The notes under the pieces were generated by a model. It made no database searches. It saw only the letters and a list, made by a program, of their open reading frames with translations, and had not been told where the DNA came from. Shown piece by piece: positions 1 to 64,000 of a stretch of 64,000 nt of DNA (position 1 is its first letter; the number at the start of each line of letters is the position of its first letter). The position numbers and the translations under genes were made by a program. The DNA comes from Octopus sinensis (Eukaryota), in assembly GCF_006345805.1 (NCBI RefSeq), contig NC_043003.1, positions 32,736,001-32,800,000 of the forward strand, in the 5' to 3' direction.

Positions 1-263
1 TTTAGTATGGCATAATATTTGTAATTGTTTTGTTTCATTTCACCTTATTCAACTTGACATCATTTCCTGTCATTCTTGGGCAAGAGTTGAAGGAAAGTTC
101 CTTGAATATTTAGGCCATAAACTGGCTTAATCATAGAATCCAACAATCTGATATGGTCTGATTCCAAAAAGCTGGCAAACCATATTTACATATATATACA
201 TATAGATATACATACATTCACACAAGTAATACATACATATGTACATGCATACACACACACACC

Positions 264-708
264 CGAGGTGTGCTGCAAAGTTTCAGTCTTTGGGTAAAAG
301 AAAATACAAGAGGATCGGCTAATTATTAGTTATTTATTCAACATATTTCTCTCTCAGATTCACACACTTATTGCAGAGGTCCTTCAGTTTTTCTAAGCCC
401 TGTAAAAGAACTTGGAAGGCTGGGCCTCCAACCAGACCTTTCACAATATCCTTAACCCTTTCGTTACTGTATTTATTTTGAGATGTATTGTGTTTCTTTC
501 AATTAATTTTAAATAGAACAAAGAATTTAGTAAAGTAACTTAGTTATCATTCAACTAGTGTTAGGAACATAAATTTTGACTAAGGTTTGGTGGAAGATTT
601 TTAATTCAAAACTTATGAAAACAAGACATTTGTACTTCAGAGTCAGAGCCGGTTTCAGCCGGGTTGGTAATGAAAGAGTTAAAGCCAGGAACTTTTCAGC
701 ACCCCCTT
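264..708. mobile_element. mariner-type MITE, interrupted by a TTAA MITE
   Basis: Ends cgaggtgtgctgcaaagttt... / ...ggaacttttcagcaccccc; a second copy of the family lies at 10282-10499. Confidence 0.7.
452..682. mobile_element. piggyBac-type MITE (TTAA-CCCTTT...AAAGAG-TTAA)
   Basis: TTAA at 452-455 and 679-682; short TIR ccctttcgttac/gtaatgaaagag; near-identical copies at 4095-4304 and 14622-14852. Confidence 0.85.
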
Positions 709-740
709 GTGTGTTTGTATATATATATATATATATTACA

Positions 741-1520
<780 letters not shown>

Positions 1521-2049
1521 CATTTATCACTTCACGAAAAATATGTAGCCTGTCCATCTAATTGCACAGTTCACTGAAATATTTCAGATTGTTGAAATGA
1601 GGACTAACTTCCTCATGTACATGTGTGTATGTACATATATATCACATCCAGTTGGATCCCATTCATCTGGTTTCTCCTTACTTCCTTGTACCCCTATCAT
1701 CATCTCTACATTACAGTTTTCTTTTAAAATTGTGTGTGCATATGCATCTGTATATCTATCTATTTCTCCCTCCTCTTTCTCTCTCTCCCCTCATATATAT
1801 ATAACACAAATTGTATTTCCTACAATCTTATCTCTTCCCTTACATCACTAACGTTTTTCAGGAAACCATGAACATCACACTGTCTCATTTCACTTCTCAT
1901 ACAGAACTAAACTCTTATCTCATTTAAAATATAAATTTTTCATATTTTATATTCCTTCACTGTTCATTATGAATATTTGTATCATATTTTTGCATTTTTT
2001 GTATTTAAATTTTAAAATTTTTACCATAATTTTTAAATCCTAGCACATT

Positions 2050-2460
2050 ACATATATTTATATGTGTGCATGTATGTATGTATATATGCATGTATGTATA
2101 TGTGTATGTATATATGTGCATGTATGTATGTATATATGTGTATGTATGTGTATATATATATGTGTGTGTGTACGTACATATAACCATACATACATATGTA
2201 TGTTTTTATATATTCATATCTATAATAATATATAGCTATGTATATACAGACGTACACACATTTATAGACATATATACTTATATATACACATATACATATA
2301 CATATACATAAATATACACATATACATTTATACACACATACATACACACACATGGACATACATATGTGCACACACACAACACATACACATGCATATACAT
2401 TTGTTTCACCTGAACAAATGTATCTGTAAATCATCAGTTTCAAGTAGCACACACACGCAC
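2050..2460. repeat. Degenerate (TA/TG/CA)n compound microsatellite
   Basis: Direct inspection; source of the spurious Y/I/C/V-rich ORFs. Confidence 0.9.
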
Positions 2461-3784
2461 ATATTTCTTCACTCACTCTACCAAGTTTTCTATACTACAT
2501 TTGTTGTCATAATGCCAACCTGGGCTTTACGCTTAACAGGAAAATACCTTCCATAAGCAAACATGGCATAATATCTTCTCTCTGTACACATCAAGTCTCT
2601 TGTGTGTGACTAAACAAGTGAATGATAGCTTTATTGGAATTGTGTCTCCAATTTGAGGCATTGTTAGCTGCTGTGTTTGTCACTTCATTAACAAAAAAAA
2701 TTTACCATGTCCATTTAATTACACAGTTCAATTAAATATTTCAAATTGTTAAAATAATGACTACCTCCCCCATGTAATGGCATTCTTAAAATTTTATTAC
2801 TAATATTGTTATTATTATTATTATATTATTATTATTTTATTATTATTATTATTATTATATTTTTGGCTCTTTATGTTCAAATTCTGGTGAAGTTAATTTT
2901 ACCTTTCGTCCTTTTTGGGGTTGATAAATTAAGTATCAGTCAGGCGTTGTGGTCAGTGTAATTGCCTTTCCCACTCCCCTCAAAATTTCAGGTCTTGTGT
3001 CTATACTATAAAAAATTATTGGTATTAAGGTGGGAAACTGGCAGAATCATTAACATACCATACAAAATGCTTAACAATATTTTGTTTGTCGTCATGTTCT
3101 GAGTTCAAATTCCACCAAGGTTGACTTTGTGATTCATTTGTTCAGGGTCAATATAAGTACCAGCTGAATACTCATGTTTGGGGTTTGTACCTATAGTAGA
3201 AAGGATGATGATGATGATTATTATTATTAAGGCAGGAAGTTGGCAGAATTGTGAGCACACTCAGCAGAAGGCTTTGCTGCATTTCACCCATCTTTACATT
3301 CTCAGTTCAAATCTGCTGGGGTCAACTTATCCTTTCATTCTTTTGGAATTGATAAAATAAGTACCAGTTGGGGACTGGGGTTGATGGAACTGACTTAACC
3401 GCTTAACCAAAATTGCTGGCCATGTGCTAAAATTTGAAATTATTATTAATCGAAGGTCGACTTTGCCTTTCATCCTTTTGTGGTTGATAAATTAAGTACC
3501 AGTCAAATACTGGGGTCGATGTGATCAACTTACCCCCTCTCCCAAAATTTCAGGCATTATGTCTACAGTAGAAAGGATTATTATTAATATTAAGGCAGAG
3601 TTGTTAGCATGTTGTGCAGAATGCTTAGTGGCATTTCATCCATTTTTATGCTCTAAGTTCAAATTTCACAGAGGTTGACTTTGCCTTTGATCCTTTTGAG
3701 GTCAATTAAGTAAGTACCAGTTACCTTCTGGGGTCAATACACTCGACTTATTCCCTCCCTGCATAGTAGAAAGGATTATTATTA

Positions 3785-5388
3785 TTTTTTGGGCTTTTGC
3801 TTTGTATTTGTACAAGTTGACTCCAAGTCTCACCCAGAGACCTCAAGAAACAACAAGTTAGAAGTTCAAGTTGGTGTTATAACTAAGGTGCCATATTTTA
3901 GGTTCTGCACAAAGTATTATTTGAATTCAGTTTTGCACAGAGTATTGTTCTAGAGAATGTCTGTCAAAACATAAGTAAATTAGAAGTTTGTTTTAAAAGT
4001 AATTTGATTGTAAGATGATAGTCTGATGTTAAGATGACAGTAAAAGGTATTTGCTGTTATGTACATTCAAAGTATTTTGACACTGTTTATGGATTTAACC
4101 CTTTTGTTACTGTATTTATTTTGAGATGCTTTGTGCTTCTTTCAATTACTATAAATATAACAAAGAATTTCGTAAAATGACTTGGTTATCATTCAGCTAG
4201 TATTAGGAACATAAATTGTGACTAAGTTTTGATGGAAGATTTTAATTCGAAACTTTTGAAAACAGGACATTTACTCAGAGCCGGGTTGGTAACGAAAGGG
4301 TTAAATAGTTTTGGGATTACATAGACAATATTTTACAAGGCGGTGAGCTAGCAGAAACATTAGCATGCCAGGTAAAATGCTTAGCGGTATTTCATCTGTC
4401 TTTACATTCTGAGTTCAAGATCCACTGAGGTTGACTTTGCCTTTCATCTTTTCAGGGTAGATAAATTAAGTACCAGTTGCATACTGGGGTTGATCTAATC
4501 AACTGGCCCCCTCCTCAAAAATTTTGGGCCTTGTGCCTAGCGTAGAAAAGAATATTTTACATAGGATATGGGCAGTTCCAATGAGCACTATATTTTTAAT
4601 TTCTTCTGTTTTTGGATTTCCTGGTATCTGAGCTAGGTAGCAATCAGCCCCTTTTACTATCATTCCTAGGGTGCCTATGACAACAGGTATTGTTTTAGTC
4701 TTGAGGTTCCACATTTTGCCAATTACCATTTCAAGATCTTTATACTTGCAGTTTTTGGTAGGTCTTGACATGCATTTATGTTGATTGGGACAGTTATATC
4801 AAGGAGGAGGCATGATTTTTGTCTGAAATCCTTCAATATAATGTCTGGCCTATTTGCATCTATCTTTCTGTCAGTTTGAACAGGGAAGTTCCAAAGGAGC
4901 GAGATGTGATCATTTTCAAGCACTGGTGGTGGTTTGTGTTCCCACCAGTTTTTATCATGGGGCAGGTCCAAGTCTTTCCAAATTACCCAGTGAATATACT
5001 GTGCTGCTCTACCATGCTTATAAAAATTCTCTTTAGTATGATGTTTTCTTGTTTTTATGCTTTAAGACAAGTTTTAACATCCAGTCATCAGAGTTTTTCA
5101 GGTAGGTGTTTAGGCTAATTGTGGCAATCTTCATTATTAATTCCAGTTGTAAAAGTGCATGGCCACCCTCTTTTCTTGACAGATAAAGTTGTTTTATATC
5201 TGCCCTAGGGTGGTGCATTCTATGCATTGTCAACAATTTTCATATTTTCTGTCAAGATTGCAGATTTTAGTAATTGACCAGTAGATCACGACTGATATGG
5301 TTAAAGTATTGATCTTTTCGATCCTGTTTCTTGCATTCAGCTCTGTCTTGAGTATTGCCCTTTAGCTACAATAACATTCTTTACTGAT
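3785..5388 (-). mobile_element. 5'-truncated R4/Dong-like non-LTR retrotransposon (restriction-like endonuclease), degenerate, with nested MITE and SINE
   Basis: Minus-strand peptides HPRADIKQLYLSRKEGG, YIHW..., LLWNFPVQTDRKIDANRPDIILKD...LDITVP and KYKDL...IPVVIGTLG (RLE PD..D motif). The 3'UTR ends in (TAA)n. The SINE at 4338-4550 is flanked by an 11-bp TSD aatattttaca. Confidence 0.85.
4095..4304. mobile_element. piggyBac-type TTAA MITE copy
   Basis: TTAA-CCCTTTTGTTAC...GTAACGAAAGGG-TTAA. Confidence 0.85.
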
Positions 5389-6959
5389 CATCAGTATTAT
5401 TGTTATTATTGCCGTTGTTGTTGTTATTAAGGTGGTGAGCTAGCTGAATCATTAGAATGCCGGGCAAAATGCTGCTACGTTCTGAGTTCAAATTCCGCTG
5501 AGGTCGACTTTACCTGTCATCCTTTCAGCATTGATGAAATAAGTACCAGTTACACATTGGGGTTGAAGTAATCGACTATCCCCTCCCCCAAATTTTCAGG
5601 CCTTGTGCCTACAGTAGAAAGGAATATTAATTTTATCATCAACATCATCATTATTATTATTATTATTATTATTATGATTGTTGTTGTTAAGGTGGCAAGC
5701 TGGCAGAATTGTTAGTGCATTAGGAAAAACGCTGAATGGCATTTCATCCATCTTTACATTCTCAGTTCAAATTCCACCAAGGTTGACTTTGCCTTTCATC
5801 CTTTCAGGTTGATAAATTAAGTACCAGTGAAGCACTGGGATCAATGTAATCAACTGGTCTCCTCCCACAAAATGTCAGGCTTTGTGCCCCTAGTAGAAAG
5901 GATTATTATTATTATTATAATTATTATTATTATTATTAAGACAGTGAGCGAGCTGGCAGAATCATTAGCACACCAGACAAAATTGTTAGCAGCATTTCAT
6001 CCGTCTTTACATTCTGAATTCAAATTCTCCCATGGTCAAATTTGCCTTTCATCCTTTCAGGGTTGATAAATTAAGTACTGGGTCAGTGTAATCAACTGGT
6101 CCCCTCCCCCAATATTTCAGGCCTTGTGCCTTTAGTATAAAGAATTATAATTATTATTATCATCATATGAGAATTAAAGGCAGTGAGTTGGTAGAATTGT
6201 TAGAGCATTAGACAAAATAACTGACAGTATTTCTGAGTTCAAATTCCACTTATATCAACCTTGCCTTTCATCCCTCCAGGTCAATAAATCAACTACCAGT
6301 CAAGTACTGGGATTGTTAATGACGACTATGCTCTACACATCAAATTGCTGGCCTTGTGCCTAAATCAGAAACCATTATAACATTAAAATGATAAACAATT
6401 TTTTTTGTCTTTCTACTACTGAAATTATAACTGCATTTAAATAAAAATTTGGGTTGATGTGGGTTGGGTCAAATTAATCAAAGCTATTACCAAGAATTCC
6501 ACTGATTCATTCTTTAGTGAGACCAAAATGTATTTAAGACTGCCGAGTTGTAATCCTTTCTCACATAGCTGAATGAATGAATCTGGGGAAATTGCTTTAA
6601 ATTGCTTTTTATCAAAATTCATTTTCAGATTTCATCCAAAGACAGATATACAATATAATGTTTCCTCATTTTAAAGCATCATTGTAATTTATTTTGGTAC
6701 ACACTGCTGATTACTTCCAGCATGTAATTATTCTAGCTGGAAATGCTTGTCCATTAATTTGTTCCAGTCTTTGTCTTTTATTACACAACACTTGGCAACA
6801 GGAATGTTAGTGGTGGTGGTGGTGGTGTTGTTGTATTTTATGTGGATGTCTTCTCCTTCCTTCTTTGAATTTTAAATTAAAATATTTACTCTTTACTTTT
6901 TATCTTCTGTTTTTGTGTTGACTTATTTAATAAATCATATTGGTGGATATTTGTGTTTC

Positions 6960-7003
6960 TGTATGTGTGTGTTTATATACATACCTGCATACATACATCT
7001 GTG

Positions 7004-7035
<32 letters not shown>

Positions 7036-7257
7036 CATATGTATACATATATATACATTATATACATATATATGCATATATATACACATATATACATATA
7101 TATACATATATATACACATATATACATATATATATACATATATACATATACACATATATACACACACATATATATATACAACACATATATATACACATAC
7201 ACACATTATATATATACACACATACATATACCCACACACACACACATATATACATAT
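6960..7257. repeat. (TA/CA)n compound microsatellite
   Basis: Direct inspection. Confidence 0.92.
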
Positions 7258-7562
7258 CATCATCATTTAATGTCCGCTTTCCATGCTAGCATGGGTTGGA
7301 TGATTTGACTGAGGACTAGCGAACAAGATGGCTGCACCAGGCTCCAATCTGATCTGGTAGAGTTTCTATAACTGGATGCCCTTCCTCATGCCAACCACTC
7401 TGAGAGTGTAGTGGGTGATTTTACGTGCCACCGGCACAAGGGTCAGTCAGTCAGTACTGGCAACAGCCACGCTCAAATGGTGTTTTTTACATGTCACCTG
7501 CACAGGAGTTAGTCCAGCAGCAGTGGCAACGACCTAGATCAAATGTTTTTTTCATGTGCCAG
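7256..7562 (-). mobile_element. 3' end of an RTE-type LINE (family C; (GAT)n tail)
   Basis: catcatcat-ttaatgtccgctttccatgctagcatgggttgg...ctggatgcccttcct. Same family at ~14909-15265, 24375-24730, 26903-27790, 40381-40940, 41385-41622, 46718-46930 and, in opposite orientation, 33050-33308, 37545-37795, 48270-48530. Confidence 0.8.
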
Positions 7563-9238
7563 ACAGTTCATAAGGTACACGATATGCAAAAGTTCTATAT
7601 CAAGATGTCGTGTCTCGGGCGGAGACCAGTTGGACGAATATTGTCGAGCCGCGGTTGTGGTCTCAACCGCCGAGCTGGTTCTCTTAATATAGAATTCTTC
7701 AGATGGACTGTTTTACTTGGTGAAGGGATTCACTCTAACAGCGTGGATCTGTGAAGTTGGTGTGTACATATCTGAAGAGGACGATGGTAGAGACGACTTG
7801 AAGTTGGTACAATGATGGTGACGATGGCGGCGGAGATAGAAGACGTTCTGTTGCGGGTGTGCTTAGCATCGTTGTAGCTGAAGCAGGAGCATGGCTGGTC
7901 GTCTGTCGCTGGAACTGGAACATGTTGAGTAGCTCTGTGGTCAGTGACTAGACATCAAAAGGTCTGAAGTCGAAAGACAAAGAATACTGAGAACAGTCCT
8001 TTATATACAAGAAAGGTGGCTCAACAGAGCCTAGGGAAAAGGATGTTATGAGACCTTAACCAAAGGCTGTGATTGGTTGGCTTTGAACAGTGGCGCGAAA
8101 TAAGTAGAGTCAAAACCGTGCCACATGTCAACCAATCAGATCAGTGGACACAACAGGAACAACCCGGCCAAAGATGGCTGTAATCTCAAATGAGATCATT
8201 CCTGCTGTGTCTCTCAAACTGTGAGGATATCAGATACTGCTACAGAGCCCCACGCCAGACGTTTTGTCGTAGACATAAAGGCGATAAAAAATGGGAGCGA
8301 AGATGATATCCGAACGGTTAGTCAAATAAACTGGCACTAGGTCACCTGTGGGGACATTCGAGTGAACGTAAGGCCCCTGAGGAATAATAATGGCTGCATG
8401 TTTGAAAACGGCGGGTCACTAGTGTAGGAAATACGACCGCATGTGAGGAGGTTGGTGACATAGGTAAGTCACACGGTCGCATCCCTAACGAAATAAGATA
8501 AGCCATAAATACAATTTATACAATACAGTGCCAACAGAATATAAATGAATGATGACAAGCCGTTCCACTGTTTGAGAGAAGATAAGATTTTATTTACAAG
8601 GTGTTAAGGTTAGAGAGTTGTGAGTGCTAGCAAGTGTTGTGTATGTGTGCATGCAACAAGTGTTTGTGTCTGTGTGTTTGTGTGTGTGACAGATACAGAT
8701 AAGGTGAATGCGTGTGACAGAAATACAGAGCATAGAGTTAATGATGGAATTTGGATTACAGTTCATAAGGTACACGATATGCAAGAGTTCTATATCAAGA
8801 TGTGTCTCGGGCAGAGACCGGTTGGGCGAATATTGTCGAGCCACGGTTGTGGTCTCAATCGCCGAGCTGGTTCTCTTAACATAGAATTTTTCAGATGAAC
8901 TGTAATCCAAATTCCATCATTAACTCTATGCTCTGTATTTCTGTCACACACATTCACCTTATTTATATCTGTCACACACACGAACACACAGACACTAACA
9001 CTTGTTGCATGCACACATACACAACACTTGCTAGCACTCACAACCCTCTAACCTTAACACCTTGTAAATAAAATCTTATCTTCTCTCAAACAGTGGAACG
9101 GCTTGTCATCATTCATTTATATTCTGTTGGCACTGTATTGTATAAATTGTATTTATGGCTTATCTTATTTCGTTAGGGATGCGACCGTGTGACTTAACTA
9201 TGTCACCAACCTTCTCACATGCGGTCGTATTTCCTACA
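7563..9238. mobile_element. Non-autonomous LTR retroelement (~1017-bp LTR, 178-bp internal domain), rearranged by an inversion
   Basis: LTR termini TGTAG (minus, 8244) and CTACA (8423 minus, 9238 plus). PBS-like TAGTGACCCG 1 nt after the LTR; G-rich PPT-like ggcgtggggctc before the LTR. TATAAA (minus, 8000-8005), CCAAT boxes, AATAAA at 9067-9072. Confidence 0.8.
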
Positions 9239-9240
9239 CA

Positions 9241-9510
9241 TTCATCAGAGCATACTGGCTTCATTCCTTGCAAGCTTACGCATGTCTTCAGCAGTCACAA
9301 CCCATGTTTTGCTGCCATGTAGCATAGCTGTTTGTTCACATGCGTCATACGGTCTACCTTTTACTCTTAGCGAGAGACCCTTTGTCACCAGCAGAGGTAA
9401 GAGCTCTCTGAACTTTGCCCAGGCTATTCTTATTCTAGCAGCTACACTTTCATTGCATCCTCCCCAGCTACTGACTTGGTCACCTAGGTAATGGAAGCTA
9501 TCAACTACTT
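9241..9510 (-). mobile_element. RTE-clade LINE RT C-terminal fragment
   Basis: Minus strand reads VVDSFHYLGDQVSSWGGCNESVAARIRIAWAKFRELLPLLVTKGLSLRVKGRPYDAC...MLHGSKTW. Confidence 0.85.
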
Positions 9511-9705
9511 GTAGTTTTCCTCCCTGGAATGTGGCAGAAGTTGTTCACACATTTTTAAAAAAGAAATAAGTGGAAACTCCACCGGTGAGCATGTTAAATC
9601 ACAAGGCACCAAAAGAGAATGACTCTCCCCAGACACGACAGTATATACTTCAACATACAAACTCACATAAAGAATCTTGCAAACCAAATCCAAAAACCAA
9701 ATATA

Positions 9706-10263
9706 TTGGGATGTCCAGAAAGTCCGTGTCGATTTTTAAAGGAAAGAAAAAGGTCAATAAATACTTGCCATTACATTTTTAATCAACAAAATATGAACCA
9801 TTTTGTAGCACAATGCGTCTCCATCTTGCCTTTAACTTGAAAATACCCTCTTCCCAGAATTGAGGTGGTTTCATGGCAAAGAATTCAAGGTATCTTTTTA
9901 CGTCATCCAAGGAATTGAAATTTTTACCATTAAGACTATTCTGCAGAGACCTGAATAGTGAAAATCCGAAGGAGCAATATCTGGAGAATATGGAGGGTGG
10001 GGACAAACATCCAGCCGAGCTGCAGCAATTTTTGTCTGGTTCCCAAAGCACAAATGCCAAAAATGAACTTTCTTATCTTCCATTTAAAGGGTTACAGAAT
10101 TAACACAGGTTATAGGAACATAAATCTTCTTCCACGAAAGATAGCTTAAACTGTGCTCTAAATGGAGGTGTAGTAAAATCCTATTTTCTGGACTTAACTA
10201 TGTACTAAAATAAGTCAAAAGTTAAGCTACTATAAATTGGCACAAACTTTCCGGACAACCCAA
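9706..10263 (-). mobile_element. Internally deleted mariner (DD34D) transposon
   Basis: TA-flanked TIRs ttgggatgtccagaaagtccgtgtcgattt / aaattggcacaaactttccggacaacccaa. Frameshifted PHPPYSPDIAPSDFH / LFRSLQNSLNGKNF...FWEEGIFKLKARWRRIVLQNGSYF. Confidence 0.92.
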
Positions 10264-10281
10264 TATATATATACATATATA

Positions 10282-10499
10282 CGAGGAGGTGGGCTGAAAA
10301 GTTCCTGGCCTTGGGTAAAAGGATATACAGGTGGATCAGCCACTTAAGACTTCATTCGACATATTCCATTCTCAGATTCGCATGCTTACTGCAGTGGCTC
10401 TTCAATCTTTCCAATCCCTGCAAAAGAACTCAGAAGGCTGGGACCCCAACCACACCCTTCGTGACACTCCTAAAGTCAGGAACTTTTCAGAACCTCTTG
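10282..10499. mobile_element. mariner-type MITE (same family as 264-708)
   Basis: ta-cgaggaggtgggctgaaaagttcctgg ... caggaacttttcagaacctcttg. Confidence 0.7.
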
Positions 10500-10773
10500 T
10501 GTATATATGTTCTTTTATTCTTTTACTTGTTTCAGTCATTTGACTGTGGCCATGCTTTTAGTCGAACAAATCAACACCAGGACTTACTCTTTGTAAGCCT
10601 AGTACTCATTCCATCGGTCTCTCTTGCCAAACTGCAAATGTATGGAAAACATAAACACACCAACATCAGTTGTTAATCGATGGTGGGGGACAAACACAGA
10701 CAGACAAACATACAATGTAATTATTCATTTTCATTCCAGGTGCCATTACATTAAACATTTGCAAAGAGTAACC

Positions 10774-11720
10774 ATGCCTCACACAAAAAATTCAGCAGAA
10801 CTATCAGATTTTCAGGGAGGTCGTATTGTTGGGCAATCTGAGGCTGGTCTTTGCCAGTGAAAAATTGCCGAAAATCTAATTCCTTTTGCTACTGTAAATA
10901 GAATTATAGAGCAATTCAAAAGCAAAGGAAAGCATCAACAGATTCTTGGCCTGGCTGACCTGGGCCCTTGGAAAGGAAGCTTCGTTGTAAGAAGAGAATT
11001 GTGGAAAACGAACCCCATTCAAATGCTTCTGATATTGCAAAACAGCTAGAAGTTAGTTCAAGAACATGTGTTACATATCTGCATAAGCTTGGATATTATG
11101 GAAGAGCCGCTAGAAGAAAACCTCTCCTTCAACCAATTAATATCATGAAAAGAAAGAAATAAGGAGATTCCAGAAAAACCAGTTCATTTTAGGATTGAGT
11201 GATTTTCTCAGATGAACCCAGATTTGCATTATTTTCAGACAGTAGACGTGTTTGGGTCTGGAAACTTCCCAATCAAGAATTTGATTTGAAACAACTCCAA
11301 CCAACTGTGAAACATGGCGATATCTCTGTAATGGTATGGGGAGCTGTCACCAGCAATAGCTGTTCTGAGCTGATTGAATGTGTTGGAACCATAAACTCTG
11401 AAAATACATCAAAATACTTAAGCAAGGACTACTTCTGATGTATTCACATAATAACATAACGAAAAATGAGTTTTTATTCATGGAAGATGGGGCTCCATGC
11501 CATACAGTGAAAAGGAATCAACAATGGCTGACTGAGAATGGGTTGAAAAAGCTTACTTGGCCCAGCCAATCTCTTGACATGAACTCAATTGAAAATCTTT
11601 GGAGTATATGAGATAGAGCTATACGAAAAACTCGACAGAAACCTAAAGCTAAAGGTGAATTCTTTTGATTGTTGCATGAAAAGTGAGCAGAAATTCCACA
11701 AAGCTCATCAGTTCAATGCC
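10774..11720 (+). pseudogene. Tc1 (DD34E) transposase pseudogene
   Basis: ATG at 10774, MPHTKNSAELSDFQGGRIVG; then [45 protein letters not shown] and WPSQSLDMNSIENLW across frames, with stops and frameshifts. Confidence 0.92.
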
Positions 11721-11729
11721 AAAAAGACA

Positions 11730-12382
11730 CGACATGTCAGGGGGATTTGCCAGGGCAGGTCCAATCCATAACATTACATGACATGTCAGATTCGCCAGAG
11801 GGGTAGCCCCAACCCATTACATTACATGACATGTCATGTCAGAGATTCGCCAGAGGGGCAGACTGAACCCATAACATTACATGACATGACTGAGATTCGC
11901 CAGAGGGGTAGACCCAATCCATAACATTACATGACATGTCAGATTCGCCAGAGGGGTAGACCCAACCCATAACATTAAATGACATATCAGATTAGCCAGA
12001 GGGGCAGGGCCAACCCATAACATTACATGGCATGTCAGATTCGCCAGAGGGGCAGACCCAACCCATAACATTACATGACATGTCAGATTTGTCCCAGGGG
12101 CAGACAAACCCATAACATTACATGACATATCAGATTCACCAGAGGGGCAGGGCCAATCCATAACATTACATGACATCAGAGGGGCAGAGCCAGCCCATAA
12201 CATTACATGGCATGTCAGATTCGCCAGAGGGGCAGGGCCAATCCATAACATTATGTGACATGTCAGATTCGCCAGAGGGGCAGGGTCAATCCATAACATG
12301 TCAGATTAGTCAGAGGGGCAGACAGACCCATAACATTACATGACATGTCAGATTTGCCAGAGGGGCAGACTGAACCCATAAT
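11730..12382. repeat. 48-bp minisatellite, ~13-14 units
   Basis: Unit ccataacattacatgacatgtcagattcgccagaggggcagacccaac. Confidence 0.95.
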
Positions 12383-13027
12383 ATTTCTGTTGTGTCTTAT
12401 AATGTAACACTCTCATGGTGAGTGAGTTACATTATAAGGCACAAAAAGAAAATGACTCTCCCCAGACATAACAGAATATGCTTCAACACACGAACTCACA
12501 TAAAGAATCTTGCAAACCAAATACCAAAAACGAAATGCATCTAAATAGTTTTCTATTTTATCTACATCTAATATGATTTATGGGAATAAAATTGTTCTCC
12601 TGTACTTCATATATACTTTTCTTTTAATAGACTCAGATGGATGTAAATTCAAGTTGATCTCTGTAGAATTTTAATTTAGAATGCAGAAAAATGTATTCAA
12701 ATACCACAGGCATTAGTATTTAATTAATGCTCTACTGATTCTTCCTATTCTCAGTGCCTGACTTGAACAGACTTTTGATTAAAGACATTCTAATCTTGAC
12801 CATCCTGTCTGTTTTGTTTTGATATTGTTTATCTTTGACTACATTATCTGATATATCCATCCAATTTTTTTTAAAGGATGTAGATGTGAAACATTGTGAG
12901 AGATTTGGCTGCTATTTCTAACACGCTGAGTGACCACATGTTCTCTCCCAATGCTTACAGTTAAAAGAACAGATATTTTTTTTAAATTGATAAAAACATG
13001 TATACATACTGACCCCCTACAGAATAA

Positions 13028-13152
13028 AGAGAGAGACAGAGGGAGGGAGAAAGAGAGAGACAGACAGACAGACAGAGAGACAAACAAACAGACAGACAGA
13101 CGGAGACAGACAGACTGGCAAACAGACAGAGGGAGAGAGACAGACAGACAGA

Positions 13153-13210
<58 letters not shown>

Positions 13211-13215
13211 AGAAA
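13028..13215. repeat. (GACA)n/(GA)n microsatellite
   Basis: Direct inspection. Confidence 0.95.
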
Positions 13216-13604
13216 GACTTGGCTGTTATTTCTGGTGTCTCATGGTACCATATAGATGCCCTCTCAAGAGATACAATAAAAGCAACAGATTTTTGGGAAA
13301 TATGACACCACAATTCACTTACAAACACAGAAAAGTGGCAATCAAATTAATATTTACAGAATTTATCCTGACATAGGAAATAACTACTTTTCTTTGAATG
13401 GTGTTTTGTTTTGTATGTTTACTGCTTTGTGCTTCAGCACCCTAGAAAATATTCATCTCATCTCAGTTTTCAAACTGAAAATTACAGAAAACTCTTGTAA
13501 ATAGAATTTGATGAGTGTATATACTTATCAATTTATAATGAATGTAGAGAAAATGAGTTTTATTTGTTCTTTATATTTTCTTAATTATTATCTTGATGGA
13601 GAGA

Positions 13605-13750
13605 AAATGGACACAAAACAACAGAACAGAACAGCAATGAAAGGTTTCTACAAAAGCAAGCTTACAAAAATAGGGTACAAAAAAGAATGCATACAATTTG
13701 GAAGACCTGATATGATTATAAAAAAAACCGAACAACCCAGTGTTAGATCA
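13605..13750 (+). mobile_element. N-terminal fragment of an R4/Dong-like ORF
   Basis: Frameshifted RKWTQ...MKGFYKSKLTKIGYKKRMHTIW...TEQ resembles the R4/Dong N-terminal motif (KWT..EN...M.CYY.S.....GYRKRM..IW....EQRL). Confidence 0.55.
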
Positions 13751-14111
13751 TAGATTTTGCAAACTTTCATTCCTGAATTTTTAAACTAATAAACATCTGT
13801 TTTAAGCAATGTTTTGACTGCTATTTCTAGCAACTCCTGTTGGTTTGCTCGTAGCTTTTAAATAGTTTATTTGCTCACAAATCTTTTTAAAGTTTTTAAC
13901 AGAAATAATTAAATTAATAATTCGGCTTTATATAAGTGTGATGAGTTGGTATGATCCTTATTGCATTGAACAAAATGCTTAGTGGTGTTCCTTCTGGCTC
14001 TTTATGTTCTGAGTTCAAATACTACAGAGTTCAACTTTGCCTTTCATTCAATATTTGAAACAATTAATAATAATAATAATAAGATAATAATAATAATTAT
14101 AATAATGATAA

Positions 14112-14430
14112 TTTTCTTTTTCTCTCTGTCACTCTTTTCAAGCCTAGCTAAGCTCATGGGCCCGGTTTCCCAGTTTCTGTGGCGTATGTGTTCCCCCCAG
14201 GTGGACGGGACACCAGTCCATCGCAGTGTTACTCAAGAAACAGGAAGAGAGAGTGAGAGAAAGTTGTGGCGAAAGAGTACAACAGGGGCTGCCACCAACC
14301 CCTGCCAGAGCCTCGTGGAGCTTTTAGGTGTTTTCGCTCAATAAACACACACAACACCTGGTCTGGGAATCGAAACAGCGATCCTCCAACCGCGAGTTCG
14401 CTGCCCTAACCACTGGGCCATTGCGCCTCC
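14112..14430 (-). mobile_element. tRNA-derived SINE (third family), inserted in (TAA)n
   Basis: Minus-strand head ggaggcgcaaTGGCCCAGTGGttagggcagcg...GTTTCGATTCCcagacc (A and B boxes), followed by ~250 bp of non-tRNA body. Confidence 0.8.
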
Positions 14431-14621
14431 AATAATGATAATAATAATAACTAGCAGGACCTGTAAATATTTCACAGAATTAATGATAAATCTATTGGGT
14501 TATTTCTAAAAACTTTATGCAAAAAACCTGAAAGTGTAGCCTGTGTTGTGTCTGTGTGGAAAGTTAGTCACTCATCTGCTTACTCATGGAAAAGTGAAAG
14601 AAATTGGAATATAATGATTAC

Positions 14622-14852
14622 TTAAACCCTTTTGTTACCATATTTTTGTTGAGTTGCTCTGTGTTTCTTTCAATTAATTTTAAATGTAACAAAGAATTTA
14701 GTAAAATAACCTAGTTATCATTAAGCTTGTGTTAGGAACATATATTGTGACTAAGATTTGGTGGAAGATTTTAATTCAGAACTTTTGTAAACAAGACATT
14801 TGTACTACAGAGCCAGAAGCAGTTTCAGCCAGGTAGATACCAAAAGGGTTAA
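14622..14852. mobile_element. piggyBac-type TTAA MITE copy
   Basis: ttaaacccttttgttacc...ccaaaagggttaa; body matches 452-682. Confidence 0.82.
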
Positions 14853-16496
14853 TGCACTTTATATATATTTATTTTATGTGCAATTTTATAGACTTAATAC
14901 ACAGCACTCATCATCATCATCGTTTAACGTCTGTTTTCCATGCTAGCATGGGTTGGACGGTTCAACCGGGGATCTGGGAAGCCAGAAGGCTGCACCAGGC
15001 TCCGGTCTTATCTGGCAATGTTTCTACAGCTGGATGCCCTTCCTAACGCCAACCATTCCGTGAGTGTAGTGGGTGCTTTTTATGTGCCACCTGCACTGGT
15101 GCCAGGCGAGGCTGGCATCGGCCACGGTCGGATTGGTGCATTTTACGTGCCACCTGCACGGAAGCCAGTCGAGGCGGCACTGGCTTCGGCCACGATTCGG
15201 ATGGTGCTTTTTACGTGCCACCGACACGGAAGCCAGTCGAGGCGGCGCTGGCATCGGCCTCACATAAAGTAAATATTCACTCTTATTCTTCCATTTTCCC
15301 CATAAACAAAACAAAAAAAATCCTGTACACATGATACAACTTTTAATTAAATGGCATATATCTGCCACATAAATAAGTGCGAATATTTCATGGAACTGCA
15401 CTTATGCACATGTGTTAAGTGAGAGGGTGATATAAAAAACTTAGTTCAATTTTTCTTTCTCCCTCTTTCTGTCTCACTCTTCACCTTATCCTCTTTGTTC
15501 TTTCTCCTCTCTTTCCTTTCAACTAATCATATGAAAGTATTACAATTACATTTCCTCCACATCATGTCATGGACGCTTCTCTCTCCCTCTTTTCTTTCTC
15601 CTCTTTTTCTCTAATCACGTGAAAGTGTTACTGACAGACTAAGTAACGGAATGACAAGCAGAATTTATTATAAGATAATAATAATAATCCTTTCTATTAT
15701 AGGCACATGGCCTGAAATTTGGCAGGAGAGGACTAGTCAATTACATCAACCCCAGTGTTTTACTGGTACTTAATTTATCGACCCCAAAAGGATGAAAGGC
15801 AGAATTTGAACTCAGATCGTAGCAGCAGATGAAATACCCCTAAACATTTTGCCTGCCATGCTAACGATTCAGCTAAACACAAGGTTAGTAACTGTGGTGG
15901 GAGTGGCTTAATCAATCGCATTGGTCCTAGTGCTTGACTGGCACTTATTTTATTGACCCCTGAAAGGATGAAAGGCAAAGTTGACTGTGTTGGGATTAAA
16001 GAGTGGAACAAATACAACTATGCTGTTTTTATAACACCCCAATGATTTTGCATATTTGAAGCTGCAAATTATGAGTAAAATGATTTGCAGTGGTCACCGG
16101 CCTTAAAAATATCAGTCTTACTTTCTATTGTATATCTTTGTTTAATTTTTCAATGCATTTGGATTCCAGAGTTATCTCTCTTTTCTTCATAAAAACTATC
16201 ATTAACACTAAAGATTATTTTCTTCGTTTTGTGTATAATTTTAATTTACAAAATGTTTGTGTGTGTTTACTCTAGCACCGAGTATGTAGATTCCTACTTT
16301 ACTAAAAAGTAAAAAAATATAGGCACACAGTACAGGTGTGGCTGTCCAGTAAGAAGTTTCCTTTCCAGTCATGTGGTCTAAGGTTCAGTCCCCCTGAGCG
16401 GCATCTTGACTAAGTGTCTTCTACTATAGCTCTGGGAGAACCAAAATCTTGTGAGTGGATTTGGTAGATGGAAACTGAAAGAACCCATTACTTATA

Positions 16497-16535
<39 letters not shown>

Positions 16536-16583
16536 TTGTGCACACACAGACACAATCAGCGTCATATTTTTCATTAATTTATT

Positions 16584-16981
16584 ATAGCAGTATCGCTCGG
16601 CATTGCTCGGGTTTGTAAAGGAAATAACTATATAAGCATTTTTAGAGATGTAAAGTATAACAGCCATCTCAATATGGCTAACCACAAAGGAAGGGGGTGT
16701 TACTGTAGCTTTTTACGTTCTGAGATTTAATAATAAATTTTTAGAGAGTTACTTCCCTTATATATGCCAAAAATGCATTAAAAATGGGAAAAATTGATGG
16801 TAAATTTTTTTTTAAATCGTAGACTCATCGTAGACGTGCGCTAATACCCAGAAGGGCTCGATATGAATCACAACTATAAGATACCTGGTTTTGGTTAAAC
16901 TGCACCGCAAAATGTGTGAGTAGTTAGGAATCTAAATCGTAGGAGACAGACAGCACACAACCTCACTTTTATATATAAAGA
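16584..16981 (-). mobile_element. Non-autonomous Helitron
   Basis: Minus strand starts A|TCTTTATATATAAAAG and ends with hairpin cccgagcaatgccgag and CTAT (CTAG in the sister copy at 30229). Confidence 0.8.
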
Positions 16982-17059
16982 TTTATCGGAACGCTAAAAT
17001 GTTTGTAGGGTTGCGACTATAGCAGACTGATATATACTGATAAACTGACACATCAGTCT

Positions 17060-17535
17060 TATCTATCTATCTATCCGCTTAGTCGAAGTCAACTCTCGGT
17101 TACTCCTCCAGTCAGTTCTATCCTGGGCCGCTTCCTTCAGATTGGCTATGTCCATTCCAGTATCACTCTTGATGGTGTCAAGCCAGCAGGTTCTTGGTCA
17201 ACCTCTTCCTCTCTTGCCACAGACCATTCCGAGCATGATGTCCTTCTCCAGGGACTTTCTTTGCATAATATGACCGAAATATGCCAATCTATGCTTGGTG
17301 ATCCTAGCTTCTAGCGACATTTTCGGCCTGATCTGCTTAAGAACTTCTCCATTGGTGAGCCTCGCTGTCCATGGAATCCGCAAAAGTCTTCTCCAACACC
17401 AAAGCTTGAATGCATTAATTCTCTTCTGGTCAGCTTTCTTTAGTGTCCAGGTTTCACATCCATATGTTGCTATTGGGAAGACAATTGCATTTACCAATCT
17501 GCATTTGGTAGCGAGTCTGATGTCTCACCAAGTTT
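17060..17535 (-). mobile_element. RTE/BovB-like LINE 3' fragment with (GATA)n tail
   Basis: VFPIATYGCETWTLKKADQKRINAFKLWCWRRLLRIPWTAR...LAYFGHIMQRKSLEKDIMLGMVCGKRGRG*PRTCWLD. Confidence 0.9.
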
Positions 17536-17599
17536 TATTAATATAGATGAGAAATTGAGTTTTCACTGACTTTTATGCAAACTGTCAAATTTAGCCCAA

Positions 17600-20500
17600 A
17601 CACCATGTACATGTATTAACGCATGCATACATACACGTGTGCGCGACTGTAAATGTTTACCAGTGTGACGAGTTTTGTCCCTTTATCTCAAGGTTGTGAC
17701 CTAGCGGTCACTTAGAGATGTTAAAATAAATAAAAAAAAAAAGCACCTTAAAAGAAATATCCCCAGTCTCCCAGCACGGCGGTATTCCAATGGCTGAAAC
17801 TAGTAAAATAAGACCGAAAAGAAAATGATTGCGAAATCTGAATGAAAAGATTACATTTATGAGAGAGAGAGAGAGAGGGGCAAGGGAGATAGAGAGTGTG
17901 AGTATATACACATACATAGACACGCACATAGAAGCTAGTAAAGAGAAGACAACTACAAATTCCAGGTCGGTTATGTCAACACGATTAAGTAATCACTATT
18001 TGATGACGTTTAATATAAAACATAAAATGATGATGTAGTAGGACTTCCGGATCGCTTGGCTGTCAAATATGTAAGTCAACATCTGTAAATAATTCGATTT
18101 TTCTTGGTGAATGATATCGTCGATGCGAACTGCTTTTAAGATCGATGTTTTAGTATATTATGCAAAAGTTTCTTTTATGTATTCTGCTATGACAGCTAGA
18201 GTTTATCGTTTAACAGCATATGTTTTGAAGTCGCCGTAACTGTGCTGTCCTTTTAAGGTACTTAACGGCCTCACCTAAGATAAAAATCAAACCAATATAT
18301 AGCATTTTTAATGCTTGTTTTATTCTTTAACCTAATTTTTCTAACTAGCAATTATTATTCAAGTCAATATACTTGACTAGTGTGCATTGGGTATCGTAAT
18401 TGATTTACTAATTAAAGAAAACCATAGCGATATATTTTGTTACTCGAGAAAGGTGTCATCTATCGTTTCTTTCTATCGAATTATTTCTCTCTACTTGGTG
18501 ATTTTTTAACATTGTAAAGGCTTCACATTTTGGAAGAAAGTACAGTTCATTTCACTGACTGTACTACTCAGTGAAGGCTGTGTGTTTACTCGACTTGGTT
18601 GAAAAAAAAAAAAATAAAACAAAAACAGCCAGATCTCACTCGTTGCTTCAGATTGTTTTAAGAGATACTTTGGGTAGAAAAAACGTAAGTGCCGGCGAAC
18701 GGTCACGACAGAAATTCTTCTGTTCATAGGTCTGCTTGATCAACAACGGTGTAGGGCTGTAATGTGAATTATATGTGGCAATATATGAAATAAATAAATA
18801 AATAAAAGATTAAAGTTGAAATGTTAAGAAAATATATACTCGTATGTTTTGCGTAATAGCAGTAATAATAATTACTGTTGTATGAAACAGGAATATTAAC
18901 AAATGAAACGCTTGGTGGGGGCTATCCTTTTGCTTACTCTATGAGGAGTGGGACATCTAACCCGAAATTTCACTCTTTATGGAAAAGCAAATATCGACGT
19001 CTCCGCCATCTCTCCTTTTCATAAATGTAATTCAATGACGGCTATTTACGACGACGCCCTAATTCTTCAGGAATCTTAGCCACTCGAGTCGCACCAACAA
19101 TAAAGCTCGTTTTTAGCAAGTTGGCTTTGAACGAAGAAGTTTATTATCAAATGCATTCCAGCCGTGACGCTCTAGTCTTGTTTAATATTTTCCCTTTTCA
19201 AACTCAATGGAGTGTGACTTAAGTCACACTGGCTGTTAGTTTTACTAAATTGTACTATTATTTTAAGGTTCCCATGGAAATGCTTTTAACATTACTTCAT
19301 GCGTCATGTTACCTCATTTACCAGCGTATAAAATGCTTCTTATTTTCTTTTATCATATAAAAATTTGCCCTGCGTCTGATGCGCCCGTATTACGGATGGG
19401 TGATCGAATGCTGTAGCGAGTCGCTGGGTACAGTAATTGTTGTTAATAACAAAATAGTGAAAAGAGGCCAAATTATTACAGTGTTAGCAGACACATACGA
19501 AAAATTTGCTTACGGTAGGTATATCGGCATTTATGCGGAAAGGTCACATCATCTCATGACGTCTCCTCCTGTATACATAACTCACACCTGATATGTCTTA
19601 TCTTATTTAATGACTGCATTGCCTAGAAGAAACATCTTTTAATTATCTAAGTGAAAATTCTCTTAGACGAAAGCAATGTTAAACTTATACCTACCCATTT
19701 GCTATGGATGACAACAAAGCCATAATAATAGTGGTGCACAACACTTGCGGCCGATTGCGGTAACACAAAATATAGCCGTAAGAAGGAGTTTTACATCTTG
19801 GCTAAAATATAGACAACTGGACAGCTGATATGAAAGAAGATAGAATTGAAACACGGTACACGTGTAACGTAGTTTATTTATGATAAATTTTTAGTTTCAT
19901 ACTTTATTCCAGTATACTGTCTTGACATTTTACTTACGTGTGCAAAATCTTACATTTCGCCTGCAAAACCCACTTTAAAATATCTTTCAATAAACCGCAT
20001 GGTGAAACGTTCTAAATTTGTTAGTTTTCCACAAAATATACTTGCTAAATAATGGTGCATCTTATGTGCCAATCGCACTTTCGCGCAAAATGCGCATACA
20101 CAATACCTAATTTGTATCTATTTAGTTGAATTTTGGCGACATGGGATTTTGATTTCAAATCATGCATTTGGACAAAACACATAAAACCGTATAACAATTT
20201 TAAAAAATCACACGCACTGTTATATTCACTTTCATTTTGTAATAATATACAGTAGATTGGCAGAATTGTTAGATCGCGTGGAAAAAAAAACTTACATTGT
20301 GGATGAAAGGTAATGTTGATATCGGTGGATATTGAATTCGAATCAACCAATATCAACTTTTCCTTTCATCCTTTCAGCGTCGATTAAATAAGGTACCAGT
20401 AAAGGACAGTACTGGAATCTATAAAATGGACTGCTTCTCATCTGCCAAATTTCCTGGCCTTGTGCCCTATGTTAAGAACAGTTATTTCTTTTAAAGAATT

Positions 20501-22487
20501 TCTCAAATGACGCATGCCAACTAACATGTTTTATTTCACTGTGTTTGTTTACACTCATCGGTACCTCAATTAGTTATTTTAAAAAACTTGCTTTGCGCAC
20601 CGACAATTTAGTCATAAATACTATTTCTCTGTATTTATTTTATTGTATTTGATTAAGAGGTGGTAGTCTTGAAACGTTTTACTTAAGTTGTTAATAACAC
20701 ATCCAACTGATTGACTAGGAAATATATCTATCTATCTATCTATCTATCATTATATTTACGAATGTAAATTTTAAAGAAGTATGCATTATTTTTTATGTTT
20801 AGAAAGCTTGAGACATATACGTATACTAAGCTGTACGTGTGTCAGTAGTAGTTGTAATCGTTATTTAATCTACTCCTTCCTTTAAGCAGACATATGATCA
20901 AACAACTTCCACCCCTTCACATCATACCTTTTTTTTTTTTTTTCCAGGCACAGTATATACAAACTTAATCTAATGAGTCTTTACTTTTCGTAAGACAGTC
21001 GAATGTGATTTAAAGAAGATTTGGCTACCATTTCTTGCAATTCGTTAGTGTAAGCGACATTAGTGGGATAGGTCTATAGTAAATATTTATATATAGAGAT
21101 GAGACAGCGAGAATTGAGGTTCCGTTGAGTGTAAACAAACACAGTGAAATAAAACATGTTAGTTGGCATGCGTCACTTGAGAAATTCTTGATGACACCTT
21201 TTTCTTTTATACTTAGCACCTTAAAAGTTTTCTTTTAATTGTCACTTCTATGTTCCTGTAAATTGGAGAGATTTGTCTAAAAATTTTCTACCTAGTTTTA
21301 TTTTGAACTTGCTTTTGCTACCTGGTAACTTATATAGACAAACTAATGTGTGTACTTGAATAGAGAAGGGGGATCTAATCATCACTCTTAAATCATATTA
21401 CTAATTAGCAACGAAAAATGTTTAGCATAAGTATTAATATAAAAACTATACAATAAAACTCTTGTCCATTCAGTTAACTTCCTTACGGTAAAAGTTTAGA
21501 ATGAAGTTGGCAAAAGGCACTTCTTATGGGGAAATTTATAGTGCCTTGTTCAAAATACAGTGCGCATCTAATATGCCGCTTTGTTAAGATGAGTAGGATA
21601 TAAGGGAGATTTGGTTGTTATTTCTAGCTGGTTGAGCGACTACATAAAGGGTCCTTGATGGTTCCTTGACTGTGTGTGTGTTTGTATTTCTTTAATTTTT
21701 TTTAAAAGTCCAAATATAAGGATCATACATCGATTGATTATAAATATTACTGCATATTTTGCTGAAATAAAGTACCATCTTCACTTTCCGCAAACTTTAG
21801 CTTTACTTTTAGTTTCGCGAATGAATGAAATCAATATTAATAATGCTCTAACAGTGATAATTTTAAACTAACAACTTTTTTTTTTATTAAGTTGTCATAT
21901 CCGAAACACCATTTTTGAATTTCTTATTAGCCTTTTAAAGGAAAACTGCATTGTGAATAATATTTGGTGTTTCTTCAAAAATCGTGCTGTCAGTGTCCGT
22001 ACGTGTCATCACTGGAAATATGGTAAAGTGGATAGTATGAATAGGGCTTGTTACTTTTCCCTGTTGGTAAAGTTCCGAGGACAATCCCTCCTCCGGCCCG
22101 GCAATTCTTGACCGAAACGATTGGGGCCAGCTAATATTACTGACATCGAGAGAAACTGAGAGCTGAAAGTCGCGGGGTAGAAACGCCATCAAAAGTGAAA
22201 GCTAAATAAAATTACTACTAACTGCGTCAACCTCAAAACAGAAATGTTCTTATCGTTACAAATCCTCTAAGTAAGTGAAATTGTACGTTATAATCCAAGA
22301 TCACCCATGTTTTTTCATATGAAAGTTGGAGGTAAAAGAAAATCTTTTTACATCATTTGGATGCGTCAAAGATATTCTGCATCACTAACTTAAAAAAAAA
22401 ATGAAGTGTTGTCTAATTTACTCACTATTCACTAATCTCTTTTTTTTTCTTTTAATGTCGATATTTTTTTCTACGTTATTTTTGTAG
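17600..22487. promoter_or_regulatory. CpG-retaining promoter / 5'UTR zone of SLC35B3
   Basis: Visibly more CpG than flanking DNA and few repeats. ETS-like ACTTCCGG at ~18043, TGACGT at ~18004. Candidate + strand donors GTAAGT at 18071, 18685 and 22271 lie upstream of the acceptor ending at 22487. Confidence 0.55.
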
Positions 22488-22512
22488 GTTTCCGTACATT
22501 TAATTCCTAAAA

Positions 22513-22965
22513 ATGTCGCGTTACCGTGAGCATAGCACTAGTAACACCTCCCGCGAGAGCGGCGGCGCTCACTTTCACCTACCACCGCATTTTTCACCGC
22601 AACCACCACTACTACCACAACCATCACCGACGCAGCCGTCGCTTAACGTAGGCACTGAAGGCAATAACAATCCTTATTCTTCGTTTACTGCTCACCGCTC
22701 CGGTTTTTCTAACACATCCAGCTCCCTTCCCCACCGTGACCTCACCAACACAATCGACTTGGAATCTTACCTTCATTATCATGCTAACTCGCAGGCGAAA
22801 CACAACACCATGGGAATCGATGACAGTACGCCGAACCAAGAGGATGAACAACAACAGACTGTGAAAATACTGTGTTTTGATTTAAGCACTTTGTCGCGTA
22901 CACTCCAGTTTCTTATATGCAGCGGTTCCGTTTTTTTCTTTTATATTATCTATGGTTATATAATG
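22513..22965 (+). CDS. SLC35B3: SLC35B3 coding exon 1 (151 codons; low-complexity N-terminus + TM1)
   Basis: aaaaATG at 22513; upstream acceptor tttgtag ends at 22487 (exon starts 22488). Ends ...FFFYIIYGYIM|gtaagt, phase 0. Confidence 0.9.
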
Positions 22966-25830
22966 GTAAGTTGACGTTTATTTCGTTTTCTCTTCTCTTT
23001 TTCTTTTTTTTTTCCACACGCAGTCAGACAGCAGTACATCAGATAACAAAACATAACAGATATTAAACAAGCAGGCGCATGCACATATCCATCCACACAC
23101 GCACTTTATCAAAATTTACCTATAAATTGTAAATATACAGGCGCAGGCGTGGCTGTGTGGTAAGGAGGGTGCTTCTCAACCACAGGGTTCCGGGTTCAGT
23201 CCCACTGCGTGGCACCTTGTGCAAGTGTCTTCTACTATAGTCTCGGGCCCACGAAAGCCTTGTGAGTGGATTTGGTTGACGGAAACCACAAGAAGCTTAT
23301 CGTGTGTGTGTGTACATACATGTATGTATTAGTGTGTCTGTCTGTTTGCCATCGCTTGACAACCGATGTTGGTGTATGAATGTCTCTGTAACTGAGCGGT
23401 TCGGCAAAAGAGACTGATAGAATAAGTACTGGGTTCACAAAAAATTAAGTCCTGGGGTCGATTTCTTCAACTAAAACCTAAGGCGGTGCTCCAGCATAGC
23501 CTCAATCAAACACACATGTACTTGCAGCTCACACAAAGGAGCTTTTACGTGGTCATTTGATATGCTAGAAATAACAGTCTAATCTCCTGTAAATCATATC
23601 CTGTTGTCTTAAAAAGGAAATAATACAATAGATAATATAGTCGTGTTGTAGAAAACCCTGAAGAGACAAGAATGTCAGGACTGAAATCATAGGTCTGCTT
23701 GATCAGGGTTCATTGAATAGGGGGCTAAACAATAACAGGTCTAACATACACTCATACTGTTGATGAACTACTTATTAACATGTAAATATACATATGTAAA
23801 AATATAAAATTATGGCCACCACAGACGAAAAACACAAAGCCCTTACATGTAGGCATACAACACTGCATATATACACTTGCACTCACATATACATATAGCA
23901 AAGCACACATGCCTAACACACACATATAGGTGACTAACACATATACACATGCCTAACACATACATATGCACATATACATGCCAACATGCACACACACACG
24001 CACATATATATACATGCCACACACACACATGCCTATATTCAGAGTTGTCCTAGCAGACTCCTTGGCAAAGCAGTGTACTAGGGCCTCTACATACACAATA
24101 GGATATATAGATTAAAATTGGGCTCCTTAGATCTGTGGAAAGCCCCATGCAACTGCCCAGTGTGTCCATACCTTTAGACAGCACTGCCTATACTACAAAA
24201 ACAGCTGTTACTCAGAAAAATGCATGGCAAGGTAGCCTGCAGATTGCTTTAGGTGCCATGTAGTTATCAGCAGACATAAATATCCACCCTTGTCACTATA
24301 GAACTTTGAGAGAATAATAATTGGAGAGAGAGACAGTTGCACCAACTCTCAGATGGTACTCATTACAGTAGTCATTATCATTTAATATCTGTTTTCCATG
24401 CTGGCATGGGTTGGGCGATTTGATATGAGCTGGCCAGCTAGTAAAACTGTCATAGTCCCATGTCTGTTTTGGCATGGTTTCTATGGCTGGATGCCCTTTC
24501 TAATGCCAACTACTTTACAAAATATACTGGATCTTTTACACAGCACCAGCATGGGCGCTTCTATGTGATATTAACACAAGTGCTTTTTATGTGGCACTGG
24601 CAACTACAAGCACACAAGATCTGGAATGCTCAGTTGAAGAGGGATGCAAGGGACATGCCTGTATGCAAGGACAACCCTGATTTTGCTTAGATTGAGATGT
24701 CTTCTCAAGCACAGCAAACGACCAGAAATCTCAGTTGTGTAGGCAAGAAGTATCTTGCTCAAGGACACAAGGCATTGCCTAATCCAAGAATGAAATGCAC
24801 AACCTTATGCACCTAACATCTGACCACTAGGTTCCACACCTTACATGCTTATGCTATTTATAGATAGCTATTATATATGCCTTAACAAACACACATATGC
24901 AAACTTGCACCATACTCTTTTAACTCTTTTACTGGTTTCAGTCATTTAACTGTGGCCATGCTGGAGCACCACCTTTAGTCGTGCAAATCAACCCCAGGAC
25001 TTATTCTTTGTAAGCCTAGTACTTATTCTATCGGTCTCTTTTGCTGAACCCCTAAGTTATGGGGACATAAACACACCATCATCAGTTGTCAAGCGATGTT
25101 GGGCGGGGACAAACACAAACACACAAACATATACACACACACACACATATATATATACATATATACGACGGGCTTCTTTCAGTTTCCGTCTACCAAATCC
25201 ACTCACAAAGCTTTGGTCGGCCCGAGGCTATAGTAGAAGACACTTGCCCAAGGTGCCACGCAGTGGGACTGAACCCGGAACCATGTGGTTGGTAAGCAAG
25301 CTACTTACCACACAGCCACTCCTCTGCCTATTAGGTATTTTAATATTATATCATATGTATAGCACATCCACAAACCATATAACTACTTGATTCTAGCAAC
25401 TCATATATAAGCTATCACCACCGTTTATGACTAACACAGACAAACTTCATTACTATATGTTCAAGAAGCTTGCTTCCCAACCTCATGGTTCCAGGTTCAG
25501 TCCCACTGCATGTCATCTTGGGCAAGTGTTTTCTACTATATCCTCAGTCTGACCAAACCTTAGTGAGTGGATTTGGTAGATGGAAATTGAAGGAAGTCCG
25601 TCATATATATTTATACATACATATATATGTATGTATGTATGTTTGTGCGTTCGTGTTTGTCCTCCACTCACCATCGCTTGACAAACGATGTTGGTGTGTT
25701 TACGTCCCTGTAACTTAGCGGTTTGGCAAAAGAGCCCAATAGAATAAGTTCTGGGGTCAATTTGTTCAACTAAAGGTGGTGTTTCAGCTTGGCTGCAGTC
25801 AAATGACTGAAACAAGTAGATAAATATCTA

Positions 25831-25875
<45 letters not shown>

Positions 25876-28800
25876 AGAGAGAGAGCATGCAAAAAGTATG
25901 TTCATCTAATTTCAAAACTATTCCAACCATCTTAGCTATTTTTAAAAGTGTTCCACCTGTGATCACCCAGTTTTTTAAAAAACATTTCAGCTGTGACCAT
26001 CCATGACCATCAAATCTTTTGCAAAAAGCATTTCGCCCACGACCACACTGCTTTTTGTTTTTCTTTGTCCTTGGTCAGTTCTGAGCCAGCAGACTTATAG
26101 ATTAAGCTGCTGATATGATTGTGTGGTAAGAAGTTTGCTTCCCAACTGCATGGTCCTGAGTTCAATCCCACTGTGTGGTACCTTGGGCCAGGTTTAGCCC
26201 TGAGTTAATCTAAGCCTTGCGAATGGATTTAATAGATGCAAACAAAACTAAACCTGTTGTGTGTGTGTGTGTGAGTCTTCACGTTTGTGCTTGTCCCCTA
26301 CTACTTCTTGACAATCAGTGTTAGTTTGTTTATGTCCCTGTAACTTAGTGATTCAGCAAAAGAGACTGATAGAAAAAGTACCAGACTTTAAAAAGCAAAA
26401 ACTAAGTACTGGGGTAAATTTGTTTGATTAAAATTCTTCAAAGAGGTGCCCCAGCATGGCCACAACTGAATGATCAAAACAAATAAAAGATAAAAAATAA
26501 GCCCCTTTTTTTTTGAAACAAGAAAAAAAAGTGGTACGGTGTCACTAATATGGATGCCCTTTTACATGTCAGTGCATGGGTTCCTTTAATTTGTCACTGG
26601 CACAGGTGCCCTTTCATGTGTCACTGACATGAGTGCTTTTTACATGTCACTGGCACTAGCAATGACCATGATTCACTTAAAAAAGATGAGATGGTCATGT
26701 CTGGAATGTTGATGACTGGTGATGATTGCAATCTTCTTAAAAAAATACTTGATGGTCATAGTTGGAAAGCACAAAAAGGGTAGCTGACCTTAACTATGCT
26801 TTTATAAAGAAGACAGTGGTCCCAGTCTGATTTCTTTTTAAAGATGGGATAGTCTCATAACACACTAGCATTGCATAATGTAGTATGAGGTACAAAATAT
26901 TCATCATCATCATCATCATCATTATCAGCAGCATCATTTTACATCTGTTTTCCATGCTGGCATGGATTAAACAGTTTGACAAGAACTGGTAAGCTGGAGA
27001 GCTGCACCAGTCTTCAGTCATCTGTTTTGCTTGGTTTCTATGGCTGGATGCCCTTCCTAACACCAGCCACTTTACAGAGTGTACTGGGTGTCTTTTATGG
27101 GTCACCAGTGCAGGTATCCTTTTACATGTCACCAGCATGAGTGCCCTTCATGTGTCACTGGCATGGGTGCCCTTTCATGTGTCACCAGCATGGGTGCCCT
27201 TTCATGTGTCACCGGCATGGGTGCCCTTTCATGTGTCACTGGCATGGGTGGCCTTTCATGTGTCACCAGCATGGGTGCCCTTTCATGTGTCACTGGCATA
27301 GGTGCCCTTTTATGTGTCACTGGCATGGGTGGCCTTTCATGTGTCACTGGCATAGGTGCCCTTTTATGTGTCACTGGCATAGGTGCCCTTTCATGTGTCA
27401 CCAGCATGGGTGCCCTTTTACATGTCATCAGCATGGGTACCCTTTTATGTGTCACTAGCATGGGTGCCCTTTCATGTGTCACCAGCATGGGTGCCCTCTC
27501 ATGTGTCACTGGCACAGTTGTCCTTTTATGTGTCACCTGCATGGGTACCCTTTTATGTGTCACTGGCACAGGTTTCCCTTTTATGTGTCACTGGCACAGA
27601 TGCCTTTTCATGTGTCACTAGCAAGAGTGCTTTTTACATATCACCAACACTAGCAATGACCATGATTCACTTAACTTGACTGTCTTCTCAAGCACAGCAA
27701 ATCACCAGAAGTCTCGGTCACTTGTCATTACCTTCCTGAGACTCAACAACTGAAGATTGTATTTCACCACCTCATTCTATGTCTTCCTGGGTCTCAAAAT
27801 AAAAATTTAAAAAAAGGATCAGAATTATTATTGCTAGAGTACTTTTGCTCATAGTTCTGCTCAGTCAATGCTGACTTTGTATTAAACAATAACTGTATTT
27901 ATCTCTTTGCTGAAAAAGTTTTTTCTCCTCCTGTATTTCAAATTAATAACACTCCTTTTTCCTGAGAAACCTACACAATAGAGTGACTATATAAAATAAA
28001 CAAAGACTCTCACTATCAAATAGAACTATATTACAATATATTGCCGTCTAGTTTAAGGTCTGATAATCAGCATCAAGTAACTATATTAAAATTCATTACA
28101 TTAAGAAGAGAAAAAGTTCTCACAAACACATGTATCATCATCATTATCATTAATGTCATCAGTTTTTGCTTGTACTTTTCCTTTTTGCTAGTTTCCTTTT
28201 TGCATATTAATAAAAGCAGAAAAATTATTCATTTATTTATTATTGTTTTTATTATTTTTGTTTATCTTAAGGGGGCAAGCTGGTAGAATTGTTAGTGTGT
28301 CGAACAAAATGCTCAGCTGGATTTTTTTCCTAGTTGTACATTCTGAGTTCAAATCCAGCTAAGGTCCACTTTGCATTTCATCCTTTCAGGTTCAATAAAA
28401 TAAAGCATAACTGAAGTACTGGGGTATGATGTAATTCTATTAACCCTCTTGTCCTAGATAGAATTGTTGGCTTTGTACCAACATTGGAGGTTTCCATACT
28501 GTTTCTGTCTATCAAATTTCATTCATGGCCTAAATTAATTTGAGCCTGTAGTAGAGGACTTTTGTCCAAAGTGCCACACAGTGGGACTGAACTATACTGC
28601 CACACCTTTACCTATATAACTGATACAGTTTTGTTAGAATCCACACCTCAGTGCAGCATTTACTATATTTCTTTCAAGTCTATCCATATGAACTTTTAAG
28701 CAAATAAATACACAAAGACAGATTGGATATGTAGGTGCTTGTCTTTCATCCACATTTCACAGAAATTATAGGTTGTCTGTTAATAGTAAAAAACCAGTGT

Positions 28801-31800
28801 TATGTTTTGGTTTACAAAATATTTACTGTATGCCAATAATGATGTAACACTCCTTTCACCTTAATTCATTCATTGTATTAACATACATGGGAATCTACTT
28901 AAAGTATTCACAGATTATGTTACTAAATAGTTATTGTTATCAAAATTAGTGGTTTCAAGCATACTCTGGGTATTGTTATGTTCTTTGTTTGAGGTTGTCA
29001 ACTAGGTGTGGTTATTCAAACAAAAACCCTGTCCCAAAGTGGTCACAATATGATGCTTTCACTGTAAGGTGGTGATCTGGCAGAATTGTTTGCATGCTAG
29101 GCAAAATACTTATAGGCATTTCATCTGTCTATAATCTGAGTTCAAATTCCACCAAGGTCGGCTTTGCCTTTTATCCTTTTGGGGTTGATGAAATAAATAC
29201 CAGTTGAACTCTGAGGTCGGTGCAATCAGATTATCCCCTCGACTGAAATTGCTGGCCTTGTCTAAAATTTGAAACCAATATGATATTTTCATTGTATATT
29301 TAATTTGGCTTATAAATAAGTTTGCAGTTAGTTATAACTGCAAGAGAGATAACAAGACAGACAAATTGGAGGGTTTGTAAGTTTCAGCTAGTTGAGTTGA
29401 TGGGTCTAATTCATCTTCAGTGTGGTCACCCAGTCTGTTTACACATCACACAATATCTTTCTGTTGGACCAAGTTCTATGAGGGGAAAGTTATACAAAAG
29501 TGAATTAGGTTGAAACATTGTATCTGGTGAGTCACTGGCCTTCCGAGCGAAGCCCTTTGTTTTTAAAGCATCACTCACTTTGAGATGTTTCCCTGAGACA
29601 AAATATTACAGCTAATCATCACCATCACCATCATCATCATCATTTAGCATCGGTTTTCCATACTGGCATGGCTTAGTTGGTTTGACTGGAACTGGTAACT
29701 CAGAGAGCTGTACCAGGTCTACACTCTTTGGCTTACCAGTCAAACCATCTAACACTAATGCCATTCCATCACCTTAATGTCCACTTTTCCATACTGTTTG
29801 ATAGAAATTGTTGAGGCAGATTTCCTATGGTGAGATACCTTTCCTGTTTCCAAGTAAGATAACGTTCCTCAGTGTCTGCAGTAGATGGCACCAGCCAAGT
29901 GTCCAGAGTTAGTGGCAGTGAACCTCAAACCACATGGCTTTAATCCTTAAACATTCAAACCGGCCATATCTGGCCAAAATATTTAACCTGTTTTATATTG
30001 AAACTGACCAGATCTCACCTCTCACCTCCCATGTCGTTCTAAAACTAAAAAATCACATCACTGAAATATCTAAACTACAAGATGATGCATGATTAATTCA
30101 AAACAATATAAATAAACAAACATCACATTTGACAGAATAATCTGAACACTAAAGGGTTAAACCAAACTCATCAATCAAACAGCCATGCTTCAGGCAAATT
30201 GAGATGCTGCATTCTTCTTTATTTTGTACTAGCAGTATCGCCCGGCGTTGCTCGGGTTTGTAAGGGAAATAACTATATAAGCATTTTTAGAGAGTTATAG
30301 CCAAAAAATAGCAAAAAATGCATTAAAAATGGAAAACAAATGATGGTAAATTTTTTTTTAAATCGTTGACTCATCGTAGACATTTTTAGAGAGTTACTTC
30401 CCTTATATAATAGCGAAAAAATGCATTAAAATGGTAAAAAATGATGGTAAATTTTTTTTAAAATCGTAGACGCGCGCTAATACCCAGAAGGGCTCGATAT
30501 GAATCACGACTATAAGATACCCACTTTTGGTTACACTGCATTGCAAAATGTGGGAGTAGTTAGGAATCTAAATCGTAGGAGACAGACACACAACTTCACT
30601 TTTATATATAAAGATTACTTTCTCTTATGTGTAAAATGGTCTTTTCTGAAATGTTGACATGGCACTGTGGTAAGAAGTTTGCTTCTCAGTATCGTGGTTC
30701 CGTGTTTGGTTCTATTGCATGGCAACATAGTTAAGTGTTTCCTGCTATTGTCTTGGGCCAACTAAGGCCTTGTGAGTGGATTTGATAGATGGAAACTAAA
30801 AGGCATTTGTTGTATACAGTAATGCTCGATATATGAGTTACTTTGATCCTAGAGACCGCTTGTAAAGTGAAAACTTGTAAAGCAAAGGAATAATTTACCA
30901 TAGTAGCAATGTTATAAATCGTAATTTGTTCTCGCAAAAATATTTTACCTATAAAATTTATAATACTTGTAAATAAATGGCAATAGAACAACAGTAGAAT
31001 GTAAAGAATATTTTATGTAAAGTAAAAAGAATGTCAAGATCATCTCTCTATATATAAACGGCAAAATGTCTGTGTGCGTTTCCTTTATACAAATCTACAA
31101 TTTTTCAGTTAGAGAGCTTGCACTTCCTATGGTCATTCAAAATCATTCAAGGGTTGTCATGCACATCTTTACATTTCCCCAGTCACCCCACAAAGCAATT
31201 AAAAATTAATAGAAGTGACCTTTTCGTGAATTTTCGATCCAAAACCGAATCAAAATGCCCAAAACTTGATACGCCAATTGAATGCCAGCTAGCTGTATGT
31301 GATTGGTTGGAGATTTGGACAGTACTTGCGTGTATGTGCACATGCATGCAGCTGTATATGCATGCACTAGCACTATGACCCAGCGTTTCCGGGTCATAGT
31401 GCTAGTTTACAATAAAAAAATATTATTATTATCATCTTTTACTGAATCACCTTCACTCACACTAGACTCGCACATATCATCACTTGTAGACGCATTCGCC
31501 AATTCACAAGTTCTAGTAGGCAAACTTGTAAATTTCTTTTTAAAAAACAAGTCTCTAGTTGCTTGCTTAGAGGAAGTGTTTTTTCGCTCTCTGTATATTT
31601 CTCAGTGACATGCAGATGCATTTGTTACAGTAATTTTTTCACTCATTTAATGAAATTAAATCTTTTGATTGATTTTGTTGATTTTTGTATCAAGTAACAG
31701 ATGGCATTTTAAAATTACAACTTCCTGTACCACTTGTATAATTATAGTTATATTAACTGACAAATGTCACTTGTGACCAGCTGTAGTCACTCCATGACCA

Positions 31801-34800
31801 GGATTGCAGGAGATACAAATAGGTGGCTTTAACGAATACTAAAGTCAACAAGTTTAGAGTAAGAGAGCAAAGAAGCCATAGCAAAATATTGATTTTTTTT
31901 TAGTCTGCAGAGAAATGGCTAAAATTTGCCCTGTTTATCATTATACCATATGTCACATGGTGGCTGCCCCCTCGCTATTGAGTATAGCCATTGCACGAAG
32001 CTTAATCAATGTTGTTATCATGCAATGCATGTGCAAGAAGATTTTTTTTAAAGTGAGGAAAGGCTGTGCACTGAGTCAATACCACTCACTAAGCAACAGC
32101 AGTCATAATCTGAAAAGAAGAACAAGTCAACATCATCGGTAACCACTGAGCTGCAGGTTTTATGTCGGAGTTATCCCAGTTACCTGAGTTACCTTCTCCT
32201 AGAAGGATGCCCTAACAAAGGCTTGGAGTCCTTCACTCCCAATGGTTTAACCGCGCGATCAGGTATTCAGTCCGATTATTTCTATGTCCCCGCGCATGAT
32301 ACAGCCTTAAGACATTTATTGGATGGCCGTTGACTCTCAAGAGTTCCTCTGCCCTTTGACGGGTTTTGTTTTTCATCCCGCAGGGTGTCCAATAAATACT
32401 CTCTTCACCAAGCAAGCTTGGTGGGGTTGCCGGTTTAGTCGCCGACGACCCGACCATGCAACAGGTTGTACTGGGTTATATGTTACCAGTAGCACTCAAA
32501 AGTCACATACATACATACATGAACACACACATAAGTCCTGGGGTCGATTTGTTTGACTAAAACTCAAGGCAGTGCTCCAGTATGACTGCAATAAAATGAC
32601 TGAAACAAATAAAAGAGTACAAGAATGTGTATGTGTGTGTGCAGATGTTTGTACCTCCTTGTCTTGATGTCATGTGAGAGTTCTCAGATGATTGTCAGTG
32701 TCATAAGCAGTGTTTTTCATTTCCAATATTCTTTGAGAAAATGTCTGGCCATGGAGAAATATTAATTAACTTGGAAACAGGTGAGGGTTGACTACAAGGA
32801 GGGCATCTGACCATAGAAAATCTGCCTCACTAATCTTTGTCTGATCCAGGAAAACATGATGATGATGATGTGTGTGTACATGTGTGTATACACACACACA
32901 CATATTTGTGTATGTGCATGTATATCCTGTTCACATGTTTGTAGTGATCCCCATACTTATTTCATTGATTGCTTCTTATGGAAATACAGATATACTCTTG
33001 GATGCATGCACACACATGCAAGTACAGAAACATGCACACACATTTACTTTACTGGCACTTGTGCCAGTGTGCAGGTGACACGTAAAAAAGAAACGGTGAT
33101 TTTCCATGACCCTTGCCCATACCGGTGGCACGTAAAAGTACCCACTACACTCTCAGAATGGTTGGCATTAGGAAGGGCATCCAGCTGTAGAAACTCTGCC
33201 AAATCAAGATTGGAGCCTGGTGCAGCCATCTGGTTCACCAGTCCTCAGTCAAATCGTCCAACCCATGCTAGCATGGAAAGTGGACATTAAACGATGATGA
33301 TGATGATGTACATGATATACTTCTGCTCAGTTTGCAGCTACTAAATGCAACTGCACATCACCTTGGATAACAAATGTAGCCTTAAATGGGCTCAGAAAGC
33401 ATGAGTCCATCCAAAGCTACATTTACCTAAAGTAGCATAATTCATTTTATTTGCTTCAGTCATCCAACTGCAGCCAATTCTGTGGCCCCCACCTGGAAGA
33501 ATTTTAGTTGAACAAATCAATCCCAGTACTAATTCTTTTTTTTTAATGCCAGGTACTTATTGTATCCTATACCTTTGCAGAACTGCTAAGTTACAAGGGC
33601 GTAAACACATCAACACCAGTTGTCAAGCAGTGGTGGGGGACAGATACAAAGGCACATACACAAATATACACACACACACACACACACACACATACACATG
33701 ACTGGCTTCTTTCAGTTTCCCCTCTACAGATTCACTCACTATGCTTTGGCTGGTTATAACTATAGTAGAAGACAAGTAACGAAGCTGCCACACAGTGGGA
33801 CTGAACCCAGAACCATGTGGCTGGTAATCAAACTTTTTATCACACAGCCACAGCTATATGCAGTGGATTCAAACATGGAAGCATTGATTGAGAAGCAAAC
33901 TTCTTTTCTTCTTGCTTGTTGTGTGTGTGTGTGTGTGTGTACACACAAAATTTAATGGAAGAAGGATTTGAAGTCCGGGCATTCTGATACAATCCAGATC
34001 TGGTTAGCCTCATTGAATACTAGGGAACATACAGAATTGTTTGAGATAAACAACTAAACAGTACTTCACTTGATAAGTAAACCCCGAGTTTGCTTTACTG
34101 GATTTCGTACAGCATACAGAGTATATAATCAAGACATCATAAAGCTAAATGGAGACTTATACACCTTCAGAACTTATTTATTAAAGCTTTATTCTCATTA
34201 AATGCAAATCTGATGTGTATTTCTGCTAGATAAATGGACATGCTCATCTAAAGAAGAAGTAGATATACTAGCTACTAGAAAGTTCATAATTGAGTTTGAA
34301 GGAAAATACTGGATAAAGTTAGACCTGATCAGTTTGACATTACTATGGGCTTCAGCAATTCCACTGTACCCAAGGATGAGCTTAATGGGTAAATCCAGGA
34401 TTAACACCCAAATGAAATTATATATGTAGGCATGGCTGAGTGTTAAGAATCGTGCTTTACCATCAAGTAGTTTCAAGAAGCTCAGTCTCACAGCTTGTCA
34501 CTTGGGGCAAGTGTCTTCTACTATATAGTTCCAAGCTGACCAAAGCCTTGTGAGTGAATTTAGTAGACAGGAACCGAAAACTTTCTCACTATGTATTTGT
34601 GTGTGTGCATTTGTATTTCTCCCTGTCTTGATATCGCATTATAATTGCAAACAAACATCTTTGTCACCCAAGCTGTTTTGTTTGTTAGCCATCTTTCATG
34701 AAAGCATGTGCGAACTAAAGGCGCAGAACATGTGTGAACTATAAATGTAGAAGTGCCTGTGTGGTAAGAAGCTTGCTTCCCAACTAAATGGTTCCGGTTC

Positions 34801-37800
34801 AGTCTTACTCCGTGGCACCTTAGGCAAGTGTCTTCTACTATAGCCTTGGGCTGACCAAAGCATTGTGAGTGGATTTGTTAGATGGAAGCTGAAAGAAGCC
34901 TGTCGTATATGTGTGTGTGTGTGTGGTGTGTGTGTATTTGTGTCTGTGTTTGTCCCCCCATCATCAGTTGACAACTGATGCTGGTGTGTTTACATCCCCA
35001 TAACTTAGCAGTTTGGCAAAAAAGACTGATAGAATAAATACTAGGCTTTCAAAGAATAAGTCTTAGAGTCGATTTGTTTAACTGAAGGTGGTGCTCCAAC
35101 ATGACTGCAGTCAAATGACTGAAACAATTAAAAGAATAAAACAAACCATTACCTTACTTGGAAACAGGTGAGGTTAACAACAAGAGTGTCCATTCAGTTT
35201 TAGAAAATCTACCTCAACAAATTTTATCTTACCCATAAAGCACCTGGAATGGTATACATTAAAATGATAAATATGTATGCATGCATGTATGTGTGTATCT
35301 CTATCTGTTTCTGTCTAAATGTATATGCTTATTTTTTGCAGGAACTTATCTTTAGATTAGATGGCTTTCGTCCATTTGGTTGGTACCTTACATTATTGCA
35401 GTTTGCTTGGTATAGCTTCTTCGGTATTGTGGAATCTCACTGGAAAAAGGAAGACGCACGGAAGTAAGTGGCAAACTATTACACTCGGAATTCTTAGAGA
35501 CTGTATTATTTGATTTTCATGCTTGCACATTCATGATTTAGCCAAAATGACGCCCTACGATATAAGTCTTACACTGCAAAACTAGAAAATGCTTCTGCTC
35601 TGGTTAATTGCTTAGTTGCTTACTCATTACAAAGTTCAAGTAAACAACAATTTAGTCTCTTTAAACAGCCAATTAACTAACTCCACTCCTGTCCATAAGC
35701 AGACATTGATATTCTCCTGACACTCTTAGTTTTTGTGAGCAAATATCTGATTGCTGGAGTGGAAACATGCTTTGGCATTTAGTGGAATTTGAACTCTGAA
35801 TATTAAAAAGCTGCAGCAAATATCATAAAGCCTTCGTTTGATGCTACAAAAATTCTGTTTTTGTATTTGGTGTGCAGGATTTTTGATGTGAAACCGTTTG
35901 TTGAAACAGATTTTGTTGTATGTCAAGAGTAGAGGTGGCATGTCTTTGAAGAGGCTTGTAAATAGTGATAAAAGGAGTTTAGCCGACACAACTGATTGAT
36001 TGATTAACCTAATGATTAAGCAAACAATTGGTTGGTTAGTTGGTTAAATAGGTAATCAGCTGATGAATAATGACATAGAAGTGAAATCGAATCTTTGTGT
36101 GTGTTTATTATGGCAAAATGAACTTCCTGGGATGCAAACAAATCTGCTACCTGTGACTGATATCTTTCATTGATTCCAAAATGATGAAAGGAAAATTTGA
36201 ACTTGGTGGGATTTGAAATCAGAATTCAAAGAGCTGGACTGATTATTTCATAGCATTTTGTTGACAGTAACAACTGTTTATTCACCAATTTTCAATAGCA
36301 TAATGACACAACTTTTGTATATAATCAGTCACCTTATTGAAAACTGCCACCTGACCCTTGAGTGCTTTAGCACATGTTATCAGATCTAGTCTCTGACTAG
36401 AAGACAACACTTTCTCTTCTTCCTACCAGTCACAGATGGTCTGAAAAATTCCAATGGACTCTGCCATTTCTCTTCTGACAGAGCAATAAATAAAAAGAGC
36501 TGCTAATGTTTATATTGACAAACTATTTAATACTAATGATTTATGTTTAAGTCAGGTGGTCTGAGGTATTAAATGGAAATAAATGTTTTAATGTGTTGGT
36601 CATAGAAACATTACAGTGTTAAATGAGCATAAGCTGTTCATTTATTGACTCAACTATTTTATATGCATCTACATGTAAAATAATAATGATATATTTTTTA
36701 TTGGAACAATTATGCTTGCTAAAAGTTTAAATATCTGAGATGATAAGATAATCTTTCAGAGTATTAATCCTATCTTTATTTTTATTTGGTGAGTCGACAG
36801 AATCATTAGGTGCAGGAGTGGCAGTGTGGTAAGTAGCTTGATTACCAATCACATGGTTCTGGGTTCATTCCCACTGCATGGCACCTTGGGCAAGTGTCTT
36901 CTACTATAGCCTTGGGCCGACCAAAGCCTTGTCAGTGGATTTGGTAGACGGAAACTGAAAGAAGCCCGTCATATATATGTATGTATATATATATATATAT
37001 ATATAATATATATATATATATAATATATATACATATACATACATACATATATATATGTATGTATGTGTGTGTATATGTTTGTGTGTCTATGTTTGTCCCC
37101 CTAACATCACTTGATAACCGATACTGGTGTGTTTGCGTCCCCGTAACTTAGCAGTTCAGCAAAAGAGACTGATAGGATAAGTCTTACAAAGAATAAGTCC
37201 TGGGGTCAATTTGCTCGACTAAAGATGGTGCTCCAGCATGGCCGCAGTGAAATGACTGAAACAAGTAAAAGAGTAAAAGAGAGCATTGGACAAAATAACT
37301 TGTGTAATTCTTTTGAGTTCAAATTTTGCTGAGGTCAACTTTGCTTTTCACCAATAAAATTAGGTACCACCAGTCAAGTACTGGGTTGATGGTATTGAAT
37401 TATCCCACCCCACTCAAATTACTGACTTTGTGTATTAGAAACCATTATCATCATTGTTTTCATTGTTATTATGTTTATTGATTAAATTCTGTACATCCTA
37501 AAACAAAGATTCCATACACACACACATACACACACACAAAATCATTGGTGTGGATGCTGGTGTGACAGAAAAAAACACTGGTGTTGGTGCCGTGTAAAAT
37601 ATCACTGGTGCTGGTGTCAATGTAAAAGCTCCTAGTACACTCTGTAAAGTGGTTGGCATGAGGAGAGGCATCCAGCTGTAGAAACCAAGTCAAAACAGAC
37701 TATGTAACCTAGTGTGGCCCCTGGCTTTGCCAGTTCCTCTCAAGCCATCCAACCCATGCCATTATGGAAAACAGACATTAAATGATGATGATGATAAATG

Positions 37801-40800
37801 CTTAGAGCCAGAAAAGCACTAGAATATTTGGTCCGACCAAACGGTTGTTGTATCTTAGTAATGAGTCGAGCAAAACTCATTTATAAGCAACACAGCAATT
37901 CACAAAAGTTAGTAGCGGCACTCTTCTGGCAAGAACATATGCTTTCTTTTTATAATCGCATATATTTTGTGTGGTGTTAGTCGTGTTATGGGCTGTGATG
38001 AGCTATGTGGTATTGATGGAGAGGATTGCAGATGTGGTAGACGGAAGTGAAGACTGCAGGGGCCTGTGGCACAGCCATGGGGCATGCATGGGCAGGAAGC
38101 ACGTGTGGCAGTTCGAGCAGAGACGGCAGCGTGCTAGGACGTGTTTATTTCTTGAGAGCTCTTTGTTTGGTTTAGCTTATTTTTGACTTCTAGTGTAGTA
38201 ATAGTAAGGAATGCTCAGTCTAAAGTATTGGTGCTTCAAATTCATACGACTCTGATCTTCCTGACATGATTATGTAATAAATCAATTTGCTTTAAGAGAT
38301 TCAGCAAAATGTGTTTTTAATGACTCTCTGACTCATGTGTCTCAGAGTCACTGATGAGGTCGCAGAATGTGTGAGGAAAGAACTTTGACAGACAAATGAA
38401 CTAAAAATCATTATAATAAAACCAAAGTGAAGATCAAGTAAATAGCACATGTAATTAATTGGCAAAAGACAATCATCCCTAAGAATAACAAGGTGTGTTT
38501 TTAATTTGTTATGAAATAATTTGTAATCACACAATCATCTATTGGCTGGCAATGAATTCTAGGCTGATCAGGAACCCAACCTAGGCCCCCATATCTATGG
38601 CGTTCGCCACTGGAATAAGGAGTGGTTGGAGATCACGCGGTCGTTAGCCTTAAATCGCCAGGCCTGGTCGGCGTTTGTGAGAGATGCAGCATTGAGGATA
38701 AATGAAGCCAGCTCAACCCACACCGGGTGAATGCTGTAAGAAGAAGAATGAATTCTAGAAGCATGGTGGGATGTGATATACTTAAAAGTTCCATTAAATG
38801 TGTGGTTGTTGAAGAGGTGGGGGGAAAAAGGGACAATTGCTGGACCATCCCTGAGGTTCTGTTGTGCGTAAAGCTGCCGGAGCTAAATTTAGTGAGTTTT
38901 TGAAATATTTTGGTACAAAACCAAACACATATTTTATGAACACTAGAACATATTTTAAATCTTAATTGAAAATAGACAGGTAACCAATGATCATCATCAT
39001 CATCATCATCATCATGTGTCTGTTTCCTTGATTTGATATAGTGTGATAAATGTAAAATGAACATCTTATCATATAAGCATTGTTCTTCATTTCCAGTCTT
39101 TTGTGAAATATATCCAACTATGGGGAAATATTACTTTCCTTGGAAACAGGTAGTTCACCTTGCTATAGAAAATCTGCCTTAACAAATTCTATCTGACCCA
39201 TGCAAGCATGGAAAGTGGATATTAAGAAGATGGTATAGTAATATTAGCAGATGTCTTGGATATATACAAGGCCACAAATTTGGGGAAAAGTTGCAATTAA
39301 TTTTTATCAACCCCCAGTATTTGATTGGTATTTAAATTTTATGAGCTCCAGAAGGTTGAAATACAAAGTTCATTTGGTATGATTTGAACTTAGAATGTAA
39401 AGAGTTGTATGTAGACACTGCAATACATTTTGTCTGATACACTAATAACTCTGCCGTTCCACCTACTCCTGTAGATGTAATCTGTATACAATGTTTTCAT
39501 GTTTTATGTAATTTCTTAAAGTTATGGCATCTAATATTTGCGGTTGGATGATTATTTGTTATTTGTCACTGCTGCTCTGTTGAGTGAGAGCTGGACATCC
39601 TTCTTTTGTTAGTTGACCAACTGGTGAAAGTGGTGACCATAATTAGATTTGAACTGACAGAATCGTTAGCACGCTGGGCGAAATGCTTAGCAGTAGTCTG
39701 CCGCTACGTTCTGAGTTCAAATTCTGCCGAGGTTGACTTTGCCTTTCATCCTTTCGGGGTCGATTAAATAAATACTAGTTACACACTGGGATCGATGTAA
39801 TCGACTTAATCCCTTTGTCTGTCCTTGTTTGTCTCCTCTATGTTTAGCCCCTTGTGGGCAATAAAGAAATAAATTAGATTTGAACTTATAACCATGTTGA
39901 TTTTTGACTCTTTCTTTCTTTGAAATGCAGAGCACCATTAAGGACATATAGCATACTAGCTTTCATCTCAGTAGCAACTATTGGATTGTCAAATTCTTCT
40001 ATGGGTTATTTGAACTTCCCAACGCAACAGATTTTTAAGTCTTGCAAACTTATTCCAGTCATGATTGGTGGAATTATCATTCAAGGTAAGAAATTTTGTA
40101 TTTTGTTTTTCCTAACTATTTATAGTAGAAATGTTTTCTGTCATCAGAAACTTTAATGAGATACTAGTGAGAGTTATGGTATCTGTAGCTTAAAAGTTAT
40201 TATTTAACCTTGGTTCAGTACTGATCAGGTAGAAAGATCATCAAAGACATGGATGGCAAGGTGAGTTTGGATCTTTGAAAACATAGTTACAGATGTCAAA
40301 TTGGCTTTGCATTGAAGGTAGACCTAGCAGCCACATCTTCCTCAAATCCAGCCTACCATCATAAGTGAAAAGAGACTAATCATCATCATCATCATCATCG
40401 TCGTTTAACGTCCGTTTTCCATGCTAGCATGGGTTGGACGGTTTTGACTGGGGGCTGGCAACCAGATGGCTGCACCAGGCTCCAGTCTTGATCTGACAGT
40501 GTTTCTACAGCCGGATGCCCTTCCTAATACCAACCACTCCGAGAGTGTAGTGGGTGTTTTTTACGTGCCACCTGCACGGGGGCCACTAAGGCGGTACTGG
40601 CAACGACCTCGCTGGAATCTTTTTACACATGCCACCAGCACAGGTGCCAGTGAAGCGACGTTGGTAACAATCACGTTCGAATGGTGCCCTTTTACGTGCC
40701 ATGGGTACAGAAGCCAGTTGGCTGCTCTGGCAATGATCACAACGTACACTCGGATGGTGTTCTTGGCACCCTACTAGCACGATCATACTCGAATAGCCTC

Positions 40801-43800
40801 TCTGTCAACGATCACACTCGTATGGTGCTCTTTGCACCCCGCTAGCACGGATGCCAGTCATCGAAATGATTTTGATTTTGATTTTGATTTCACTTGCCAC
40901 AACAGGTCTTCGCAAGCAAAGTTTAGTGACCAAAGAAGGGAAAAATTCTAGTTGGAACACAGATGAAATGCCTTTCATAATAAGTCTGTTTGATCAGGAC
41001 TGACCTGGGGCTAAACAACAACAGCAATGAAAGTAGTAATTGGTCATGTGGTTAAGAAATTCACTTCTCAGCCACATGGCTTCAGATTCAATCCTGCTGT
41101 GTGACATTTTGGAAAGTGTCTTCTACAGCCCTGACCTAATCAATTCTTTGTGATGTACTTTGGTCAATTGAAACTGAAAAGTGGCTGTTGTGAATGTGTG
41201 TGCGTAAATAGTTACAAAGCTACACTGAGGTATGGTTACAGATGGTGATGTTATTCTTTGCAGCTCAGTTACAAGTAGTGAAGTCACTGTTTGATATTGA
41301 GCTGCTACCAATGATGATGTTAGCCTTCCTGTCAACAAATCATCTGCTAGTTCTGTACTTTTCAGTTCATTTGGAATCATCAATTATCATCATCATCGTT
41401 TAGCGTCTGCTTTCCATGCTAGCATGGGTTGGACGGTTCAACTGGGGTCTGGGAAGCCAGAAGGCTGCACCAGGCCCAGTCTGATCTGGCAGTGTTTCTA
41501 CGGCTGGATGCCCTTCCTAATGCCAACCACTCTGTGAGTGTAGTGGGTGCTTTTTACGTGCCACCGGCACAGGTGCCAGATGAGACTGGCAAACGGCCAC
41601 GGTCGGATGGTGCTTTTTACGTACTTGAAAAACTGATATGGATTGGTGACAAGAAATGCATTTCAGCTGTATAAATTCTTCCTCAGTTTCTTCCTTTCTT
41701 AGCCAACTTAGCATGAGAAAAAAACAAAACACAGGTAAGCAAATTGAATATTATTTAATAAGCCTATTTTCATTGAGACTTATTAATATTTTTCTTTCAG
41801 GTAAACGCTATAGTTTCATCGATGTCATTGCCTGCATTTCCATGTGTGTTGGACTGGCTCTGTTCACCATAGCTGATAGTACGGTATCACCTAATTTCAA
41901 TGTTTATGGTGAGTAAAGTATAGCTTCTATTTGTTGTTAAATTTACCAATATTTTAGAATAAACTCACAATAGAAATACGGAAATAGTAATTTGTTGTCT
42001 GGTTTAATACTACCACCTGGTTTTTGGATGCCTTTAGCTGAGTGAGCCATTCTGGTGGGTGAGAATGGCAGGAGAGACCTGGTTAAATAACTCTATTTAA
42101 ACATGCGACTAGGAACTAGGAAAGAGTATTTGCTTTCATGTATCAGAGTAGTTCTGGGTTTTGTGTGAGGTGCATTATATATACATGTGTGTGCATGCAT
42201 GTGTAAATGTTTACACAACTACACTGAGCTATGGCTGTTAATAGTGATATTACTCTCTACTGCTCAGTTATGGACTTTCATTCTCTTCAGGTACATGACT
42301 TCATTTTTTTTATTTTAAGACCAAATTCCATTTTGATGTCCTTGCAAAAGCTGTGAATTATGTTCACTAATAAACTGAGACCATCTAAATAATAGATGGT
42401 TGTTCTTTTGTTGATTTCTTTTAAGCTCATATCCAAATGTTACTTTTCTCAGAAGCAGTGTTGAAGGAATCATGCATAAAACAAATAGTAACGGATACTC
42501 ACTGTCTCTTTGAAAAATCTCTCTTCTGTTTCTTAACGTTCATTGGTTCTGTCCAAATGATGTGAGTTCAGTCTTCCAACTTTCCTTGCCTTTTCTCAAA
42601 AACTTGACATCCTTTGCAATCACAAACATGTTCAAACATTCATTGATCCATTAAATGTGGTATTATGTCATAGGCCTAATTTTAATATTGGTTGGTGCAA
42701 AGTTAGATTTGCGAAAAAGTGGTTTTACTCCCTAATAGAGAAATTTGCTTGTTGAAACTTTCTACTAGACTTATCTTTAATAGGGCTGGCTCTAGTGAAA
42801 TTAATGCAAATATACAAATGCTCTTCACTCCAGTACATTACAGATTGCTTGACATTATAGAATTTATTGTATTCTTAGACTATATATATCACTGAATTCC
42901 CTTATTTTTGTGTTCTTGCTTAGTTCATGATCAGCTCCACTTAAATGTCATTCCAGTTGGAACCATCCTCTCTTTTATTTAGGCATAGTTTATCCATGAC
43001 TACATTATCTATTAAGATGGTAGGATCTCATTTGAGGATGAGTTGAAAAAGGATTCATTTGTCCCTAATTAAGAGAATTTTTTTCATTAGTACTATGGAA
43101 ATATTAATATCAGTTGACAAGGATGGTAGACTTGTGGAAGTAGTTGAACTGGGAACAAAATGCCTAACAAGATTTAATTATGACCCTTTGTGTTTTGTGT
43201 TCAAATCTTGCTGAGGTCAGTTTCTAGGTGCCATCCTTCTAGCTAGTATCAATAAAATAAGTGCCAATTGAAAACTGAAGTTGGTTTAATTGACTATTAT
43301 CTCTGCTTTCCCGAATGCGTAGCCTTGTACCAAAATTAGACATTAATATTAATCGGTAATGTTTCTTTTTTTAAAACTTTTTTTGCAGGAATATTTATAA
43401 TATTGTTGGCGTTGTGTGCAGATGCTGTGATTGGAAATGTGCAAGAGAAAGTATTGAAGAAGTTCAATTGTAGCAATATAGAAATGGTAAAAATAATCAT
43501 TTATTAACTTTTAACCAATTGTTGTTTTTGATTAGCTCTAAAGTCACCTCTGAACACACTTTTGAGTAAAATATTTAATTATGATCCTCTGAATTTTTAG
43601 TTCAAATTCTGACAAAGACACTTTTTTACTTACCATTCTTCTGTAGTTAGTAAAATAAGCACCAGTTGAGCTCTGGAATTGAATTAACAAACTGTTGTTA
43701 CTGATGGGCTAGAGGTGAAGCTTTCACCCAGCAGCACAATTCCTCGAAGACTATCATCTGAACTATGAGGGTTTGCTGCTATGCATTACACATCTCTCAA

Positions 43801-46800
43801 GCTTTTCTGTATCTGATTCTTTTTTTTTTTTGCCAGAAGGCCCTCTAACTACCTTTGAGGAATTGTCTTTCACTCTACTTCTCGACTATGAAGGATCAGT
43901 AAGCAGCACTCCCGTGGAGAAAGTTTTACTTTTGCTACCTACTTTGTAAACACCTCCACACTACACATAATTGATAAATCCATTCTACTAGATTCACCAC
44001 CATTCCCATGAAAACCATGTAAATATCTCTAGTTGCTTTGAAACAACATGATTATTGGCCCTGGTAGTGTTTCGTCTCCTAATCTCAATGTACCCCAACG
44101 ATAACTCCATTCACCTAAAACTTTTCAATCTCTCTCTTTCTACATGCTTATATTCTGATCATTGGAAATATGGTTGTGTGTTCCATTTCAAGAAGGACAG
44201 CCCTCTCACCCTACCATCTACCAATGTATTGCAATCACCTCTATTATCTCAAAGGTTATTGAAATAGTCATTTACAACAATCTTCTCAAATACCTCTCTC
44301 TCTCTCTCTTAAATGCCATACTGGTAGATCTAACAGAGACCTACTATCAGTCTGTTTACCAGTGTGCTTTCACTCTAGAAAAATTTAGTGAAGACTTTGT
44401 TGTTACTATCAACATTAACAAAGCTTTTATCTGTTTTGGATGAGGATCTCCTCTTGAACCCCCACCTCCCTATGGGCTTCATCCGTTTCTTATCTCTTGG
44501 ATCACTGACTTCCTTTCAGGCTACACTGTCATGGTGTGTGCTAAGGAGCGCTATCTGACACCTTCTATCACCTATAGTGCATCTCATTATTTGGTTTTGT
44601 CCCCTACAATCTCTTTGAAGACATGAATAAGCTACATTCTATCATTGACAACAACATACACTCCTACACTGATGATAGTATCATTTATTCTTCCCTAACC
44701 CTCCGCATCACAATCTCAATGCTACCCAGACACATCGTGCCAAATATGCATTGTCTCTATGAACAAAGACTTCACACATCTCTTCCTTTAGGGTCATGGC
44801 AATTTTGTCTATTTTAACTGCTAAAATCACAACATTGCAAATATCAAGAAACGATGTTGAGGGTAAACCATATTTTCTGGCAAAAGTGGTGCTGCATGAA
44901 ACTAATGGTAGGCCTCTAATCAGTTAGGTGTGGTGGTGGTGATGATGTGATGAGAAGGACAATACTGATTATGTTGGTGTAGATGCCTGTACAACATATG
45001 CATACTCATTTATATATTGTTGATAAAATACCTAAAGTTTTCCATTTACTTTTAATGCAGGTTTTGTATTCCTGTTCCATTGGTTTCCTATATATACTCG
45101 TGGGATTAGTAGTAACGGGCAACCTATTACCTGCTGTTCATTTTTGCTCTGAGGTAAGTCAATAAACCACTACATCTTGGACAAATGTAATATTACTTAT
45201 TTCATTTTCTTAATATTTTAAAATGTATAGTTAAACTACTAGTAGATGATTGTAAATGGCTGAATTGTTAGTGTGAAACAAAATATATTCTATGAGCAAA
45301 ACGACCCCCCCCCCCGTCCAATGGATGGTGCTGAGTTGTCGAACATTTAAACCAAATTTTCTCAAAACAATTTGTCCGATCATCCCATAGGCCTCCCCTT
45401 TGAGAAACACTGATTTAAACTAAATTTGAGACACCAGCAAAAGAAAAAATAAAGATAGACTTTTTTACTATTCCAAGAAAAACAATTTTACAAATGCATG
45501 TTCCCACGGCTTTATTGACCGCATTCTCCCCTGGAATCGATTTTTGTAATTTTTTCAAGACTTATACACGCCCTGATACCGTTGGTATCTACATATCAAA
45601 TTTGAGTGGGTTCATCTGTACATTTTAAAACATACATTCGGATGGAGGATGCCCAAGATCCTAGAAGACACAGACAGACAGACAGAACGGATTTTATATA
45701 ATAGATATAGTTACAGTTCTTTATGCTCAGAATTCAAAATTTCATTTTACACTTCATCTTATTGTGGTTGATAAAATAAAATGCCAGTTGAGTACTGACA
45801 TTATTTCATTGGCTGTTGTGTTGATCAAAGTGATCACCCCTGGTTCAGAAAAACCAGTAATCTAGAAAAGCTTTGGAACCAAAGATTCTGGAAAATTGAT
45901 GTCATACCTCTATATGAAAGAAAAATGTGCACCAGTTTTGCTGCCAAGGCTTAGATTAACCCAAGGCTATGACAGATGATATCTAAGATTCTGCACTGTA
46001 GAATCAAATGTGGACCTTTGTGGTGATTATGAATTCTTAACTGCTCAGCTGTGCCTGCACAGACATACCTACACTCACTCACCCTTTCATTCACCCACTC
46101 AAACTTTCAGTCACTCCCCTGCTAACCTGCCCATTCTGTCATTCTTTCACTCACTCACTCACTCCTTCATTCATTCACCCCTTTATTCATTCACTCCTTT
46201 ATTCATTCACTCCTTCACTCACTCCTCCACTTACTCCTTCATGCACTCACCCCTTTAATTCATTCTCTCCTTCACTCACTTGCTCTTTCAATCACTCTCT
46301 CCTTCACTCTCACCTATTCACTCATTCCTTCACTCACTTGCCCTTTCAATCACTCTCACCTCTTCACTCACTCACTCCACTCACTTGCCCCCTTCCTTCA
46401 TTCACTCCTTCATTTATTTGAAGCTGAATTTTCCTTCCATTGTGACTCAGACATGAGATAAGTTTGTTTGACAAGTTGAAGTGTCAAACTCTGTACAACA
46501 ACAAAAAGAAACCTCAGCTTCAATCAGAAATATATAAACTCTGTATATTTATTATTCTTGTACAAGAATATTGTTGACAGCGACAATCCCTTGATGGTTT
46601 TGCTGGCCAAAACTTCAAAGTCATTATCAACAACATTCTTGCAAAAGAATAATTAATTTATACTCAACAAAAGTATAGAGTAAGCCATCAGATAAATGTA
46701 AAATTGTTTTTATAATAATCATCATCATCATCATCGTTTAACGTCCGCTTTCCATGCTAGCATGGGTTGGACGATTTTGACTGTGGGCTGGTGAACCAGA

Positions 46801-47536
46801 TGGTTGCACCAGGCTCCAATCTTGATTTGGCAGAGTTTCTACAGCTGGATGCCCTTCTTAACACCAACCACTCCGAGAGTGTAGTGGGTGCTTTTTACGT
46901 GCCACCGGCACAGGGCCAGTCAGGCGGTACTGAATATAATAACTGAATATAAAAACAAACATTAATATAAACTCTATATATTATGTGTTTTTTTACATTA
47001 CACGCACACTTGATTGAACCCCACCACAAAAAAAAAAATACAAAGAAATCAAGCTAAACAGTTCAATTTCTTTATTTCCAGCATCCTACAGTAACATATG
47101 GCTATTCATTCATCTTTTCCATTGCTGGATATCTCGGACTTATTAGTGTTTTGACTCTTGTTAAGTCCTTTGGGGCTTTAGTTGCTGTCACTGGTGAGTT
47201 AACTTGGACTTTCTTTTTATTATTTTACTGAAGTTTAACTATATCCAATATTGAAACCTTATGACATGGGAGAATGTATAATCTGAAATAGAGCATATAA
47301 TGAGGAATGAACATGTCTACACTGCCATCATCATCATCATCATATAATTAAACTGTTAAATACAAGTGCAAACTGGAGATGAGATCACATCTTTGGGGAG
47401 CAAGCATTCCAACCATGGGGCTTTGGGTTCAGTCCTGCTGTGTGGCACCTTTAGAAAATGTTTTTTTACTATAGCCCTTGGCTGAACAAAGCCTTGTGAA
47501 TGCATTTGGTGGATGGTAAAAGAAATTAGTCTGTCA

Positions 47537-47571
<35 letters not shown>

Positions 47572-50500
47572 CTGTGTGTGTTGTTTGTATGTATGTGTGT
47601 GTTTGTATATGTGTGTGTGTGTGTGTTGTTCCAATGTGTTTTCTTATTGTAGTTTAAGAAGGTAGGTTATAAGAGAGATTTGGCTGCTATTTCTAGCAGA
47701 TCAAGCAACTATGTAGAACAAATGAGTGTGCTTTTATGTGGTCCCTAGAATTACAGGAAATAGCAGTTTATGTCCTTGTAACTTAGTGGGTTCATCTAAA
47801 GAGAATGACAAAGAACCAAGCTTATGAAGTATAAATACTAGGGTCAGTTTGTTTGACTAACCCTTTAAGGTTCTGCCCTAGCTTAGCTGCAGTCTGATGA
47901 CTTGAATAAATGAAAAATGAGTGCATATATGGTTGTGTTGGGAAGAAGTTCATTTCACAATGATGTGTGGCATCTTGCACATGAGTCTTCTACATTCCAC
48001 AATACTCATGGATCAACCAAAGACCTGTTAATGAAATGTAGTAAACAGAAACAGTGTGGAAGTTCCTTTCATGGAATATTCTTATTTTGAATGGTAAACT
48101 TAACTCATTAATTGGTTTAACTATTCTATATTGTTTTTGGTTGCTTTTAATGAGTTCACTCTGGTGTAATCCTTCACTCTAGATGTCCAGTGGAAGAATA
48201 ACCTCCTCTCCACTTCCTCTCCATCATGGAGGCCCTAAAACATGGCCTGACTGCTGCTTTTCCTTCTTTGGCTTAGCTAAAAAGCACCCATGCTGCTGCC
48301 ACATAAAAAGCACTTGTGCAAGTGCATGTAATCAGGACTCCTGCTGGTGCCACATAAAAGGCACCCAGTATGCTCTGTAACGTGGTTGGTGTTAGGAAGG
48401 GCATCAAGCTGTAGGAACCATGCTAAAACAGGCAATTGAAGCCTGGTGCAGCTCTCCGATTTTCCAGCTCCTGTCAAACTGTCTAACCCATGGAAACTGG
48501 AAGGTGAATGGTGATGATGATGACGATGGTGGTTTTATACTCTCAGAATTTTCAGTCGTATTTGTTACACAAGAACTGATAAGATAATGCCTCCCACATG
48601 GCAAAATATTTTGCACTGCATTGGTTGAACAGACTTGAGTCTGGCTTATTTCATGTGACAGAACCTCTCTCTAATTAGGACTTCTCTCTAATTTCTTCCT
48701 TTTTCTTCTCTTTCAGTGACTACTTGTCGAAAAGCCCTAACCATTGTCTTGTCATTCATATTTTTCACAAAACCTTTCACCATTCAGTAAGTGTTTTTTG
48801 CTTATATACTTGTTGGTTTCAGTCATTGAATTGTGACCATGCTGGGGCATTGCCTAGAAGTGTTTATTAGTCATTATGATCAACTTATTTTATTGATCTT
48901 AATATTTCAAATGGTTAAGGCAGTGAGCTGGCAGAATTGTTATCATTCCAGGCAAAATGCATAACAGCATTTCATCTACAGTTCTATATTTAAGAGATAA
49001 GGAATTTATGTACATTATATACATTCAATGGATATTTGTCCTCATCTTGTTTGTTGTTAACACAACGTTTTGGCTGATATACCCTCTAGCCTTCTTCAAG
49101 TGTCTTGGGGAAATTTCAAACCTGGGTTCTCATTCCTAAGGTATTTTGCCCATGGGCATATGGCATAGTGGTTAAAGGTGCAGGCTACTAACCCCAAGAT
49201 TCCGAGTTCGATTGCAAGCAGTGACCTGAACACTAACAATAATAATAATAGTAACATCGAAAAATACCTTAGGAATGAGAACCCAGGTTTGAAATTTCCT
49301 CAAGACACCTGATGAAGGCTGGAGGGTATATCAGCCAAAACGTATTAACAACAAACAAGATGAGGACAAATATCCATCGAATGTAAATAATGTAGCATTT
49401 CATCTGTCTTGATATTCTGAATTAAAATTCCACTGAGGTCCACTTTGCCTTTCATTTTTTCAGGGTTGATCAAATAAGCATCAGTTGAAAACTGGGGTGT
49501 TGGTAATCGGTTTGTTGGCCTTGTGCCAAAGTTTGAAACCAATATTTCAAATGGCTAAGTTATTGTTTGATATAAAGAAATCCAATTCAACAAGCTGTTT
49601 CACACCGGTATAAGACAGACAGCCACATATACAGATAAAAGTCAAATCTCTGCTGACCTCCAAATTAATATACATATGATATAAAAAAAGAAAAAATGTT
49701 CTCATTCTGACCATTGTCCTTTATTCATAACGTACTTAAGACTTCATTATCCAATGTGTTTTCTTATGGTAGTTTAAGAAGGTAGGTTATAAGATAGATT
49801 TGGTTGCTATTTCTAACAGATCAAACAACTATGTAGAACAAATGAGGGAGCTTTTATGTGGTTCCTAGAATTGTTGGAAATAGCAACCAAATCTCTCTTA
49901 AAGTATATTCTACTAGTCCAAAAAGGGAAGGACATATTGGTTAAGCTGATCCTAGATATGCAACACCCTAAGATAACAGCAAAGTGATCATGACGGGAAA
50001 ACTTTTTAATCATAGGTCTACTGAGTTAGTGCTGATCCCATTGTACTCAGCTCCTGTTTTATTTAGTCTCTAGTTCAATTTTCATTAAAGAGGTCTGTAG
50101 TTGACCATTTCAATCCCAATTTAATATTTCTTCATATTGGAACAAGCGCACATACTTGCATTTTATCAATCACTTTCCTGAAAAAAGAAAATACTAAATT
50201 TACTTTAGAAGGATTTGAACTCTGAACGTAATTGACTGTAACTACATACAACACATTTTGTCCAGTGCTCTCAACAAATCTGCCAAGCTACTATTGCTAT
50301 GATATTGGTTTCAAATTTTGGTACAAGGCCAGAAATTCAGGGAAGGGGTTAAGTCAATTACACTGACCCCAGTGCTCAACTGGTACTTATTTTATCAACC
50401 CCCAAAAGAATGAAAGGCAAAGTTAACCTTGGTGGTATTTGAACTCAGAATTTAAAGCCTGACAAAATGCCACTAAGCATTTGACTTGGCATAATAATAA

Positions 50501-53015
50501 TTCTGCCAGCTCATCACTTTACTATTGCTATAATATTAATGCCCTTTCATTGAGCCTGGTGAAATGATAGGTGGTACATTGACAGAGTTGGTAGAGCAAG
50601 GAATAAAATGCTTTGCAGTATTCATTCAGACTTTCAACACTGGTTTCAAATACTTTCGAGGTCAACAGATGAAGTACAGCTAAAGGATTATGAAGTATTG
50701 GAATTGTTAGAAAGTCAAATAGGATGTCTTATAATATCTGTTGTGGCTCTTAGCACCCTAGTTCAAATTCCATCTTGGCTAATGCCTTGGTTTATTCATC
50801 TGATCATGGGAATCATCCATCATGTTGTTAGCCAATATAACTAGGTAGGCTTACAACAAGTACAGATAAGCTAGTAACACCATTCTGAAGTTTCGTTCAA
50901 TGGTGGATTGGAAAACAGGTGAATGGAATTGAAGAAATGAGAAGTAAAGTGAATCTTGTTTGATTGCACTTTAAAATATAAAGGGACAAAGTAATCTACT
51001 GGCACTTTATCATTTGTCATTTTTGATGGCTCTTATACATTGTGATATTCATTATGTGCTTTAGAAGCAGCATTAGTTTAAAATTGCAATTTCAATATTA
51101 TACTCAATGCAGATATATCACTTAATGTCAAATTAACTGCAGTATACATTCTATAAGAGATATTATCTCAGGATGAATACTGCAGTTAATTTGATTTACT
51201 GTGATGTATCTGCATTAAGTATGATATGCAGATTGCATTTACAATATTGATTTCTTTTAGAGTGGTGGATTGGCAGAATTTATGAAAGCAATGGACAAAA
51301 TATCACATCGTATTTAGTTATGTCTATATTATGACTTCAAGTCCAGCTAATCTTAGTCTTTCCTTCCAAGGTCCATAAAATAAATATCAGTGATGTTCTG
51401 GAATCGCTATAAATGATTTATACACCTATTTACAAAAATGCCTATCTTAGAAATCAGTACAAATTTCTTTCAACCAGATTCAATGTTTCAATACCAAGAA
51501 ACGTTTCATCTCTGTGTATTACTGTTATTTTTATGTGTTAGCCTGGAAATAAAGCAGTAGGTGAGTCTAATACCACTACTTGGTCCTTAAATACCTTGAG
51601 TGGAGTTTGCCCTAGTGCACCCATTTGGACCAGATGTTTAGAGTAGGCATTAGCCCATTATACCAATATTAATTTCACTTGTCCACTAGTACACACTGGT
51701 GAAATGAATGTAGCTAACATCCACTGTGAATATCTTTAGTTTAAAAAAATGATAGTCAAGTTAAGTTCATTTTTTGGCTCAAAAAGCAAAATGCAAGGCC
51801 ATGTAGGGGGACATGGAGTTATGTACAGGGAGGGTGTTCATGCAAAAAGTTCAGGCCATTTCTGGTCAAGAGAATCTTTGAACCGAGCAGTCGGCATCTC
51901 GTCTGGCAGCTTATTCCACGGATCCGCAACCCGGACGGAGAAAGCCCCTCTCCTTCGATTGAGATGAAATCGTCGCAGATAGAGCTGAGTGGGAACCTTA
52001 CATTGTTCCCTATTAATATTGCATTATCTCCTATTAATCATATATTCACCATCATCATCTAGTGTACCTTGGCCATCAAAGATTGTTATTGCTTTTTGCA
52101 AGATATAAAGTTATTAGTCTGTGTAATATCACTCTGCAGCAGGCACGACTCATTGTCAGCCGATTGGACTAGAGCAATGGGAAATGATGTGCCTCACCCA
52201 AGTGCATATTGCACTGCCTGGCCTACATATCAAACCCATGATTTTACACTTGTGTGTCAAACTGTCTAACTACCTGTCATTAGCCTCCACACAACCATGC
52301 ATTATATATGGATAGGTGAAGTTATGTATGTTCATAAACCATGGCTTATACAATAAATAGTTAACTGGAGGTAATAAGACTTTTGTGTTGCCTCCATTTA
52401 ACAGATTGCGTTTTAACATTTCATTACTGTAAACCTTAATTTAATTTCCTATTAATTACACATTACCTCCATTGTAACTATATGTTATCTCTTGTTAATC
52501 CTACTTTACATCTTGTTAACCTTATTTTAATCACCTTTTAACCTTAATTAAATCACCTGTCAAACTGAAATTGCAGCCTTTTAACCTTTATATAAACTCC
52601 TGTTAACTCTACATTTACCTCCTAGTAATCTTATATTACCTCTTGTTAACCATACTTTACCTCAATTTACCATATATTATTTCCTATTAACTATGTGTTA
52701 CTACCACTTACCAATATTACAATGCACTCAATTTAACATCATCACCTTTCAATTTTATTTTAACTGCCTGTTAACCTTACATTAAACCCATTTATCTTAT
52801 TTCACCTTTCTTTAGCTATATATTACGTTCTGCAAATCTCATTTTCTTGTGTGTTTTACAGTTACCTCTGGTCTGGTCTTATTGTAGTACTAGGAATCCT
52901 GATGAATATTTACAGCAAGAATCATCAGAGATTCGAGATGAAAAGTATTACACGCTTGTTAAAAGTGCTGTTTCGCCATAAAACCAAAACTGTGGGTTTG
53001 GAAAGAATCATTTAA
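22513..53015 (+). CDS. SLC35B3: PAPS transporter 2 (SLC35B3/PAPST2), spliced CDS of 9 exons, 1365 nt, 454 aa
   Basis: Manual splicing join(22513-22965,35342-35463,39931-40085,41801-41908,43389-43486,45061-45153,47082-47193,48717-48786,52862-53015) gives one uninterrupted frame with all-GT-AG introns. Motifs GWYLTLLQF, GYLNFPTQQIFKSCKLIPVMIGG, LALCADAVIGNVQEK, FGALVAVTVTTCRKALTIVLSFIFFTKPF and YLWSGLIVVLGI match the vertebrate SLC35B3 sequence as I recall it. Confidence 0.96.
23140..23510 (+). mobile_element. tRNA-derived SINE family A (CORE-like ccttgggcaagtg segment, internal microsatellite)
   Basis: ggcgcaggcgTGGCTGTGTGGtaag...GGTTCAGTCCcactg. Other + copies at ~16330, 25466, 26110, 34750, 36808, 47385; - copies at ~24915-25330, 33445-33855, 62735-63103. 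Confidence 0.88.
24040..24186. mobile_element. hAT-type MITE
   Basis: CAG...CTG termini (cagagttgtcc / agacagcactg) with an 8-bp TSD cctatatt/cctatact. Confidence 0.6.
24915..25330 (-). mobile_element. SINE family A, full-length, antisense
   Basis: Reverse complement of the copies at 23140 and 36808. Confidence 0.88.
27102..27645. repeat. 27-bp minisatellite (~20 units) inside a family-C LINE 3'UTR
   Basis: Unit tgtcactggcatgggtgccctttcatg; a short ~4-unit copy lies at ~26540-26660. Confidence 0.95.
30229..30614 (-). mobile_element. Non-autonomous Helitron
   Basis: Minus: A|TCTTTATATATAAAAG ... cccgagcaacgccgggcgatactgCTAG|T; homologous to 16584-16981. Confidence 0.88.
31043..31405 (+). 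mobile_element. Non-autonomous Helitron (second family)
   Basis: A|TCTCTCTATATATAAAC start; 3' hairpin with 15-bp arms ctagcactatgaccc/gggtcatagtgctag, ending CTAG|T. Confidence 0.8.
32135..32497 (-). mobile_element. GC-rich repeat, probably the 5'UTR of an RTE-clade LINE
   Basis: The accttctcctagaaggatgccctaacaaaggct motif resembles antisense RTE 5'UTRs; CpG-rich, no convincing ORF. Confidence 0.45.
35342..35463 (+). CDS. SLC35B3: SLC35B3 coding exon 2 (122 nt)
   Basis: ttttttgcag|ELIFRLDGFRPFGWYLTLLQFAWYSFFGIVESHWKKEDAR+aa|gtaagt. Confidence 0.96.
36808..37280 (+). mobile_element. SINE family A, full-length
   Basis: Complete head, (TA)n core and tail ending gactgaaacaagtaaaagagtaaaaga. 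Confidence 0.9.
38580..38748 (+). mobile_element. RTE-type LINE 3' end with (AGA)n tail
   Basis: LGPHIYGVRHWNKEWLEITRSLALNRQAWSAFVRDA, followed by aagaagaagaa. Confidence 0.65.
39655..39872 (+). mobile_element. SINE family B copy just upstream of exon 3
   Basis: Family-B body flanked by a duplicated aattagatttgaact (~39641 and ~39872). Confidence 0.8.
39931..40085 (+). CDS. SLC35B3: SLC35B3 coding exon 3 (155 nt)
   Basis: atgcag|a+APLRTYSILAFISVATIGLSNSSMGYLNFPTQQIFKSCKLIPVMIGGIIIQ+g|gtaaga. Confidence 0.97.
41801..41908 (+). CDS. SLC35B3: SLC35B3 coding exon 4 (108 nt)
   Basis: tttctttcag|gt+KRYSFIDVIACISMCVGLALFTIADSTVSPNFNVY+g|gtgagt. Confidence 0.96.
43389..43486 (+). CDS. SLC35B3: SLC35B3 coding exon 5 (98 nt; not in ORF track)
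   Basis: ttttgcag|ga+IFIILLALCADAVIGNVQEKVLKKFNCSNIEM|gtaaaa. Confidence 0.96.
43745..44850 (+). mobile_element. Highly decayed CR1/Jockey-group LINE reverse transcriptase fragment
   Basis: YQCIAITSIISKVIE, VVTININKAF, YGLHPFLISWITDFLSG and IHSYTDDSIIY (YADD-like). Confidence 0.78.
45061..45153 (+). CDS. SLC35B3: SLC35B3 coding exon 6 (93 nt)
   Basis: tttaatgcag|VLYSCSIGFLYILVGLVVTGNLLPAVHFCSE|gtaagt. Confidence 0.95.
46068..46418. repeat. G-poor degenerate (TCAC/TCAT)n tract
   Basis: Direct inspection. Confidence 0.9.
47082..47193 (+). CDS. SLC35B3: SLC35B3 coding exon 7 (112 nt; not in ORF track)
   Basis: tttatttccag|HPTVTYGYSFIFSIAGYLGLISVLTLVKSFGALVAVT+g|gtgagt. Confidence 0.96.
48717..48786 (+). 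CDS. SLC35B3: SLC35B3 coding exon 8 (70 nt; not in ORF track)
   Basis: cttctctttcag|tg+TTCRKALTIVLSFIFFTKPFTI+ca|gtaagt. Confidence 0.96.
48978..49394 (+). mobile_element. tRNA-headed non-autonomous element with inverted Penelope-type terminal repeats and degenerate hammerhead ribozymes
   Basis: TSD gcatttcatct at 48967-48977 and 49395-49405. Inverted arms 49011-49147 / 49261-49394. tRNA-like segment 49154-49226, then an (AAT)n linker. gacac-CTGATGA-a-ggctg-loop-cagcc-aaaa-cgt at 49304-49343. Confidence 0.8.
49304..49343 (+). ncRNA. Degenerate minimal type-I hammerhead ribozyme motif
   Basis: CTGATGA at 49309-49315; stem II ggctg/cagcc; GAAA reads AAAA (CpG-decay pattern). The antisense twin at 49059-49104 supplies the stem I partner gtgtt and a GTT cleavage triplet. 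Confidence 0.7.
51085..51237. repeat. ~150-bp imperfect palindrome (MITE-like hairpin)
   Basis: tcaaattaactgcagtat / atactgcagttaatttga and aatgcagatatatcac / gtgatgtatctgcatt pair as arms. Confidence 0.8.
51765..51985 (-). mobile_element. CR1-type LINE 3' end
   Basis: Minus: LRRFHLNRRRGAFSVRVADPWNKLPDEMPTARFKDSLDQKWPELFA*. Confidence 0.8.
52385..52810. repeat. Degenerate ~21-bp tandem repeat (ttacctcctgttaaccttata-like)
   Basis: Recurrent ttacctc...ttaacc units directly upstream of the last exon. Confidence 0.65.
52862..53015 (+). CDS. SLC35B3: SLC35B3 coding exon 9 (terminal, to TAA)
   Basis: gttttacag|t+YLWSGLIVVLGILMNIYSKNHQRFEMKSITRLLKVLFRHKTKTVGLERII*. Confidence 0.95.
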
Positions 53016-53695
53016 AGATATTGCAGCTGTGATATGATACATTATTCATCAACGTTGAAAGAAAAATCATTTTTACTTTTACTGTAATTCATGGACATGT
53101 TTCTTTTTACTTATTTATTTTATTATTATTTTTTTCTTTGTGGGGGTCTGACATTTGTATTCATTTCTAATCTGTGGTGTATTCCTTTCTCAGAAAGATA
53201 TATAAGTTTCGAATAATCATTTCAAATATGTTGTGTTAGTTTGGAAAGAAGTTTTATCAAAAATCATATATTGAATTTGAATCAATTACATTATAGTAGA
53301 TGTAAAAGTTGTAAATAATATCCATCTAAAACATATACACATATACCATTATATCCACTTTCGTTTATTTTGTAATAATAATATATATTTGATACCTAAT
53401 AATAATAATATATAATTCTATTACAAAATATAGTGTACAATGAAAGATTTTGATATTTAATAATCTGTCTGATATGAAAGTATTTGTTTCCTACTCAAAG
53501 CTGACTAGTTTGTGACAGAAAGGGCTGGGGTCTCATGCTATAAAAGAGCTGTTAACCTGAAAAAACCCCAAAAAACTCATTTCACCCATACAGGCATGGA
53601 ATAATGGATGTTAAACACTAATATAAAAATTTAGAATGTAAATGTTGAAGCATAGAGAAATATGCAAATGAGTATTTATTAACATTTTGTTTTGA

Positions 53696-53701
53696 AATAA
53701 A
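53696..53701 (+). terminator. Candidate polyadenylation signal of SLC35B3
   Basis: Canonical AATAAA ~680 nt after the stop, in an AU-rich stretch free of recognisable repeats that ends where repeats resume (~53950). Confidence 0.45.
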
Positions 53702-54569
53702 TTCAGCCACATTAATTTAAAGACTCTTTGGATGGAAAATGGTAAGATGAAAGCATTTAGTTTGATGGCAGAAAGATTGGGACTGATTTAGTGTAATTGG
53801 TAGCATTCCTGTTTCAGTTTTAGAAGATGTAGCGTTTGAGTCCTACTAACAGCTTTCCATCATTTGTCAATTCAAGGTGGTTTTTATGTAATGTGTTGTA
53901 AGCTCTTACAGCTGAATTCTCTTTGAGATACATTATTGATTAAGGTTTATTTATATGTGTGTGTGCGTGTATGCATCTGTCTGTATGTGTGTGTATGTGT
54001 GTGTGTGTGTAGACTGATATATGGGCCTGTGGTTAAAAAGTTTGCTTCATAACCATATGGTTTCAGTTTTTTTCCAACTTTTCCAAAATGCTGAGCTGTA
54101 TTTCTTTTGGCTCTTTTTGTTCTGAGTTCAAAGTTTGCTGAGGTCAGTTTACCTCTCATGCTTTTGGAGTCAATAAAATAACAGTTGAGAGCACTAGGGT
54201 AAATGTAAACAACCCCACTTCACCATCAAAATTGTTGACCTTGTACCCATAATAGAAAGGATTATTATTACTATTAAAATAGTAGGATTCCTTCAGATCC
54301 AGGCCATCACCTCAGTAGCACTTCATGTGAGTGGTTAATGGAGTGCTGAAAGAGGTATATCCTCATTAATCAACTAACTGATTAATTAATTAATTAATAA
54401 TGAAGTACTCTGCAAATCTAAAGAGTGTATAGCAACAAATTGTAGTACATTTATCGCAGAGTAAATAATGATAAAAGAATTTGGAGTAAAAATGATTTTC
54501 TTTACATGACAATTGTTTCCATGAGATTACCCATTTTGTACATGTAAAAAATTAGTAAATAAATAACCA

Positions 54570-55025
54570 TGCTTGCTTCATACCCTTGCTTGATGGGGTT
54601 GGGGCCGTCCCAGAGACATCATCATGCATAGAGCCTATCAAATCCAACAGTATTTTCCATTGCTGGCAGTTCTGTGCCAGCCCCTCTACATCCTCCAAGG
54701 TGATGTCAAGCTTCTGGAGATCATTCTCAATGATGTCTAGCCATCTGGTGTGAAGCCTGCAATGTGACCTCTTCCAGGCTGCAACTACTGTGATGAATGA
54801 AAGTGAAGCCCTGGTAGGATGATCTAGCAGGAGATGGAGGACATTGCTGTACTAGCACATGGACTGAGGTGGGAGGCTGTGGACTTGTGTGTGCATGCAT
54901 GCAATTCTTTGTTAGGAACTTGATGGTACCATCTGATGTTTTTGATCATTCTCAGAACTCTGCTATCAGAGCTGTTGATCCTCTTTGCCAGGGTCATTGA
55001 TAGGGCCCATGTTTCTGTTCCATAA
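54570..55025 (-). mobile_element. RTE-type LINE 3' fragment
   Basis: LYGTETWALSMTLAKRINSSDSRVLRMIKNIRW...WLDIIENDLQKLDITLEDVEGLAQN..QW. Confidence 0.8.
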
Positions 55026-55083
55026 AGGAAATAATAATCATGTAAAGAAAATTGTTGTCTTTCCTTATTCATTTATATGTCTT

Positions 55084-55612
55084 AATGAAAACCACAAGTC
55101 TTGTGCATTGTGGTGCCAGATACTTGTAGAGCACTTGACTGTACGGGCTAAGCTTTGCCAATCTTGAGAGCGATCTGTGATGGTCACTCCAATATGGTAG
55201 CAATAAATTTTGTGGTAAGGCTTCAACAAATATAAATAGCACTCAATCAGTTAAGAGAGTAAAGATAATTTTATAATGAAAATCAAAGTCTTGTGCATTG
55301 TGACACAGGGTACTTGAATCATAGAGTACTTGAGTGTACTGGCTAAGCTTTGCTAATGTTAAGAATAATCTGCAATGGTCACTCCGGTATGGCAGCAATA
55401 AATTGTGTGGTAAGTCTTCAACAAGGAGAATAGCACTGGAGCAACCATTGCAGATTCTTCTTCAGATTGGCAAAGCTTAGTCAGTACAGTTGAGTGCTCT
55501 ATGATACAAGTATCATGTGCCCTGAAGCACAGAGATTGTGGGTTTCATTATAACTTTATCTTTACTCTCTTATGTGATTAACTGCTGTTCTACTTGTTGA
55601 GGCCTTACCACA
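55084..55612. mobile_element. Two direct + one inverted ~190-bp repeats (pLTR-like)
   Basis: Units at ~55084-55273 and ~55274-55437; the reverse complement lies at 55438-55612. Confidence 0.75.
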
Positions 55613-56699
55613 CTGTGTATGTTTGTGTCTTCCTATTGTCCTGACATTGCATGTAACATTGGTAGTGACATTGTGTAGAACGTGTTATTGTTTAAATCAA
55701 CTGCAAAATGAAGTGTGCAGCTATATCATTTATTTAACATCCATGTTCCATGCTAGTTAAAACAGATTTTTGAAAATGTTCCCATAACTTGAAACATCAT
55801 AGATGTATTACCTCTGTTCAGCAAAGAAAGTTTTTGGGCAGTTGCTCAACCTGTTAAAAATAGCAGCCACATTTTCCTCAAATCATACACAATCTTTTCA
55901 TGAAAATGGCACATTGGACAATGTAACTCTAGGAACACTGTCTGAAAGAACATCAGATGATCAAGACTAAAATGCTTTGATCTCTGGTCTTCTCCATTAG
56001 AACTGACATGAAGATAAACAATCAATATTTTCACAAAAGATGTGCTTTATGTTTCTCTGAGAAATTCCATATTCTTACACAACCACTATATTGCTGAATT
56101 TGAAGTTCAATTTTTTTTTTTTGCTTCCATAAAATGGAATTTTTATTGTAATCATTTACTAGAAATGGTAGTTTCCTTTGTAGTAAGTTATCTGGTGCAA
56201 TACTCTTTTTCACAACTATCCTTTATGCATGGTAGTAACTTCCCACTTTTTACTGAGATTACTTCCACGTGTTCCAGTTAGGGTATGAAGCAGTCCACCA
56301 CCTGAATGGTGTTTCCTATTAGCACACAACCAAGCACCCCTCATTCATTTTTTTTTTTCTACTTTAATGATCGTACATATTGAGAAACTCTGAATAGCAA
56401 TGGAGCTAATCAACTTTTCCCAGTTAATAAACTTACTAATGTGTCAGGGTATTTTCTCTGTCATTTGTGCCTCCACACATACACATCACACACACACACA
56501 CATGCATGCACACACACATGCACACACTTTTTTTTAGGAACCATTCTTAAAAGAATCATTTCACATTCTCTTGAAGTTTCTGAATTTTAATAACACTAAC
56601 TACATGCACACTCACATCCATACACACACATACACACATATGTACACATAGAGAGAGAGGGCGGAAGAGAAATATTGGATACTTGTGAATTAAAACAGC

Positions 56700-57330
56700 T
56701 GCCACTCTTTTTCAATTTTATGCCATACATTTTGGTGCAGACTAGCAGCAGCATAGAATACCTCATTCAAGAATGTGATATTTAGTTAGTTTTTGTTTAC
56801 GATGGTTTTGAGGACCATGTTCACCTGGCTTATTTTGTTTTGTTTTGTTTTCCTGCTATGAATCTTATGAAGGTCACTGTGAACCTTCATGTCCATATTT
56901 TGAACTTTGATCCATTTAGCCATTATTTGATCTTGAAGTTCTCTCAGGTACCTTGTCTTGTTACCGATATTATTTATTTTCTCTAAATTGTTGTTAGTCT
57001 CTTCAGTATGTTCATCTGTAATGGGTTTGATCATCAGGGAGAGTATTTTGGTTGTTTCTGGTTGCGTGTCATGTTTACTTCTTCCAGCAAAGATTTTTCT
57101 TCTATGACTCTGGCACAGTTCTTGTCTGTTAATTTGCAAATTGTAAATACTAGGTTGTTTCTTAGATCTAATTTTACATTCTTTTATTTTGTCAATTTTG
57201 ATATCAGTTAATGGTTTTCATCTTATGATATTTCTTTGCACATTTGTAAACTTGTTGCTGTTTAGGTTTAGTCCTCTGTTAGGATTTTTATTTTTTCTCC
57301 AGTAAGAGAAAAGAATCCTGATATAGGACA
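56700..57330 (-). mobile_element. N-terminal part of an R4/Dong-like ORF, decayed
   Basis: ELQDQIMAKWIKVQNMDMKVHSDLHKI...ISQVNMVLKTIV...ITFLNEVFYAAA resembles the pre-RT region of R4/Dong elements; abuts a (TTA)n/SINE-B pair. Confidence 0.55.
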
Positions 57331-57372
57331 AAGAATCCTTGTTCAGTGTTGAAGCTGTCTTATTATTATTTA

Positions 57373-57832
57373 AGGCGGTGAGCTGGCACAATTGTTAGCA
57401 CCTCAGGCGAGATGATTAGCAGTATTTTGTCTGTGTTTATGTTCTGAGGTTGACTTTGCTTTTCATCCTTTCAGTATTGATAATGTAAGTACCAGTTGCA
57501 CTCTGGGGTTGATACAATTGACATATCCTCATCCTTGAAATTGCTGCCCTTGTGGCAAAATTTGAAACCATTATCATTATTATTGTTGTTGTTGTTATTT
57601 AAGGTTGCAAGCTGGCAGAATCGTTAGCATGCCAAGTGAAATGTTTAGCAGGATTCAGTCTGTCTTTACGTTCTGAGTTCAAATTCTGCTGAGGTCGACT
57701 TTGCCTTTCATCCTTTCAGGGTCGATAAAATAACTACCAGTTGAACATTGGGGTCGATGTAATCAACTTATCTCCTCCCCCAAAATGGCTGTCCTTTTTG
57801 GCAAAATTTGAAACCATTATTATTATTATTAA
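57373..57832 (+). mobile_element. Two tandem SINE family B copies
   Basis: aaggcggtgagctggc... at ~57372 and aaggttgcaagctggc... at ~57601, each ending gaaaccattat(tat)n. Confidence 0.88.
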
Positions 57833-58851
57833 GTGGATGGAAGTTACAAAGGTGACTCAAAGACAGAGTTTCATACACAACACTTATCAAACTTGAGTTA
57901 CTTCTCTAACTTTATGCCAATTAAAAATAATAATAAAATCTATTTACTCCTGAATTGTATTCTGTTTATCCTGTTTATTAAACCAAATTTATACACACAC
58001 ACATACACACTAGGAGAGAAAGAGAGACACAACTTGTTTATTTACTACTTGTTTATTCACTACTACTAGTAAATATGTCATCACTCTCTCTCTTCCCTCC
58101 TCTTTCTTTCCTTCTCCTCTCTCTCTCTCTCCTCTCTCTCTCTCTCACACACACACACACAAATGTTTATTTGTGAACCATTAAGGCAACTAATCATCTT
58201 TAGACAAAATATTTTACTCTGCTTTCCATTTGATTTTTACTTACTATTTTATTGGTACAGACCATTCCTAATTTTCTTAGACACAGCAATGAAAGATCAA
58301 AAACTAAATTCCTTACAGGTGAAACAGTAGAATCTATCAACTCATTCTTTCACTAATTTCTACCTGCCTCCCTCACAACTATCAACAAATGTTTCCAACC
58401 AATCTCAAAAAGAAGAACAAAAAGAATCTTCCATGAAGAACTGGTATTTTAAATATGTTAAAATAAACAAGGGAAGACATGAATCCCTGTTGGGTTGTTT
58501 TCAGCTGAGGCACAGTAAACAAACACAGATGGTTGTGAAGCTGTATAGGAGAGAGCATCCTAGAGCAGCATGTTTATAGTGAAGTTATTTTTCTATATTA
58601 GCAATGCTTACTAATAATGATTATAATAAGATTGTGAAATGTATAAACATGACAGCATATCTTAGTTGCCTCCATCTTCCTAAAACTTGCTTTCTACCCA
58701 TCTGGAAAAAAAATGCAAAAAACACAAAAAAATGTTTTAGCACAATAGTTCCTAACCATGGGCTAGTTTCTTGCGAGAAAAATTTTCCATGGGCTGAGAG
58801 ATCATGCACATAATAAATTGCATATCATATAATTTAATTATCACATATATA

Positions 58852-59575
58852 TGAGGTGTTTAGTAACAGACTGTCGTAAGTGCCACAACTTAAAAACCAA
58901 GAAAAAATGCAGTCAAAGTTTTGTGAATTTCAGAATGTGATATTTTGGCAAGGAATGAAGTTAAGAAGCTGGGTTTGGTCTTAAAATGACCATGAAGACC
59001 TGCTCTAGTCATTCTAACTATGTAAAATTACTTACTTATGTATGCACCTTAAAGAAGAAACAATGACTGCGTCTTTCTCATCTTGTAGAATATACTGGTA
59101 CTATGAAATGGTGTATCGCATTGCATGTTTTAGCTATAATACCTAGAAAAAGCATACAGAGACCCCATCCCCAAAGGTATTGTTTGTGTTTTAATATACC
59201 AAGGTAAGTATCTTTAAAAGGTAAGTAAGACAAGATAGTAAGATAATAGCTCATTATTGTTACGATGGTGACAAGGAATATTAGAAAATGAGGCATAATG
59301 CCTCGAAAAACGATACAGGGACCACACCAAAGTTATTGATTGAGCGTATGTGCTTACAATGGTGTATTACTAAACTCTCTGGCCCAAGTTTGGGCGAGCA
59401 AGCAATGTGTCAATAGTGTTGAGGTACAAATTTTTTTCAGCCGGATTTTCGACCTTATTGCAAGCCTCACCAGTTCTTCCAACATTTGTGGATTCTAGAT
59501 GTTGAGACAAAATAATATACTAACTTTGAAAATGGCCAGGGTGGTGCTTACGACATTCTGTTACTAAACACCTCA
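58852..59575. mobile_element. Non-autonomous Tc1/mariner element, 724 bp
   Basis: TA-flanked TIRs tgaggtgtttagtaacagactgtcgtaag / cttacgacattctgttactaaacacctca; no coding capacity recognised. Confidence 0.88.
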
Positions 59576-59957
59576 TATATAATGCAAAACCACCCTGCAG
59601 CAGTGCACTGCAACTGCTATGCTGCTAGGTGTGCCACAGTGTAACCCGAATGTAATTTTTCCCCTATACTTTTAGTTTAGTGTGTGCTGTCGAATTTTGA
59701 AAAGAATATAAGTGTACTGCCCTACAGACAGGCATTAGTCAATAAAACAGAAATATTAAAATACTTATTCTTTCTGTGTAGCCTAGTACCAAATATTCCA
59801 TAGCCTGGTATTGGTCTTTAGACCATTACTTTGGGTACCCTAGTCTAGCAGATAAATCACAAATAGTTTAATATTTAATTTGCTTGAATAGTATTTTCCT
59901 GCTGCAACAATGATAATTAGCTGACATTCAATGATTAATATTTTCCTAGATTCACTA

Positions 59958-60254
59958 ATTAAAATCCAGAAAATGGAGAAGTAGTGTTAATATAATTTAT
60001 TAACAGCAAAATTTCAACATGTTCACTTATAACTGTTTCGATTTTGCCCAAAAGAATTAAGTCTGTTGAGATGTTTTGGAAGAATAACATGTAATAACCT
60101 AATGATATATCTATTTTACTCCTCTGACAAGGTTTTGCCTAATAAAATGTTTTAATTACTAGAATTTAATTCTTATGGGCAAAATTGAAATAGCTGTAAG
60201 TGAACATGTTGAATTTTTTTGCAGTTAATACATTATATTTTCTGGATTTTAATT
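59958..60254. mobile_element. Inverted pLTR-like pair (Penelope remnant)
   Basis: Arms ~59958-60060 / ~60166-60254; gaaatagctgtaagtgaac resembles the hammerhead GAAA-palindrome-TA segment. Confidence 0.6.
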
Positions 60255-61759
60255 TGAATATTTATAAACCAAGATTTATATTTAAACCTACTATTTTAGG
60301 AATATTACTATTCCCAACAAAATAATAGGTAACAAACCAGTAATTCATTGGATATATGCTATCCCTTGAGGTGGTTTTTTAAAATCTCTTTTCATACATA
60401 CATACATATATTCTTTTTGCTTAGGCATGGGAGTACTAATAACCTGGTGTTAGAACTCAGTATACATATGCTTCAGAAAAAATGCATTAGTTGAGTACAG
60501 AGCATAATAAGGTATATAAATGACAAGGGAACAAGAAATTATGTAATGTACTCCATTAGCTTACAACTGTTTCTGTTATAAGATGCAATACACTTGTAGT
60601 TCAGTGTTCATATATCACCTTATAGCAGAAACAGTTGAAGATTATTACACACACACATTAGAGTAAAAAAAAATACTACTCAAAATATTTCACTGACATG
60701 TCAACAAAATTACATTAATGACGACAGAACTGTTTGCTGTTCTATAGCGTTGATTGTTCTACAGCAATTTTTTTTTAATCTTCTACTTATTTTTAACGTT
60801 ATTTCAAACTTCATCAGTTATAGTCACATCTGAGAAAGAAGAATCAAATAAAAACACCAAAGAAAACATTCCATATCAACTAGAGTTTTAAAATATTATT
60901 AAAAAAAAAATCTTTCTTTCTTGTTCTCTCCCTCTTTCTCCTCTTTATCTTTCATGTTAAAAATTATTAAAATTATTGGAAATTTATTGTTTACAAAAGA
61001 AGATTAAAGGCATATGAAAAAACAAAGAATTATGGTTTGTTCTTTATGTTGAATGATTTAGTTGTTTTCCTCTCTTTTTCTCTCACTTCTGTAAAATGTT
61101 AATATATTTTTGAGGATGAATATTAAAAAATGAATAATGAAAAATGACATTCCCATAGTCTTTGTTTATTTCTTATATGCATACATACATCTATATCTAT
61201 CTCTGTCTTTTTGTCTGCCTGCCTGTCTGTGTGTGTGTCCCTCTCTCTCTGTATATATATATATATATATATATATAATCTGTCTATCTAACTCTATACA
61301 CTCACATATGTATATGTATATTTGTGTATGTATTATATATCCTTGTGTCGTATGTGTTGTAAAATTCAAGTTGACTGCTACCTTGTAATAAATACAACAC
61401 TACACTCCATATTGAGTCTCTCCATAAGTAAATGTTCTGCTGCTATGTTTAAACTAGCTTTGAAATAATGTTACATAATCATCATCCGTTTTGCATGCTG
61501 GTATGGGTTGTGAGTAGGTCAAGTAAGCTGCTGTCTCTGGCCGGTAGTTTTCCAGCACTGAGGACAGGAAATTACCCAGAAACTATCAGTCTGTTGGTAC
61601 TGCTAGTGGCTAGGAGGGAGTAGTATGCTCCCTTGCCCACACTGTACCTCAGACACAGATTGTGTGTCAATAATCAGCTGGAAAAGATGTTTTCCTGGGG
61701 TTAAAGGGTAGTAGCCAATGTAAGGTGGCAAACAGATTTTACTATGCAGTATAGTTATT

Positions 61760-62730
61760 ACTTAGATTTCATACAGAGATTTAACACTATATTTGTGCGT
61801 GTGTGTACTAGGTGTCCAACCCTCTATCACTACTGCTATTTTTTTAACTGCTGACTTGGGTTATAAAGTTGGCCTAAAGATCTTCAATAGGGTTCCATGC
61901 CCTGAGATCTGGTAGTTATTAAGGAAACTAGGAGGAATGGCTTGTTAGAGCCATACATGACATATTAGGAAGTGAAGTGAGAGATGAGTTCTGTTTTGAA
62001 TTTAGCATGCAGGTAGGATTCAATCAAGGTTCAGTTCATCCCCTTATCCCATCTGTTTGTTATAGTCTTTTTAGCTTTATTGGATTAGTTTAAAATGAGA
62101 TGTGCATAAAATCTACCATACGTTGATGAGCTAACTCTTAATGCTGAGCCTGTGGCAGATTTAGTGTAGAAATTCCAGATATGGAAGGAAATGCAGAATG
62201 GAGAAACAAACTAAATTTAGCAAATACTATGGTGTTAGTAAGTAGGAGACAAAATAGGATGCTCCTACCACCAGGTAAATGACCATTATCAATATGCAGA
62301 AAAAGAGCCGGTAGAGATTGTATATGGTGTATTCATTATAAATTATGGTCACTCAAGGTAGAAAGCAGGCTAGTGGGGTCACAAAAAAGTCTTATTTTAT
62401 ACGCAGCAGATGTACAAGGGCAGTAAGCACTCAAAAGGCCAAAGAAATTATATTCCCTCTAGATTCTTTCAAATGTTTAGGAGGATTTTAGAAGTAGCTC
62501 TATGGCTCTTGTTGTCTAGGTGATCCAAATACTAGTGGAGGTAGGAGTAATTTAGACTAGAAAGAAATGAAGCAAACACTCTGAATGCCATATAAAGACA
62601 GTGAGCATGAACAGAATAAAAATGAGCTGAGAGAAAAGCTGAATAGAAAATCAGATAGAGTGTATGGGAAATCTGTGCTGGTATGGACATGTGATCTATA
62701 TGTGGGATGGTAGTTGTGTAAAAAGTGCCT
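61760..62730 (+). mobile_element. Very decayed RTE-type RT fragment
   Basis: VGFNQGSV.., LPYVDELTL (YADDL-like), LCWYGHV. Confidence 0.65.
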
Positions 62731-62734
62731 TTTT

Positions 62735-63103
62735 TTTTTTTACTCTTTTACTTGTTTCAGTCATTTGACTGCGGCCATGCTGGAGCACCACCTTTAGTCA
62801 AGCAAATCAACCCTGGGACTTATTCTTTGTAAGCCTAGTACTTATTCTATCGGCCTCTTTTGCCGAACCGCTAAGTGACGGGGACGTAAACACACCAGCA
62901 ATGCTAGGGGGACAAACAGACACAAACACACACACATACATATATACATATACATACATATATACGACAGGCTTCTTTCAGTTTCCGTCTACCAAATCCA
63001 CTCACAAGGCATTGGTCGGCCCGGGGCTATAGCAGAAGACACTTGCCCAAGATGCCACGCAGTGGGACTGAATCCGGAACCATGTGGTTGGTTAGCAAGC
63101 TAC
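62735..63103 (-). mobile_element. SINE family A, antisense, 5' head cut off by the adjacent element
   Basis: Matches 24915-25330 but stops at ...agcaagctactt. Confidence 0.88.
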
Positions 63104-64000
63104 TTTATTTTATCTAATTTGCCACAGGGGCATTACACAGATGTAGCATTGCGGGCTGGACATAGACATTAATGGTATGAATGATGGTGATGGAACAATG
63201 ATGATGGGAGAAGACGAAAGCGCCCGCCGACTTCCGCTTCTCTAAAACAATGTTCTTTTTTCAAAAAATCACAATGAGGCAATAAACCTCTTACTCAATA
63301 TAATACAATGTTCTATTTTTTTCTTTTAAAAACACACAGAAAGTTCAGGTTACCCGGCCGACCAGTGCTCTTGCTTTATTGAAGCACTCACTCAGTTCCA
63401 GGCAAGACCACACAGGTATAAATTTATAGGAGTCCTCCGGGAAAGAATTCACGATCCTGCACAGATCACTATCCCATAGGACCTCCGCAGCCACCTGCAA
63501 AGGCCACTCAGGGTCCTCCGTGCAGGACCGAAGTCCCTCCCATTGGCCCCTCCTTTCCATTTTCCTTATTTCATTCTCAATGGTTTCTCCTTTGTGGAAG
63601 CGGACCACATATCTATACTCCGGCGGCACACCCGCCTGAAGAGGCTTGGGAAACGCCGTCCGCGTGTCACAATCTGCCGGCGGCGTCCCGTTTCTCTTTT
63701 TTCTTTTTTCCCTGGGCCGCGGGAGGGTGAGGTTCCTGTGGTGCACACAATGGGTCCTCTTCTTCTCCCACAGCTCCTGGGTCTTTCGGTGGGTCACCAT
63801 TGTTGCCCACCTTTCTTTTTCGTTTTGAGGATGTAACAACCTCCTCATCATTCTTCTGCTTCTCTCCCTCCATTGGGGGAGCAGGGAGAGGTTCCACCAT
63901 TAACTGCTCCAGGATCCTACTTTGGTCCCTGGGGCAGTTCTTAATGTGGCTGGTCTCCAGGTATAATTGACACTTGGGGGGGGGGCGTCCCTCAAGCATC
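63104..64000 (-). mobile_element. GC-rich retroelement with a gag/ORF1-like zinc-knuckle ORF (L1/Tx1-like), runs off the window
   Basis: LEGRPPPKCQLYLETSHIKNCP (degenerate CCHC), a K/E/P-rich linker, and a frameshifted C-terminal domain ending at 63345; then ~240 nt ending in A-rich gataaaataaag. Confidence 0.6.

Follow-up and report, generated by a model that had tools for sequence, protein, structure and literature searches.

The window (the whole 64,000-nt stretch of Octopus sinensis DNA analysed) contains an insert flanked by a 12 bp direct repeat at 48966–48977 and 49394–49405, found in a repeat search of the window. The first-pass annotation had proposed an 11 bp target-site duplication; the duplication stands as an exact direct repeat, but its length is 12 bp, with the 11 bp (whose copies are separated by 417 bp) joined by one A that doubles as the last base of the element. 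The insert splits another repeat, as first read: the 5′ half (48917–48977) and 3′ half (49397–49498) of this unrelated, rightwards-oriented host repeat match 4337–4397 and 4389–4490, where it is intact elsewhere in the window.

The left part of the insert is on the minus strand and consists of a 33-nt Penelope tail (48978–49010; ORF codons about 41–52), present on the inverted arm only, and an inverted, 5′-truncated pseudo-LTR (pLTR) copy recovered by an inverted-repeat search (49011–49147; ORF N-terminal coding sequence). This copy contains a minimal type I hammerhead (49059–49104, antisense), recognised as damaged by comparison with the family majority. The right part is on the plus strand and begins with a tRNA-derived pLTR head (49147–49230), delimited from its sequence, the 5′ ends of copies and tRNA alignment, in which an A box (49161–49171), an anticodon-like loop (CT-NNN-AA; 49185–49191) and a B box (49206–49215) are evident in the sequence; the putative RNA 5′ end is near 49147–49154. 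An (AAT)n spacer (49231–49254) whose length varies between copies is followed by the sense pLTR arm (49255–49394), which comprises the first 40 ORF codons as judged by its frame and alignment to a homologue. The ATG at 49275 opens the element's ORF, a second damaged minimal type I hammerhead (49304–49347, sense) lies within the coding sequence, and the arm stops at the upstream one of the family's two 3′ ends. The inverted arms pair at 49042–49147/49261–49366 (87%) and 49011–49063/49342–49394 (94%), in agreement with the earlier description of a sense arm and an antisense arm with a 33-nt extension.

The same marks recur across the family. Among 86 inverted pairings the tail is on exactly one arm in 68 and on both in none, and exact target duplications of 9–17 bp (mode 12) are present at 37. 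The inverted arms, target duplication and one-sided tail bear out the Penelope-type footprint first proposed. On balance we lean towards a joint reading in which the insert represents two back-to-back pLTR copies of an autonomous Penelope/Poseidon-type retrotransposon, and the tRNA-derived head with its A and B boxes is likely the Pol III promoter of that element.

The autonomous Penelope element

The element's units have the order ORF end, head, (AAT)n, ATG, hammerhead, tail and ORF body. In 20 of 30 loci picked on the reverse transcriptase (RT) the head is reached after the ORF (the query copy itself counts among these, and two of them could be duplicates of a third); the other ten break off earlier, and none of the 30 joins the ORF to the arm without the head. 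In copies picked on the ORF 5′ body the tail continues into the ORF body, and the majority frame is unbroken from the arm ATG into the ORF body for about 840 codons. Over 127 aa the frame opened by the arm ATG shares 45% identity with the N-terminus of a homologue (P0003), hammerhead codons included. The arm is N-terminal coding sequence of the ORF, and the head belongs to the autonomous element (20/30 RT-picked loci) rather than to an independent non-autonomous SINE fused to a pLTR. The suggestion that a Penelope RT/endonuclease mobilises these sequences holds; an autonomous Penelope-like element (PLE) shares both head and arm, and the insertions carry Penelope marks.

The ORF contains an RT domain (PF00078, above the Pfam cut-off at locus L061, E 1.4e-10), and its protein has 1665 homologues at E≤1e-20. 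Identity to the elements most closely related to it (P0001–P0005) is 54–68%. Its C-terminus resembles a PLE endonuclease by eye and aligns to homologues, among which PF01541, which we take to be GIY-YIG, is found on 3 of the 120 listed. Pfam gave no GIY-YIG profile match on the element's own copies, and 0 families on a 551-aa frame of one decayed copy (L125). The RT within a single long ORF, the pLTR with partial tandem arrangement, the inverted 5′-truncated arm and the tail are those of an EN+ PLE, using the definition of pLTR/tandem, inverted arm and 30–40-nt tail in PMC8557442. The endonuclease-like C-terminus, and the lack of a Zn-finger linker by eye, suggest a putative Poseidon type; a second PLE family of the same genome differs in having a Zn-finger linker. 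None of the loci examined is an intact full-length copy, and copies differ by about 4.7% from the family majority.

The tRNA-like head and the starts of copies

The A box, loop and B box are all present as first read, in exact tRNA register (T8, C32, G53), although the B box of the window copy has G at the invariant C61 (C61G) where the family majority has C. The tRNA assignment is based on box register together with alignment to 27 distinct host tRNA sequences, for which the head has z values of 4.0–9.2 relative to its shuffled form. The tRNAs for Cys, Arg, Ala and Thr score about equally as candidate parents with six isotypes sampled, and alignment to the 27 host sequences finds no single parent. 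ARAGORN reports 0 genes in the window and does not detect the head, and Rfam tRNA models give no match to it in the region and five near-consensus loci (hairpin/miRNA noise only). Among 40 loci picked on the head, 30 have the arm, 7 have the head and (AAT)n only, and 3 are cut within the head. None joins the head to another body, consistent with the proposal that head and arm are inherited together. No free SINE with this head on a different body turned up in these 40 loci, and the idea that a tRNA or SINE came to lie next to a pLTR by chance is rejected, the head being fixed in the autonomous element. No A or B box is present in 28 control 3′ regions of other Penelope-type elements.

Copies begin sharply at the head. 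In 87 loci selected on an arm word by their position, there are 59 at-risk segments, of which 41 have their 5′ ends at −18 to +7 of the head (0.027/nt), compared with 0.001–0.002/nt upstream and 0.003–0.006/nt within the head. The start lies 13–14 nt ahead of the intact A box of the majority, and among 77 head-start units the match to the ORF-side flank stops after exactly 8 nt in 32 and continues beyond that in only 3. Three of five copies that have the ORF 5′ body and reach the head likewise begin there, and genome-wide CpG-free 21-mers drop 3.9-fold, from 3847 in the head to 976 just upstream. The earlier proposal of a Pol III start at the tRNA-like unit is likely. No second 5′-end peak that might mark a Pol II start is seen in the position-picked copies or those picked on the ORF 5′ body. 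RNA of another species (three RNA-seq runs and one contig set on L132) has no discrete starts or ends; in both directions its depth is equal and steps twofold at the head start, a pattern that stems from the number of copies within host transcripts and is uninformative on Pol III.

Runs of four or more T residues (T4) are absent from about 2.8 kb of the sense strand of the family majority. None occurs in 841 majority codons (mean 3.1 in synonymous shuffles, P 0.014), and their density in 28 decayed copies is 0.40/kb, as against 4.65/kb for 73 further Penelope-type loci, each of which has at least one T4. None of 49 control Penelope-type families is T4-free, and all six copies of the second PLE family in this genome have 4–5 T4 per 1780 nt. 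Other tests give P values of 0.059 (predictive, with overdispersed controls), 0.053 (on a shorter frame) and 0.16 (first-order Markov dinucleotide null), and there is nothing special about TTT avoidance at Phe codons. The depletion represents one lineage with P about 0.01–0.16 depending on the null, and is not decisive.

Probable transcription by Pol III, and its rivals

Pol III is normally reserved for short non-coding RNAs. Since its transcripts are short and lack a cap, an autonomous retrotransposon would be expected to rely on Pol II (or on Pol I read-through), a view that Kojima (2024) puts in so many words and that speaks against a Pol III-driven Penelope. From the start position and the T4 depletion we infer Pol III transcription and, at somewhat less than an even chance, that a captured tRNA gene replaced the element's Pol II promoter, such that the whole 2.8-kb unit would be a T4-purged Pol III transcript shedding thousands of SINE-like promoter-repeat copies. 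Transcription would start about 7–8 nt ahead of the head's GGCATATGG and, meeting no T4 terminator, Pol III would read through the ORF and the next repeat. By analogy with PAc of Anolis, in which internal RT starts bound the tail, the hammerhead overlaps the ORF start and both strands are extended (PMC11167929), the element's RT would start internally at two sites bounding the tail. Reverse transcription of the first repeat would yield the abundant 250–290-nt SINE-like copies, and reverse transcription from the second repeat would produce those bearing the ORF. At a staggered cut about 12 bp wide, both ends would be extended and then linked head to head to form the inverted pair, and the protein may derive from Pol II read-through of some copies. 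If this is correct, a SINE has been caught at birth inside its autonomous parent, illustrating how SINEs could arise from a head and an RT-recognition signal that come together within an autonomous element. A Penelope run from a tRNA promoter would break the Pol II rule and raise the question of translation, and with so sharp a start thousands of dead copies would map the element's RNA ends.

It is possible, but rather unlikely, that Pol III makes only short pLTR RNAs, which give rise to the SINE-like copies and could serve as a second template or hammerhead partner, while Pol II makes the ORF RNA and the lack of T4 is due to chance or A-rich bias. The 5′-end evidence is the same as for Pol III transcription of the whole element, the T4 P values are only 0.01–0.16, many copies that begin at the head and run into the ORF body break off after 250–900 nt, and a capped RNA would be translated without any special mechanism, none being required. 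However, the T4-free stretch of about 2.8 kb exceeds the longest in the 49 control families (1821 nt), and there is no second 5′-end peak for a Pol II start.

That the RNA starts at the head from an internal Pol II promoter, as in Penelope of D. virilis, with the tRNA-like part an old passenger, is improbable. The pLTR promoters described in part in PMC2377424 are internal and LINE-like (the dissected Penelope promoter resembles TATA-less internal LINE promoters and has an intron), and the head no longer folds as a tRNA; yet the start is 13–14 nt before an intact A box with the boxes in register, and the lack of T4 has no reason under Pol II.

An independent, self-propagating tRNA SINE with a borrowed Penelope terminal repeat, the form originally proposed, is a little less probable still. 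About 80% of head-bearing copies have no ORF sequence (32 of 40 loci; 1982 vs 328 words), and with A and B boxes kept in each short copy some self-propagation is possible, but the head is part of the autonomous element and the short copies have no private alleles. Alleles are common to short and ORF-linked units at similar frequencies, such as A at N7 (18/74 vs 5/30) and A at head position +62 (40/74 vs 13/28). Short copies end 3′ at ORF nt 123 or 154 and, by analogy with PAc, for which the template has to include the initial 172 nt of the ORF (PMC11167929), may be dead ends. Like a tRNA-derived SINE (SINE2), the unit carries at its 5′ end a tRNA-related head with both an A and a B box, but it lies wholly within the autonomous element and is not a separate non-autonomous lineage sharing just a tail.

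Least probable, by a small margin, is that the RNA has no special 5′ end and that truncated Pol II transcripts pile up at a palindrome through RT stalling or fold-back: an imperfect hairpin (−10.8 kcal/mol) does cover the head start at −18 to +11, and fold-back sequence in 26 of the 77 head-start units means that the sharp edge at −8 is partly fold-back-made, but 51 units lack it, a stronger ORF hairpin (−13.0) gives only a 1.1-fold drop in 21-mers (660 to 594) against 3847 to 976 at the head, and most ends are at −8 to 0 rather than at +9, the 3′ base of the hairpin, where stalling would place them.

The hammerhead and relationships to known elements

The hammerhead merged from both arms in the first-pass annotation is that of the family majority, and the consensus has an intact minimal form: a CUGANGA and GAAA core with a polymorphic position at N7, helix II, a palindromic helix III and an NUH site, as in PLE minimal hammerheads. 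Genome-wide, the fully intact word is found in 806 cases in its T form at N7 (as a 45-mer) and in 325 in its A form (as a 41-mer), giving more than 1,100 genomic copies, with 0 for reversed-pattern controls. Both ribozymes in the window are mutated and dead, as anticipated; the sense copy (T at N7) carries G12A and lacks 3 nt at the cleavage site, and the antisense copy (A at N7) has C3U, G12A and a stem II mismatch. In 79 control Penelope-type loci there are 17 motifs of the same build with a different yet still pairing stem II; Rfam hammerhead models give no match in the region and five near-consensus loci. Processing by the ribozyme is not evident in the copies, whose 5′ ends do not pile up at the cut site (6/132; 0.0041/nt vs 0.002–0.005). 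Activity of the hammerhead is predicted only for a dimer or with assistance from protein, and insertion probably does not depend on it.

The ribozyme is of a type already known and nothing in it differs from metazoan PLE minimal hammerheads, which likewise have a short helix I, a longer helix II, an extra base between 9 and 10.1, G10.1–C11.1, a palindromic loopless helix III and opposite-strand pairs 100–700 bp apart (described in part in PMC4209133). PAc and D. virilis Penelope, as covered by parts of PMC11167929 and PMC2377424, share with the octopus element a single ORF with RT and, putatively in the octopus case, a GIY-YIG-type domain at the C-terminus, a pLTR overlapping the ORF start with a hammerhead there, a 30–40-nt tail on one end, an inverted 5′-truncated arm and partial tandems; the octopus pLTR differs in its tRNA-derived head, where copies start, and in a sense strand without T4.

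Also known already are Pol III SINEs with hammerheads in Schistosoma, which the earlier statement that described retrozymes lack tRNA heads overlooks. Sm-alpha and Sj-alpha are dispersed retroelements in which a type I hammerhead comes after a Pol III promoter, but are described, in the portion of PMC6765202 used, as non-coding, often tandem and freed by cleavage, whereas the octopus unit forms the terminal repeat of an autonomous element and the beginning of its coding sequence, with a minimal PLE hammerhead and no cleavage-defined ends. The TRIMp3 elements Cassandra, Helenus and Ajax also have a small-RNA-derived Pol III promoter in the terminal repeat, probably by insertion, but are non-autonomous LTR elements; Kojima (2024) expects that their autonomous partners are transcribed by Pol II and do not have the LTR in common with them (PMC10886601, in part). 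Here the autonomous element itself bears the head, and it has inverted arms, a Penelope tail and an ORF-bearing master, not direct LTRs with a primer-binding site and polypurine tract. Animal non-LTR retrozymes are short hammerhead repeats that are akin to pLTRs and whose movement is attributed to PLEs (parts of PMC7229834, PMC7761336 and bioRxiv 10.64898/2026.07.22.740005), but form head-to-tail tandems and circular RNA; the octopus copies have a tRNA head and lie scattered as inverted pairs flanked by target duplications, and in 89 position-picked loci are mostly single or head-to-head rather than head-to-tail arrays. The main text of the bioRxiv preprint has 0 occurrences of 'tRNA', 'Pol III' or 'promoter', and a literature search mostly outside subscription journals and without Dfam/Repbase found no PLE with a tRNA-derived promoter and no PLE-mobilised tRNA SINE. 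With hammerheads in pLTRs and inverted arms also known, the novelty is in an autonomous protein-coding element with a tRNA head, and not where it was first placed.

Two further observations bear on PLE mechanism. The two arms of one insertion often differ in alleles, and short deletions are found at the predicted cleavage site in 34 of 197 units, compared with ≤7% in other 6-nt windows.

The insert and its parent element

Two inverted arms, bracketed by a 12-bp target duplication (48966–48977 and 49394–49405), were identified by a repeat search of the window, and sequence comparison places them between the two halves of an unrelated repeat of which a whole copy lies elsewhere in the window. 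The tRNA-like head, read from the sequence, has an A box (49161), a CT-NNN-AA loop (49185) and a B box (49206) on the forward strand with exact tRNA spacing, and both hammerheads of the insert are damaged. The first-pass annotation had described the duplication, inverted arms, interrupted repeat, head and mutated ribozymes, and all of these hold. Neither ARAGORN nor Rfam recognises a tRNA or hammerhead at the insert, and Rfam likewise gives none at near-consensus loci. The majority head matches the 27 distinct tRNA sequences of the genome compared with z of 4.0–9.2 over shuffles, and no single parent is singled out among them. At least six tRNA-Cys-like genes are clustered within 3 kb at another locus (L167; G000:C12:22959503–22962574), and the window contains a separate, MITE-like imperfect inverted repeat of 111 nt (49790–49900; 49-nt arms, 78% complementary).

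Among the best 30 DNA matches, coding sequence is present upstream of the head at L005 (and its overlap L018), L010, L015, and L029. This ORF has a reverse transcriptase (RT) match to PF00078 and 1665 homologues at E≤1e-20; a Pfam search of another, decayed copy gave no matches. In 20 of 30 loci picked on the RT (including the query copy itself, and two that may be duplicates) the ORF is followed by the head, the remaining 10 end before the head, and none skips it; this is an autonomous Penelope-like element (PLE) sharing the arm, for which the first-pass annotation had proposed a search. An ATG in the arm (49275) starts an uninterrupted frame with 45% identity over 127 aa to the N-terminus of a relative, P0003, hammerhead-spelling codons included, and the 33-nt tail is continuous with the ORF body at the other end of the element. 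The arm is therefore the N-terminus of the ORF, and the head, (AAT)n, arm and tail together are the pseudo-LTR (pLTR) of the autonomous element.

N-terminal peptides spelling the hammerhead also occur in relatives from other organisms (P0003 residues 18–32; P0120 residues 2–14), and the codons implied by the P0003 protein suggest a putative compensatory change in stem II. The same genome also has a second Penelope-like family, one that is much younger (L241–L270, e.g. G000:C1:19868602–19871793; fragment at L188:1700–2700), with 97–98% protein identity among the top copies, frames of up to 1008 aa, a Cys-rich linker ahead of the endonuclease and a long (CA)-rich 3′ region; neither the hammerhead word nor a B box was found in its majority sequence.

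Short copies and insertion footprints

Across the 2.72-Gb genome (G000), a 29-nt arm word is matched exactly 6109 times. Hammerhead words free of any damage number 806 + 325, vs no matches to reversed control patterns, in agreement with the intact consensus hammerhead anticipated by the first-pass annotation. Several insertions recur with an identical junction (L215, L216, L219, L220; L094/L097; L095/L096; L013/L030), i.e. by segmental duplication or as passengers within a larger repeat, and at L005/L018 (G000:C6:89433078–89437388) nearly identical ~1.07-kb tandem repeats each comprise an inverted arm and an ORF end with its pLTR.

The first-pass annotation read the insert as an independent tRNA-promoter SINE fused to a Penelope repeat, of which the Penelope footprint and consensus hammerhead stand and the separate SINE does not. 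Among 40 head-picked loci (40 of the first 51 matches listed, skipping 11 known from earlier sets) the head and arm stay together in 30, as had been expected, with (AAT)n only in 7 and a cut within the head in 3; none joins the head to another body. A script scored 10 of these as ORF-linked, of which 8 were counted, two having no ORF sequence in the flank shown. The two non-CpG polymorphisms have similar A frequencies in copies without and with a joined ORF (short and ORF-linked units), namely 18/74 and 5/30 at N7 of the hammerhead core and 40/74 and 13/28 at head +62. A separate SINE is rejected because these alleles are common to both classes and none of the 40 head-picked loci has the head on another body; the short units are the autonomous element's pLTR.

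In 86 inverted pairings (drawn from 170 loci with 9 duplicates dropped, and including some spurious distant pairings) 68 carry the tail on one arm alone and none carries it on both, and exact 9–17 bp duplications flank 37, matching the PLE footprint described in passages of PMC8557442 and PMC4209133. N7 agrees between both arms of one insertion in 50/63 cases vs 37.7 expected; it differs in 13/63, the window insert included. A single insertion may therefore be templated by two RNA molecules; recurrent mutation (3/61 on the G haplotype) is a less likely source of such differences, as it looks too rare. Short deletions at the predicted cleavage site occur in 34/197 units vs ≤7% in other 6-nt windows; they affect both haplotypes and do not depend on divergence. 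The commonest is the expected product of an RT jump over cleaved RNA, although GT-repeat slippage yields an identical product. At L227/L228 (G000:C4:154068979–154072245) both arms of a head-to-head insertion extend 350–420 nt beyond the tail into the ORF body and the element end has ~11 nt in common with the flanks, as might result from priming at internal microhomology.

Copy starts and proposed Pol III transcription

Copies begin sharply at the head. An arm word was used to take 87 loci in chromosome order (89 fetched, two segmental duplicates dropped), giving 76 segments that cover the head; 41 of the 59 at risk at +7 end in −18 to +7, a rate of 0.027 per nt vs 0.001–0.002 upstream and 0.003–0.006 within the head. 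Among 77 head-start units the ORF-side flank match is exactly 8 nt in 32 and longer in 3, and in 26 the head has been copied by fold-back, a process that by itself makes an edge at −8. Across the genome, counts of CpG-free 21-mers are 3847 within the head and 976 immediately upstream of it, vs a drop only from 660 to 594 over a hairpin in the ORF that folds more stably than the one at the head (−13.0 vs −10.8 kcal/mol). Of 30 loci picked on the ORF 5′ body, five extend back to the upstream repeat's head; three begin there, and the other two (tandems) run in from sequence beyond it. Type 2 Pol III promoters start transcription 13–14 nt ahead of the A box, and we infer a real RNA 5′ end at this distance. 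RNA-seq of another species shows a copy-number step at the head only, with no discrete ends. On L132:2300–3100, A>G and T>C differences are in excess among the RNA reads; some of these are changes of the reference copy itself, and A-to-I editing of the inverted arms may contribute.

The majority sense strand has no run of four T (T4, a Pol III terminator) in the head, arm, tail or ORF (P = 0.014 by synonymous shuffle of 841 codons, 0.053 for 692 codons, 0.013 by base shuffle and 0.16 by first-order Markov). As an empirical control, 79 Penelope-type loci were taken from metagenome contigs and the 73 with ≥900 matched nt were scored; their 115,760 nt contain 538 T4+ runs and every locus has at least one, vs 17 runs in the 42,451 nt of 28 decayed copies of the octopus family, 16 of which have none. 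Collapsed to 49 families, no control is T4-free (median 4.0/kb, longest free stretch 1821 nt) and the conservative predictive P for zero T4 in 2520 nt is 0.059. In the octopus genome itself, a second PLE family, which is Neptune-like, carries 4–5 T4 runs per 1780 nt in 6/6 copies. Neither an A nor a B box was found in 28 control 3′ regions, of which 18 have a hammerhead-like word. The T4 absence, in one lineage, supports Pol III read-through without proving it, and transcription of the entire coding element by Pol III is a tentative reading with the balance tilted slightly against it.

Known systems and a proposed mechanism

PMC4209133 already reports both minimal hammerheads within pLTRs and their opposite-strand pairs, and passages of other papers describe Pol III and hammerhead SINE-like repeats in Schistosoma (PMC6765202), non-LTR retrozymes proposed or shown as pLTR derivatives (PMC7761336, PMC7229834, bioRxiv 10.64898/2026.07.22.740005), Pol III promoters within the terminal repeats of non-autonomous TRIMs, whose describer expects Pol II for autonomous partners (PMC10886601), and a LINE-like internal promoter with an intron in D. 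virilis Penelope (PMC2377424). Portions of PMC6962438 and PMC13282606 hold nothing further on the octopus family. No autonomous PLE carrying a tRNA-derived promoter came up in the literature searched; the family may already have an entry in Dfam or Repbase in which this promoter went unnoticed. The element matches PAc of the anole, in which the hammerhead overlaps the ORF start as in the octopus element, RT starts at two internal sites bounding the tail, extension takes place on both strands, and mutation of the ribozyme does not abolish insertion (PMC11167929).

In the mechanism proposed here, Pol III would initiate at the head of the upstream pLTR and read through. The weak point is how this uncapped RNA would be translated. 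In viruses, cap-independent initiation can be promoted by ribozyme cleavage (PMC13725137); the hammerhead cut is inside the ORF, so in this element the cleaved RNA would first have to be re-ligated into a circle. Alternatively, the protein could come from some copies that are read through by Pol II. RT would start internally at ORF nt ~123 or 154, copying of the first repeat would give short SINE-like units, priming in the second would give ORF-bearing copies, and two primed ends joined head to head would give the inverted pair. By analogy with PAc, which needs sequence beyond the tail (PMC11167929), the short copies may be unable to re-transpose because they lack it. Extra copies of a 9-nt unit are frequent at the upstream 3′ end (arm positions 134–149; window 49385–49394) and resemble telomerase-style slippage at RT initiation.
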